Shown: piece by piece, positions 1 through 64,000 of the stretch
Layout of the letters: each line of letters opens with the position of its first letter
Numbering within the stretch: position 1 is the stretch's first letter
Source of the DNA: an uncultured Planctomycetota bacterium
Lineage (GTDB): Bacteria > Planctomycetota > Planctomycetia > Isosphaerales > Isosphaeraceae
DNA: 64,000 nt
Reading direction: 5' to 3'
Assembly (NCBI GenBank): GCA_963823665.1
Contig: CAWGMQ010000010.1
Coordinates: 2,112,001-2,176,000, forward strand
Position numbers and translations under genes: made by a program
The notes under the pieces: generated by a model
Databases searched by the model: none
Told to the model about the DNA's origin: nothing
Seen by the model: the letters and a program-made list of their open reading frames with translations, nothing else

Positions 1-352
1 GTCTTACCAGATGCTCCGGGATTATCCGGCGGCCCTGGCGAGCTGCGCCGAAGGGCTTTCGCTCGATGCCGAGGATGCCGAGTTGTGGTTCCGCAAGGCG
101 GTGGTGCATCGGTGTGGTGGCGATTCGGCTGCGGCCGAGGAGTGCTGGCGGCGGATCTTGACGCTCTCGCGGCCCAAGAAGTTTGCCAGCTTGGATCAGG
201 GGATTTATGGGCATCTGACGCGGCGGAATCTCGCGGCGCTGGCTCACGAACGGGGTGATGTTGAGGAGGCGCGGCGGCAGTGGCGGGCGGTGTTGGAGGA
301 GTGCCCGGGGGACAGGGAGGCCACGGAAAAGCTGGCGCAGTGCCGGAAGTAG
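1..352 (+). CDS. 3' end of a TPR-repeat protein (probably a TPR-fused glycosyltransferase); partial at window edge
   Basis: Helical TPR-like segments (AELWFRKAVVHR, NLAALAHERGDVEEARRQWRAVLEECPGD); lies upstream of sugar kinase and GT genes. Confidence 0.6.
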   Translation, partial: SYQMLRDYPAALASCAEGLSLDAEDAELWFRKAVVHRCGGDSAAAEECWRRILTLSRPKKFASLDQGIYGHLTRRNLAALAHERGDVEEARRQWRAVLEECPGDREATEKLAQCRK

Positions 353-480
353 CGGGCACATGCCACGTCCCTGCTGCAGTGGGGCACTCGCCTCGGAGTC
401 ATTTACGGATCTGCCAGGGGTGGTGACCCTGGCCATTGACCTCTACGCCGTCCGGCGTAAACAGAGAGGAGCGCTGCGCC

Positions 481-1455
481 ATGATCATTTCACAAACGCC
501 TTACCGGGTCAGCTTCGCAGGAGGTGGGACTGACTTGCCGGTGTTCTATCGGCGGCAGTACGGGGCCGTACTCAGCACGGCGATCAATCATCACATTTAT
601 GTCACCGTTCACCGGCGTTTTGAGCCATCCATCCGCGTCAGCTACTCACGCACCGAGGTCGCCGACACGCTGGACGAAGTTCAGCATGAGCTAGTGCGCG
701 AAGCGATGCGCCTCGCCGAAATCGACGAACCACTCGAAATCACCACCATCGGCGACGTACCGGCCGGTACCGGCATGGGGTCCAGCAGCAGCCTCACCGT
801 GGGACTTCTGGGTGCTCTCTACGGATTCTGCAACCGGGTTGTCAGCCCCAAGCTCCTGGCCGAGCAGGCGTCCCGCATCGAAATCAACGTTCTGGGCAAA
901 CCGATCGGACGCCAGGACCAGTATGCGGCCGCCTTTGGCGGGCTGAACTACATCCGCTTTAACAAGGACGACACCGTCGACGTGGAGCCCGTGCCGTGCC
1001 GCGCGGAGACGCTCGAAGAGCTCGAGCGGCGGGCTCTACTCACCTATACCGGCCAGACTCGCGACGCCAGCACTATACTCGAGCGCCAATCCAGCATCAC
1101 TGAAGATCATATGGAGGTGCTGACGTCACTTCGCGATCTCGCCGACGAGATGCGAACCGCACTCGCCGGCGCCGGCGACCTTGATCATTTCGCGGAGCTT
1201 CTCCACCGAGGTTGGGAACTTAAGCGATCGCTGGGATGCGGGATCAGCAACCGCCAGATCGACGACTGGTACGCGGCCGCACGACGAGCGGGCGCCTGCG
1301 GCGGCAAACTGCTCGGGGCTGGCGGAGGTGGGTTTCTGCTGCTTATAGCACCACCCTGGCGGCACCGCGCTATCCGCGAAGCACTTGGACGACCGCGGGA
1401 GCTGCCGTTCAAACTCGCCCGGCACGGAAGCCGGTTGATCTTTATTCATGCTTGA
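481..1455 (+). CDS. hddA: GHMP kinase, D-glycero-alpha-D-manno-heptose-7-phosphate kinase-like
   Basis: N-terminal TPYRVSFAGGGTD, P-loop PAGTGMGSSS, GRQDQYAAAFGG and C-terminal GKLLGAGGGG motifs; GAGGAG RBS before ATG 481. Confidence 0.85.
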   Translation: MIISQTPYRVSFAGGGTDLPVFYRRQYGAVLSTAINHHIYVTVHRRFEPSIRVSYSRTEVADTLDEVQHELVREAMRLAEIDEPLEITTIGDVPAGTGMGSSSSLTVGLLGALYGFCNRVVSPKLLAEQASRIEINVLGKPIGRQDQYAAAFGGLNYIRFNKDDTVDVEPVPCRAETLEELERRALLTYTGQTRDASTILERQSSITEDHMEVLTSLRDLADEMRTALAGAGDLDHFAELLHRGWELKRSLGCGISNRQIDDWYAAARRAGACGGKLLGAGGGGFLLLIAPPWRHRAIREALGRPRELPFKLARHGSRLIFIHA

Positions 1456-1569
1456 GGACTGAGCGTGGACTTTGGCCGCGAGTATCCGCGCAACCAAAAA
1501 TCCCGGGCGTCACGCTAGAGCCTGGACGACGAGGTGTTCCGCAGAGACTCTTTATGGGGCTCGCACGAC

Positions 1570-2820
1570 ATGGCACATCGCTTACTCTTCGCTTCTATTC
1601 ACAGCTACCTCGACCCCTCCAGCGGGGCGGCTCTTGCGACGCGAGAGCTCCTCGAATTGCTGGCAGGGCGCGGATGGGACTGCCGAGCGTTCACTTGCGG
1701 CGTGCTTGACTATCAGAACGAGACGCCTATCGAGAATGTGCTCGCTTCAATCGAGCGGCCGGCTACGCGGTCGGGCACGGCGCTCAGCCTTGGTGGCCAG
1801 GCCGAGATCTTTGACCTACAAGTTGGTGGCGTGCGCGTCACACTGCTGCCCACGTCGTGCAGCCGCGCCGATAAGGCACCCAACCCGCGTGAGGGCGCCA
1901 TGTACATCGACCTCGCCGAGCAGGTGCTGGATCGATTCCGGCCTGAGATTCTGGTGACCTACGGCGGGCATCCGGTCAGCCGTTCTCTGATGCTGAAGGC
2001 CAGGGCCAAGGGTACTGCGGTCGTTTTTCACCTGCACAATTTCGGCTACAACGATCGGCGCGGATTCGAGGACGTCGATGCCATAATCTTCCCGTCAGAG
2101 TATTCACGCCGGCTCTACACGCGCCGGGTCGGTATCGACGGCGTTGTCATTCCTGACCCGATTCGGCTCGAGAAGGTGATCGCCGAGAACCCCGAGCCGC
2201 AATACGTGACGTTCATCAACCCCCAGCCTGAAAAGGGAGCGGCCGTCTTTGCGCGGATTGCGCTCGAGCTCGGTCGACGGCGGCCGGATATCCCGCTCCT
2301 AGTCGTCGAAGGCCGAGGTACCGCTGACGGCCTCGCGGGGTTGCCCGTCGATCTCTCGGGGCTGACGAACCTGCACCGGATGGCGAACACGCCCGATCCG
2401 CGCGATTTCTACCGGGTCAGCCGGGTGGTGCTGATGCCATCCCTCTGGCGGGAGTCGCTCGGCCGCGTGCCGATCGAGGCGATGGCGAATGGCATTCCAG
2501 TACTGGCCAGCGATCGCGGAGCGCTACCCGAGACCCTGGGCGATGCCGGGTTCGTGTTCACGATCCCTGATCGGTGCACACCAGCCAGCAGCGTGGTGCC
2601 AACCGCGCAGGAAGTGGCTCCCTGGGTGGCCGTGATCGAGCGACTGTGGGACGATGCGGAATTCGAGGCCGAGCACCGGAGACGGGCGCTGGCTGAGGCG
2701 AAGCGCTGGGATGTGGACAGGTTGGCCGAACAATACGAGGCTTTCTTCCGCTCATTATGCCAAAGCGAAGTAAAGCGCGCCACCACGCACGCGGTGCGAA
2801 ATATAGTCGTTGGCAATTAG
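1570..2820 (+). CDS. Glycosyltransferase family 4 (GT-B fold)
   Basis: PSLWRESLGRVPIEAMANGIPVLASDRGALPE (E-x7-E signature) and FINPQPEKG. Confidence 0.9.
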   Translation: MAHRLLFASIHSYLDPSSGAALATRELLELLAGRGWDCRAFTCGVLDYQNETPIENVLASIERPATRSGTALSLGGQAEIFDLQVGGVRVTLLPTSCSRADKAPNPREGAMYIDLAEQVLDRFRPEILVTYGGHPVSRSLMLKARAKGTAVVFHLHNFGYNDRRGFEDVDAIIFPSEYSRRLYTRRVGIDGVVIPDPIRLEKVIAENPEPQYVTFINPQPEKGAAVFARIALELGRRRPDIPLLVVEGRGTADGLAGLPVDLSGLTNLHRMANTPDPRDFYRVSRVVLMPSLWRESLGRVPIEAMANGIPVLASDRGALPETLGDAGFVFTIPDRCTPASSVVPTAQEVAPWVAVIERLWDDAEFEAEHRRRALAEAKRWDVDRLAEQYEAFFRSLCQSEVKRATTHAVRNIVVGN

Positions 2821-2894
2821 CGCCCGGTTTGAGAAGCGCGGAGTGGATACCGAGGGTCAGACGAAGCGCCATTCGTCGACGCCAGACATTTGCG

Positions 2895-3635
2895 TTAGAT
2901 TTCCACGAAGGGACCATCTCCCTTCGGATGTCCGCACCCCCGGACCCCGTACCCGGGCTTGGAATAGTGGAAATGGACGGCGGGATCGAGAAATCGGCCT
3001 TCGATCATCAGGTCGGCCTTCACGAAGAAGGCATTCACGCCCCGTGAGTCGGTGGCGACCAGTGAGTATCCCTTCTTGCGCCCGAGACGAGCGAGCGAAG
3101 CAAGGCTGGCACCATAATAGCTCGTCCCATCCCAAGTGTGTTCATGGTTTTCCACCATGACCCACAGCCGTGGCGGAGGGAAGCTCGCGTTGTACTCGAT
3201 CACGACGATCCGGGGATGCCAGTTCTGGATGGCCGCCCAGACCCAGTAGTCGTTGCCGTCGATGTCGATCGAGAGCAGGTCAAACTCTTGGGGGATGTGA
3301 TTCCCGGAAAGGATCTGCTCGATGTTGTCCGAACTCACGCGGGCGCGAATGCACCGAATGCGATCATCTCCGGCGTACGTGCGGCTGAGCCCGTCGAACT
3401 TCGCGCTATTCCCTTCGATGAAGAGGGCGCCCCATCCTTCCTTCAAGGCCAGGCGCGCGCAGTTACATTCGAGGCCGGTTTCGGCCCCGAACTCCACGAA
3501 GAGACCCGTCTTGATACCGACCCTCCGGAGGATCTCCTCGATGATGCCATCTTCGCCATTCTGCGAGTAGACGCGGCGCTCGTGTGCGCGCAGGTCCCCC
3601 GCCACGTCCCGTGCCGCGAAATCGCTATGACCCAT
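2895..3635 (-). CDS. FkbM-like/SAM-dependent methyltransferase-family protein
   Basis: YSQNGEDGII, FVEFGA, DLLSIDIDGNDYWVW, VVIEYN and GVNAFFV motifs, typical of this glycan-locus family. Confidence 0.7.
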   Translation of the reverse strand: MGHSDFAARDVAGDLRAHERRVYSQNGEDGIIEEILRRVGIKTGLFVEFGAETGLECNCARLALKEGWGALFIEGNSAKFDGLSRTYAGDDRIRCIRARVSSDNIEQILSGNHIPQEFDLLSIDIDGNDYWVWAAIQNWHPRIVVIEYNASFPPPRLWVMVENHEHTWDGTSYYGASLASLARLGRKKGYSLVATDSRGVNAFFVKADLMIEGRFLDPAVHFHYSKPGYGVRGCGHPKGDGPFVEI

Positions 3636-4347
3636 GGCATCGACCTCCTCTGTTCTCGAAATGTTCAACAATCGCGTTGTGCGCGGGCCGCACCCGGATT
3701 ATCGTTGCCCGGATTTCGATCAGCACAGGCGCAGACGCCGCCGCACAAGGCACCTTCTCTCCCATGACTTGAACCGTTGTTCTCGAATTCGAAGATACGG
3801 GGACATGAACTAGCCCGATCCGGACACCTCAACAAGCATTGGCTGACACCTCATCCCAGGAGAGCAAAAGGTAGTCAATCGAGTTCGAGAGAGGGAAGCA
3901 ATCCTCGCCTTTTGGCCGTAAACCAAGGCGATCCGACAAGCGGGCAACTCGTTAGCCGCTCTTTCCGCTGCTCGATTTCAGTCGATAGCCGAGACCTCAA
4001 CGGACTGGGTCCTACGCCGCCATGCACTCCATTATGTCATTCGGATTCAGTTTTACCGCGCGCGTCTCCGTCATCCTCCTTGCCCCAAAACGCTCCTTTG
4101 AAACGCACCGAGTCAGGATAAGCTATCTGCAAACGAGCGTGAACCCAGCGCCAGTTCTGTTCAAAGACACTGCTAATGAACCTTCCGACGTCCGGGAAAC
4201 CCGCCATTGCAAGAGGGCCTGCGGGCACCCTACCGAACTGAATCAAGTGGATCTCGATGTGCGAGCTCGGATTCTCAAGCCGGGTCGATTATCCATAAAA
4301 AACGCTTCCTATTTCCTCTAATCGCGTCGACCTGCGAGGGCCGCTCC

Positions 4348-4720
4348 GTGCCTGTCGAAGTAACACCGCTTTTCCGGCGCGATGTTCTCCGCCCTCACCT
4401 CATTTACGTCCATCCGCCCGGCGATGGCAGCGCTGTTCGGGAAACCCTCGCGCGATGATCCCGGCTACTCTGGTATCCTCAGGCTGACACCCTCAAGGAG
4501 CACGAACTTCTCCCCGACGTCCTGACCGACATCCTTTGTGGAAGCCTCGGTTACACTCGAGCCATCGACACCAAGGACCGCTGCACGCTCTCGCGCGAAA
4601 TTCGTCGAAGTAGACGGCAGGTTCGCCGACGCCGTGCTCGGTGAGTTCACTCCCGCGGCGATCTGGCTCTAGTGGCTGTAGAAGGCAAGGGACCTACGGA
4701 CCCATTCGATCGGAACCTTG
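4348..4720 (+). pseudogene. Decayed N-terminal fragment of a type IIG restriction-modification enzyme
   Basis: Reads VPVEVTPLFRRDVLRPHL...*...KEHELLPDVLTDILCGSLGY...[frameshift]...FVEVDGRFADAVLG...VAVEGKGPTDPFDR; PD-(D/E)xK-like AD...ExK core, in-frame TGA at 4456, truncated. Confidence 0.55.
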
Positions 4721-4850
4721 ATCTATCGATGATGGTTGTCGAGCTTAGATTCTACTTTCCCAGAATGGGAAAATAGGATCGTCCGGCCATAAGTCCCACA
4801 TTGCAATTTGGTTAGGACTATCGAGTCTTGGGTTTTGGGGTTGTCCTCCC

Positions 4851-7016
4851 TCACCTTTGAGTTTCGCCTGGCATCGACTCCAGCAGGGCACGTACGTAAG
4901 CGGCGGCGGTGATCGCTGCGTAGTTCTGCCACGTGTCGTTCTTGGTCATGTCGGCATAGTCGCAGATGCCGCGTACGACGAGGTAACCGATGCCGAATTG
5001 CCATGTCGCATCTTGGATACCCGAGCCTTCCATCTCAACTGCCTTTACGCCGAACTGGTCTCGGAGCAAATCGCGTTTGCTCGGATCTTTCAGCAGAGTA
5101 TTCGCGGAGGCGATGGGCCCAACGAACACCCGCGGCTTGTCGACGCTGCGCCTTGCGTCCGGTGGGTGCGAAACGGACCTGGCGGTGCCGGCGAGGACAT
5201 CTGTCGCAGGATCGGGCCTCATCCATCCCAGTTGTGCCGAGCAGTGGTCGAGCCAGCGGTTCCAGGGCCGCTTACCGAAGTGTTCATCAGCTACCATTGC
5301 GTCGACGGCGGCCAATAACTCGGCGCTTGGGCGATGACCGGCCGCTCGAACTTCTACGGCCTTGTCGGTCTTTTTCCTCTTTGCGGACTGTTTCACAAAA
5401 TCGTATTGAACGACGCCCTTCAGATTTGACACCACAATATCACCAAGACGGACATGGTCCTCGGGCTTCTCCGGATCCGGGATACCGGCTGCGATGCCGC
5501 ACATGATGATGGACTGGATCGATGGGAAATGCGATAAGAGTACGCTTGCCCGGATTGATGCCACATTGTTTCCGATACCGCACTGTGCAATTACTATGCG
5601 GTGCGCACCACCCTGTGATGATGGTATCTCACACCTCCAGTACGTCCCGCCGCCACCCGCCCCAACGATGTTTATTTGCGGAGGTTCTCCGAGAGCTGCC
5701 CGAACTGCGGCGAGCTCGTGCGGTAGGGCCGTGATAATCCCAACTTGCGGCCCGTGGTTGTCGGAAAACTGACGCTTTGAGGCCACTGCTTCGAAAAGCC
5801 CGCCGCATCCTTCAAGGCCCGATAACAGGCGTACCATGTCATCCAATGAGCGTGGGTTGAGTGAGCCAACGTAGTTCTGGAGGTCCGACGAAATTGGTAA
5901 CTCCATCGGCGGCGGGCCTTGTGGCCAGGGAGCAGCCTTAATCATCCTATCGGCTTTCAGAATAGCTGTCATTGCGTCCCCTTCAACGGGACCCGGCGGC
6001 AATCCCTCGAATAGCTTTCGCAGATCGTCGAGAGCAAGACAGGCGTAGACCGTTCGAATCGATCTAAGCTCCGGATCGGATTCAGTTTCGAGTCCACTGA
6101 TCAGACGCCCCAATCGTCCTAGAGCTTCACGAGCAGACAAGAGCCACGGTAGAGCGGCGGAATCCTCGGATCCACAATCGCTTCGTGGTTGGGACGTGTT
6201 CTCAGAGAGCGCTTGGACTACTTCAGACTCCGTTGACTCGAGCGAGGATTGCTTTGCGTTAGTTCGAGTGCGCGAACCGAAGCGCCCGTGCTCGTCCGGC
6301 GAGACCGCTAGACTTCCGTCGGCCCGCAACGGTCGCCTGCTGCCGTCCGTCAAATTGCACGGATTGGGTAATTTCTCGCTCTCGGAAACGTCAAAGCGCG
6401 TCCCGCGAACTCCTTCCCGAATCTCGTGTACGGCGGATTCGAGCGCTGGATAGTCCCCGCGTTCGAGCGTCGGGAAATCCGGGCCCAAGTAAGGACAAAA
6501 AATCCAAGAACGGCGAAGTGATTCAAGCTCTTCAGTCGACCTTATCGAGGGTACAGCCGGTGGGATGCCTTCATTCTCCGCGTCCCTAGCTGCGTCGAAA
6601 CGCCCCTGATCCGGTACCTGGCCTACCTCCTCAGCGAGAAATGCTTCGACGTGGGATCGGGCTGCAGCGAGATAAGCACGCCGTCGTGCTTTCCATAGGT
6701 CCCATTGTTCCGAAAGATACTTGCGCCCATCCGCCTCAATCACGCGATTCCATTTCCACCGCCTGATCAACGAATAAAACACTTGTTCCAAAGGTTTCAA
6801 TCCTATCCGTACACGGACCGGTAGCTCCGCCTTCTCGAGCGTTCCCAACGCAACCGCAAGTCTCCTCGCCTTCTCGGCGCCATCGATTTCCCACTCACTG
6901 TTCATCCGCACGTTTGGATGAAGAAACGATATTTGTAGGAAACCCAAAAACACCCCGGCGTCTTGCGTTAGGTTCTTGACGCTCTGCGTTTGGGTTGTGA
7001 AAGACTCTTCGACCAT
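4851..7016 (-). CDS. Multidomain protein with unknown N-terminus and C-terminal purine nucleoside phosphorylase/MTA-SAH nucleosidase (PNP_UDP_1) domain
   Basis: C-terminal ~300 aa carry GIITALPHE, CGIAAGIP, LGDIVVS, GPIASANTLLKD, AVEMEGSG and VRGICDYADxxKNDTWQNYAA. Confidence 0.8.
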   Translation of the reverse strand: MVEESFTTQTQSVKNLTQDAGVFLGFLQISFLHPNVRMNSEWEIDGAEKARRLAVALGTLEKAELPVRVRIGLKPLEQVFYSLIRRWKWNRVIEADGRKYLSEQWDLWKARRRAYLAAARSHVEAFLAEEVGQVPDQGRFDAARDAENEGIPPAVPSIRSTEELESLRRSWIFCPYLGPDFPTLERGDYPALESAVHEIREGVRGTRFDVSESEKLPNPCNLTDGSRRPLRADGSLAVSPDEHGRFGSRTRTNAKQSSLESTESEVVQALSENTSQPRSDCGSEDSAALPWLLSAREALGRLGRLISGLETESDPELRSIRTVYACLALDDLRKLFEGLPPGPVEGDAMTAILKADRMIKAAPWPQGPPPMELPISSDLQNYVGSLNPRSLDDMVRLLSGLEGCGGLFEAVASKRQFSDNHGPQVGIITALPHELAAVRAALGEPPQINIVGAGGGGTYWRCEIPSSQGGAHRIVIAQCGIGNNVASIRASVLLSHFPSIQSIIMCGIAAGIPDPEKPEDHVRLGDIVVSNLKGVVQYDFVKQSAKRKKTDKAVEVRAAGHRPSAELLAAVDAMVADEHFGKRPWNRWLDHCSAQLGWMRPDPATDVLAGTARSVSHPPDARRSVDKPRVFVGPIASANTLLKDPSKRDLLRDQFGVKAVEMEGSGIQDATWQFGIGYLVVRGICDYADMTKNDTWQNYAAITAAAYVRALLESMPGETQR

Positions 7017-7914
7017 TTAACGACTTGCCTCTCAGTTCGCTGACGAGTTGGAAGAGGTTCGGTCACGGTCCTATTATTCCACAACCGCGCGGAACCTACG
7101 TAATCATCGTATACCTCAACGCGGAATCCCCAGTCTCAACTGCGCATCGAGACAGCGAAGGATCTCATCGCTGAACGCAGACGAACTCCGGAGACAATTG
7201 CCGGTCCTCCATTATGTTGAACCCAAGTTCGTCAATTCGCTCGCGCCAACGGTACACGAAACCGATCATCGCACGGACCCGATCAAGGCATGCTTCGGCC
7301 TGTTGGCGAGTCAGGCGTTACGTTTGCGTACTGTGCACAAATACAGTTTCGGTGTCAATGACTGTACTCGGCGCGCTACCGAACGCGACACCGATCTCCG
7401 GACCTTCATTTCGCCGCGAGCCACGAGCACCGAAAGACCGTCGATCATCATGTGCGAGAATTATTGGTCGTGTGGATAGCCGGCGGCACGAGCGGGTACC
7501 GATTCCGCGTTTCCAATGAGCGCGTGCTATGCACGTCGATCGTTTTAGCGACGGGCTGCTGAGAACTCTGCCGTGAGGCATTCGGCAGGTCGCGGCATTC
7601 GCTGCGGACTCTGCTTCTGCGTGAATCATTTGAGCCGTCCACGCGCTGAAGGAATTATGACGCTTCGATTTGGGCGCGGACTTTGGGCCGTTGCAACGTG
7701 TGTGACTCAAGAGCGTGTCTTTGAAGTCCTCAAAACAATAAAAAAAGGTACGCCAACTTTCGGCTCCCCGCGAGGGAACGAAAGGAGTCGTACCGATCAT
7801 TCGCATCGAACTATCTCACGGACGTGACGGACGAAGATGGCGAATCAAACCGACTCGCTTAGGATGATCGCGATGGCCTTGAAAGTCCGTCACCGCCCGA
7901 TGCAGACCTGTTGA

Positions 7915-8064
7915 CGGCAAAGAGAGAGGAAGAACCGCTCGTACTGTTCGGTCAGCCGCTGCCCATCCCAGCGCTTCGCCTCCGCCAGCCCTTTTCCGGT
8001 GCTCTGCCTCGAATACCGGATCGTCCGACAGCCGCTCAATCACGGCCACCCAGGGCGCCACTTC
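7915..8064 (-). pseudogene. Degenerate copy of the GT4 3' end
   Basis: Reverse strand encodes EVAPWVAVIERLSDDPVFEAEHRKR..AEAKRWDGQRLTEQYERFF, matching GT4 at 2611-2750; frameshifted, no 5' part. Confidence 0.75.
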
Positions 8065-8255
8065 CCGTATGGTCGAGACTCGTGATTCGCGGGGTTGCTT
8101 CTCGTGGAATCAAGGAGGTCGCTTGCGGTCGCGGCCGTCTCCTTGTCGAAACACCGTGCTTGATCGCTGCATTGCTCGCTGGACATCGTGGCGAGGGCGA
8201 TCAGTTGATCAAGCCAGCCATCGGTGCCGGCGCTGAACACTCTTTTCCTGCATTG

Positions 8256-8600
8256 TCACGGCTCGCGTTGCTCGCGGCACAGGTAGATATAAGTCGGCTG
8301 GCCGCGCTTGATGGCTGGCCGCAACTCGCCGGTCACGGGATCTTGCTCGACCACCAGGTGCCGCGCCGGGTTATCACGGAATCGCTCGGTAGTGCCGTCG
8401 GCCTTGGCCAGGACGTAAACGCCCGCAGTCGCGTCGTGCGTGAAGGTGAATTGCCAGGGTTCCTCTCCGACCTCGTAGGTGTAGGTCGTGAGCCCTTCAC
8501 CTCCGTCATCGCAGGTGTACCAGAGCATGCGTCTCCCCGGCCGGCCGGTCTGGTCGGCGTCGTGTGGCGTTCGGTCGCTGTCAGGGGAATCAGAATTCAT
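8256..8600 (-). CDS. Hypothetical protein
   Basis: ORF with GGAGG RBS before the ATG at 8600; protein-like composition; no family recognised. Confidence 0.5.
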   Translation of the reverse strand: MNSDSPDSDRTPHDADQTGRPGRRMLWYTCDDGGEGLTTYTYEVGEEPWQFTFTHDATAGVYVLAKADGTTERFRDNPARHLVVEQDPVTGELRPAIKRGQPTYIYLCREQREP

Positions 8601-8831
8601 GGTTGTTCCTCCAAAGGGCACGGGCGACTCGATCAAAGTGAACATCCCTGGTGCACACTTCCTTCACGTGTGTTCGTTTTTTTTGTGGTTTAGGATCCTC
8701 TCTGACCCAAGCCCCGCCTTCGGCGAGCGCCCAGGCTACGATTGATTGTGAATGCGCTACGCACAAACAACCTGTAGAATCCTCTCTGTTTCCTTCGTTT
8801 CCTCCTGTTCCAAAAAAATGGAGCCCGCGCT

Positions 8832-9236
8832 ATGCACCCGCTTTTCTCCAAAGCAAAAAACCTCACTGGTGAGGTCATTGGGGCCGCTATCGAAGTGCAC
8901 CGGATCATGCGGCCGGGCTTGTTGGAGAGCATCTACGAGCGGTGCCTGGTGCGCGAGCTCGAATTGCGTGGCATTCCAGTGCGTGACCAGCAAGAAGTCA
9001 TCATCGAGTACAAGGAGCTGGTGTTCACGGAGACGTTGAAGTTCGATCTGCTCGTCGACGACTGTCTTCTCGTTGAGCTCAAGGCCGTCCAGGATGTCGT
9101 ACCGATCCACAAGGCACAGTTGCTCAGTTACATGAAATTACTCGACGTGCCGCTTGGTCTCTTGTTCAACTTCCACGAGATCAAGCTCTCGGACGGGGTT
9201 TCGAGGCTGATCCTGCCCGGTGCAAACCAGTCTTGA
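8832..9236 (+). CDS. GxxExxY protein (PD-(D/E)xK nuclease superfamily)
   Basis: IGAAIEVHRIMRPGLLESIYE (GxxExxY), DLLVDD..LVELKAV and QLLSYMKL..GLLFNF. Confidence 0.93.
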   Translation: MHPLFSKAKNLTGEVIGAAIEVHRIMRPGLLESIYERCLVRELELRGIPVRDQQEVIIEYKELVFTETLKFDLLVDDCLLVELKAVQDVVPIHKAQLLSYMKLLDVPLGLLFNFHEIKLSDGVSRLILPGANQS

Positions 9237-9689
9237 ACATGAGGCAACAGAGTCAACGAAGACCGGAGCGGAGAACGAAGGTTCAACACAAGTGGACCAG
9301 CTTGTCCGATCCCAGCACTTCACGCTGAGCTCGGGGATGGGGACAGCTGTGTCCGGTGAATTCACTGATTTTGAACAGGAGGTAACCGAGTTAACGGAGA
9401 CCGGAGCCGACAACGCAGGTTGAGTTCAAGCATTTATGATCCTTCGAAGGCATTTCCAAATCTCCACCTGGCCAGAGTGGTGCTACGGGAAGATAATCGG
9501 CCGGTCGTGCTCGATTGCCACTGCACAAAGTTCCAACAGGCATTCGAACGAAGCCCCAAAAGGCGCTTCAAGGTCGGGTACGGGCCAGCGCCCAGGCTAC
9601 GAGTGATTGTGAATGCGCTACGCACAAACAACCTGTAGAATCCTCTCTGTTTCCTTCGTTTCCTCCTGTTCCAAAATGGACCCCACGTT

Positions 9690-9839
9690 ATGCACCCGCT
9701 TTTCGCCAAAGCAGACAGACTCAAACTCACTGGTATGAGATTACTCGACGTGCCGCTTGGTCTCTTGTTCAACTTCCACGAGATCAAGCTCTCGGACGGG
9801 GTTTCGAGGCTGATCCTGCCCGGTGCAAACCAGTCTTGA
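9690..9839 (+). pseudogene. Internally deleted, in-frame 49-aa mini-GxxExxY
   Basis: MHPLFAKADRLKLTG joined to MRLLDVPLGLLFNFHEIKLSDGVSRLILPGANQS*; the nuclease core is absent. Confidence 0.8.
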
Positions 9840-10217
9840 ACATGAGGCAACAGAGTCAACGAAGACCGGAGCGGAGAACGAAGGTTCAACACAAGTGGAC
9901 CAGCTTGTCCGATCCCAGCACTTCACGCTGAGCTCGGGGATGGGGACAGCTGTGTCCGGTGAATTCACTGATTTTGAACAGGAGGTAACCGAGTTAACGG
10001 AGACCGGAGCCGACAACGCAGGTTGAGTTCAAGCATTTATGATTCTTCGGAGGCATTTCCAAATCTCCACCTGGCGAGAGCGGCGCTACGGGAAAATGAT
10101 CGGCCGGTCGTGCTTAATTGCCACCGCACAAGGTTCCAACAGGCATTCGAACAGGTTCGCGCCGTTCGCGTCTCGGAAGCAATCGTAAAGCGACTCGGCC
10201 CGTCCGCCGTCCTCGGA

Positions 10218-12020
10218 GGGGGAAGCGAGACACCCACCCTCTTGAGCGGGTTCCTTGTGAAGCCAGGCTCGCGTGACTCTCATTGTTTCGCACCCCGCGA
10301 TTGCTCGGTGCCCTGCGGCATTGCGGCAGACGAAGCGTGCAGCTCGTACTTTACCACGCTCGGCCAGCGAGCGTATGCGCTTGCGTAAATCGCCAGCGCT
10401 TCCACGCGTCGGTTGCTGCGAACCGCTCGATATCGACGGCGTTGCTTCGTCGCTCGCCGCGCGGTCGAACGGAACGACGTTCACCCGCCTCGAATCCAAT
10501 CGAATTCAGCGTCTGCCGCTACGACCAGCGCTAGCGAGCAAGCCACTCACTTACAGAAACGCGACGTGCGCGGCCGCCTTCCCCTGAAGCCAGCGCCGCG
10601 AGCAACGCGGCGCAGCTTGCACAAGCGAGCTCGCTCGACCTGCGGCTTGCTTGAACATGCGACCGAAGTCACGCACCGTGTCCACCCAATTCGATCGGTC
10701 CACTCCCAGCCGGTCCAGGATCGGAGCCAGGTCTTCAGGGATCGCCCCACGCTTGTCCAGCCTCAATTCGCGGCCCGTCCAATCGAGCAGCATGACGTAC
10801 TTTCTGGTCTCGATCGGCAGAAACCCTTGATCCGACGCCCGCGCAGGCAGCGGCCGTTTCGACTCCGCCTGTCGCGGCACGGCCGAGACCGCGGCCGAAG
10901 AGCGAGCAGGTGCCGAACGTCCCGCGCCATCCTCATGGTTGCTCGCGATCGGTTCGCCCGGCGGAACCGTTTCTAACGCTTCAGCCGGCGAGCTTCCGGA
11001 CTGCCCCGTTCTGGAAACGACCTCCGTCTCCCGCAACGTCAGTTCGCACAGCCAGGGATCCGGGCGATCAGAAGTTTCGGCCGAGCTCTCATCGTGCGAT
11101 GAATGGAATCCACCCGGAGGTCCGGCGAAGCTCAGAATGCGGTCACACCCCGACGTGAATTGCGATTCCTCCGGCGTACTGGCGATTCCGGCCCGTATCG
11201 GGTTGAGGTCGACATAGACGCTGCAAGCCAGAAGCGCTGACTCATCGAGAAGCGGCTGCGATTTGAACCGGCCGGCCCAAAATCTGCCGGCGGACTTCTC
11301 TTCGTGATTGGCCGCCCGGGCGACCCATTCGCACAAGCACCTCATGAACCACGATAGACTCGACAGCCGGCCGCGCAGGATCGCCAGCCTGTCAGCGTCG
11401 GCCGTGAGCATCGCCAAGTCGAGGTCGTCGGGTTCTGCTGGCTCGCCCGTAACGTCGTCACGTAGCGGAAATAGCTTGCGCAGCGCAGCGCAACTTCAGC
11501 GTCGGACCACTGCTCGACACTGTCCGGTCGATTGCGGAGCACGAGATGCAGGTGGTTGCTCATAATGGCATAACCGCACACCTCGACGCCGAAGAGTCCG
11601 GCGAGGTGGCGAGGCCGATCGAGAATCCAGGCCTTACGGTGAGAGTAATCACGACCGGAGTAGGTGTCGGTGCCGCAAAGAAAAGCTCTTCGAACGCAGC
11701 GAGCGATGCAGTGATAAACGCCGACGCACTCCTCGTGGACGATGTCGCGGCGGGCAGAGGCAGGCACGTAAGGCTCCATCACCGGGCAGGCGCAGCACAT
11801 TAGCGAATGTATTCACCAGAACAGTAATGGACAAAAATACCAAAAGTGGTACGGGTGTCAAGGGCGTAACGAAAAAACTCGACGGCGAGGACAGCATGCT
11901 CGGAGCTAACCAGGAGTTGCGCGGGTCACTACCGCAACTCCTCCGGGACGACCCCGGTGGTGGCATCTGGACCTGCATGCCAGCTTCCCATGAGATCAAT
12001 TCATGGGTGTCTGCCATCCC
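10218..12020 (-). mobile_element. HUH (Y1/RAYT-like) transposase unit, copy 1, with REP-like inverted ends
   Basis: Whole span is homologous to 21447-22582; left end GGGGAAGCGAGACACCCACC and right end ATGGGTGTCTGCCATCCC are imperfect inverse complements. Confidence 0.7.
10551..11767 (-). CDS. Y1/RAYT-family HUH transposase (frameshift near 11485)
   Basis: YHCIARCVRRAFLCG, CGYAIMSNHLHLVL (HUH), LSSLSWFMR, GRFWAGRFKSQ and YVDLNPIRAG, spread over two ORF-track frames. Confidence 0.85.
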
Positions 12021-12670
12021 GTTGAATGGACGTGTTTGCACGGTTTTATCTGGCCGATTCGGGCTCGGTAGAGGACGCAGTGTGGCGGCTCTCGCCGCGC
12101 GGTTGGATAGCCTCTTGTCCGTTTCAATTCTGGGCCGTCTTCCGCTTGATTTACCCTCTCGACCCAATCCGGAGGCATCTCCACCGGCCAACGCGCTAGT
12201 AACGACTGTTCCTCCGGCGTTCCCTGACACCGTCGCCACAAACTCGACCACCGCCACTCTTCCGCTCGCAGAACAAAATTCGCGCGCAACGCATTGCGCT
12301 CAACGTACCGCGCGACAACCCAGAAATGTCCATCAGTCTCCACAGGGAACGACTTGTACCGGCCCTGGTACACGTGGCCCAGACCCGCATAGCCGCGATT
12401 CTGTTGCCATCGCCGCACGTGCGTGGCTCTCAGGCGTTGCATGAACGCCGCCAACTCTCCGTCATTTTCCGGCCAAACAAGCAGATGCCAGTGGTTCGGC
12501 ATCAGGGCGTACGCACATATCCGCGTCGCTGATTCATCGACGGTTTCCCGCAGGATAAGCTCGAACGCTTGGTAAACCGTCGCCTTCTCGGACAATTGCA
12601 TGCGGGCCACGCCACGATTCAGAACGTGATAGACCAACCCACCCGGAGCGACTCGCGCTGCTCGCGGCAT
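11996..12670 (-). CDS. REP-associated tyrosine transposase (RAYT, Y1_Tnp); C-terminus probably disrupted
   Basis: MPRAARVAPGGLVYHVLNRG, AYALMPNHWHLLV, GHVYQGRYKSFPV, RYVERNALRA and WRWSS. Confidence 0.88.
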   Translation of the reverse strand: MPRAARVAPGGLVYHVLNRGVARMQLSEKATVYQAFELILRETVDESATRICAYALMPNHWHLLVWPENDGELAAFMQRLRATHVRRWQQNRGYAGLGHVYQGRYKSFPVETDGHFWVVARYVERNALRANFVLRAEEWRWSSLWRRCQGTPEEQSLLARWPVEMPPDWVERVNQAEDGPELKRTRGYPTARREPPHCVLYRARIGQIKPCKHVHSTGWQTPMN

Positions 12671-12975
12671 GATTCCATCGTGGACCAACTCCCCCAATTT
12701 GTCAATATGGGACCTGTCCCCGTTTCCCCTGTCCCCGTTTCCCCCGTCGGTGATTCATCGACGGTTTCCCGCAGGATAAGCTCGAACGCTTGGTAATCCG
12801 TCGCCTTCTCGAACAATTGCATGCGGGCCACGCCACGATTCAGAACATGATAGACCAACCCACCCGGAGCCACTCGCGCTGTTCGCGGCATGATTCCATC
12901 GTGGACCAACTCCCCCAATTTGTCAATATGGGACCTGTCCCCGTTTCCCCTATGGGACCTGTCCCCGTTTCCCCC
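12530..12975. repeat. Tandem duplication of the RAYT 5' end (offset 221) with REP-like ATGGGACCTGTCCCCGTTTCCCC units
   Basis: 12530-12730 matches 12751-12951; the motif occurs at ~12707, ~12928 and ~12952, with a partial copy at ~12728. Confidence 0.88.
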
Positions 12976-13561
12976 CGGCCCCTTCTTATCTGCGTCGTTC
13001 AGCGTCCTCTGCGGACGACTCTTCTCCATCTACATGACGATGATCGGCCGCTCGTGCTCAATTGCCACCGCACAAAGTTCCAGCAGGCATTCAAACAGGT
13101 TCGCGCCGTTCGCGTCTCGGAAGCAATCGTAAAGCGACTCGGCGGTTCCGCCTTCCTTGGAGGTGCCGTTGAGGCCTTCTCCGTTCCTTGCAGGTGGCAA
13201 CTCGCGAAACGCGGCTGCGATCTCTTGAAGCTGCCGCCCGAACGGCCCGACGTCGTTCGGTGACCATTCCAATGTGGTCGTGCAGCCGCTTGCGTGGTGG
13301 AAGCGTTCTTGAGCGCACTTGCAAAGCGACCCGGCTACCGTGCGCGCTTCCGCGACGCGTTGAAAAGCGCCCTTCATCCGTTCCGATGGCAGCTCCCGAA
13401 ATGCGGCCGCGATCTCGCTTCCGGCTGCTGGCCCGGCTCTGCCGGACGGGATTGGTTACCCGCAGGGTTCCAGTAAAAGGTTTCACATCGGAATGATCCT
13501 CCTTTCCGAGCTTCTGGGTGCAATGTCTGTCTTCCCCTCTGTCTTCCACCGCTTGCCCGGA

Positions 13562-14083
13562 TCACTCCAAGCCTAGAGACTTCGCTGCTTCCCGCATCTC
13601 CATCGTCACCGGGTCTTGCGCGAAGGGAAACCAGATCTGATCCGCAGCGTCTTCAAACTGTCGCCTTACGTCGGAATACCGCTGGGCAGCAGCCTTGGCT
13701 TGATCTGCAGCCTCGAGATAAATTCGCCGGTCTCTCAGTTCGATGGTGTAGAAGCGGCTCCGAAGGGAAGATCGCCGCAGCCTGGCAGGATCTCTCTGCA
13801 CCGTCGGGGAACGCTTGCCCTCGGTACGCTCCGCAGCCATTTGCGCTGATAGATGCTCGAGAGACTGTGCTACGCGGTCGGCCGTCGCCCGGTAGAACGA
13901 CTCGTTTGCGATCTCAAGCTTCTCGAGCGTAGCCAATTGCGAGGCTCGTTTTCGACAGGATGATTGCACTTGCTTGAACCTGAAGGCATCGACGAGCGTT
14001 CCGAACGCGACGGCGATCAGGGCCACCGCCGTCATGAGCTGGAGCACCGTAAGCCTCAAGCGTGCTGACCGCATGTGCCGCAC
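13562..14083 (-). CDS. Hypothetical protein with N-terminal membrane anchor and helical/coiled-coil body
   Basis: RLRLTVLQLMTAVALIAVAFG resembles the planctomycete 'RFTxxxLMxxVA' N-terminus. Confidence 0.6.
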   Translation of the reverse strand: MRHMRSARLRLTVLQLMTAVALIAVAFGTLVDAFRFKQVQSSCRKRASQLATLEKLEIANESFYRATADRVAQSLEHLSAQMAAERTEGKRSPTVQRDPARLRRSSLRSRFYTIELRDRRIYLEAADQAKAAAQRYSDVRRQFEDAADQIWFPFAQDPVTMEMREAAKSLGLE

Positions 14084-14718
14084 TCACGAGAAGTTCGGCA
14101 AAATCGCGCGCGGCCCCTCGGCGCGAGCGTTCGGCCGTTGATGGAAGGTCGATTCCGCCCGGGAGAATGGGTTGGTCGGAAGGGTCCGACTCTGAAAAGA
14201 ATTAATGTAATATACCTCCGTCCTTCTGCGTAAGGACAAACCAGACCGAGGACCGCATTCAAGTGTCATCCACTCTCGAGCGGCGCCGTTTACGGAACCT
14301 CTCGGTAACTTCATGTCCCTGGGTATGCATCATTATTCTATGCGCGTTCGATCTCGGGAACAAATCAGCCCCGGAGACTTGGGGGCGCCAAGCTACGGCT
14401 TCTGTCGCTAGCCAATGCCGACAGCTAGCGTCGCACCCGACCGCCTTGGACCACGCATTGACAAACGCGGAGTATCTTTCCGGGTACAGGTCGCCTGCCT
14501 CGTCCGCTCACGGTTAATGTTCGTGCCTGAACTGGGCGCGTTTCCTCGCGGAGTACCGAGGCGGTCAACCCCCGGTAGCCTGGCTATCGATGCCCAGCGG
14601 CGACGCACGCCTCCCGGAGCACGTGTAGCCCGCGTGGGAAGTCTACGCTGGCCGTTGGGGGTGGTTCTCAAGCCCGGCCGCTGGTCGGCGGTCACGGCTG
14701 GGAGCGTCGACGTGGCCA

Positions 14719-17700
14719 CTAGATGGGCGGCGGAACAACCGGGCGCGGTGGGACTCCGTACTCTTGAATCACTTTGTCCAGGTCTTCCAAGATTTCAATA
14801 ATTGTCCGTGCAGAATCCTTCTTGTCCTGTACATCCTTTATTTCCGCAGCCAACCTGGCCAGCAGTTTCGGGTTTGTTGTTTCTTTGCTTTTTTGAACAA
14901 GCCAATTTAGGTCCTCGGTCATCTCCCCATTAACTGTGGTAATTGCATCGATTAAGTCAAGAATTAGCTGTTCTGTGACCTTGTTTGGTTCCCCTGGAAT
15001 CACCATGAGATCATCCATCTGCGGATCTGCCGGAACAACCATTTCGGGATCAGCGAGCAAGTTCGGTGGAGTCAGATTGAGGAGGGAGTTGCCCTCCGGA
15101 CCGAAGAGGTCCACGGGCAAGTCGGGAAGCTGTTCAGGCGCCGGCTGCTGGCTCGCGCTCGCAGTACTCGAGGGCGCGGCGACCACGGAACCGCCAAGGG
15201 CCAAGGCAGGTCCGACCGTGGTGCCTACGGTCACGCCTGCGCCAGATAATAGGACACTGGCAGGTCCGATCACATCTGGCGCGTTGCCCGAAACGTCCCT
15301 CTCGTCCGGCGGGTCGTTCCCAACGTAATTGAAGAGATTCGTTGTGCTGGACGTGAACAAGGCTGGGTCGAGACTTGTGAAGCGGCCAAGCTCCTCGTCG
15401 TAAGCCCTCGCCCGATCGTAATATCGTCCGGTTGTTGAATCATACTCCATCCCCGCAAACTTGAACCGATCCCCGTTGCTCGCGTTGGTCTCGGTCGTGA
15501 TGTTGCCGAAGCTGTCATACACCACGTGATCGAGCACCGAGCCAGCCGAACTCACCACGTCGCGAACCGAATCCAGCTTGTCGGTCAAGTACCACGCTGT
15601 CGTTCCCCCCGAGCTTGTTCGCGCGAGCAACTCGTCCACGACCGCGCCGTTGACCATCCCCGGGCCGGAGACGTAGCGCGTGAGCAGTGCGCCACCAGAG
15701 CCGTTGAAATCAGCGTAAGGGAAGGAATTCGCGCTCGTGCCGTTGTAAATAGTCCAGGTCGTCGAGCCGCCGGAATCCTGGATCCCGATCCGTTGGTCCA
15801 GAGCGTTATACGTGTACGTCGCAATCAGAGTCCCGCCCTGTTTCACTTCCGTCAAACGATTGCGATAATCGTACGTGTAGGTGGTGTACGTGCCACCGCT
15901 GTCCGCGCTTGTCATATTGCCCGCGCTATCATAGGTGTACGTGACCACGCCCGGCGAGGTCAGCGTCTCATTCATCACTGTCGTTGAGTACCCAGTCCCG
16001 GTTCTGCTCCCGTTGGCATCGTACGCGTAGGACTCGACCTGAGCTCCGCCCTTATATACGCTCGTGAGTTCATTGCCGTTGTCGTATGTATAAGTATATG
16101 TTCCCTCTGCATCCACCAAAGTTGTCACTCGGTTCGCATTGTCGTAGCTGTACACGTACGTAGCGAGCGCCGAGCCGCCCGAAACGTAATCCGTGATTGT
16201 CGTCTGCCTGTCAGCAGCGTCATAACCGTATGAGGTATTCACAGCGGTGCCACTGCCGCCGATCGTGCGCAATTGCGCAGAGATTTGGTTATTGGGCGCA
16301 TACGCCGTTACGATCTCCGGGCCGGACGTGCCGTTGTACGACGTCGTGATCGTGGTCAGCCGCTGGCCTGCGTCATACAAGTATGTCGTGATCCCAACAT
16401 TGCCCGAGACGTTGTCGGTTACGCTTGCCAGGTTGTTCTGCGGATTATACGTGGAGGTCAGCGTCACGCTCGGCTGGCCGGTTCCCGGGCCGGAAGTCGC
16501 CGAGGTGAGCTCATTGCCGCCCGAGTCATATGTAAACGTCAAGGTGGCATAGGCATCGTCGGCTCCGGTGAGCTCGATTATCGGCGTCGTACGTGTACGT
16601 AATTTTCTCGGCAGGCGATGCGCCAACCCAGGTTTCACCAGTCTGGTCCCCATCCGCATCGTAGGAATAGGTCGTGCGCCGGCCGTTCGCATCGGTCGTA
16701 TCCGTGAGCTCACCGTCATTGTCGTAGACGTAGGTCACCGTGGCGGAATTGGGCAAGGTCTCGGTCGTGACCCGATCGTCTGAATCGTAGGCCCACTGGG
16801 TTTTGTTGCCGTCCGGATCGGTCAAACTGATCTCCCGCCCGGCGGCGTCGTAGGCAATTACTGTCGTCCCGCCCGAGACGGGGCTGGTGATCGTCGTCGC
16901 CCTGTTCAGCGCGTCGTATTGAGTGGTCGTCGTATGGCTCAATCCGTCCGTCACCGTGATTTGATTGCCGCCCGAGTAGCCGTAGACGGTGGTGTCTCCC
17001 GAGATCGGAGTCGTGACCGTGGTCAGACGGTTCATCGAATCGTACGCATACGACGTTGTGTTATTATTGGCGTCGGTGACGGCGATCTGATTGCCAACCC
17101 CATCGAGCGTGATCGTCGTGGTATTCGAGTTGGCGTCAGTTTCTGCAATCAGCCGATCGTCCTTATCGTAAACGAACGAAACCACGGTGCCGCCACCGCT
17201 GCTCGCGGGATCCGATTCCGTCGATTCCCGTCCCGTGGCCGTGTACGAGTATGTTGTGGTGTTCCCCAGGGGGTCGGTCGAAGTGGCCACCCAGCCCCGA
17301 TTATCATACGTCGTGGTCGTGATCCGGTTCATTGCGTCATCAACCTGGATCACCTCCGAATCACCATCATAGGTCGTCGTGGTCCGGTTGCCGTTCAGCG
17401 GATCGATCACCACCGTTGGCCGGTCGAGCGCGTCGAAGACCGTGGTCGTGACGCGCCCCATCGGGTCTTTCACCGTCACCTGGTTGCCGTCCGAATCGTA
17501 TCCGTAGATAGTCTGCAAGTCCAATGGATCGGTCACGGTGGTGAGCCGGTTCATCGAATCATAGGCATAGGTGGTGGTGCGCGCCGTCCCGCCGCTCGGC
17601 GTCGGCTCCTGGTCCTTGGTCAGATTGCCTCCCGAATCGTAGGTCAGCGTCGTGATGTCGTTCAGCGCGTCGGTCGAGCCAGTCTCTCTATTCATCGCAT

Positions 17701-20617
17701 CGAACGAGTAGGTGGTCGCATTCCCCGCGCTATCGACTGACTTGATCACATTGCCTTGTGAATTAAAGGATTGGAGGTTTGTTGTCCCGTCAGGCAGTTG
17801 CACCGTCGTCAAGCGGTCCTGGCTATCGTATAGATAGGTCGTGGTATGATTATTCGCGTCAGTAAATGTGCTGAGCTGGCCGGTCGATGTGTAGGTCATC
17901 GTGGTCAGGTTCGTCAGCGCATCCTCGACGACGGTGAGGTTCCCGGAGCTGTACGTGTAGCTCGTCGTGTTCCCATCAGCGTTGGTGAACGTGAGCGGCT
18001 CGGCATCGCTGTTGTAGGTGTAGTTTTCCTCGTTTGTATCTTCGTAGATAATGCTGACCACGTTGCCCTTGGAGTCATAGCCAAACTGCGTATTCCGATT
18101 AACCTGGTCCACGGTCACGGTCGCCAGGCCGTTGGAATTCCTGTCGAAGAGCTGATCGTTGCCCAGGGGATCGATGATGTTGCCGGGCAACCCCATGCCC
18201 ATCCAGTCGGGCTGAATGGTCGTCGTGTTGCTATTCGGGCTCGTGTACGTGCTGCCCGCCACGGCGAGCAGTGTACTCGGAGCCGGGCTGCCCGACGTGC
18301 CGCTGTTCGTCCAGCCTGCCTCCTGGTCGTTGGTAAAGTCCTCGGTTGTGCTATCTGGCCGGTTCACCGAGCTTACACGCCCACCAGAATCGTAGTTTAT
18401 GGTGGCGGTGTGCGAAAGCGGGTCGGTTATCTGAGTCAGTTTTCCACCCGACGCGTAGCTATAGCCCCAGGTGCTGGCGTCTGGCAATTCCGCCTGGGTC
18501 AGGTTTCCACCAGAATGAGTGAGCGTGGTGAAGCGCGAGGCTGGGTCTTCGATGCTCTGGAGATAGCCACCGCTGTACGTGAAGGTTGTGAACTTGCCGA
18601 GGTAATCTTCGATCGTGGTCAGGTTGCCGCCGCTGTAGGAGAACGTGGTGTGATTTCCGTTCAAGTCGATGATGGCCGTCTCCGAGCCGCCGGAATTGAA
18701 CTTGATTTGCGTGCCATCGGTCAGGGTGCGAGTCCATCCACCCCCCGAATTGCTGACCAGCGTCGAGAACTCACCGGCGGGGTCGGTATAAGTGCCGCCG
18801 CCGCTGCCGCCGGTGGCAAACCACAGCGAGCGGCCGTTGTCGCCCAGATCAAGAATCACACCGCCTGTTGCAGACGTGATCTGCTCCAAACCCTGCAACG
18901 TCCAGCCAGCGCCAAATTCGTTGCTCGAGTAGTTGAGCAGATTCGTCTCGCCACTGTATGTCAAAGTCGCCACCCCCGACCCGATATCCACCACCTGCGC
19001 CGAGTAGGTGTACCGGCCGGTGCTCAGCGAGGTCGCATTGGTCGCCTGGAGGTTGATCTGCTGCACGTCTCCCGTGTTCAGCGTACTCGTACTGGTGGAG
19101 GTGTTGTAGTAATAGGTCGTGAGCGGCGTGCTGCCGTTGAAGGTGAGCTGGGCGCTCACCTGGCTCGGCACCGTGGCAGGAATCGTGTTCTCGACCGTCA
19201 CGATGGGCTCCGGTTGCGCCGTCAGCGAATCATACGTCAATGCGAGTGCGGGCACATTCGGGTTGTAGCTCGGCAGGTCAATCTCGGTGTCGAGCGACCC
19301 ACTGTTCGCATCGACCGACGCGTTGTCACTTGGAAATGAGGGCGAAGACAGAAGCTGCTGGCTCGGCGCCAGCGAGGTCGCCCAGGAGGCATTCGTGCCG
19401 CCGCCCGATGGGCCGCTAACCGGCCCTCCCGGCGGCATCCAAAAATCGTACGTGTACGTCAGGGTTTGTAAGGAAGTATCCGTCACCGAAAGAGTCACCG
19501 AGGTGGAATGACCGTACCCAGCCTCGTTGGTGTTGTCCCACCGGAAGTTGAGCTGGTCGGTGCTGGTGCCGGAGATGGAAGTTGCTGGCAAGCCACTTGT
19601 GTTCCAACTGTACGTCGATACAGTAGCGCCAGAAACCTGCGCGATCAAATCCACCCAGCCGTCGAGCGTGGCGAGCTGTTCGACACCCGGCTGCAACACG
19701 ACGCCGGATTGATTATCCAGCACATAAAGCCCAAAGGGAGCCGAAACGCCCGGTGTGAAGCCGGCGTAGTTGCCGGTCACCGGGTCCGGTGTCGAACCTG
19801 GAGGCGGAGTGCTCCCACCCGATGGAGTCGAACCCGGGTCGGTAGCCGGGCTGAGCGTGACGCCACCGCCGCCGCCCTGGTTGCTCTCGCCGGAAGCAGC
19901 GCCGGCTCCGGCGTGGACGAGCGAGATCTTCGCAACCGGCGGAGCGCCGCCCGTGCCGGGTGATGCGATCTGAGTGCCGGCGCCGCTGGCGCCCGCAACA
20001 GCCGCCAACAATGCGGCCGAAGCGCCACCACCGGCGCTCGCGGCCGGAGTGGATGCAGGTAATCGCAACGGCGTGATGGCACCGCGCGCGGCGTTCTGCG
20101 TTCCGCGCGATGCGCTCGCTCCACCGCGCGGTGCCTGCGCCGGCCCGCCACCTGGTCCCTTGGCTGCATGCCACGGCTTCGAGATTCCCTGGTCGACCGC
20201 CGGCTTGGCGCTCAATGTGAGCCAATTGTTCGAAGCTTCACTGCTGGAGCGGCGCCCGACCGCGCCGGACGCTTCAGCCGCAGAGGAACCACCCGTCCCC
20301 GCGATCTGACCAATAGCGAGCGCGTCAATCGACCTCAGCAGCTTGGCTGGAAGTGCGTACGGCTTCCTGCTGGATCCGCCCGCCTTCTTTACCGCGTCCT
20401 TGGCTGCCGTAAGCATGTTGAGTGCGCGATTCGCGCCATCGGGATACATGAACCCAAGCGCGATCAAGTTGCGGAGGGCGTTCGTCGCCACCCCCACAAG
20501 GCTGATGGGTTCGGTGATCTGCGTCCTCGACTCAAGCCGGTCCAGGCGATCCACATTCCGGCGAAGCATCCGGCGGCGGCGTTCGGTATATCCGATGTGC
20601 AGGCGGAAGAGACCCAT
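14719..20617 (-). CDS. RHS/YD-repeat protein 1 (single frameshift at ~16576)
   Basis: Many TTTYxYD repeats; RHS core YLTDKLDSVR..YDSFG..FKFAGMEYD..YYDRARAYD..GRFTSLDP..NLFNYVGNDP. One extra base versus paralog 2 splits the ORF. Confidence 0.9.
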
Positions 20618-21446
20618 GGCGCACTCCCTGAAATAGTGCGGAGACATTGCCCCGCGCCGTCCTTCCCGCTGTTGGGGCTGGTTCGGGACGTATGAGGATG
20701 CGATGCGAACGACCGATAGAAGCGATCAGGTACGAGGGCAAAACACGTGCGTAGAGGCAAGCCGTCACACGTCGTGACACCGGCCGCCCGAGTGAATTCT
20801 CGAACGGGAAGCTGATCGGCGAACGTATGTGCTGCCTTCAGCGGCGTGCCGATCTAGAAAAATGTGGGCTCTCTATATTATATACGGACATGAGAAATGC
20901 CGAGTGTTTCATGATTCCGGAAAACTTTTTCATTTTGACGTAAAGTTTCGTTAAAAGGGCCCCAGCGAATTGCCGCGGAGGAACGCTCGGAGCTCCGGAA
21001 CGACTCGGTGCAAAAAGTCCCGCACGCAGCCCGGCCTCACGCCTAGCTCGCGCGCAATCGCCGCCGAAGTCTTGAGCTCGATGAATCGATCCGTGGCGTT
21101 GCTTGTGTGCCTGCGCAGAATGGGCGGTGCGCACAACGGCCGAGGCAGATGAGATCGTCTTAATTCATCACGTGTTTAACAAGGCCCCCGCGTCCCTGCG
21201 AAACCAAGCCGCTCGCAGGGAGTGAGCATTCCCTACTCCATTGACCCCGAGTGAGGAAACGCTCGCGAAAGCACCTACCCCATGCCTAAAAGAGCAGAGA
21301 ACGGTATTGAAGCGATTTCTCGCAGTGAAATCAATAGGACAGAAAAAGAATTCCGCAAGATGAAAACGCCAAGCGGCGGCGAGCCGGAGAAAGCTCTTCA
21401 ACCGGGTTGGGGGAAGCGAGACACCCACCCTCTGTGAGGGGGAAGC

Positions 21447-22582
21447 GGGAAGCGAGACACCCACCCTCTTGAGCGGGTTCCTTGTGAAGCCAGGCTCGCG
21501 TGACTCTCATCGTTTCGCACCCCGCGATTGCTCGGTTCCCTGCGGCATTGCGGCAGACAAAGCGTGCAGCACGTACTTTACCACGCTCGGCCAGCGAGCG
21601 TATGCGCTTGCGTAAATCGCCAGCGCTCCCACGCGTCGGTTGCTGCGAACCGCTCGATATCGACGGCGTTGCTTCGTCGCTCGCCGCGCGGTCGAACGGA
21701 ACGACGTTCACCCGCCTCGAATCCAATCGAATTCCGCGTCTGCCGCTACGACTAGGGCTCGCGAGCGATCAGGCCGCTTACTTACAGAAACGCGACCTGC
21801 GCAGCCACCTTACCCTGAAACCAGCGTCGTGAGCAACGCGGCGCAGTGCGCACAAGCGAATTCGCTCGACCTGCCGGTTGTTTGATCATGCGACCGAAAT
21901 CGCGCACTGTGTGCACCCAATTCGATCGGTCCAAACCCCGCCGGTCCAGTACGGGAGCCAGGTCTTCAGGAATTGCCCCACGTTTGTCCCGCCTCCCGTC
22001 CCGTCCAATCGAATCGTTACGGTGCGGAAAGCGCATGCGCCAGCGCACGCGCGACTTCAGCGTCGGACCACTGCTCGACACTGTCCGGTCGATTGCGGAG
22101 CACAAGATGCAGATGGTTGCTCATAATGGCGTAACTACACACATCAATTCCGAAGAGCCCGGCGAGGTGGCGCAGCCGATCGAGAATCCAGGCCTTACGG
22201 TGAGAGTAATCACGACCGGAGTACGAGTCGGTGCCGCAAAGGAAGGCTCTGCGGACGCACCGAGCGATGCAGTGATAAACGCCGACGAACGCCTCTTGGA
22301 AAATGTGGCGGTGGGCAGAGGCAGGCACGTAAGGCTCCATCACCAGGCAGGTGCAGCACATTAGCGAATGTATTCACCAGAACAGTCATGGACAAAAACA
22401 CAAAAAGTGGTACGGGTGTCAAGCGCGTAGAGAAAAAATCGACCGCGAGGACAGCATCCTCGGAGCTAACCAAGAGTTGCGCGGGTCACTACTGCAACTG
22501 CTCCGGGTCGACCCCCGGTGGCGGCATTTGGACCGGCACGCCAAGCTTCCCATGAGATCAATTCATGGGTGTCTGCCATCCC
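21447..22582 (-). mobile_element. HUH transposase unit, copy 2, internally deleted (transposase remnant 21782-22328)
   Basis: Same orientation and flanks as 10218-12020; lacks the region equivalent to about 10785-11455 of copy 1. Confidence 0.8.
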
Positions 22583-22753
22583 GGGACGACCCCCGGTGGC
22601 GGCATCTGGACCGGCATGCCCGCTTCGCATGAGATCAATCGATGGGTGTCTGCCATCCCCTGCCTTCCCCGAAGCAAACGGTGGATGTCTGCCTTCCCCA
22701 GCAAAAGCTGACGTGCACCCCTCCCCGTTTGACGAAGAGCCGACGAAAAAAGG

Positions 22754-25700
22754 TCAGTTGCCGGGCGCCGCTAATTGTATTATTGGAAAGCAATCTTCCG
22801 GCGAGCCGTTTGCGACTAGGATGCGCCCGGCAGAGCCGAAAAGCGGTTCGCGCAGAGCGGAGGCATCGTCAGCAGCGAACGAGAGCCAGTCGCGCACGTC
22901 CACCATTTGCTGCGCGTTGACGGGCAACACAAAGTGGCGATTGATGGGCTGTGCGTCTACAGCTCCAACGCCAGCCAGGAGGGCGTGCGTCAATACACCG
23001 TGGCCAAGCGGCTCGACCGCGCGGTCGGCTTCGTCGGCCGTAAGCGCGGCGATTGTATAGATACCATATTCGCGAGTTAACCGCTCGACGGCCCCGGACA
23101 GAGATGCGCTCAAATTAGCTGTTCGCGCTTGATCGGGCTGCTGCAACGTGGCGCGGGTGTCCAAAATGACCAGCCGCTTGAGCGCCCGCGCGCCACTAAT
23201 CGTATCCAGGATGTCGTCGCACGACAGCACTTGACCGCGCTTGTTTGTTTGGGTTTGTTCGTCCCCAATTTCCGCATCATGTGGGACGAGGCAAAAGCGT
23301 TGATCCAAAATCAAACCGCGTCCGGCGAAGAAAACGATGAGCGCGTCTTCCGGCGCCGTCTCGGCAGCGACTGCGCCTTGAGCCGCTCAAGGATTGCGCT
23401 CCTGGTCGCTTTTGCATCGAGCAGAACGGTTGTGCGTCTCTCCCGATAGCTACTTCCCGTGCGCTTCCGAAACAGCTCGTCCACTGCGATCGCGTCCTGC
23501 ATGGCGTAGCGTGGATTCACTTGGGGATTTGGGTACTCATTGACTCCAACCGCCAGTAGAAACAGGCGCGGTGCAGACGCGGGATTCTTGTGCTCAAGCT
23601 CGATCCGCGCGGGCTCAGCTTCCCACGAGCCATCGGCGTTCGTCGCAACGACATCAATTCGATTTGTCCCGTCGACGAGGGTGATTGGGAATGAGGCGCC
23701 AACAGTTTTGCCGCTGCCACGAGCTTCCGGTGCCGCCTTCACTCGCGCACCTTGATGAAATACGCGGAGGTTGGCGATGCCGCCGCCACGATCGCGGGCC
23801 ACGGCCTCGACGACGACGTCAGCGGTTGCAACCGTTTTCCTGACGGGCGCGATGATCTTGAGTTCCGGTGGCGCGCGCTCGCCGTCCCGCCAGCCGGGTA
23901 ACGGTCGCTCGCCGCGCAGAATCTGAGCCAGCAGCCCGGGACGGTAGAGCTCGTGGAAAAACCGGTCCACCGGCACCACGTTGAGGCCGTTCCCCATTCG
24001 GCACGCTACAGTGCGTCGAGCGCCGGCTGAGCCGTCGAAAAGTCCTTCGGGGGTTATCACGAGCCACTCTTGGCCTGGACTGACGAAGACAAGCGAGGCA
24101 AGGTGGTCGCCGGTGGCGACGTCCCACACGCGTGTGGTTCCATCGCTGGAACCGGTGATCACAACTCGGTCGTCGCAGTCGAACGCAATCGAATTCACGC
24201 AGCTCGAGTGTCCTCGGAAAGCGCGGATTTGCTCACCAGTCTTCGAATCCCAGAGCGCGGCGGTTGCATCCCATGAGGCGGTAAGCGCGTACCTGCCGTC
24301 GAGCGCAAAGGCGACGCAAGTGACCGGACCATCGTGGCCACGGAACTCGCGAATGCGGCTCCCAGTGGCTGCGTCCCAGATGACCGCAGTTGTGTCCGTT
24401 GAACCCGTCAACACGGTCCGCCCATCGGGGTGAAATGCGACCGCACGCACGCCTGCAGCATGCGCTCGGAAGGTAAGAACGCGTTTTGCGGTTTGTTCGT
24501 TCCATAAGATGGCCATGCCATCGCTTGACCCCGTGAGAACAGATCGTCCGTCCGGGCTGAACGCGACTGATTGAACCGGACCTGTGTGAGCTTTGAAGAC
24601 CCGGATCGGTTGGCCCGTGGCAACATCCCAGAGCATTGCGGTCTGATCGGCCGAGCCAGTAAGCACTCGCCGCCTATCCGGGCTGAACGCAACAGCTAGC
24701 ACGCCGTCCGAATGGCCGTGGAGCCCCCGAATGGCATTGCCTGTCCCGATATCCCAAATAACTGCGGTCTGGGCAAGTGAGCCGGCAATCGCCCACTTTC
24801 CGTCTGAGCTAAATGCGACCGAAGTCACTGCGCCGAATTGGCCCTTGAAGGAACATCCCTGGCGACACACTGCCGGGTCCCAGAAGACGCAGGTTCCATC
24901 ACCCAGGCCCGTGAGTATGCCGCGGCCCGCGTGGCTAGCAACAGAGAGCACGCGTTTAACCTGGGCACGAAGCACCCGGACCTGAACGCCGGTGGCAGCG
25001 TCCCAGACGACAGCATTCGAATCGTTCAGCCCCGTTAACACCCGCCGGCCGTCCGGGCTGAAAGCAACAGCACACACCGGTTCCCCATGCCATTGAAAGG
25101 TGCGGACCGGTTTGCCCGTGTCAATTTGCCACAACCTCGCCGTCGTGTCACTCGAGCCAGTGAGTGCGTACCGCCCGTCTGGGCTGATCGCCACCGAGTT
25201 TACTTCTCGTTCGTGTCCTCGAAGCTCACGCTCTCGCCGGCCGCTCGCGGTATTCCAAAGCGTTCCGACTCCCTCCCCCGAGCCCGTGAGCGCATGTTTC
25301 CCGTCAGGACTGAAAGCGACGGAATCCACGGCACCCGCTTCTCCACGCAAGGTTTGAAGCTTCGCACCGGTGGTGGTGTTCCAAACGATTGCGGTTGTGT
25401 CGTCCGATCCCGTGATCACGCGAAGGCCGTCGGCGCTGATTGTGACCGAGTTTATTGCGGATGTATGTCCGCGCAAGATGCGACGCTGCTCGCCAGTCCG
25501 GGCATTCCAAACCGCGGCGTTCGCATCGTCTGAACCGGTGATGACAATACGGCCGTCGGAACTGACCGCTACCGACCGCACGGAGCCGTGGTGACCGCGC
25601 AAGACGCGCGCTTGAATTCCCGTCGCCGTCTCAAGAATGGTCGCGGTACCATCTGCTTGACCCATAAGCACGTGTCGTCCATCTGGATTGAAAGCGACTG

Positions 25701-26205
25701 AGAACACGCCTCCGGTAGAGCGTCGGTAGTGACGGAGTTCCCGGCCCGAGGCGGCGTCCCAGAGGACGGCAGTGCTGTTATCGGAGCTGGTAAGCACGCG
25801 TCGGCCATCCGAGCTGAATGCAACCGACGACAATCCCATGCTGTGCGCCACATTGATGTCGTGTCCCATCGGCACGACAAGTTCTTGCCACGGCAAATGC
25901 GACGGGAAAAGCGGCACATAGGCGTGCCAGTCCGCCTTCAGAAACAGTTTTCGCGTAGTCGTTTCACCATCACGGAAGCGAGCGACGACGTTGTGGGACG
26001 ACAGACCGTTGGTTTCGTCGACACTCAGCTCGATGTGGCGGCGCCCGGCATTGTCAACGCCGTCAATGAAAATGGTCGCGTCGGACGGCGATTCTATATC
26101 GACCAGCGCGTGAAGAGCGGCGTGTTGCCGTGGCTCATACGCCGCGGACAACGCCGCCGACAGAAGAATGCGAACAATGACTGACGATGGCACGAGGCTT
26201 CCCAA
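22754..26205 (-). CDS. Secreted WD40-repeat protein with Ig-like segment and C-terminal caspase-fold (peptidase C14) domain; frameshift near 23372
   Basis: Signal-like N-terminus; many GH..V.SVAFSPDG...LTGS.D.TA..WD repeats; LFLLAVGVNEY..YAMQDA, LIVFFAGRG, LVILDTR and GHGVLTHALL. Confidence 0.85.
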
Positions 26206-26661
26206 TTAGGGTGACTCCGAGAGGCGGCGTTGACTCGGGTGTACGCTGACCGGAGGGAATTGGCGGAGTACCGGAACCGCCTTGCTAGGGACATACAGAA
26301 CTCACGTTGGCGGCAAAATCGGCCGACATCCTCCGCGAATTGCTCCCCAAACGCATTGTTCTCATTCTAAACTCTTTCACGCTCTGGAACTACAGTCGCG
26401 TTCGAAATTCTCGCGCGGGCCCTTGGACGCCCTCCAAAGGCAACTTGGTCGGAGAGCGATGGGTCCGATGGAGGTCGGGCCGTTGCCACTGCACGACTCG
26501 CACGAAGCGCGCACGCCACAAATTTCAATCCGCCTGTGTTTCCGATCCGAAACGTCGCGTCCGCCGAAAACGGCACGTTCAAACGATTGCGCCGGGCGAT
26601 ACTACCTCGCACCGGAGCCAGGCTAACCGTCGGATGCCTCGGGGAACCAGTTAGTCGATTT

Positions 26662-29600
26662 TTACGGTAGACCGGGCGGCAGCGGCGGCCAGAAGACTGG
26701 GAGCTGCTCAACAGGCGGATACTTGATGGGTTTTTCGCCCCCGACACGGCCCGTCCCGGTATAGATCTGATACTTAGTCGGCCCAACTGTTGCTCCGGGC
26801 ACCCCGAGCATGGCCGCGTTGCCGTAGTCCTTTGTGGGCTGGAAATAAGAGAAAATTTGCCCGTCCGCATCGATGCCGAATAGCTCGGTATATGGATTAC
26901 CCGACGGGATTAATCCCCCGGCATGTGTATGAAAAGTGCCGAAGAGGACCCAGCCCTCAATATTCGGCGGGGCACCAAATCCGACGTGAGTGCCATCAAT
27001 TTGAAAAGTATTCATGTTAGTTACCATAATCTGCACTGATTGCACTGTTTTCCCGTTAATCTGCATTGTTTTCTGTTTAAGCAGCACCCAGCGCCGAACT
27101 TCCGGCTTTCCAGTCAGGCCGATGTGAGATTGCCACGCAGATGCCATTATCGATTGCATAAATGGATTTGTAAGCAAAGACGCAAAGGCGTTTCGTTGGC
27201 CCGGCCTAAAGTTTTTGGGCGAGAATACAATGTTGACTGGCGGCTCCTGCTGAGGACCACCGCTCATTCCCACTCCAGTTTGGGTCGCTGCGTTTAACCC
27301 TGCTGCAACCGTATCCGCCACCACGGATTGAACCCCTCCAGCCGCGGTCTGCGTGGGCGTCGGCACAAGCGACGAAGGGTCGTCCTCAACTAGACCGGAC
27401 GAATCCGTGCCGTTTGGGCTTGAACTATCGACGTACTCATACAGATCCGGATTCCTGGTGCGAAACCCAGCCGGGTCCACCGACGAAAATCGCCCTATGG
27501 ACGGGCCGTACCACCGCGCGTGATCATAGTATTCGCCCGCGGTCGCGTCATACTGCATTCCCGAATACTTGAACCGGTCTCCGTTGCTCGCGCTCGTCTC
27601 GGTCGTGATGTTCCCGAAGCTGTCATATACGATGTGATCGAGCACAGAGCCCGCCGAGCTCACCACATCGCGAACCGAATCCAGTTTGTCGGTCAAGTAC
27701 CACGCCGTCGTTCCCCCCGAGCTGGTCCGGGCGAGCAGCTCGTCGACAACGGCGCCGTTGACCATCCCCGGCCCAGAGACGTAACGCGTGAGCAGCGCGC
27801 CCCCAGAGCCGTTGAAATCAGCGTAAGGCAAGGCATCTGCGCTCGTGCCGTTGTATATAGTCCAGGTCGTCGAGCCGCCTGAATCCTGGAGGCCGATCCT
27901 TTGATCCAGGGCGTTATAGGTGTACGTCGCAATCAGCGTCCCGCCCTGTTTCACCTCGGTCAGGCGATTGTGATAATCATACGTATAGGTTGTGAACGTT
28001 CCGCCGCTGTCGGCGCTGGTCATATTGCCAGAATTATCATAAGTATATGTAACGATGCCCGGCGAGGTCAGCGTTTCGTTCATCACGGTTGTCGAATACC
28101 CGGTTCCCGTTCGATTGCCGTTGGCGTCGTACGCGTAGGACTCCACCTGCGTTCCGCCCTTATCCACGTTCGTAAGCTCGTTGGCATTGTCGTACGTGTA
28201 AGTATATGTGCCCTCCGCATCGACCATGGTTGTGACTCGGTTGGCGTTGTCGTAGCTGTAGACGTAGGTCGCTAGCGCCGATCCGCCCGAAACATAGTCT
28301 GTTATTGTCGTTTGCCTGTCAGCAGCGTCGTAACTAAATGAAGTATTGACAGCCGTGCCGCTGCCGGCGATCGTCCGCGATTGCGCAGAGATTTGGTTAT
28401 TGGGCGCATAGGCTGTTACGATCTCCGGGCCGGCCGTGCCGTTGTGCGACGTCGTGATCGTCGTCAGCCGCTGACCGGCGTCGTATAAATATGTCGTAAT
28501 TCCAACATTGCCAGACACGTTATCGGTCACACTGGCCAGGTTGTTCTGTGGATTGTAGGTTGACGTCAGCGTCACGCTCGGCTGGCCGGTTCCCGGCCCA
28601 GACGTCGCCGAGGTCAGCTCATTGCCGCCCGAGTCGTACGTAAACGTCAAGGTGGCATAAGCGTCGGCGGCACCCGTGAGCTCGTTGTCTGCGTCATATG
28701 TATACGTAATCTTCTCAGCCGGCGACGCGCCGACCCAAGTTTCACCAGTCTGATCGCCATCAGCATCGTAGGAATAGGTCGTGCGGCGGCCATCCGCGTC
28801 GGTCGTATCCGTGAGCTCACCGTCATTATCGTACACGTAGGTCACCGTGGCGGAATTGGGCAAGGTCTCGGTCGTGACCCGGTCGTCTGAATCGTAGGCC
28901 CACTGGGTTTTGTTGTTATCGGGGTCGGTCAGGCTGATCTCGCGACCGGCCGCGTCGAACGCGATCACGGTCGTTCCGCCCGAAACCGGGGTAGTGATTG
29001 TAGTCGCCCGGTTCAAGGCGTCGTATTGCGTGGTCGTGGTGTGCCCCAGGCCATCCGTCACCGTGATTTGATTGCCACCCGAGTAGCCGTAGACCGTGGT
29101 GTCTCCCGAGATCGGAGTCGTGACTGTGGTCAAACGATTCATAGAATCGTATGCATAGGAAGTAATGTGATTATTGGCGTCGGTCACCGCGATCTGGTTG
29201 CCAACCCCATCGAGCGTGATCGTCGTGGTGTTGTCATTGGCGTCGGTCTCGGCAATGAGCCTGTCGTCCTTATCGTAGACGAATGAGACTACCGACGCGC
29301 CGCCGCTGTTCGCGGGATTCGAATACGTCGACTCCATACCCGTGGCCGTGTACGAGTAGGTTGTGGTGTTCCCCAGGGGGTCGGTCGACGTCGCCACCCA
29401 GCCCCGATTATCGTAGGTCGTGGTCGTGATCCGGTCCATCGCGTCGTCGACCTGAATCACCTCCGAATCACCATCATAGGTCGTCGTGGTCCGGTTGCCG
29501 TTCAGCGGATCGATCACGACCGTCGGCCGGTCGAGCGCGTCGAAGACCATGGTCGTGACTCGCCCGATGGGGTCCTTCACGGTCACCTGGTTGCCGTCCG

Positions 29601-31254
29601 AATCGTATCCGTAGACAGTTTGCAAGCTTTGAGGCGCCGTCACCGTGGTAAGTCTGTTCATGGAATCATACGCGTACGTCGTCGTGCGAGCCGTCCCGCC
29701 GCTCGGCGTCGGCTCCTGGTCCACAGTCAGATTCCCTCCCGAATCGTACGTCAGAGTCGTGACGCCGTTCAGGGCGTTAGTTGACCCGGTTTCCCGCCCC
29801 AAGGCGTCGAAGCTGTAGGTCGTGGCGTTGCCGGCGTTGTCGACGAACTTGGTTACATTGCCCTGCGAGTTAAAGCTGTACAGGTTGGTCGTCCCGTCGG
29901 GAAATTGAACCGTCGTCTCCCGGTCTTGGCTGTCGTACAGATAGGTGGTGGTGTGATTATTGGCGTCGGTCGTGGTCTTGACCTGCCCGGTCGACGTGTA
30001 AGTCATCGTCTCCAGGTTCAACAGCGCATCCTCGACGACGGTGAGGTCCCCCGAGCTGTAGGTATAGCTCGTCGTGTAGCCATTGGCGTTGGTGTAAGTG
30101 AGCGGCTCGGCGTCACCGTTGTAGGTATAGTTCTCCTCGTTGGTGTCTTCGTAGATAATGCTGACGACGTTGCCCTTGGAGTCATATCCGTACTGCGTGT
30201 TCCGGTTCACTTGGTCCACCGTCACGGTCGGCAGGCCGTTGGAATTCCGATCAAAGAGCTGGTCGTTGCCCAGCGGGTCGATGATGTTGCCGGGCAGACC
30301 CAGGCCCATCCAGTCGGGCTGGATGGTCGTCGTGTTGCTGTTCGGGCTCGTGTAGGTGCTACCCGCAACTGCAAGAAGGGTACTCGGAGCCGGGCTGCCC
30401 GAAGTGCCGCTGTTCGTCCAGCCGGCTTCCTGGTCGTTCGTGAAGTCCTCGGTCGTGCTGTCTGGCCGGTTCGCCGAGCTTACGCGCAAGGCAGAATCGT
30501 AGTTAACCGTAACGGTCGAGGAACGAGGATCGGTGATCTGGGTAAGCTGCCCACCCGAGGCGTAGGTATAGTTCCAGGTCGAGGCGTCCGGCAATTCCGC
30601 CTCGGTCAGGTTTCCGCTGGAGTGGGTGAATGTGGTGATGCGGCTGGCCGGGTCCTTGATCGTCTGGAGGTAACCACCACTGTAGGTGAAGGTCGTGAAG
30701 TTGCCCAGGTAGTCTTCGATCGAGGTCAGATTACCGCCGCTATATGAGAATGTGGTGTGGTTACTATTCAGGTCGGTGATGGCCGTCTCGGCACCGCTGG
30801 AATTGAACGTGATTTGTGTGCCGTCAGTCTGCGTCAGGGTATAAGCGCCGCCGCTGCCGGAAGCCTTGACCAGGGAATCGAATTCACCGGGCGGGCTCGT
30901 GTACGTTACACCGCCGCCGCTGCCCGCGGTCCCCGTAAACCAGAGCGAGCGGCCGTTGTCTCCCAGATCGAGGATCACACCGCCCGACGCGGAAGTGATC
31001 TGCTCGAGGCCCTGGAGCGTCCAGCCCGCACCGAAGGCATTGCTTCCGTAGTTGAGCAAGTTCGTCCCGCCGCTATAGGTCAGGGTGGCCACGCCAGACC
31101 CGACATCCACCACCTGCGCCGAGTAGGTATACCGGCCGGTGCTGAGCGACGTCGCATTGGTCGCCTGGAGATTGATCTGCTGCACATCTCCCGTGTTCAA
31201 CGTGCTCGTACTGGTGGAGGTGTTGTAGTAATAGGTCGTGTGCGGCGTGCCGCC
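26662..31254 (-). pseudogene. RHS/YD-repeat protein 2, N-terminally truncated by IS66; distinct C-terminal tip
   Basis: Core closely paralogous to RHS1; similarity ends exactly at 31254, where the IS66-type end begins; no native start. Confidence 0.85.
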
Positions 31255-31900
31255 GTAAGCGCCCGGCAGAACCATACCCCCCGCGGCGCGGCAATGACCG
31301 GCTGGCCCGCAGGCCGGCAGGCGGGCGGGCGAGCGGTGGCGTAGCCAGAGCTGCTCGCCGCTCCGACAAGCCGCGTGACCATGGAACACAGCCCGGCATG
31401 CCAGCGGAGCCAGCCGTCCGTACCTTCGCAAACGGGGCCGTCTGGGGATCGGTTGGGTTCCGATCACGATCAGCCTGCCGTCGTCCACGCCAGTCGCATC
31501 GTCGCCGTCATGACCGGCCGGCGACTGCTACCCTGGAATCAGACCACCAGGCCGTCCACGACGGGACCATGCTGATCCGTGGACCGAGAAGCCGCACCCG
31601 CCTGCTTGGCCATCGCGCGACGCCCAGCGCGACGGCGACGTCGTGATCGCGCCGCGGCCTCGGCCTCGTCGCGGCGGTACTCCAGAAAGTGCTCCGGGTG
31701 CGTCGCGATCCAGACGTCGGGCAAGAGCGTGTTCCAATCCGGCTCACCGGTTGAGATGGCGACCAAGAGATCACGCACGTAGGCAAACGGCTCGATTCTG
31801 TGTCGCTTGGCTCCAGCCAGGATACTGAAGCAAGTCGCCACCGTCTGACCCCCGCGGTCGCTCCCTACGAATAACCAGTTTTTACGGCCGACGGCACACG
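31255..31900 (-). mobile_element. tnpC: IS66-family remnant: TnpC C-terminus and one terminal repeat
   Basis: AVGRKNWLFVGSDRGG..SILAGAKRHRIEPFAYVRDLL..LLPDVW on the minus strand; GTAAGCG-type terminus at 31255. Confidence 0.85.
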
Positions 31901-33087
31901 GCGGCGCGCAAACGTGGGGTCTCGATCGAATTGGTCGTTGCATCCGTTGCGACGTGAAAAAAAATCCGGATTTTCTGGTCGACAAACTGGCCAAATCCGG
32001 GAAACCCGTCGCATAATATACTTAGCGCGATCTCGATTGCCGACACTGGAGTCGGCGCGACGGGCGCCCACCTCTCTGGAACCGGGAATGATTGCTTCGT
32101 TTGCTCGTGCGCGTGCTCGAGGACCTCAGCTCGGCCTGACCAGGCCTGTGCCGTGGGAAAAATGGGGCCGAACTGCGCCCGGAGAGGGGGATCGGTGCGC
32201 GATGAAATCTTCCCGAATTCTGAGCTGTGCCGAGCGCGGACAGGTTCGGACCACGAACAGGATGAGTTTTCATCGTTTCATAGCGGACGGCTGCTGGCCA
32301 CTGGCCGCTTTTGAAAGCCGGCGATTTACACTGATGTACAAATGCTGGAAACCCCTCGTAAACGCGCCACTTTGCGCCACAATCCGCCACTTGTCGGTGG
32401 CCCTAAGACACGGGCTCTATTTCTCCACAAATCAAGTGAAGATAAGATGATAGGGTACGATCCCGATGCGGCCTGGCGATCAAAAACACCTCGTGGCGCT
32501 AGTCAGGTCAAACCCGCCGCTCTGAATCTCTTAGTTTGTTCACTATTTCCATACGGCTTCAAGGCGTTGCGGCGAGCCATCGGATGGGGTTCAAGACAGC
32601 AAGCGAGTTGAGACTTTTTCGGGGTCAAGAGTCCCATTTAGTTCCATCCACTTCTACTTATTTGGAGCATGCGATACATGTCTCGAGAGCCGGAACGAGG
32701 AATGCGAAAGGGGAGAACTTGCACGGGGAGAAACTGGTCGGAGCAAACAGCGGACGGGAGGAGTCGGATCGATGACCGGAGGATGTCGTGAAAGTGTGTC
32801 AAGTCGACTTGCGTTTTGTGACGAACGAACCCAATTCCGCTCACGTGGCTGGGAATGCGTAACTTGGAATTAGAGTGAAGGTTGGATCACGAAAACACCC
32901 ATGAACGGTGACTTGACAACGTGGCTGAAATGCGCGAACGAACCCAAACTTCGCCCCGCTGGGGCGGGAGACGTGGCCTGGGTGCGGCCGACAGGGGGGT
33001 CGGGCCTACGGCGACTGGCCCGGGGAGGAGCGCGACCGATGATCGACGTCGCTGGGTTCTCGGAGTCGGAGAGAGATATGAGGCTAA

Positions 33088-33141
33088 GATTGGGATTGGG
33101 ATTAGGATTAGGATTAGGAATAGGATTAAGATTGGGATTTG
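33088..33141 (+). repeat. Hexanucleotide tandem repeat, GATTAG/GATTGG-like x9
   Basis: gattgg gattgg gattag gattag gattag gaatag gattaa gattgg gatttg. Confidence 0.9.
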
Positions 33142-33416
33142 GATGCCGCCGGTTTACACGAGTGCACGGATGCTGGAAGGCCCTCTAAACACTGCCACTT
33201 TTTGCCACTTTTCGAGGGCGTCGGCAATTGCTCCGGGTGTGTGGCGTCTCTGTCTTTCCTGCGTGCGAGCCTCCCCGGGGCCGCCTGGGGCGGGAGCTCG
33301 CCCACGCAGGGGGAGGAATGTTTGGCGTTCCCTTAATCCTTATGGGGAAAGGACGCGCGTCGAATATACAAAACGAAATGGGGCGCGGTTCAAAGGCGGA
33401 TAACACCCGCGGCATG

Positions 33417-33471
33417 CTAGCCCGAAGCACAAGCGACGGTGAGCGGAACCCTCGCTGGCGCTTCGGGCTAG
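33417..33471. repeat. Palindromic REP-like element
   Basis: CTAGCCCGAAGC..AGCGA.GG - loop - CC.TCGCT..GCTTCGGGCTAG inverted repeat; resembles the common planctomycete AGCCCGAAGCGCCAGCGAGG repeat. Confidence 0.75.
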
Positions 33472-33793
33472 TGTGGTCGCTGGGTCGAGCGCGCAACGTG
33501 TTGCCCAGTCAGCCGCACGCATGACCGAGGCCCGAAACGCTCGGTCAAGGTGCGGCTGGAGCCCGACGCCGGCGCCTTCCGCTTCTCCTTTCGGCGGGCG
33601 GGTTTGACCGTTCCCGAGCGTCGCCTACAATGACACTGTGTGCGCCTGCTCCACTCGATCTCGTCGATCACGCGTGCATGCTGACTGAGACCGAGCCTGG
33701 TTTGGCGAGGCTCACTCGAGAGCAAAACAGGCGCGTTGTTACGCCGCACGGAACACCTTCAGCGCGAGCCAGGGCCCGCCGGGAGGAGATGGA

Positions 33794-35144
33794 ATGATTC
33801 CACTGCACCGAGACGAGCCGCGGATCAACTTACCGTTGCCGGGGCCTCGCAGCGCGGGGTGGCTCGAGCGCGACCAGCGCGTCATGTCGCCTTCCTATAC
33901 GCGCATGTATCCGCTGGTCGTCCGAAGGGCGAAGGGGGCGATGATCGAGGACATGGACGGGAACCGGTTCCTCGACTTCACTGCGGGCATCGCGGTGACG
34001 AATGTCGGTCATTCGCACCCGCGCGTGGTCGCCGCGATTCGTCGCCAGTCGCGCCGATTGATTCACATGTCGGGGACGGACTTCTATTACGTGCCACAGG
34101 TTCGCCTGGCCGAGCAGCTTGCGGCGCTGGCACCGGGGAATGAGCCCAAGCGGGTGTTTTTCACCAACAGCGGGGCCGAGGCGATCGAGGCGGCGCTCAA
34201 GCTGGCGCGGCGTCATACAGGGCGCAACTGCGCGCTAGCGTTCGTGAACGCCTTTCACGGCCGAACCTATGGCGCCATGTCGCTTTCCGGGTCGAAGCCG
34301 ATGCAGCGCCGGGGCTTCTCGCCGCTGGTGCCGGATATCCACCACGCGCGGTATGGCGACCTCGAGAGTGTGCGCGCTGTTGCGCACGATCTGTCCGGCC
34401 GAAGAGCTGGCGGCGATCTTTGTCGAGCCGATCCAGGGGGAGGGTGGCTACATCGTGCCGCCTCCTGAGTTCCTGCCCGGTCTGCGCGAGCTTTGTGATG
34501 AGCACGGCGTGCTGCTGGTCTTTGATGAAGTGCAAAGCGGCATGGGCCGCACGGGCAAGATGTTTGCCTCGGAGCACTGGGGGGTGGCGGGTGACATCGT
34601 GTGCCTGGCCAAAGGGATCGCGAACGGACTTCCGCTGGGAGCGATCGTGGCTCGCGCCTCGGTGATGGATTGGCCGAGCGGGAGCCATGCGTCAACTTTC
34701 GGCGGGAATCCCGTTGCGTGTGCGGCATCGCTGGCGACCGTGCAGCTTCTGGAGGGCCGGTACATCGCCAATGCGCGGCGGCGGGGCCGGCAGCTCAAGG
34801 ATGGGCTCGAGGATCTCGCCCGTCACTTTCCGTTCGTTCGCGAGGTGCGGGGGCTTGGCCTGATGATCGGACTGGAGATCCAATCCGAGAGCGGCGAGCC
34901 CGCTCCCGGCCTGCGGGATTGGCTGATTGATCTGGCATTTCATCACGGCCTGCTGCTTTTACCGTGCGGGCCAAGCACCATTCGGTTCTGCCCGCCGTTG
35001 TGCCTGACGCGGCGGCAGGTGGAGATCGGTCTGCGACTACTGGCGGTGGTGATGTCGGCTGCCGTCGAGGAAAATGCGCGGTCGAGGAACGGGATGAGTG
35101 ATCCGACGCAGGCCTGCGAGGATCTCGAACCCGAGCCGGCGTGA
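33794..35144 (+). CDS. Class III PLP aminotransferase (GabT/acetylornithine aminotransferase-like); frameshift ~34375
   Basis: DMDGNRFLDFTAGIAV, FTNSGAEAIE, FHGRT, VEPIQGEGGY, FDEVQSGMGRTG, LAKGIANG and STFGGNP. Confidence 0.9.
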
Positions 35145-35226
35145 TTGCGGGCTCTCGCGTGAGACGACTCGCGGGGCCGCACACGCCCCGAGCAGGACGA
35201 CACAATTCAAGAGGAGGCGACAACCC

Positions 35227-36653
35227 ATGACTGCAACAGCCGAAATGACGGCCCCCCCGCACTTCGAATGGAAGCGCTGGCCGGAAACCGACGACTTGCT
35301 TGACGAGGCGATCAAGCTGGCTCTGGAGGGCAACAGCCTGGCGGCTGCGCTCGCGAGCCGGATGCCGCGGGAGACAGGCACGCAGTTCAAGGTCTGGATT
35401 GACCACGTTGTGTTGCGAGGTGGACGGGCGCTTGCGGGCCGGCTGGTCGATCTGGGCTATGAGCGACAGGCGACACCGTATTCGGTGGGCGTTCCGCTGT
35501 TCGCGCATTCGGGGGGGATGTTTCCGCCGATTGCCCTCGAGGCTGCGAAGCCGGGTAGCCCCCATCCTGAGGATCTGCAGGTCCCGGAAATCGCCCTCAA
35601 GGTTGAGTCGGTGGCCGATTTTTCTCGAGCGCACGACCTGGGCCTGCGAATCGCGGGTTATGCGATCGGCCCGTACCGGGTGGCGAAGATCGCGGGGACG
35701 GGGACGACGCTGGCGGTGGTCGAACGGCGCGGTTATCGCGGATTCGAGCCTTATCCCGGCGAGCTGGCGCGCGAGGGACGCATGAAGCCGCACGCCGCAC
35801 GCGATGCACTCGCCGCGCGCGATCTCTGGCATGGCCGCCGGCGCCGATTCGATGATGACGAAGAGGGAATCGCGGCGACCGAGGCGACGCTCGAGCAGGT
35901 CATCGAGCTGGCCGGTTCAAGGGATCTGGCGTGCCATTTGATATTTGAAGCCGAGCGGTCTTACTGGGAGTCGCGCAATCGCGCCGTGCGCGTGCAAAAG
36001 GCGCGGCAAGACCGATTGGGACTGGGATGGGCGAACCATGACCATCACACGTTTCGCTGCTCGCGGCGGTTTTTCCCGCGGATCATGACGATGTTCAAAC
36101 GATTGGGCTTTGCGCTGCGGAGCGCTTTCACGCGGGCGCACACGCGGGCTGGGGGGCGCAGATCCTCGAGCACCCGACGACCGGCATTGTGATCTTCGCG
36201 GATCTCGATCTCGCACCTGAGGAAGCGACGGAGGATTTTGCAACTCAAGTGCTTCCGGAGCTGCCGCGTCCTGGAACGGTTGGACTCTGGGTGGCGCTGC
36301 ACGGCGAGTCGATACTTGAGGCTGGCATGCATCATCTTGAAGCGCAGTTTGATTTTGAAGCGTTGCGTGAAGGGATCAAGGCCGAAGCCGGCATCGAGAC
36401 GATGCCGCCGTTCTCGAACTTTCCATTCCTGCGGCAGGCGTTCACGGCGGGGGAGCGCTGGAATGTCTCGGCGCATCGCGCGGACCGGGCACTTGCGCTC
36501 GGGTGGATTGATGCCGAGCAGCATCAGAAGTTTCTCCGGGAAGGCACGATCGGCAGCCATCTGGAGAACCTCGAGAGGCGCGAGGGCTACAAGGGCTTCA
36601 ATCAGCAGGCCGTGAGCGCCATCATCGCGGCGACGGATCCGCGGCTGCATTGA
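35227..36653 (+). CDS. Conserved hypothetical protein, possible VOC-fold metalloenzyme; frameshift ~36120
   Basis: GWANHDHHTFR, AGMHHLEAQFDF and SHLENLERREGYKGFNQ; two ORF-track pieces join with one added base. Confidence 0.6.
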
Positions 36654-36670
36654 CTCTGGAGATCAGTGAG

Positions 36671-37120
36671 ATGGACGTGCGGTATCTGCTCATCGCCCGA
36701 TACGCAGAAGTTGTGCAAGACGGGTCCGTCAATTTGATCGGTGCCGGTTCGGATGTCCATTTGACTTCGGCACTTCCCACCGCCTTGCCGATGTTGTACG
36801 TTGTCGCTCAAGTGGCATTGGACATGGAAGACGCTGCGAGTTCGCACACGCTGAAGATTCGGGTTGTCGATCCGCAAGGCGGGCAGATTGCCGAGACCGA
36901 TATGATCAATATCGACGCGCAAGCGAATGTTCCAGGCGATCGAGAACACCTCGGTGCGAAGATCGTTTTAGGATTGCAAAACATCGAGTTGAAAGTGTAT
37001 GGCCGCTACCGAATTCAGCTCTATTATGATGAAGGCATCGTGAAGCAAGCCCAATTGCGAGTCGATCCGGTTCAGGGGGACGCACCAGCGAGTTCTGGTG
37101 CCCAGGGAGCGGATGCGTGA
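36671..37120 (+). CDS. DUF6941-like beta-sandwich protein
   Basis: MDVRYLLIARYAEVVQDGSVNLIG...LKIRVVDPQG...GRYRIQLYYD pattern recalled from DUF6941; GGAG RBS upstream. Confidence 0.55.
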   Translation: MDVRYLLIARYAEVVQDGSVNLIGAGSDVHLTSALPTALPMLYVVAQVALDMEDAASSHTLKIRVVDPQGGQIAETDMINIDAQANVPGDREHLGAKIVLGLQNIELKVYGRYRIQLYYDEGIVKQAQLRVDPVQGDAPASSGAQGADA

Positions 37121-38005
37121 ATTGCTATCAAAAAACGATCGATCTTGGGCGGCTGCGACGGGGCGGCGAGAGCCACCAACCAGATTCCGCGGTGGCATTC
37201 CTCCCGGGTCCGGTGGCGGCGGTGCGAAGGGGCGACGCCTGCACGCCCAGCACGCGAGTGATTCGAAGTAAGGTTGAACGCTGGACCTTCGCATCGCAAC
37301 GCTTGGAGGATTTGGTCGTCGCGCGCGACGACATAGTCGTGTTCATTTCCGTCAAGGGACGTTCACCGCGGTCGTTTGGACAGGCTTGGTTCTCCGGATC
37401 GAAGTCGAGCCCGGAATCCTTCTCGCTTGGCGTTCCGCTGAATGATCCGACGGACTCGCCGAGTGTCCCACCATTGTCCAAGCGCGACCGCGAAGAGTAC
37501 GAGAAGCTGTACGGCCAACTCGGATGGTGGAAGGGGCCGTTCGCTTCGCCCGAGGCGCAAAACGCCACACGTGATTTCTGGATCAAGAAGGGCGCCGCGG
37601 GAGCAGAATGGCTTGCCGAGCGGGTTCGCAGCGAAACTCACACTGATGCGCTCGAAGCCGTGGGCAACCTGATCGCCGATATCGGGTGCGCGGCCATCGA
37701 CCCAATCATTCGCAAGCTACGAAATGCGACGAGTCGCGATCAGTCCGAAGTCCTGCTGAAAGCGCTAAGCTGGATTGAGAAGACCCAAGATGCGCCTGCC
37801 CTCGATCTGGAGCTTCTTGAAAAGACTCTGGAGAAGTATTTCCTGGATCAGGACGCCGATATTCGAGCGGCGGCGTACGCCGCCACAGGGATCCTTCCGC
37901 GAGATCGAGCGATCGTTCGACTTGATAGGAGACGACCCCTCGAGCGAGAACCCCTCAGCCCTCGAAGCGCTTGACGAAGCACGCGACGCTCGACTCACGC
38001 TCTGA
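37117..38005 (+). CDS. Protein with low-structure N-terminus and C-terminal HEAT-like repeats (putative antitoxin); likely frameshift near 37950
   Basis: LEAVGNLIADIG..AIDPIIRKL, VLLKALSWI, FLDQDADIRAAAYAATG; the alternate frame continues SALEALDEARDARLTL* to 38005; start overlaps the upstream stop (GTGA). Confidence 0.55.
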
Positions 38006-38009
38006 ACCA

Positions 38010-38507
38010 GTGGGTTTGGTTCTACGGTTTATCAGGAAGAATCGATGGGAGAACAAGAACCCGGATTCGGAGGACGACGTCGCGACAGCCGCCGCAGACT
38101 TCAAACTTCGACCGAACGAAAACGCCCTCTCGTTTTATCTGGTACTGGACGAAGAGGAGGGTCGCCGGATCGCGACGGCGTTCAAAATGATTCAAATGGA
38201 TAAGCGGCCGGATTTCGTAGATTTCATGGTGTTGCCCAGGTCGCTCCTCGCCGAATTCGGTGTCTCGCTCAAAGATCAGCCTGAACCCAAACTTCCCGCG
38301 ATCTTGTCCTCTCGTCATCTAGAAACGGTCGGGCCGCAGCACGAGGCCGAGAGTGCTTTAATAAGGAAGCTGCTTGATCCGAGTAATGGTCGAATCTTTC
38401 GCGTTAAGCGAGAAGAGGCCATCCAGGTTGCCAGGACACTGGTCGCGGAAGACCCTGACTTGCTCGAGCGGCTCGGAGCGCATTGGCGGAAGGCGATCGG
38501 GCGCTGA
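38010..38507 (+). CDS. Putative ADP-ribosyltransferase-fold toxin-like protein
   Basis: GTG 4 nt after the upstream stop; LRFIRKNRW (Arg strand), NALSFY (Ser strand), DFMVL and SRHLE. Fold is inferred. Confidence 0.5.
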   Translation: MGLVLRFIRKNRWENKNPDSEDDVATAAADFKLRPNENALSFYLVLDEEEGRRIATAFKMIQMDKRPDFVDFMVLPRSLLAEFGVSLKDQPEPKLPAILSSRHLETVGPQHEAESALIRKLLDPSNGRIFRVKREEAIQVARTLVAEDPDLLERLGAHWRKAIGR

Positions 38508-38559
38508 GACATTCATTCCAACGACAGCCTCTGAGATCAGACCGGAGAAGTGAAATCCC

Positions 38560-40204
38560 GTGACCGTTGTGCCGGCAAAAACCGCGGCTCCTCAGCGCTC
38601 GAACGCCGACCTTCGCTCGCTTACGAGTGAGCTTCTCGTCCAGGCGGAGCAATTGCGTCAGGGAGGGGGCAGGGGGGCGATCGAGCGCCAGCACGCCAAG
38701 GGCGCAAAACGGCGCGTGAGCGGATCGCAGCGCTCTTCGATCCGGGTGCTCCCACGCTCGAGATCGGCCTCTGGGCGGGGTATCAAGTCTATGACGAATG
38801 GGGCGGCGCACCGGCGGCGGGGGTTGTCACGGTGATGGGATCGGTGGCCTCGCGGCGCGTGATGGTTGTCGCTAATGATGCGACGGTCAAGGCTGGTGCG
38901 TGCTTCCCGATGACGATCAAGAAGATCCTGCGCGCCCAGTCGATCGCCGCCCAGAACCGGCTTCCGCTCGTCTACCTCGTCGACTCTTCGGGAGTGTTTC
39001 TGCCGATGCAGGACGAAGTCTTTCCGGATGAGGACGACTTCGGCCGCATCTTTCGCAACAATGCCGTGCTGTCGGGGCAGGGGATTCCCCAGTACGCTGC
39101 GATCATGGGGAACTGCGTGGCGGGCGGAGCCTATCTGCCGGTGCTTTGCGACACGGTGCTCATGACGGAGGGATCAGGCTTGTATCTGGCCGGCCCGGCG
39201 CTGGTGAAAGCGGCGATCGGCCAGGAAATCTCGCACGACGAGCTGGGCGGCGCGCGGTGCATTCGGCGATCAGCGGCACGATCGACTATCACGAGAAGGA
39301 TGACGACACGTGCTTGGCGCGGCTGCGCCGGCTGATCGGTCTCTTGCCGCCGGACCCGATTCCGCCGGTGGCGGCAGCCACGATCGAGCCGCCGGGCCGG
39401 CCCGCCGAGGATCTCTATGACCTGGTGCGCTCTGATCCTTCGGCCCAGTATGACGTGCGCGAGCTGCTTCGCGCGATCCTGGACGGCGGCCGGCTCGACG
39501 AATATCGGGCTGAGTATGGCCGAACGCTCGTCTGCGGCTTCGGCGCAGCTCGGCGGAAATGCGCTGGGAATCGTCGCGAGCCAGCGACTGAGGTTTCGGC
39601 CCGAGGGAGGCGGCCCGATCCAGTTCGGCGGCGTGATCTATGCTGACAGCGCCGACAAGGCCGCACGGTTCGTGCTCGAGTGCAATCAGACGCGGGTGCC
39701 GATCCTTTTTATCCAGGACGTGAACGGGTTCGACGTCGGCCGCGATGCCGAGCGCACCGGCATCATTCGCCGGGCGCAAAGCTCGTGAGTGCGGTGAGCA
39801 ACAGCAGGGTGCCCAAGATCACGTTGATTGTGGGCCATTCGTTCGGTGCAGGCCACTACGCGCTCTGCGGCAAGGCGTTCGATCCCCGGTTCATCTTCGC
39901 CTGGCCGGGCGCACGCTATGCGGTGATGGGTGCACAGCAAGCCGCCCGCACGATGCTGGATGTGAACGTGGCGGCGCTCAAGCGCGAGAAGAAAGAGATC
40001 GACGACCGCGAGCAAGCAGCGATGGCCGAGCAATTGCGGCAGCGCTACGACCGCGAGACCGACATTCGCTACGCCGCGGCGCGGCTGTGGATCGACGCGA
40101 TCATCGACCCGGCGCAGACGCGTGAGGTGCTCTCGCTGGCGCTTGACACCGCCGTGAGACAACGCGAGCTCGAGCCGATTACCACGGGAGTGTTTCAGGT
40201 GTGA
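38560..40204 (+). CDS. Acyl-CoA carboxylase carboxyltransferase (MccB/AtuC-like); several frameshifts
   Basis: RQHAKG, VANDATVKAG, YLVDSSGVFLP, MGNCVAGGAY, IQDVNGFDVG, SFGAGHYALCG, YAAARLWIDAIIDP and C-terminal GVFQV. Confidence 0.9.
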
Positions 40205-40276
40205 TTTGGCGAGCCTTCTGTTCTGAGCTAACCTGCAGGCTGGGTTAATTTCACGATATCGTCGAGATTTATCGCT

Positions 40277-41710
40277 TTGATATCCAATAATCAAATTAAT
40301 GATTCTCGTTCCTTGCGAGTCGGCAACGGGGCCGGCTTCTGGGGCGATAACCTGGACGCGCCCTTTTTACTGGCCCGCGACGGCGAGATCGATTTCTTGA
40401 CGCTGGAATACCTCGCCGAGCTGACGATGGCGATCCTCAGCCATCTTCGGTCCCGGGACGCGGCGGCCGGCTTTGTGACTGATTTCCCGGAGCTGCTCGA
40501 GCGTCTAGCTCCGCTCTTGAAGGAGCAAGACGGTCTTCGAGTGGTGACGAACGCCGGCGGGCTCAATCCTCCGTCCTGCGCGGCCCGCTGCGGAGCCATA
40601 CTCGAAGCGGCGGGATTGTCCGAGATTCCGCTCGGGATGGTTACCGGCGATGACGTGCTCGATCGCGTTGCCGGCGGTGGGTCGAGCAGGGCATCGATCT
40701 CTCGCATCTGGAGACTGGCGAATCGATCTCGACCGTCTCTGACCGGCTGGTCGCAGCGAACGTTTATTTCGGAGCGCGGGGGATTGCTGCAGGCGCTCGC
40801 GGGTGGTGCTCGCATCGTATTGACCGGGCGAGTGGCGGATGCCTCGCTCACGCTGGGGCCGGCGGTCGCGCATCATGGCTGGGGGTGGGACGATTGGAAT
40901 TCGCTGGCCGGCGCCTCGACGGCGGGGCATTTGATCGAATGTGGGGCACAGGCGACTGGTGGTCTCTGGCACCGCTGGGAGCAGCTCGCCGACCCTGCGG
41001 GAATTGGTTATCCGATCGCGGAGATCGAGGCTGACGGCTCGTGTGCGATCACCAAGCCCTCGGGAACTGGCGGGCTGGTGAGCGTCAATACGGTTGCCGA
41101 GCAGTTGCTGTACGAGATCGATGATCCGAGTTGCTATCATACGCCCGATGTGGACGTCGATTTCACGAGTCTGGAATTGAGCCAAGCCGGGCAGGAGCGG
41201 GTGTCGGTCAAGGGCGCGACGGGGCGGCCGCCGTCGGACAGGCTCAAGCTGGTGGCGGTCTATCGAGACGGGTGGACTGCCAGCGGAATGGTGGCTGTTG
41301 TGGGCCGGAATGCGGAAGCAAAAGCGCGGGCGGCGGGGGAGCTCGTTCTGGAACGGGTTCGCCGGGCGGGTGTCACGCTGTCGGCCTCGCTGGTGGAGTG
41401 TTTGGGGGCAGGCGACGTGGCGCCGGGCGTGCTGGCGCCGGCAGCGCCGCCGTTTGAGGTGGTGCTGCGGGTGACAGTGCGCGACGCCCAGCGTGCGGCG
41501 GTGGAGCGGTTCTGCCGGGAGCTGGCGCCGCTTGTGACGGCGGGCCCGCCGGGAATCGTCGGGTATGCGGCGGGAAGGCCGGCACCGCGGCCCGCGTTCG
41601 GGTACTGGCCTGCGCTTGTGCCGCGGGCGATTGCGGAATCTCGAACGCGGGTCGAGGTCAGGGGTGCGTCAGAGTGGGCGAAGGCATTGCGTCCATCGAC
41701 CAAATCGTGA
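40277..41710 (+). CDS. atuA: AtuA family (DUF1446) acyclic-terpene-utilisation protein; two compensating indels at ~40675-40790
   Basis: VGNGAGFWGD, LEYLAELTM, TNAGGLNP, TGRVADA and GHLIECGAQATGG; the alternate frame gives the expected DRLVAANVYFGARGI. Confidence 0.88.
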   Translation: MISNNQINDSRSLRVGNGAGFWGDNLDAPFLLARDGEIDFLTLEYLAELTMAILSHLRSRDAAAGFVTDFPELLERLAPLLKEQDGLRVVTNAGGLNPPSCAARCGAILEAAGLSEIPLGMVTGDDVLDRVAGGGSSRASISRIWRLANRSRPSLTGWSQRTFISERGGLLQALAGGARIVLTGRVADASLTLGPAVAHHGWGWDDWNSLAGASTAGHLIECGAQATGGLWHRWEQLADPAGIGYPIAEIEADGSCAITKPSGTGGLVSVNTVAEQLLYEIDDPSCYHTPDVDVDFTSLELSQAGQERVSVKGATGRPPSDRLKLVAVYRDGWTASGMVAVVGRNAEAKARAAGELVLERVRRAGVTLSASLVECLGAGDVAPGVLAPAAPPFEVVLRVTVRDAQRAAVERFCRELAPLVTAGPPGIVGYAAGRPAPRPAFGYWPALVPRAIAESRTRVEVRGASEWAKALRPSTKS

Positions 41711-41748
41711 ACAATTCAGGGCGAAGCCGCAGAGTGAGGGAGCCGGCG

Positions 41749-42087
41749 ATGTCACATGAATCACCAAAAATCCGTCTAGGCGAGCTGGCGCACACGCGAA
41801 GTGGCGACAAGGGTGATCGATCGAACATCGGCGTCATTGCGAACGACGCCGCAGACTACCCGTGGCTGCGAACGCACTTGACCGAGGAGGCCGTCGGAGC
41901 ATTCTTGCGTCCGATGGGGATCGGCAAGGTCAAGCGTTTTGAGCTGCCGAGGCTGCACGCGTTCAATTTCATCATTGATCATGCTCTGGCAGGGGGTGCG
42001 AGCCGGTCGCTTCGAATCGACACGCAGGGCAAGGCACTGGGGACGATTCTGCTCGAGCTCCCGATCAAGAGCCCCCAAAAAGACTGA
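41749..42087 (+). CDS. AtuA-associated small protein (stand-alone AtuA C-terminal-like domain)
   Basis: AHTRSGDKGD.SNIGV..FNFII..ALAGG..SLRIDTQGK. Confidence 0.85.
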   Translation: MSHESPKIRLGELAHTRSGDKGDRSNIGVIANDAADYPWLRTHLTEEAVGAFLRPMGIGKVKRFELPRLHAFNFIIDHALAGGASRSLRIDTQGKALGTILLELPIKSPQKD

Positions 42088-42113
42088 CGCCAATCTCGGA
42101 AGGGTTCCCATCA

Positions 42114-42908
42114 ATGAGCACACATCTCACACTTCGGGAAGATCGAGGACCGATTGCGATTCTGACTCTGAATCGTCCCGATCAACGCAACGCCCTTTCT
42201 CGCGCGCTCGTGGCCGCGCTTCGCGATCGGATCGACCAGATTCGCGTGGAGGAGCACACGCGAGTCGTGGTGCTCACGGGAGCCGGCGCGACGTTTTGCT
42301 CGGGAATGGATTTGAAAGAGGCGGCCGCGGTTTCTGAAGGTGCCGATGGCGAACAGACGACGATCGCGATCCTTCAGCAGTTTGCGGACCTGCTGCAGTG
42401 CCTGCACGCGCTATCCAAGCCGACAATCGCCGCGGTGGCCGGGGATGCATTCGCGGGTGGGGCGGGTCTGATGGCGGCGTGCGACCTGGTCGTGGCGGCC
42501 GAGAGTGCACAGATCGGTTATCCGGAGATCAAGCGCGGCCTGGTGGCTTCGATCGTGATGCATGACGTGTCCCGTCAGATTGGGGATCGTCGCGCACGCC
42601 AGTTGCTTCTGAGTGGCGAGCCGATCTCGGCTGTGGTCGCGAAGGAGTGGGGAATGGTCAATGTGGTGGCGCCCTTGGAGAGCTGTCTGGCGGAGGCGAT
42701 CCGGCTGGCCGAGGGCCTACTCCAAAGCGGCCCGCAGGCGATCGGCACGACGAAGCGGCTGCTCGACGAAGCGTTTCGGCGGCCGCACGACCTCCGTGGC
42801 GCCGCGGCGGTCAGCGCGGCCGTGCGGGTTTCTGACGAGGCCCGTGAGGGCATCCGTGCATTTGTCGAAAAACGCCTCCCCACGTGGGCCTCGTCCACTT
42901 CCCGTTGA
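42114..42908 (+). CDS. Enoyl-CoA hydratase/methylglutaconyl-CoA hydratase-like
   Basis: LNRPDQRNAL, FCSGMDL, AGGAGL, YPEIKRGL and EGIRAFVEKR. Confidence 0.9.
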   Translation: MSTHLTLREDRGPIAILTLNRPDQRNALSRALVAALRDRIDQIRVEEHTRVVVLTGAGATFCSGMDLKEAAAVSEGADGEQTTIAILQQFADLLQCLHALSKPTIAAVAGDAFAGGAGLMAACDLVVAAESAQIGYPEIKRGLVASIVMHDVSRQIGDRRARQLLLSGEPISAVVAKEWGMVNVVAPLESCLAEAIRLAEGLLQSGPQAIGTTKRLLDEAFRRPHDLRGAAAVSAAVRVSDEAREGIRAFVEKRLPTWASSTSR

Positions 42909-42992
42909 AGCTGATTGGACCATGGCACAGAAAACGAGCCGCTCCAGGTCTGGCAGGTCATCTGGAACCGCTGGGACGAGGACATTCATCCC

Positions 42993-44681
42993 ATGAATCG
43001 AGCAGCGGGAGACGTGCAACCCTGGGTATGGAATGAGACGGTTGGCGGTGTGCTCGCGCGCACAGCCGGCCTTTATCCCGATCAGGACGCCGTGGTGTTC
43101 CCGCAGCTCAATCTGCGCTGGTCCTGGCGAGAGCTTGATGAGCGGGTCAATCAGGTGGCGCGCTGGTTCATCGAGCTTGGTGCCCTTGCGGGTGAGAATC
43201 TGGGCATCTGGTCGATGAACGTGCCGGAGTGGGTCGTCACTCAGTTTGCGGCTGGGCGAATCGGCGCGGTTCTTGTAAATGTCAATCCAGCCTATCGTGT
43301 GCATGAGCTTTCGGACGCGCTGCGTATGGCCGACGTGGCGACCCTGATCGCCGGCAGCCCGTTCAAGGGCTCGAATTTCGTCGCAATGGTCGAATCCCTG
43401 TGTCCGGAGGTGGCTTCCGCTTCATCACGTGACTGGACCTGCGAGCGATTTCCCCGCTTGAAGCGAGTGATTTCACTGGGAGACCGGCCGGGGCCGGGCT
43501 GGATTACGTGGGCAGATGGGCAATCAGGACCGCTTGCGGGCGCGGATGGGCTGGAGGCACGCACTTCTGCCGTGCGGGCAGAGGACGTGCACAACATTCA
43601 GTTCACGTCGGGGACAACCGGGCTGCCCAAAGGAGCGATGCTCACTCACCGCAACGTGCTTCTGAATGCGTTCTACACCGGCGAGCGCCTTCGCTATTCC
43701 TCGGCCGATCGAGTCTGTGTGCCGGTGCCGTTCTACCATTGTTTCGGGTGCGTGCTGGGGAACCTGGTGTGCGCCGTCTACGGCGCGGCGATCGTCGTAC
43801 CCGCTCCGTCGTTTGATGCCGGGGCGACGCTCGCGGCGATCGACCGCGAGCGATGCACGGCGGTGTACGGTGTTCCAACGATGTACATCTCGCAACTCGA
43901 ACACCCTGACTTCCCGCGGTTTGATCTCTCGAGCCTTCGTACTGGAATCATGTCGGGGGCGCCGTGCCCGCTGCCGCTGATGCAGAAGGTCGTCTCCTCG
44001 ATGGGTATCCGCGAGATTTGTATCGGATACGGCCAGACCGAGGCGTCGCCGATCATCACTTTCACATCGGCGGACGACGCGCTTGAAGTCAGGGTGGGAA
44101 CCGTCGGCGCTCCCATTCCTGAACTCGACGTCAAGCTGGTCGACACCGTCTCCGGTGCCCTTGTACGCTCGGGCGAGACCGGCGAGCTTTGCGTGCGCGG
44201 CCACTGCGTGATGGCGGGGTATTACAATAATCCCGAAGCGAGCGAGCGAGCGATCGACGCCGCCGGCTGGCTGCACACCGGTGACCTCGCTCGGTGCCGC
44301 GACGACGGGAATTACAGGATCGTCGGAAGAAGCAAGGAAATGATCATTCGTGGAGGTGAAAATATCTACCCAGCCGAGATCGAGGAATTCCTGCACCGGC
44401 ACCAGGGAGTCGCCGAAGTTGCCGTGGCCGGTGTGCCCGACCCCAAATACGGCGAGGTGGTGGCTGCGTGGGTCGTGCCCAAGTCCGGGGCTTCCCTCAC
44501 AGCCGAAGATGTGAAGTGCTACTGTCGCGATCAGATCGCGTATTTTAAGATACCACAATATGTTATGCTTGTTGAACAGTTGCCGAGAACCGTCACCGGC
44601 AAGATTCGCAAGCACGTGCTCAAGGAGCAGGCGATCGGCGAGCTGGGATTGAGTGAAGCAGCACGGGTCGAGACAGCTTAG
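42993..44681 (+). CDS. AMP-binding acyl-CoA synthetase
   Basis: QFTSGTTGLPKG, YGQTE, WLHTGD, GRSKEMIIRGGENI and TGKIRK. Confidence 0.92.
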   Translation: MNRAAGDVQPWVWNETVGGVLARTAGLYPDQDAVVFPQLNLRWSWRELDERVNQVARWFIELGALAGENLGIWSMNVPEWVVTQFAAGRIGAVLVNVNPAYRVHELSDALRMADVATLIAGSPFKGSNFVAMVESLCPEVASASSRDWTCERFPRLKRVISLGDRPGPGWITWADGQSGPLAGADGLEARTSAVRAEDVHNIQFTSGTTGLPKGAMLTHRNVLLNAFYTGERLRYSSADRVCVPVPFYHCFGCVLGNLVCAVYGAAIVVPAPSFDAGATLAAIDRERCTAVYGVPTMYISQLEHPDFPRFDLSSLRTGIMSGAPCPLPLMQKVVSSMGIREICIGYGQTEASPIITFTSADDALEVRVGTVGAPIPELDVKLVDTVSGALVRSGETGELCVRGHCVMAGYYNNPEASERAIDAAGWLHTGDLARCRDDGNYRIVGRSKEMIIRGGENIYPAEIEEFLHRHQGVAEVAVAGVPDPKYGEVVAAWVVPKSGASLTAEDVKCYCRDQIAYFKIPQYVMLVEQLPRTVTGKIRKHVLKEQAIGELGLSEAARVETA

Positions 44682-45589
44682 CCAGAATAAACGGGGCCCG
44701 TGCTGCTGGGCTTCTTGCTGATCTCGATCGTCGACGGTTCGAGCGTGGCATCGGCCTTGGCCACGATGAGCCCGTCGGTCGAATACGTCTCATCGAGATC
44801 TGCGCTGGCCATGATGAGATAACCGTAGGACTTGAGAATCTCCACGCATTCGTAATGGAGCTTGTTGCTGTGGGTCGAGATGAACACCCAGTCGGCGGCT
44901 TTTCGCCCGAGCAGCATCTTCGCGCCGGCGAGCATGTCGACTTCACCCCCCTGAATGTCCGCGTGCAAGATGGCGAGATGCTCGATCCCGTTCCGCTGGC
45001 AGAAGGGATCGACGGCCACGAATCGGTTGCCTTCTCGATCCGTTCTCTCCGATGACCCGACAAATGCCTGCGTGAAATCGCCGCGGGCGCCATTGATCTC
45101 GAAGTTCCTCTCGCCGGAGCGGAGGTTTTCGCGTATCGGTTCCACGAGGAAGCAATGTGCATTTCTGACCGTCTTGGCAAACCACAACGAATAATAAGCC
45201 CAGTAGGCTCCGAGCTCGAGCATTGTGCTTCCGGGGCCCAGGTGCGGCAGCACTTCGCCGAAAGCTCGCTCTTCTTGCGGCTCGTGCACTCCGCGGTTCT
45301 CGAGCAGCATCTTCAAGATGCCGGCTCCGTAGTACCCGAGGCCGACTACGCGGGTGCCGTTGTGCATCACAACCTGGTCATCGACGAGCTTGCCCGCCTC
45401 CGGTACGCGATCAATATACTGGTTATCGGGACAAGCGATTACATCATCAATTCGTTGTCGCCAGTACTTCGCATCATTGCGCCGGCTCCAGAACGAGAAG
45501 ACGTTGCGAGCGGAATCGATGGCCGACCGTGGCAGCGCCTTCTTGAGTGCGGATTTGAGGATGCTCATGGGCGGATTGGAGGGGCTCAT
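44678..45589 (-). CDS. FkbM-family methyltransferase
   Basis: HEPQEE, MLELGAYWAYYS, LVEP, LHADIQGGE and FISTHS. Confidence 0.7.
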   Translation of the reverse strand: MSPSNPPMSILKSALKKALPRSAIDSARNVFSFWSRRNDAKYWRQRIDDVIACPDNQYIDRVPEAGKLVDDQVVMHNGTRVVGLGYYGAGILKMLLENRGVHEPQEERAFGEVLPHLGPGSTMLELGAYWAYYSLWFAKTVRNAHCFLVEPIRENLRSGERNFEINGARGDFTQAFVGSSERTDREGNRFVAVDPFCQRNGIEHLAILHADIQGGEVDMLAGAKMLLGRKAADWVFISTHSNKLHYECVEILKSYGYLIMASADLDETYSTDGLIVAKADATLEPSTIEISKKPSSTGPVYSG

Positions 45590-45897
45590 TGGGTGCCGCC
45601 TTCCGATAGCGCCGGACGCACGAGCATCCGAGCTCTTAGCACCCCTGTAGTCGGGTCTCGGTCGGCGGGTAAGGCTAATGGTAATTTGAACGACTGCGAC
45701 TGTAAAGCCTCACGGACCGAGCGGGTGGGTTGCGAACTTGTCGCGGCCCGCCGCGCCAAGCGGCCGTTTTGCGGACACAGCTTTCACATTGGCTCCAAAC
45801 TCGCCAAAGATCGCGGCGTGAATGCATTGCGATCTCCCTCACCGAGATGTTACAAACCGGGTACTTGATCATTCCTTCAATTTCGCGGAGTTTACTC

Positions 45898-46218
45898 ATG
45901 CCCTACGATGACACGCTGGTCGTCGGATACGTGCGCCAGACCCATAGCACAACTCTGCTCTCCGAGCGAGAAAAGCACTTGATCGGGCTCGCGGTGACGA
46001 TGACCCGGGGCTGCCAGGTCTGCACGCGGAACCGGATCGAGAAGGCGCGTTCAGCCGGCATCGGCGACGACGTGCTCAATGCGCTTGTGAGCGTTGTGTC
46101 CGCGGTCAACGCCGGGGTGACTGCGGCCACGGCCCGCGAGGGGTTCCGGCTCGCCGACGCTGCTGCCGAAGAGGCACTGTGCGGCGACGTTTGCGCAGCG
46201 GAACCCGGCCGGAGATGA
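45898..46218 (+). CDS. Carboxymuconolactone decarboxylase/AhpD-like protein
   Basis: LSEREKHLIGLAV..GCQVC (CxxC)..ARSAG. Confidence 0.8.
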   Translation: MPYDDTLVVGYVRQTHSTTLLSEREKHLIGLAVTMTRGCQVCTRNRIEKARSAGIGDDVLNALVSVVSAVNAGVTAATAREGFRLADAAAEEALCGDVCAAEPGRR

Positions 46219-46254
46219 AGCCGATCGCGGGAGCACGGCTCCCGTGACCCGTCG

Positions 46255-48657
46255 TCATTTCGATGCGGCGGAATTCGCGGTTGAGGCGAGCCCACCCTTG
46301 CCCTGTGCGGCCGCCGGGCGCTTCTGCTCGATCACCAGTGAATCGAGCTCGGATTGCAGCAACTTCACCCTGGCGAGTGCCGCATCCAGCGGCGCCTTCT
46401 TTTCCGAAATGGCTTTCTCCGCGCCGGCTTTGGCGGCACTTACCTGGGCGTGCTCTTTCTTCACCGCAGCGAGCGCAGTATTCACGCTTTGCAGGGCAGC
46501 CTGACCATCCGTGAGAGCCTTGTCCGCGGCCGCTTTCTCCTGAAGGGCCCGGTTGGTGAGGTCGCGTGCAGAAGTCGTCGCAAGGGTTGCAGCTTTGGCG
46601 GTCGTGCGGGCCGCAAGAGCCGTCAGCGGAGCGGCATTTTTCGCTGCTGTCGCACGGGCCAGGGCCGAAGAAGCTGCCGCCTGCTGTCGTGCCCGCGTCC
46701 GCAAGGACCTGCACGAGCGAAAGGGTCTTCTGAGCCTGTTTTACCAGCTCGGCCGCGGCCGCTGCCGTGGCTTCGGGAGTCGTCGCACCGCTTAAGTGCA
46801 GCAACTGATGCCATCAGTGACGGGTCGTTCGCAGTTCTTATCTGCCAGCGCTTTCTCGGTGGCCGTTTTGGCAGCGGCGAGCGCGCCCGCCGCCGATTTC
46901 TCGGCGTCTGCGGACTGCGCGATCGCTTTCTCGGCCGCGGTCTGGCCGGCCGCAAGCTGGGCCGCCAGTGCGTCGGCAGCGTTCAGGGTCACGCTAGCCT
47001 CGTTAACCGCGGCCGCCTTCGCCTGCTGCGCCTGATCGAGCTGCTGGACCAAGGCAGCCTGCTTCGCTGTGGCCGCCTCGGCCGCGGTCAGCCTGGTCTG
47101 AACTGCCGGCGAGAGCGGAATTCATCGGGGCGATCGCGTTCTGGAGCGGATCAAGCTGCTTCGCAAGCGACTCGAGCCTCGGCCCGAGCGGCTGCCAGCG
47201 TCTGCTTGACCTGTTCGATCCGGGTGGCGATCGGGGCTGGATTGACGGCAAGGTTGGCTAGCCGTCGCCCGTCCTTCGCATCCCACACGCGGATCTCACC
47301 GGTCCAGTCTGCGGCAAAGACACGCGAATCGTCGTGACTGATCACCGCCTCGAGCGCAAGGTCGCCGAACGGCTCGAACTCGCGCTGCTTGCCGCCGTTC
47401 TGGTCCCACAATCGCACGATAGCGGTCGCGCCCGGTCGTCAGAAGCCGTCCGTCCTTGGCGAAACGGACCGACGCCACGCCCGGACCGTGAGCGCCGATC
47501 GTCCGGATGTTGCCGCCGTTCTCCATCTCCCATAACCGCACGCCGCCGTCTTCGCTCGAGGATGCCAGCACGTTCGAGTCCAGCCGCCAGCTCACGTCGG
47601 TGATCGCCGCCTGGTGGCCTCGCAGGTCGAAGAACTCGCGGCCGGTCTGGGCTTCCCAGACGATCAGCCCGTTATTGCGGTCGCCGGTGGCCAGGAGCAC
47701 GCCGTCCGGGCTGAACTCCGCCGCCGTGATCCATTCCGTGTGCTTGCGCATCTCGGTCGCCAGCGAGCCGTCGGACGTGTTGTAGACCCGCACGACCTTG
47801 CTGGGACCGCCCACGACGACCTGGCCGTGGTCGGGGCTCATATCCGCCGCCAGAACCACGTCGTATTCCTTGCCGACCTCGAAGACCCGAGTCCCCTTCT
47901 TCACGTCCCAGGCCACCGCGATTCCCGATTGCCCGCCGCGGCCACCGCCGGCCAGGAGCAGGTCGCCGTTGCGGCTGAATTTCAGCACGTAGATCGCCCC
48001 CTCGGGGAAGGGGAGCACACCCATCAGATGAAAGTCTGTCGTCCGGTACAGGAGCACCTGCTTGTGACCCGCCACCGCGATCAGAGGCGCCCACGGGCTC
48101 GCCGCCATCGCCACGACCGCGCTCGGCTGCGCCTCCGGTACGAACGGCTCGGTCGAGAGATTCTCGGGCATCGCCGGCGTGCCCGACGGTTTGCCAAGCG
48201 ACGCCGGATCGAGCTTGAACTCGAACTTGGGCTTTGTGCTGGCAACCGCCTTGCTGCCGGAATTCTCGAGCGCGCCGCCGGCGATCCACTTGCGAATCAC
48301 CTCGATTTCGGCGTCGGGAATCTTGGGCGAGTTCGGCGGCATCTTGGGCTCTTCCTTGTGCGAGATCACCAGGAAGAGCGTGCTGCTCTCGGCGTCACCG
48401 GGCTCGATCACCTTGCCCGACCCGCCCCCTTGCATCGCCGAACCGTAGTTATCAAGGTTCAGCCCGCCCTTCTGCTTGTCGGGGTTGTGGCACGAGCCGC
48501 AGCGATTGCGAAAAATCGAAACCACGTTGTCCTGGTACGTCACCTTCTCCTTGGGAGCGTCATCCACCATCTCCGCCGAGACGGCACCCAAGGCCAGGGA
48601 CAGAATCGCAGAGAAAACGACGGCAACGAGCTTCGATTGCATGGTCTCGAATCTCAC
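46255..48657 (-). CDS. Planctomycete cytochrome c domain + WD40 repeats + Ala/Lys-rich coiled coil; several frameshifts
   Basis: CGSCH heme motif, GGLNL..PGDAESS..MPP..IRKWI, WD40 repeats; the tail is split over frames at ~47420, ~47180 and ~46700-46810. Confidence 0.85.
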
Positions 48658-48741
48658 AAGAACTGGCCCTCAATGTTGCGAAAAGCTCCACGCTCGACGG
48701 AGGAACCGAGGGCTCATCGAAAGCGCTCCGTGGGCCGTCGA

Positions 48742-51264
48742 TCAATGGTTAAACAGGAATTCACGGCTGTTAAGCAACGCCCAGAAGATGTCTTCAAGCG
48801 CCTGGGACCCGATCCTTGGCGGTGGCAATAAGCGGCGTGAGCTTCGCAAGCTCCTGCTTGTCCGGCTTGCGCGAGAAACAGCGCACGTACAGCTCGGTGA
48901 TCCTCTCTTCGGGCGGCTTCTTGCCCGAGGAAAGCTGTGCGACCAATCCGCCCTGGCGGATCTTGTCGGTGACCGTTCCCCCATTCAGCAAGTGCAGGGC
49001 CTGCGACAACGTCGGCTCCATCTTGACCTCGCAGGAACACGGCGTCTCGCGCGTCGCCCGGCCGAATGTCTTGAGGAAATACGTCGACCGCGTGCCGTCG
49101 GCGATCTGCACAGCCCGCGCCCCCACCGGCAGACCGTCGAACTTATCCTTGGTGTTGGTGACGGCACTGATCGTATCGAGCAGGTTCTCGGCCTTGATCC
49201 TCCGCACCAGAGCATGGGCGAAATTCTTCTCGTCGCTCTCGTTACTGTCGTTTCGCCGCGTCGTTCGCTGATAGGTTCTCGAATTGCAAATGTCGCGCAC
49301 CAGCGCCTTCAAGTTGTACTTCGTGTCGGTAAAGTGCTTGCCGAGAGCCTCGAGCAGCTCCGGATTCGAAGCAGGGTTCGATACCCGGAAATCATCAACC
49401 GGCTCGACGATTCCCACTCCCATGAAGTGGGCCCAGACCCGGTTGGCGAATGAAGTCGCGAACCACGGGTTCCGCGGCGACGCCAGCCATTTGGCCAGCA
49501 CGACGCGGCGGTCCTTTCCTGCCACATCGGGCGCCTCGGCCCCCAGAAACTTGGGCGGCATCACCCTGCCACCGACCGGATGAGTCACCTCGCCGCCACC
49601 CGAATTGAAGATGATCGTCTCGCGATAATCTTCCGCTTGCTTGCGGCCGATCTGCGCGAAGAACGCGGCGAAGCTGTAATAGTCGTTCTGGGTCCAGCGA
49701 TCGAACGGATGGTTGTGGCACTGCGCACACTGCACGCGAATCCCCATGAAGACCTGGGCCACGTTCTCGGTGAGCGGCAAGGTCTCGTTCGTAATCTGGT
49801 AGAAGTTGGTCGCGGCGTTCTTGAAGGTTCCACCGCTGGCGCCGAGTAGCTCCTGAACCATCTCGTCCATCGGCATGTTCTTGGAGAGCTTGTCAACCAG
49901 CCAGTTATAATAAAGGAACATCGCCTTCTGGCTCACGTTGCGCGTGGGGTCGGTGCGCACCTGCAACAGCTCGGCCCACTTCGAGACCCAGATCTCGGAA
50001 AACTCCTTGCGCTCGAGCAGCTCGTCAATCCACTTCGACCTCCTGGCAGGGTCGGTCGATTTCATGAAGCGATCGTATTCTTCCATGGTCGGCGGCAGCC
50101 CGACGATATCGAGCGCAACCCGGCGCAAGAATGTCTCGTCGTCGCACTGGCCCGACGGGGCAATCCTCAGCTTCTTGAGCTTTTCGTTCACCAGCTTGTC
50201 GATGTAATTCGGCTCAGGCTCATCCGCTGGGAAGGTGAATTTAAGCGCGTGCGGCAGCACGATGAACTGCGAGCCCACGGTATGCGTCTCGAACCGGGCC
50301 ATCACGAACGCCTCGCCGCGCTCCCCGCCGTGACCAGACCGCTCGTGCTCACGGGCGCCGAGACGTCGTTATTGGTGAGAAATACTGCCAGGCTCGTCAC
50401 GTCGCGATCGGTGCCGTCGGAATAGCGTGCGCGAACGGTCAACTGCTGGGTCGATCCCTTCCCGTCGAGGACGCACTGCTTCGGATAGAGGTCGACGCCA
50501 ACCACGGCGGGAACCTTCGCCACATCGTCGTTCAGCGCTCCGGACTGGATCCACGTGTGCAGCGTGTTGTACAGCTCGCTCGAAGGCTCGAATCGCTTCC
50601 CTCCAGTGTGGGGAACAGCCCCGGTGGCCTTCTCGAGCAGCGTGCTTTCGGCCGGCACGGCTCGATTGATTCGCCTGCCGACCATCTCGCGCGTCAACCG
50701 GAAATGGTCACCTTCGGGGTCAAACCCGAACAGCGAGATCCGGAATCCATCCTTGCCGCGCGCCGCCCCGTGGCAGCTCCCGGTATTGCAACCCGATCGC
50801 ATGAACACGGGCATCACATCGAGCCGGAAGCTCAGCGGCGGCGAGACAGTCGCCTGCGCGACCTTCACCGGCACGCTGACGGTCTTGCCGCCAAAGCTCA
50901 CGGTGAGCGCCGTGGCGCCGTCGGCTGCGGGATAGAAGATCGCCCCGTCGCGCCTCGCGGGCTTGGAATCAGCCAATGCCAAAGTCGCTTCCCTGGTCAC
51001 ATCCCGCGTGATCCCATCGGCAAAAGTCGCCTGCACGACGACCGACTGCCGGTCGCGCGCGGTCGTGAGATTGATCTCCGACGGGTAAACCGCCAAGCTC
51101 GCCAGAGGCGCGGCTTTCCCCGTGGCGAAAAGCGGTTCTGGTAGGTTCGGCAGTTTGCCGTCACCGGCCAAAGCCGCTCTGCCGGAGACGAGAAGCAGGA
51201 AGCAGCACAGTTGAACCCGGAAATTCGAGGATGACAGAGATATCATCGCGAAGGAGTCCTTCAC
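48742..51264 (-). CDS. DUF1549/DUF1553 (PSCyt2/PSD1) protein with Ig-like (Big_2) domains; frameshifts ~50310 and ~48800
   Basis: GCNTGSCHG, NYIDKLV, FLRRVALD, CAQCHNHPFD, NRVWAHFMGVG and LEDIFWALLNSREFLFNH. Confidence 0.9.
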
Positions 51265-51323
51265 TGAGAGACTGGTCCAGGGCGGAAAGCCCTTTTTACC
51301 ATTCCTTTGTTTCTCAATTCAGT

Positions 51324-53757
51324 TCATTTGCCCGTCTTGGCTTGTTTGGTGTCGAGCCTCAGCTTCTCGAGCCGCGTCAGCGGCTTGGCCGCCGGAGCCG
51401 CCGGCTTGGGCGCAGCCGCAACCGGCGCAGGCGCGGCGGCACTGGGCTTCGGAGGGAGCGGTACGTCGATCCGGAGCGCTCCCGTGCCGATGTTGTGCAC
51501 GATCGGCTCGCCGTTCTGGGTAATCACCACCTGGCAGAACAGGCTGGCGTGATTGCCGGCCGGCGAGACCTTGTCGGTCTTGATATGGAACATCAGGTCC
51601 GTGGTGTCCTTGGTGATCTTCTTTACGTCCGTCGTCACCTTGTTGGGCAGCCCGATCAGGGTGACGGTCGCCTCACCCGGAAAATCGACCGCCTTGGCAA
51701 CCTTCACCGCCATGTCGACCTCCTTGCCCTGCTCGACACTGGCAGCCGTGTAAGCCAAACCCAGGTAAGGAGCGGCGATCGTCAAATTGGCAAGCTGCGA
51801 CGAGACACTGATCGGGCCCGACGCAACTCCCGAGGCGCCGTTGACGACAATCTTCCAGGTCCGCAGCTCGGCGCCGCCGTCCGCGTTCATGGGAATCACC
51901 GCCTCGTTCTGTTTCTCCGGGATCTGGATTCCGCCGCCGGAGCCCACGCCCGGTGGATTCCACGGCAGATAAACCGAGATCGGCGCCGTGAACCCCGCCT
52001 TGCGGATCGCCCGCACTTTCAGCCCCATCGACCCACCGCGCACCAGTGGCACCTTGGGCTCGACGATCTCGATCGTGTAGGGACATTCCTCCGTCACCGC
52101 CACGGCAAGCCGCTCGACTGTCCGCGACCACACGTTGACGTTGTTCTGCCCCAGCACCAGGACCGACATCTGCTCGAACCGCGACGGCACGATCAGCTTG
52201 GCATCGGTCGGCTTACCCGCGACGTCCGCCAGCGTCACCGCAAGTGCGGCGTCCGGCTTGGCAGAGAACAACACCGGAACCACCACCTGGCTGGCGGCGA
52301 TCGTCGGGGCCTCGACCGAAACCCCCGCAGGCAGCCCAGCAACGCTGAGATTCAGTTCGCCGCCGAAGTCGGACCGATTGCCATACAAAAGGATCGCCTG
52401 CCGGTTGCCCTTCGGCACCGCAAGCGACATCACTCCGGTTCCCAGCGGGATCTGTTCCGCGTTGGTCGTCACCACGAGCTGCGGCTCGACCGGTGTCACC
52501 TCGATCCGATACGCATAATCCGGCCCTCCCTTGCCGAGCTGGTCGATCAGCCAGATGGCGTACTCGGCATCTTCGGGGGCTTGAAAGCGGAAGAAGCTGT
52601 CAGGGCCGAACGAGTCGTCCGCGCCCAGCATCGCGCCTCCCCCCTTCTTCCCCAGGTACATCACCGGGTCCAGCGGCGAACGGATTCGCCTCGCGTAGCA
52701 GTGGATGTCGAAAACCTGCCCCTTCGTCGCCTTGAAGATGAACTGGTCCACATCGCCGGGCTTCTCGATCACGCCGTTCAAGGCCGCAGGCGCCTGAAAG
52801 ACCGTCGCGTGCGCCTGGTCCTCATTCGGCTCTTTCTCGAGAACGTTGCGAAAGCGCCGTCAGCCGGAATGCATTGGGGTAGGGCGAAATTCCCTTCTCG
52901 TCCTGGCGCTCAATGCCGAACTCACGGTCGGCTTTCTCAGGAAGCTTGATCGTCGTCGTGACATCGCCGGTCGGGTCGCCAATCCACCGCACCTGCAGCG
53001 TCTCGCCCGGCTTGCCGCCCCCGGGCAGCACAGCCGTCGCTCGCGGGAAGTTCCCCACGTGCAAACGGTAGATGCACGCTCCGTTCCCGGCGTAGGCGCT
53101 CTCCCGCACCTGAATGATGTACTTCCCGTCCTCAGGTGCAAGCACCGAGGTGAACCCGTCGCGCCACACGAGCGCGGCATCATCGCTGACTCCCAGCTCG
53201 AATCGCTTCGCGTTCAGGATCGCAACACAGGGATCGAATTCCGTGATCCCCAGGCGCAGGCCCTCCACCTCCGCCGAGATCCGCTCCCCTTTCTTCGCTT
53301 GCACCACGAAGTAATCGACGTCTTCGTTGTCGGCGATGCCGGTCACCGTCACGTTCATCGCAATCGCTTGAGGAGCCTGGAAATCGTTGTTGGGTTCGAC
53401 TTCCGCAATCTCCTTGAGCGCCCCTACGCTGAACGTGCGCAGCTCGCTGATCCCGCTCGCCGTCCGCACCCGCAGGTCGTGCAGACCTAGCGGGCAGTCA
53501 GCGGCAATCTTGATCTTCGCCTTGACGTTGTTGTCGTCGACTTTCTTGAGCGAAAGCGTCGCGATCCCGCGCTGATAATAAACGATCTCCTGCGCGTCGC
53601 CGAGGCGCGCGCCCGAAAGCGTGATCTCCAGTTCCGTGCCGCGCTGGCCGCCGACCGGACGAATGGCCCCCAGTGACGGCGTGGCCGCGCAGACCTCGGA
53701 CGAAAACGAGAAGTAGAACACGATCGCGACGCTGCACAGCAAGATGCGAAATCGCAT
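51324..53757 (-). CDS. PPC (pre-peptidase C-terminal) domain secreted protein; frameshift(s) ~52830-52850
   Basis: PVGGQRGT, EVEPNN, DVDYF and GVIEKPGDVDQF; sits in the usual DUF1501 operon position. Confidence 0.85.
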
Positions 53758-53798
53758 GAACCTACCTCTAAGTGACTTCAAGCGAGCAGTAAGTGATT

Positions 53799-55109
53799 TC
53801 AAGCCAGCAGGTCCTTGACCACTTTGCCGCCGTCGACGATCTCGATGGGCCGGTTGCCGGGCGCCATGAGCTCCTTGTCCGCGACGATCCCCATGAGGTG
53901 ATAAACAGTCGTGGCCAGGTCCTCCGGGCCGAGCGGGTCTCGCTCCGGCTCGCTGGCCGTCGCGTTCGACAACCCGTAAATCGCCCCGCGCTTGATGCCG
54001 CCGCCGGCCAGCACCACGCTGAAAACCTTGGGCCAGTGGTCGCGCCCTGCATCCTTGTTGATCTTCGGCGTCCGGCCAAACTCGCTCGAGACCATCACGA
54101 CCGTGCGGTTCAACAGCCCCGTGCGATCGAGATCGCGAATGAGCGCGGAAAATGCCTGGTCGAACGGCGGCATCTGGCCCTTCATGCCGGCGACGATCTG
54201 GGTGTGCATGTCCCACCCGCCGTAGTCCACCGTCACGAATCGCACCCCGGCCCCCACCAACCGCCGCGCCAGTAGCATTCTCTGGCCCGCGGCGTGACGC
54301 CCATACTCGTCGCGAATCTTGGCAGGCTCCGCGCCGATGTTGAACGCCTCCCGGGCCTTCTGCGAGCTGATCAGGCTGTAAGCCCGCTGATAGAACGTGT
54401 CCATCGCCGAAATGTTGTCACTCTTCTCACGTTCCGCAAAGTGAGCATTCACGGCATCCAGCACCGTTCGCCGGGTGGTGAATCGCGTTTCATTGATCCC
54501 ACCGGGCAAGTTCAAGTCCTGAACCTGAAACCCCGGATCGGCCGGATCACGCCCCAGAGAAAATGGAGAAAATGACGAGCTCAGGTAGCCAGTGCCGGCG
54601 TACGTGTTCGGCTGGTTCGGAATGCAAACGTAAGGCGGAAGGTTGTTTTTCGGGCCATATTCGTGGGAGACCACACTGCCCATGCTTGGGTACTGCAGCG
54701 CGGGGCTCGGCCGGTAGCCGGTGAACATGTTGTGCGTGCCGCGCTCGTGGGCGGCTTCGCCGTGCGTCATCGAGCGGATGACGGTGAGCTTGTCGGCGAT
54801 CTGGGCCGTCTGAGGCAGTGTCTCGCTGAACTTTTCGCCCTCGATCTTTGTAGCGATCGAGCCCATGTCACCCCGGTATTCGATCGGCGCGAACGGCTTG
54901 GGATCAAACGTCTCCTGGTGGGCGATGCCGCCGGGCAGGAAGATATGAATCACCGAGTCGGCCTTGGCCGTGATGGCCGCATAGGTTTTCTGGTCGGCAC
55001 GGGCCTCGAGCCGGAGCAAGTCGGCCAGTGTCAAGCCGCCAAGTCCGATCGTACCGACCGTCAGGAATCCGCGGCGGTTCAGCGTGTTGCGAGATTGGCC
55101 GATTGCCAT
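53799..55109 (-). CDS. DUF1501 family protein with Tat-like signal
   Basis: NRRGFL, FLPGGIAHQETFDPKP, LARRLVGAGVRFV, WDMH, SEFGRTPKIN and GRDHW. Confidence 0.93.
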   Translation of the reverse strand: MAIGQSRNTLNRRGFLTVGTIGLGGLTLADLLRLEARADQKTYAAITAKADSVIHIFLPGGIAHQETFDPKPFAPIEYRGDMGSIATKIEGEKFSETLPQTAQIADKLTVIRSMTHGEAAHERGTHNMFTGYRPSPALQYPSMGSVVSHEYGPKNNLPPYVCIPNQPNTYAGTGYLSSSFSPFSLGRDPADPGFQVQDLNLPGGINETRFTTRRTVLDAVNAHFAEREKSDNISAMDTFYQRAYSLISSQKAREAFNIGAEPAKIRDEYGRHAAGQRMLLARRLVGAGVRFVTVDYGGWDMHTQIVAGMKGQMPPFDQAFSALIRDLDRTGLLNRTVVMVSSEFGRTPKINKDAGRDHWPKVFSVVLAGGGIKRGAIYGLSNATASEPERDPLGPEDLATTVYHLMGIVADKELMAPGNRPIEIVDGGKVVKDLLA

Positions 55110-55754
55110 CGAGACTTCTCCTTTTGTTCCCAAGGTTCATGAGGCGAATCGAACATTGACGCTGCAACTTGAGCGCCAGTGACTGCAAAAGAATCGAGGT
55201 TTGAGCGAAAAACTCCAGAACGTCTTGGTGGTCCGGTCATTAGGGCGGAATGAGTCGGGCCGTTCAGGCGCGCCGTCACGGGAATCGCGAATTCATGATC
55301 ATCGCGGATAATCACCCGTGCAATCGGTCTGAAGTCGGGAAAGCTCAAGATGCATTGGCACCATAAATCTCGAAAGATACGAATGTTAGGCAGGATTCTC
55401 CAAGCATCGGGAGCGGTTTGCCACCCGAGTACCCAAAGAAGCGGAGAGCGGTTGTTGAGGTCGAAGCAACTCATGCCATGGAGTGCTGGTGCAACTCTCG
55501 CGTGCGTTCGGCCACGATCTACGGGGGCCCCGATTGGAAGTATCGATCCCAGATGTCACGCGGTCGAGCCATTGCGATGGTCCATACATCCATCGAGGTC
55601 ATAATATAACGCCCAGCTGTGAAAGTTGCACCCCTTCTTTTGAGATTCATCGGGATTTCATTTCCGAACGGAACTTCTTTGGAAATCGTGATCGGCACGT
55701 GTTAGCATCAGACTCCAACGACATTTGACCGTCATCCGAGAGGGGGCATGCGTG

Positions 55755-57678
55755 ATGAACACAGCCACCAACCTCGTCATGGGCCTTGTAAGCCTCCTCT
55801 TCTTGGCGGTTTCGGTCGTGCCGGCACACTCGGAAATGACGGAGTATGACGGGCCTGGGCCAGGCAATTCCGGCAAAGCGGATCCGCACTCCTACGGTAA
55901 CCCCGAACAAGTGCAGATTCAGCAGTTCGAGCTCGACCTCACCGTCGACTTCCAGAAGCGGCGGTTGAGCGGAATCGTCATTCTTGACATCCGGCGACGA
56001 GAAGGCGCGCCAGACGCCGTGACGCTGGACCTCGATACCCGCGGGCTCACGATCGAACAGGTCGACGCGCACCGGCTCGACCCGGTCCGCTTCGATCCAT
56101 TCAAGGTGGTACCCTTTCATCTCGGCCCGCTCGACCCGATCCTGGGGTCGAAGCTGTCGATCGAGCTCACGCCCGCCGCGATGCAAGTTCGCATCCGATA
56201 CCACACTTCGCCGGATGCGAATGCGCTCCAGTGGCTCGACCCCGCGCGCACCGCCGGGAAGAAACAGCCGTTCCTCTTCACCCAGTCGCAGGCGATCCAC
56301 GCTCGAAGCTGGATTCCGCTTCACGATTCGCCGGGCGCCCGCGTGAGCTACACCGCAACGATTCGTGTCCCGCCGGGAATGACGGCCGTGATGGCGGCCG
56401 AGCCGCGGCTCAATCCCAGGGAAACGGCCAGGGGCATCTTCCGCTATCGCTTGCCGCAGTCGATACCACCTTACCTTGTTGCGATGGCCGTCGGTGACCT
56501 GGCGTTCAAGTCGCTCGGCCACCGCACCGGCGTCTGGGCCGAGCCCGCCATTCTCGAGGCCGCAGCCAGCGAGTTCGCCGACGTCGAATCGATGCTCGCC
56601 GCCTGTGAAAAAGACTTCGGTTTCTATCGCTGGGGCCGCTTTGACATCCTGGTCCTCCCTCCCAGCTTTCCGTTTGGTGGCATGGAAAACCCTCGTCTCA
56701 CCTTCGTCACCCCCACCATCCTGGCCGGCGATCGTTCCCTCGTCTCGCTGATCGCGCATGAGCTCGCTCACTCGTGGTCCGGCAACCTCGTGACAAACGC
56801 CACCTGGCGCGACTTCTGGCTCAACGAGGGGTTCACAACCTACATAGAGCGCCGGATCATCGAATCCGTCTACGGCCGCGACCGCGCCGACATGGAAGCC
56901 TTGCTCGGCTTCTACGAGCTTCGCAGCGAGCTTCCCCGGCTCAAGAAGGCCGACCAGATCCTCCACATCGACCTGACCGGCCGCGACCCGGATGACGGTA
57001 TGACGAGCGTTCCCTACGAGAAGGGGGCCCTCCTGGTGCAAGCAATCGAACGGGCCTTCGGCCGCGACCGCTTCGACGCATTTCTCCACGATTATTTCAA
57101 CACATTCCGATTCCAGAGCATCACGACTGCCCAGTTCGAGGAGTTCCTGCGCCAGGCTGCTCGGTGATGACTCCGAATCCGCCCGCATCGTCGACTTGCG
57201 GCTCTGGCTCGACACGCCCGGCCTTCCCAAGATTGTTGTCGCGCCCCAATCCGCCCGTCTGGACGCGGTCGCTCGCCTGGCATCGAGCTGGACCGATCAG
57301 TCCACTCCGACCGAAGAACTCCGCGCGGTGGACTGGTCGACCCAGGAATGGGTCCGTTTCCTTCGCGTTCTCCCCGCCAACCTCCCGGTCGAGCGCCTCG
57401 CCGATCTCGATCGCCAGTTCGGCCTGACCCAGCGCGGCAATGCCGAGATCGCCCACGTCTGGCTCCTCCTGGCGATCAACCACGGCTATCACCCCGCCGA
57501 CGCGCGGCTCGAGGCGTTCCTGACCACGATCGGCAGGCGCAAGCTGGTGCTCCCGCTCTACCAGGCGTTGATTGCAACCCCCGACGGCCGTCGACGCGCC
57601 GAAGCAATCTACGCCAAGGCGCGGCCGTTCTATCATCCCATCACGATCGAGTCGATTGATCGGATCATGAAACAATAA
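55755..57678 (+). CDS. M1 family zinc aminopeptidase (leukotriene-A4-hydrolase-like); frameshift ~57150
   Basis: GGMEN, HELAH..NEG (HEXXH-x18-E), PYEKG and C-terminal IGRRKLVLPLY..YHPI. Confidence 0.92.
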
Positions 57679-57680
57679 AA

Positions 57681-58163
57681 TCACTGCGCGTTATTCCCAG
57701 TGGGCGCGGCGGGCGGGAACTCCGGCAAAGCCTGGCCCTGATGTCCATGCTCGGCCGCCTGCGGGCTCGCCTCCGTTCCGCGCGTGTCCTGAGCGCGATG
57801 CCCAAGCCGCTTTTCAATCTCGCCCACGCGCTTTGCCATTCCTGTATATTTCGAGGGGGCGAGGTTGCCCCTGCGGATTGCCCGGTACGCGCTCAGCCGC
57901 ACCGAGTCGGATTTCGCATTCTTCGCGATCTCGATGATTCCTGCCGCAGCCCACTCAGCATGTTTGGACATCAGGCTGACCGCCTCTTCGAGTTTGCGGC
58001 GGCGATAAGCCGCGACCTCGCGCCGAACCGCAGGCTCATCCGCCCATCTGTAGGCCGTCGCCCGGGCCACTCCGTTCGCCTCGGCCCATTTGATAATGCA
58101 TTCGCCCTGCGCAAGCGCTAGGGCGAGTTGCGTTTTCGCGCTCTTGCAATGTTCTTCACTCAT
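57681..58163 (-). CDS. Small helix-turn-helix protein of a planctomycete-expanded family
   Basis: LALALAQG..KWAEANGVARATAYRW HTH pattern followed by helices (SDSVRLSA). Confidence 0.65.
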   Translation of the reverse strand: MSEEHCKSAKTQLALALAQGECIIKWAEANGVARATAYRWADEPAVRREVAAYRRRKLEEAVSLMSKHAEWAAAGIIEIAKNAKSDSVRLSAYRAIRRGNLAPSKYTGMAKRVGEIEKRLGHRAQDTRGTEASPQAAEHGHQGQALPEFPPAAPTGNNAQ

Positions 58164-58322
58164 GGTACGAAATGGTACTCCGTGGTACGAAATTCAAGAA
58201 ATTCCTCGTCGCCTACTCAAAATCGCGAGCCGGCGCCCCTGGCGACCTCCAGCACGAATTCGACGCTCAAACAAACGCCGTGATTGGTCACGACGCTGGC
58301 ACCAAGCTCCGGCGAAACCCCC

Positions 58323-58366
58323 GCACCTCCCTTTCCCCCCCCTTGCAAAGGGGGGCCAGGGGGGGT
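58323..58366. repeat. REP-like palindrome CCCCCCTTGCAAAGGGGGG
   Basis: Hairpin visible directly, followed by CCAGGGGGGG; intergenic between 58163 and 58421. Confidence 0.65.
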
Positions 58367-58420
58367 GAAGGGCGTCACCCGCCAGTGATCCGCTCGCCGC
58401 GCACCAGCCCCCACATTCGC

Positions 58421-60433
58421 TCACGGCCCACGCACGTCCTGCGGCGCCATCCCTTCCCCCGCCGCCCCACCCGCACCGGCCCCAGCGTTCATTCCCCCGG
58501 CATTCAACCTCGCCAATCGCTCCCGCGCCTCCTTCTCCGCACGTTGACGAATCCACTCCCGCCGCCTGATTTCCTTCCACGCGTCCCGTCGCTCGTAGTC
58601 CGTCAAGGCACGTGCAACCGGCTGTGTTGTCGAACCTCCACTTCCACCCGCCTCCGCACCCCCCACCGGAATTGGCTTCGTTTGCAAAATTGGCTTCGTT
58701 TGACAATCGTCAAGTCCCGAAACACCGCCGGAATTCGTCGGAACTTCAATAATATCTTCATGTTGTGCTATGCACGCGTCATCACAAAAATTGGCTTCGT
58801 TCGGCGCTTTTTCACCGATTTGACTCTCGTCGCCGCCGGCGGCAACCTCTTCTTCCCGCCCTCGATCAGCAGCTTCCGCCAGTTGCTCTTGAGTGACTTC
58901 GCTCGCACCTCCCGCATTCAGTTCGATGTCGCACCGCTCGGCTTCCTCCGATTCTGCACCCACCGTTTTCGAGTTCGGTACTTCATCTTCCAGGGCAGCC
59001 CCAGGCGCCGACTCGCCGTCGCCGTCGCCCGCAGCGCCAACGTACTTCTCAGGAAGATACCCACCACACGCCAGAACGTCCGATTCCTCGACCACAACCG
59101 ACTCCCACCCCCGCCCCTTCTCATTCGAAGTAGCAGGCACACTCCGTGTGCCGTCTGCCTGAGGCTCACGGCCAATCTCAACCGCCGCGCCCGAACCACT
59201 ACCCGCGAGTGGCCCGCCGCTCCCACAGTCACCCGAATCCGCCTCCCCATCCGCGTGTTGGGCGCGAGTCTCCTGACCCCGCCCTCCCCGCGACCGCAGG
59301 TCTCCCTTCTTCCCACCCCCCACATTCTCCGCCCACCAGGCCGCCGGCCGCCCATCATATGGGCTGATAACATCTTTCCCAGGCACCGGCGGCAATCCCT
59401 GCGCATCGCTATCCGCCTTCCGCGCCCGTACCTCCTGCCGAATGACCTTGCCCCCCCGCTCCACCGACCCCTTGGCTCTCAAGAAGTATCGCCGCATCGC
59501 CTCAGCTTCCTTGGTATAAACAAATCCCTTGCGTCGCCTCGTCCGCGCAGGTTCATCCTTGATATGGGTGTCATGTTCCGCCGCAATGTCCCACACCCGC
59601 TCGATCTCGCCCTCCACCAGCTCGATCAGGCTCTGCCTGGCCTTCTCCTTTTCACCGCGCTGCGATAGGTCAGGCCACAACGCCACGACCGCCTTCACGT
59701 GGGCCTCGAGCATCAGCTCGTTCATATCGCTGAGCAGATCGTCAAACGGTTTGCCCATCGGCCGAAGCGCGTGGCTCGCCGCGAAAACCTCAGCGACCCG
59801 CCGGTCTGCGGGGCCGTCCACAGGATTCCGCCCCAGCAACCGTAGCATCATCAGCCGATCGCCGGAGGACCAAAAACGTTTGCGAGCCCGTTCCAGCAGT
59901 TCCTCAAGAACCTCAAGGATCCAGTAGCACCCCATCGCGCTCGATTCCAGTTTGCGCATGAGTTCGTCGGGCTTGATTGCCGGCGCAGTTTCGCTACCCC
60001 ATGACGGCCCCCCTGGTTTCTTGTTGTTAAACCGACGGGTGCCGAACAGCGCAACCGGCACGCCTCGCGAATCGGTGAACAGCAGGTCGCCCGTTTCGCG
60101 CACCTCTTTGATCTCGTCGTCCTCGGCGTTGTCGATCTGGCTTTGAGTGAGTTCCAGATAAGCGCCCCTCACCCGATCCATGTCCGACGCCAGGAACAGG
60201 TTGGCATTCAATAGAAACTCCTCGGGGTCACTCTCCACCCCATAATGCGCGGACCAGCGAAAGTATCGCGCTTCATACGCAATGCTTTCCTCCCGCGCGA
60301 GCTTCTCCCGCTCCGCCCGAAGACCGTGCTTCCGACTATTTCGAGCGCTTTTTGCCCGGGTTTCTGGAGTTTTCGGCCCGGTGGAGCGCAACGCATTGCG
60401 CCGATTCGCATTGATTTGTGCGTCAGAGGCCAT
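58421..60433 (-). CDS. Hypothetical protein of the 'ANRRNA..STGP..KHG' family with low-complexity C-terminus
   Basis: MASDAQINANRRNALRSTGPKTPE..SARNSRKHGL; NEANF/QTKPI repeats near the C-terminus. Confidence 0.75.
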   Translation of the reverse strand: MASDAQINANRRNALRSTGPKTPETRAKSARNSRKHGLRAEREKLAREESIAYEARYFRWSAHYGVESDPEEFLLNANLFLASDMDRVRGAYLELTQSQIDNAEDDEIKEVRETGDLLFTDSRGVPVALFGTRRFNNKKPGGPSWGSETAPAIKPDELMRKLESSAMGCYWILEVLEELLERARKRFWSSGDRLMMLRLLGRNPVDGPADRRVAEVFAASHALRPMGKPFDDLLSDMNELMLEAHVKAVVALWPDLSQRGEKEKARQSLIELVEGEIERVWDIAAEHDTHIKDEPARTRRRKGFVYTKEAEAMRRYFLRAKGSVERGGKVIRQEVRARKADSDAQGLPPVPGKDVISPYDGRPAAWWAENVGGGKKGDLRSRGGRGQETRAQHADGEADSGDCGSGGPLAGSGSGAAVEIGREPQADGTRSVPATSNEKGRGWESVVVEESDVLACGGYLPEKYVGAAGDGDGESAPGAALEDEVPNSKTVGAESEEAERCDIELNAGGASEVTQEQLAEAADRGREEEVAAGGDESQIGEKAPNEANFCDDACIAQHEDIIEVPTNSGGVSGLDDCQTKPILQTKPIPVGGAEAGGSGGSTTQPVARALTDYERRDAWKEIRRREWIRQRAEKEARERLARLNAGGMNAGAGAGGAAGEGMAPQDVRGP

Positions 60434-60807
60434 ATCAGTATAAATTCCTATTCAAATGAGCTTGGAAGCCCGGCCCGAAGTCCCGCGACCCCGAGAATTT
60501 CCCCAAACTTCCCAAAGCCCTCTACAGAGATGATCTACAAACCCGCTTCTTTTTTTGCCCAAAATGGGCCGATCCCAAGAAAAGTTTTTCCGCCCGCCCG
60601 CATAATCGGACCTGGCAATACGTTGCCAATCGGCTCGTCGACCGGACTTGCTCTTCGGCGGCGGGGACGATCGGCGGCAGAAGTTGAAGCCTCGTTCCGG
60701 TGGCATTAAGCTGTGTTGCAGCAAAACCAACCGGGATATCCGGCATTGATGGCCATGAGCGCAAGGCCCATGACGTGCGCCTGCAGATTCGCGACCGGAA
60801 GGCGACC

Positions 60808-61910
60808 ATGACGGCGACCAGGATCAACGGGCTCCATTGGAAGATGATCACCGACGCGATCCGCGCCGGAACCTGCGTCCCCTTTCTGGCGCCGCCGTCA
60901 ATGTCAAGAGCCGTACCAAGGGCTACGAATACAAAGGACTGCCCCTGGGGGCCGACGTCGCTCTCCGCCTGCTGAAGGAGCTGCTCGACGACGGTTTCGA
61001 AGGCGTCGCGGTCGAAGAGCTTCAACATTACGCTGGAGCTGCCCGGGCTGGCTGGCGATTGCTTGAAAAGATCCTGGGCGACGAGGTCCCCGGACTCGAT
61101 GGCCAAGCCATCAAGGCACGGCTTGCTGGACAGCCGGAATACGCCCAGCTATTGGCCTACGAGAAGGTCGAGCTGGCTGGGCTCGACGACGACCTCAAGC
61201 GCGTCGCGATCGTGAATCTGCCCCGCGTAGCCCTGCACTTTGGACTGAAAGCGAAGTGGGACTACACCTTCATCAAGCAACAGCTTGAGTCCATCCTGAT
61301 GGAAGAGGAGGCCGATCCTTCGAAGCTCCTCTCGACCCTCGCCGCTCTGCCGCTGCGAATGATCGTCACCACAAACTTCGACCGCCTGATGGAGAAAGCG
61401 CTCGACGCAGCGGGCATCACCTATCGGGTCGTCGTCCAGCCGATTGAGGGCTTCAACACCTCCAGCGGCCGCAAGCAGGTCACTGAGCTGGCAAAGTCGG
61501 ACGGCCTGATCCTCTACAAATTCCACGGCGAGTTCGGCGACAAGGCCACCGGATCGCCTACGGGCGGCGGACCCTCCTCGCCTCGGATCATCCTGACCGA
61601 GGAAGACTACATCGAATTCCTCAGTGTCCTGGGTAAAGATGGCGCCGTCCCCAACTTGATCACGGAGCGGCTGGCGGACAACACCCTGCTCTTCCTCGGC
61701 TACAGCCTCGAGGACTGGGATTTCCGCACGATGCACAAGATCCTGATCGACCGCCTGGTCAAACACAGCCAGCGCACCTCGTTCGCGATCCAGAAGGACC
61801 CGCCGGAGTTCTGGGTGCGCTACTGGGAGTCCAAGAAGGTCCTGATCTACAACGTCGACCTCTACGAGTTCGCGGACCAATTGAAGGAACGCCTGGCGCG
61901 GGTCCGTTGA
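60808..61910 (+). CDS. SIR2-like (SIR2_2) domain protein; frameshift ~60888
   Basis: GGAAGG RBS; MTATRINGLHWKMITDAIRAGTCVPFL[G]AAVN, then IVTTNFDRLME, LYKFHG, ILTEEDY and LLFLGYSLEDWDFR. Confidence 0.88.
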
Positions 61911-61947
61911 CCATGATCGCGGCCCGAGAACGGGTTGGGGAGCCAGT

Positions 61948-64000
61948 ATGTCAGGCACAATGCCCTATCGATTTCTCGACTCCTACCAGCTTGGAGATGA
62001 AGCCCTCTACTTCGGCCGCAAACGCGAAACCCGCATCCTGTTGGCCGACATCGTGGCCAACCGGCTCGTCGTTCTGTTCGCCCGGACCGGTACCGGCAAG
62101 ACCTCTCTTATCAACGCCGGCGTCCGCCCGCTCCTGCACGAGCGCGGCTATGCGACGCTGCCTGTCCGCGTCCGAAAAGATCCGGTCGAATCCATCCTTT
62201 GGACGCTTCGCACGAGGGACGAAGGCCCCATCGTCCCGACCGGAGAAACCCTCTCCGCGCAGCTCGAGAGTGTCGCCGACCAGCTCGACCGGCCTGTTGT
62301 GTTCTTTCTCGACCAGTTCGAGGAGTTCTTCGTCTACCACCTCGGGCAGCAGCCCGAACAGGCGGCGAGCTTCATCGAGGAAATGGCGACCATCTGTGAG
62401 CGCACCGAGTCACGCGTCCACATCGTCATGTCGATGCGCGAAGAGTTTTTCGGTGGGATGGACGCCTTTCGAGACGCCATTCCAACGATCTTCCACAACG
62501 AATCAAACCTTCGGCTCCGATGGTTCGACCTCGAGCAGGCGCGCGAGGCAATCGAAGGCCCACCACGCGTCTTCGACGGAACAACTGTCGCCGAAGATCT
62601 CGTCCAGCGTTTGCTCGCCGACCTGGCGGAAGACGGTGCAGTCGAACCCGCCAAGCTTCAGATCGTTTGCGATTCGCTCTGGCGGGAGGAAGTGCGGCGC
62701 CGGACATCCCGGCCGGCCGGTCCGCTGACGCTTGACCACTACGAAGTGCTCGGCCGCGACCGCGGCAGGAGCCGGATCTTCGAGCACATCATCAACCGAC
62801 GGCTGGAAGACCAGTTCGCGCGGATCGACTCGGAGCAGCAGTTAAAGCTCCTGGAGCGGCTACTCCCTCGCCTCCGAACCCGACGGGGCACGAAGTACAT
62901 CTGGGACCTCGCGCTCCTCGCGAAAGTTCTCGAAACCGATGAAGGTTCGCTGGGCGAGCTGCTCGAGCGCTTGAGCGAGTCGCGCCTGGTGGCGCTGAGC
63001 GCAAAGAGTGAAGGAGGTGCCCAGCTCTTCGTGGAGCTCACGCACGACTACCTGGTCAATCGCCTGCCCGATCTCCGCCGTCGCGTCCGCCTCATCTGGC
63101 CTCGCCGCGTTCTGGAGTCGGCAATCGGAGACGGGGTTGATCGCTCGCCGCCCATCGACGAGCTCGCGTTGGCAACCATTCTTCAGCACGGAAAGCGGCT
63201 GAGCCTGACGGCCCCGCAGGCCGAGCTGCTCTTTCGCTCGGCCCTGCTGTACGGCGGAGGCAGGAGCGCGTCGTGCTTCCGGCTAGCCCGGGCCAGCGGC
63301 GTTGACGTCTGGGGGATCCTCGCCCAGAGCCTCGCATCCCCCGACTCCCGTGAGGCCATTCCCGCCCTGAACTTCCTGGCCCGAGTGCAAACGAAGAGAG
63401 CCTTCCGGATGCTTCAGCAGGCCTTGGGCCGCGATGAGCTGGCGAGGCACCTCAAGGAGACCTTCCTCCCGAAGCGATCGCTGGCGGTGGTCAACTTCCT
63501 CGAGGCACTGCTCGATCACCCGGGTCTCTCGTCCCGGGCCCGCTCTTGGCTGGAGCAATTCGCGAATGCCCCATCGAAGCTCGAGCCCGAGGTATCGGCT
63601 CGGGCCGCGACAGCCCTCTCCAGCCATGCTCCGCCCGGCGGTTCGCGTTCCACGTTCGAGCAGTCAACCGACGCGAGTGCACATCCGACCGCGCAGGCAG
63701 AGGACACAGCCGCCACGCGCACCGACCTCGGCTCCCGTCTGACCGGCATTTCCACGGCCATGACCAGAGGTCGTCTGGTCCTGATCTTAGGCGCCGGTAT
63801 CCACGCTGCGGGGAGGCCTGTCTCGGATACGTGGCACCCTGACAGCTCCAGGTTTTTCCCGCTCGAGTGCGAACTATCGGCCTATCTAGCCGCGAAGTTT
63901 GGTGCTCCCGACGAAATTCGCCACAATCTCGCGAGCGTCGCCCAGTACGTGGCCACAAATGCTGGAACGGGCCCGCTCTACGAAGAGTTGCAAGAGATAG
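61948..64000 (+). CDS. nSTAND1-type STAND ATPase + helical repeats + second SIR2-like domain; partial, runs off the window, absent from the ORF track
   Basis: Translated by hand with no stop: PYRFLDSY..YFGR, Walker A ARTGTGKTS, Walker B FFLDQFEEFF, MSMREEF, LQIVCDSLW, ELTHDYL; from ~63760 GRLVLILGAG..FFPLECELSAYLA..LASVAQYV..GPLYEEL. Confidence 0.88.
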   Translation, partial: MSGTMPYRFLDSYQLGDEALYFGRKRETRILLADIVANRLVVLFARTGTGKTSLINAGVRPLLHERGYATLPVRVRKDPVESILWTLRTRDEGPIVPTGETLSAQLESVADQLDRPVVFFLDQFEEFFVYHLGQQPEQAASFIEEMATICERTESRVHIVMSMREEFFGGMDAFRDAIPTIFHNESNLRLRWFDLEQAREAIEGPPRVFDGTTVAEDLVQRLLADLAEDGAVEPAKLQIVCDSLWREEVRRRTSRPAGPLTLDHYEVLGRDRGRSRIFEHIINRRLEDQFARIDSEQQLKLLERLLPRLRTRRGTKYIWDLALLAKVLETDEGSLGELLERLSESRLVALSAKSEGGAQLFVELTHDYLVNRLPDLRRRVRLIWPRRVLESAIGDGVDRSPPIDELALATILQHGKRLSLTAPQAELLFRSALLYGGGRSASCFRLARASGVDVWGILAQSLASPDSREAIPALNFLARVQTKRAFRMLQQALGRDELARHLKETFLPKRSLAVVNFLEALLDHPGLSSRARSWLEQFANAPSKLEPEVSARAATALSSHAPPGGSRSTFEQSTDASAHPTAQAEDTAATRTDLGSRLTGISTAMTRGRLVLILGAGIHAAGRPVSDTWHPDSSRFFPLECELSAYLAAKFGAPDEIRHNLASVAQYVATNAGTGPLYEELQEI

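What the first reader, a model, noticed from the sequence alone, without database searches (positions are those of the whole stretch)
60808..64000. Dual-SIR2 / STAND module: stand-alone SIR2 gene next to an nSTAND1-helical-SIR2 fusion missed by the ORF track
Seen: a SIR2_2-type gene is followed 37 nt later by a frame starting at 61948 that stays open to the window end. It has STAND motifs (ARTGTGKTS, LDQFEEFF, LQIVCDSLW, ELTHD), about 190 aa of HEAT-like helices, an S/T/A-rich linker, and then the start of a second SIR2-like domain (LVLILGAG). Known: STAND NTPases with SIR2 NADase effectors act as NLR-like antiphage systems (Avs family), usually with the effector at the N-terminus. Inference: this ATPase has no N-terminal effector, carries SIR2 after the sensor region, and has a second SIR2 supplied in trans. 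That suggests a two-component NAD-depleting or signal-generating immune system with an atypical architecture. The stand-alone SIR2 also seems to carry a helical insert after LPLG.
Basis: partly seen in the sequence, partly recalled or inferred. Interest (0 to 1): 0.8.

Follow-up and report, generated by a model that had tools for sequence, protein, structure and literature searches.

The report
Two-tier bacterial NLR relay via pseudo-SIR2
Two genes encode an NAD-destroying-type enzyme with intact catalytic motifs and an immune-type ATPase that carries a second, eroded copy of such an enzyme captured from a different sensor system; the eroded copy likely acts as a tether, so that a separate sensor ATPase would switch on this one, an untested sensor-helper chain like the paired immune receptors of plants.

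Summary
The ATPase gene is complete beyond the window (902 aa: nSTAND1, short HEAT-like array, linker, SIR2_2). The upstream SIR2 has a one-base break, probably an assembly error. The pair is conserved (14 of 15 testable loci) but rare, and no PADLOC or NCBIfam system fits it.

The upstream SIR2 is the likely effector (catalytic Asn and His in 119 of 119 relatives). The C-terminal SIR2 is eroded (intact in 29 of 131), is not a copy of its neighbour, and was captured at least three times from other SIR2→nSTAND1 modules. In those modules SIR2 and STAND co-diverge, and SIR2s that carry another effector have mostly lost catalysis. The STAND that matches the captured domain lies beside the pair in 4 of 7 loci, once head-to-head. 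In two genomes it has no other SIR2.

Best reading (0.5): sensor STAND-WD40 → pseudo-SIR2 tether → helper STAND → active SIR2 → NAD+ loss. An integrated decoy is the main rival. In this genome the matching sensor is on another contig and has its own intact SIR2. Binding and defence are untested. I found no paper on this arrangement.

The parts
60797..60802 (+). Shine-Dalgarno-like GGAAGG 5 nt before ATG 60808
   Evidence: sequence; function inferred
60808..61910 (+). SIR2-A: stand-alone SIR2_2 protein (about 367 aa if read through), with GA-x-N, TTNFD, KFHG and FLGYSLEDW motifs; predicted NADase effector of the neighbouring STAND
   Evidence: Pfam E 5e-25; Asn and His in 119 of 119 relatives; one clade, SH-aLRT 99
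60888..60890 (+). One-base frame break in a short G run, just before the NAD-binding GA motif; probably an assembly error
   Evidence: two frames; intact in 86% and 78% relatives P0233, P0234; other genes of this assembly are split too; no laid contig covers it
60950..61200 (+). Variable insert of about 75 aa in SIR2-A between the LPLG motif and TTNFD (limits approximate)
   Evidence: spacing 88-201 aa across 112 relatives; helical character not tested
61963..63087 (+). STAND-A: nSTAND1 NTPase module (aa 6-380) with intact Walker A (ARTGTGKTS) and Walker B (DQFEE) and no N-terminal effector
   Evidence: Pfam E 1e-43; K51, D122, E125 invariant in 62 of 62
63100..63627 (+). Short HEAT-like helical array (aa 385-560); the sister clade carries much longer HEAT arrays
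   Evidence: AF2 secondary structure; HEAT_2 and HEAT_PBS hits in homologues and the sister clade; no Pfam hit in this copy
63637..63720 (+). Disordered S/T/A-rich linker (aa 564-591)
   Evidence: pLDDT below 50
63709..64000 (+). Start of the C-terminal pseudo-SIR2 of clade B (aa 588-902; runs 656 nt past the window). Catalytic His replaced by Phe786, FLGYS motif eroded; predicted tether for a clade-B nSTAND1-WD40 sensor
   Evidence: nearest free SIR2s are those of SIR2→STAND pairs, including G000:C6

Best explanation
The locus encodes an intact-motif SIR2 enzyme (SIR2-A) and an effector-less nSTAND1 ATPase (STAND-A) whose tail is an eroded SIR2 related to the SIR2s of other SIR2→STAND-WD40 modules; that tail likely serves as a docking tether, so a separate WD40 sensor STAND would recruit and oligomerise STAND-A, which would in turn activate SIR2-A to deplete NAD+ and likely abort phage infection.

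Steps. (1) Shown: architecture, conservation, the catalytic contrast between the two SIR2s, clade-by-clade pairing of SIR2 and STAND, and repeated capture of the tail. (2) Inferred: a SIR2 docks on its cognate nSTAND1. (3) Inferred: SIR2-A is the effector of STAND-A. (4) Inferred: the sensor STAND binds the pseudo-SIR2 and so clusters STAND-A. (5) Inferred from Avs5 and ThsA: assembly switches on NADase activity and gives defence. For this copy the only clade-B sensor found is at G000:C6:294920, on another contig. It has its own intact SIR2, so here the module would be an add-on amplifier, or an orphan.
For: Pair conserved: SIR2-A lies directly upstream of STAND-A in 14 of 15 testable loci. 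A natural SIR2-A–STAND-A fusion exists, P0198.

Catalytic contrast: SIR2-A has Asn and His in 119 of 119; C-terminal SIR2s in 29 of 131. In PaAvs5 this position needs His or Asn, and Ala or Gln abolish defence (PMC12931631).

Co-divergence: SIR2 and STAND distances correlate across 67 pairs (rho 0.58, 0 of 999 permutations as high).

Capture: the tails fall in three clades, two of them (B, D) mixed with free SIR2s; one origin is rejected (p 7e-9). Free P0097 is 91% identical to the tail of P0008, and the four relatives at 70-76% have lost the His.

Cognate sensor kept: in L007, L008 and L087 the next STAND belongs to the clade that matches the tail, not to STAND-A. In G1002 an intact clade-B STAND-WD40 sits head-to-head, 190 bp from SIR2-A. 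G151 and G1002 each show only two SIR2_2 matches, SIR2-A and the eroded tail, so their WD40 STAND has no other SIR2 effector found.

General rule: SIR2 genes in front of nSTAND1 are intact in 24 of 27 when alone and in 1 of 20 when fused to CHAT, TIR, kinase or trypsin. AF2 folds a natural eroded-SIR2–nSTAND1 fusion as one unit (pTM 0.85), against 0.64 for the window protein.
Against: No cognate STAND lies next to the pair in 3 of 7 loci (this one, L088, L213), and none was found in G586 (fragmented). In G000 the single clade-B STAND has its own intact SIR2, only 39% identical to the tail. 29 of 131 tails keep the catalytic residues, including L008 and half of clade C (7 of 14), and no free partner for clade C was found. 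Some STAND-A proteins end in Macro+TIR, TPR, WD40 or no known domain. The 24/27 versus 1/20 contrast rests on few independent events: 4 independent pairs, sign test not significant. Co-divergence can come from shared gene history without binding. The adjacent STAND of L087 is broken. G151 and G1002 are assemblies of unknown completeness. The locus is not in a recognisable defence island. pTM is not a controlled interface test.
Confidence: 0.5

Rival explanations
1. Integrated decoy or guard. The tail mimics the SIR2 effector of other immune modules. A phage inhibitor aimed at that SIR2 binds the decoy, frees STAND-A and fires SIR2-A, as integrated domains do in plant NLRs.
For: The tail sits where a long HEAT sensor array sits in the sister clade. 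It is recaptured from free SIR2s and loses catalysis while keeping the fold. Other immune enzymes occupy the slot (Macro+TIR in P0054, SIR2+TIR in P0126). It explains loci with no neighbouring sensor, and G000 has an intact clade-B SIR2 to guard.
Against: It does not explain why an intact cognate STAND-WD40 is kept beside the pair, once in inverted orientation, in G151 and G1002, where no active clade-B SIR2 was found. No inhibitor of these SIR2s came up in the searches.
Confidence: 0.2
2. Neighbour fusion and decay. Two adjacent, independent SIR2→STAND systems fused by loss of a stop codon. STAND-A senses with its HEAT repeats, and the tail is a passenger that decays.
For: The gene order SIR2, STAND-SIR2, STAND is exactly two tandem modules (L007, L008, L087). 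This copy has lost the second STAND, and its first gene has a break.
Against: At least three separate captures. The tail is present in 61 of 66 STAND-A homologues. Scaffold residues stay 82-99% conserved in eroded tails (G615, G787, G836, R845, W876) while His786 is replaced. P0008's cluster also holds free copies of the captured SIR2.
Confidence: 0.13
3. Metabolite sensor or SIR2 co-assembly, closest to the first reader's view. The tail binds NAD+ or an ADP-ribose derivative, or co-assembles with SIR2-A to switch it on, as FAM118A does with FAM118B.
For: G615, T720, T721 and D724 stay mostly conserved in eroded tails. The alternative tail modules Macro and TIR also handle NAD or ADP-ribose. 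SIR2 activity needs filaments in Avs5, ThsA and FAM118 (PMC11897194, PMC12700824).
Against: The tail is not related specifically to SIR2-A (26% identity; AU p=0.007) and is swapped among three clades while SIR2-A stays constant. The NAD-site residues Asn722, Tyr837 and Asp841 fall to 50%, 40% and 58% in eroded tails.
Confidence: 0.12

Closest known systems
Avs5 (AVAST type 5; PaAvs5, EfAvs5; PMC12931631, PMC11897194, passages read)
   Same: STAND NTPase plus SIR2_2 NADase-type effector and helical repeats; GAG and TTNxD motifs; predicted NAD+ depletion on assembly.
   Different: Avs5 is one protein with N-terminal SIR2, nSTAND3 and a C-terminal sensor. Here the effector is a separate gene, the NTPase is nSTAND1, the repeats are short, and a second, eroded SIR2 ends the protein.
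TIR-ParA systems (bioRxiv 10.64898/2026.10.19.760177, section 25 and passages read)
   Same: An upstream active NAD-cleaving gene plus an NTPase that carries a C-terminal inactive copy of that enzyme class; a two-step NTPase cascade is proposed there. Also uncharacterised.
   Different: TIR and ParA rather than SIR2 and nSTAND1. There the second NTPase is fused; here it is a separate gene matched to the inactive domain.
EAD-coupled conflict systems and nSTAND1 (Kaur 2020 PMC7159879; Kaur 2021 PMC8195603, passages read)
   Same: Non-catalytic domains link interchangeable effectors to an NTPase core; enriched in large-genome bacteria.
   Different: EADs are small and act homotypically, with adjacent copies closest relatives. 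Here the adaptor is a full pseudo-enzyme, unrelated specifically to the adjacent SIR2 and matched to a STAND. The word SIR2 occurs once in Kaur 2021, in another system, and not in Kaur 2020.
Plant paired NLRs (RRS1/RPS4, RGA4/RGA5, Pik-1/Pik-2; PMC9528088, abstract read); NAIP-NLRC4 (recalled)
   Same: Sensor and helper STAND proteins, genetically linked, head-to-head in one locus (G1002), with an integrated non-canonical domain.
   Different: An analogy only. In plants the integrated domain is on the sensor and binds a pathogen effector; under the relay reading it is on the helper and binds the sensor.
Thoeris ThsA, DSR2, KomC
   Same: Same SIR2_2 fold (Foldseek TM 0.66-0.73 to DSR2 and KomC SIR2 chains).
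   Different: No SLOG, TIR, HAM1 or DSR sensor region; PADLOC hits cover only short parts of the SIR2 core.

Membership tests
Avs5 (SIR2-STAND) | SIR2 effector fused at the N-terminus of the STAND | tested here: not met
   The NTPase starts at residue 6; SIR2-A is a separate gene in 14 loci; one fused homologue, P0198
Avs5 (SIR2-STAND) | nSTAND3-type NTPase (per PMC12931631) | tested here: not met
   nSTAND1 151 bits versus nSTAND3 16.9 bits, below its cut-off
Avs5 (SIR2-STAND) | C-terminal TPR/Sel1/PPR sensor | tested here: not met
   About 175 aa HEAT-like array followed by SIR2_2
Avs / AVAST, any PADLOC or NCBIfam model | Full-length match to a curated system model | tested here: not met
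   Only partial SIR2-core, WD40 or Walker A hits in PADLOC 2.0; none for the STAND in NCBIfam. DefenseFinder not available
STAND (NLR-like) NTPase, nSTAND1 clade | Walker A/B, NBD-HD1-WHD fold, C-terminal repeats | tested here: met
Antiphage SIR2 NADase (upstream SIR2-A) | GAG-type loop, TTNxD, HG/NG motifs | tested here: met
   GAA-V-N, TTNFD, KFHG; Asn and His in 119 of 119 relatives. This copy has a one-base break
Antiphage SIR2 NADase (C-terminal SIR2) | HG or NG catalytic motif | tested here: not met
   Phe786-Gly; intact in 29 of 131 homologues
Antiphage SIR2 NADase | NAD+ hydrolysis and phage defence | not testable with these tools
   needs assays
Thoeris type I | SIR2-SLOG effector with a TIR gene | tested here: not met
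   No SLOG or TIR hit in either gene or the next gene
EAD-coupled system | Adjacent adaptor copies are each other's close relatives | tested here: not met
   AU test rejects grouping the tail with SIR2-A, p=0.007
TIR-ParA system | ParA NTPase and TIR domains | tested here: not met
   nSTAND1 and SIR2_2 only
Paired sensor-helper NLR (works like) | Two STAND genes linked, often head-to-head | tested here: inconclusive
   Linked in 4 of 7 loci, head-to-head in 1; not linked in this locus
Paired sensor-helper NLR (works like) | Physical interaction and functional co-dependence | not testable with these tools

The most novel reading that the evidence does not exclude
Bacteria have sensor-helper NLR cascades wired by pseudo-enzymes. 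SIR2 domains act as clade-specific docking plugs for nSTAND1 receptors and carry swappable cargo (caspase-like CHAT, TIR, kinase, trypsin, cyclase). This family uses the plug to attach a whole second STAND with its own NADase. It repeatedly captures new plugs and so connects one helper to different WD40 sensors, also in trans within a genome.
Probability: 0.38. Interest if true: 0.9.

Novelty: new variant of a known kind. Interest (0 to 1): 0.74.

Why it matters
The bacterial STAND receptors described in the papers I read are single sensor-NTPase-effector proteins. A sensor STAND that signals through a helper STAND would be a bacterial counterpart of plant paired NLRs and would show threshold or amplification wiring in prokaryotic immunity. 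The wider pattern, SIR2 as a docking module that loses catalysis when it carries other cargo, changes how many proteins annotated as 'SIR2 family' beside nSTAND1 genes should be read. Compact three-gene loci (G1002, G151) make relay versus decoy directly testable, and either result would be new.

Tried and rejected
A structure search of the natural-fusion model was not obtained.

Reads: three DNA runs with small shares were laid; none covers the frame break; no RNA holder listed.

Genome sampling for more loci: no match in 150 relatives; only the centre genome in 401 of its phylum; 1 of 301; 2 of 301 including the centre; 0 of 401 twice. Only 2-9 candidates per genome were scored, so this means 'not found in those searched'.

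The search for longer forms of SIR2-A gave 2 proteins, neither a STAND fusion (weak evidence); P0198 came. The promoter and terminator scan was at chance level. The phylogenetically independent test of cargo versus catalytic loss had too few pairs.

Rejected: the tail as a duplicate of SIR2-A; a single origin of the tail; Thoeris, Kongming, DSR2 and Avs5 membership; a defence-island setting (neighbours are a hypothetical gene, an SDR, Uma2, DUF4166).

Literature: 10 searches found no description of this arrangement. Supplements were not seen; Supplementary Table 2 of PMC12803255 (589 STAND clades) and the ParA preprint's supplements may list this family.
Full report
1. What is in the sequence. 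The window is G000:C10:2112001-2176000 of a 16.5 Mb, 12-contig assembly. DUF1501 and PSD1/PSCyt2 genes nearby suggest a planctomycete (recalled association). The frame from ATG 61948 continues past the window to give 902 aa: nSTAND1 6-380, an all-helical region 385-560, a disordered linker 564-591 and a complete SIR2_2 domain. The upstream gene starts at 60808 and shifts frame at 60888-60890. Relatives at 86% and 78% identity read through this point. An M1 aminopeptidase in the same window is split between its catalytic and C-terminal domains, so an assembly error is likely; reads could not confirm it. GC is 61-62%, as in the window. The next gene is an SDR oxidoreductase.

2. The two SIR2 domains differ in kind. 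SIR2-A has TTNFD, KFHG and FLGYSLEDW; Asn and His are present in 119 of 119 listed relatives (the best 120 of 302 hits less the query). The C-terminal domain has KPFG and ALGLALREW. Among 131 C-terminal domains, all below 95% mutual identity, 29 keep Asn plus His or Asn; Tyr (35) and Phe (26) are the commonest replacements. Scaffold positions stay conserved in the eroded set. In PaAvs5, His or Asn is needed at this position (PMC12931631, passages), so Phe most likely means inactive; this is inference.

3. The pair is a conserved, rare family. One search gave 66 STAND-A homologues, 61 with a SIR2_2 hit. Of the 130 new proteins among the best 150, 65 carry a clear C-terminal SIR2 and several a faint remnant; that list also holds fragments and the sister clade. 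Of 159 loci (each call kept its best 80; the metagenome scan covered 15 of 64 parts), the window and two loci, 16 distinct loci hold STAND-A (L087 and L089 counted once). L093 has no upstream DNA. SIR2-A is directly upstream in 14 of the other 15; the exception, L103, is a deleted fragment. Sixteen further SIR2-A hits share a contig length with a STAND-A hit (indirect). Named hosts are Blastocatellia, Pyrinomonadaceae, Thermoanaerobaculia and Anaerolineae assemblies. It was not found in 150 relatives of G000, which points to horizontal spread. No curated system matches.

4. SIR2 and nSTAND1 come as matched pairs. Across the loci, a SIR2 directly before an nSTAND1, as a separate gene or fused, occurs 72 times. 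Their trees agree clade by clade; for the 67 pairs present in both trees rho is 0.58, and 0.55 for the 50 unfused ones, with 0 of 999 permutations as high. Shared history alone can give this. SIR2-A forms one clade paired with STAND-A, and P0198 fuses the two. AF2 folds a natural eroded-SIR2–nSTAND1 fusion as one unit, pTM 0.85, which suggests a defined contact but is not a controlled test.

5. The tail was captured from other pairs. C-terminal SIR2s fall in three clades: B 66, D 51, C 14 by best hit. B and D are mixed with free SIR2s. On a 50-row subset, one origin is rejected (p 7e-9), and so is grouping the window's tail with SIR2-A (p 0.007). Capture is ongoing: free 331-aa proteins are 91% identical to the tail of P0008, and the four relatives at 70-76% identity have lost the His.

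6. The STAND that matches the tail often stays close. In L007, L008 and L087 the following gene is an nSTAND1 of the clade that matches the tail: WD40-bearing in L007 and L008, broken in L087. In G1002 the clade-B STAND-WD40 is intact and lies head-to-head, 190 bp from SIR2-A. That tail is 90% identical to P0022, in the group closest to the window's own tail. G151 and G1002 show only two SIR2_2 matches each. Against this: no such STAND is adjacent here, in L088 or in L213, and none was found in G586; L091 ends 16 bp after the gene and was not counted. G000 has one clade-B STAND-WD40, on C6, behind its own intact SIR2.

7. A general rule for these SIR2s. Of 47 SIR2 genes placed before a separate nSTAND1 gene (L089 and L094 dropped), 24 of 27 without an extra Pfam domain are intact, against 1 of 20 fused to CHAT, TIR, kinase or trypsin (33 ORFs chosen by length were scanned). 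The eroded state needs 4 changes on the tree. The independent-pairs test has only 4 pairs and is not significant. In N-terminal SIR2-STAND fusions 17 of 19 are eroded, several behind a cyclase domain. This fits a SIR2 that docks on its STAND and can be reduced to a carrier.

8. Mechanism. In that grammar STAND-A-HEAT is the cargo of a clade-B pseudo-SIR2. The proposed chain is: phage trigger, WD40 STAND oligomer, recruitment of the tail, clustering of STAND-A, docking and assembly of SIR2-A, NAD+ loss. Architecture, conservation, erosion, capture and linkage are shown; every binding step and the defence role are inferred. I give relay 0.5, integrated decoy 0.2, neutral fusion 0.13, metabolite sensing or SIR2 co-assembly 0.12. 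Relay and decoy may both apply in different genomes; this copy, without a neighbouring sensor, is the one where decoy or orphan is most plausible.

9. What is known. Avs5 is the closest tested system but fails three defining features (PMC12931631, PMC11897194; passages). The closest design is the untested TIR-ParA class, with an active TIR gene and an NTPase carrying an inactive TIR (bioRxiv 10.64898/2026.10.19.760177; section 25 and passages). nSTAND1 and the EAD principle come from Kaur 2020 and 2021 (passages). A survey of 589 STAND clades (PMC12803255; abstract and passages) describes single-protein receptors in the parts I read; its tables were not seen. FAM118A/B (PMC12700824; passages) shows hetero-SIR2 activation. 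Plant pairs: PMC9528088, abstract only. Ten searches found no account of a STAND with a C-terminal pseudo-SIR2 or of a bacterial sensor-helper STAND relay; the library lacks most subscription papers.

10. Verdict. A real, conserved, apparently undescribed variant of the STAND-SIR2 kind, with comparative evidence for a two-tier design and no experimental support. Interest 0.74.

Noticed in passing
L198 (G000:C3:1269600-1277070): A second active-plus-eroded arrangement in the same genome: intact SIR2 (clade D), eroded SIR2 (clade D), then a frameshifted nSTAND1-WD40.
   Followed up: partly
L199 (G000:C6:293900-300860): Intact clade-B SIR2 followed by a clade-B nSTAND1 with a very long WD40 region (about 1980 aa); the only candidate sensor for the window's tail. 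A subtilase gene lies upstream.
   Followed up: partly
L031, L032, L034, L042, L046, L047, L064, L067, L081, L129, L131, L140, L146, L153, L165, L029, L157, L161, L164: Widespread two-gene modules: effector (CHAT, TIR, kinase, trypsin) fused to an eroded SIR2, followed by nSTAND1. No paper found. Worth a study of its own.
   Followed up: partly
L013, L014, L018, L019: Cyclase–eroded SIR2–nSTAND1 single proteins in Deltaproteobacteria and Riflebacteria assemblies.
   Followed up: no
P0054, P0126, P0148, P0182, P0183, P0185, P0189, L086:8602-11037: Other tails on STAND-A: Macro+TIR, SIR2+TIR, WD40, TPR, and hydrophobic, possibly membrane-spanning ends.
   Followed up: partly
L007:2-4439: An nSTAND1-TPR gene and a MAP3K_TRAF_bd/TPR-S gene directly upstream of the three-gene locus, a small conflict cluster.
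   Followed up: no
window 55725-57678: M1 aminopeptidase split by a frameshift between Peptidase_M1 and Leuk-A4-hydro_C domains; suggests indel errors in the assembly.
   Followed up: partly
window 48794-55133: DUF1501 / PSCyt2-PSD1 gene cluster in which neighbouring ORFs look like halves of frameshifted genes.
   Followed up: no
window 58421-60617: 670-aa hypothetical gene divergent from the SIR2 pair, no Pfam hit; 118 bp of its upstream region recur at five other places in the genome.
   Followed up: no
G000 whole genome: 37 nSTAND1 matches and 13 SIR2_2 matches: a very large NLR-like and sirtuin repertoire.
   Followed up: partly
L006:9889-17596: Large transglutaminase-like, Ig-repeat protein apparently split into 2116 and 512 aa ORFs; a Uma2 gene at L006:8437-9126 has a partial copy near 18144-18400.
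   Followed up: no
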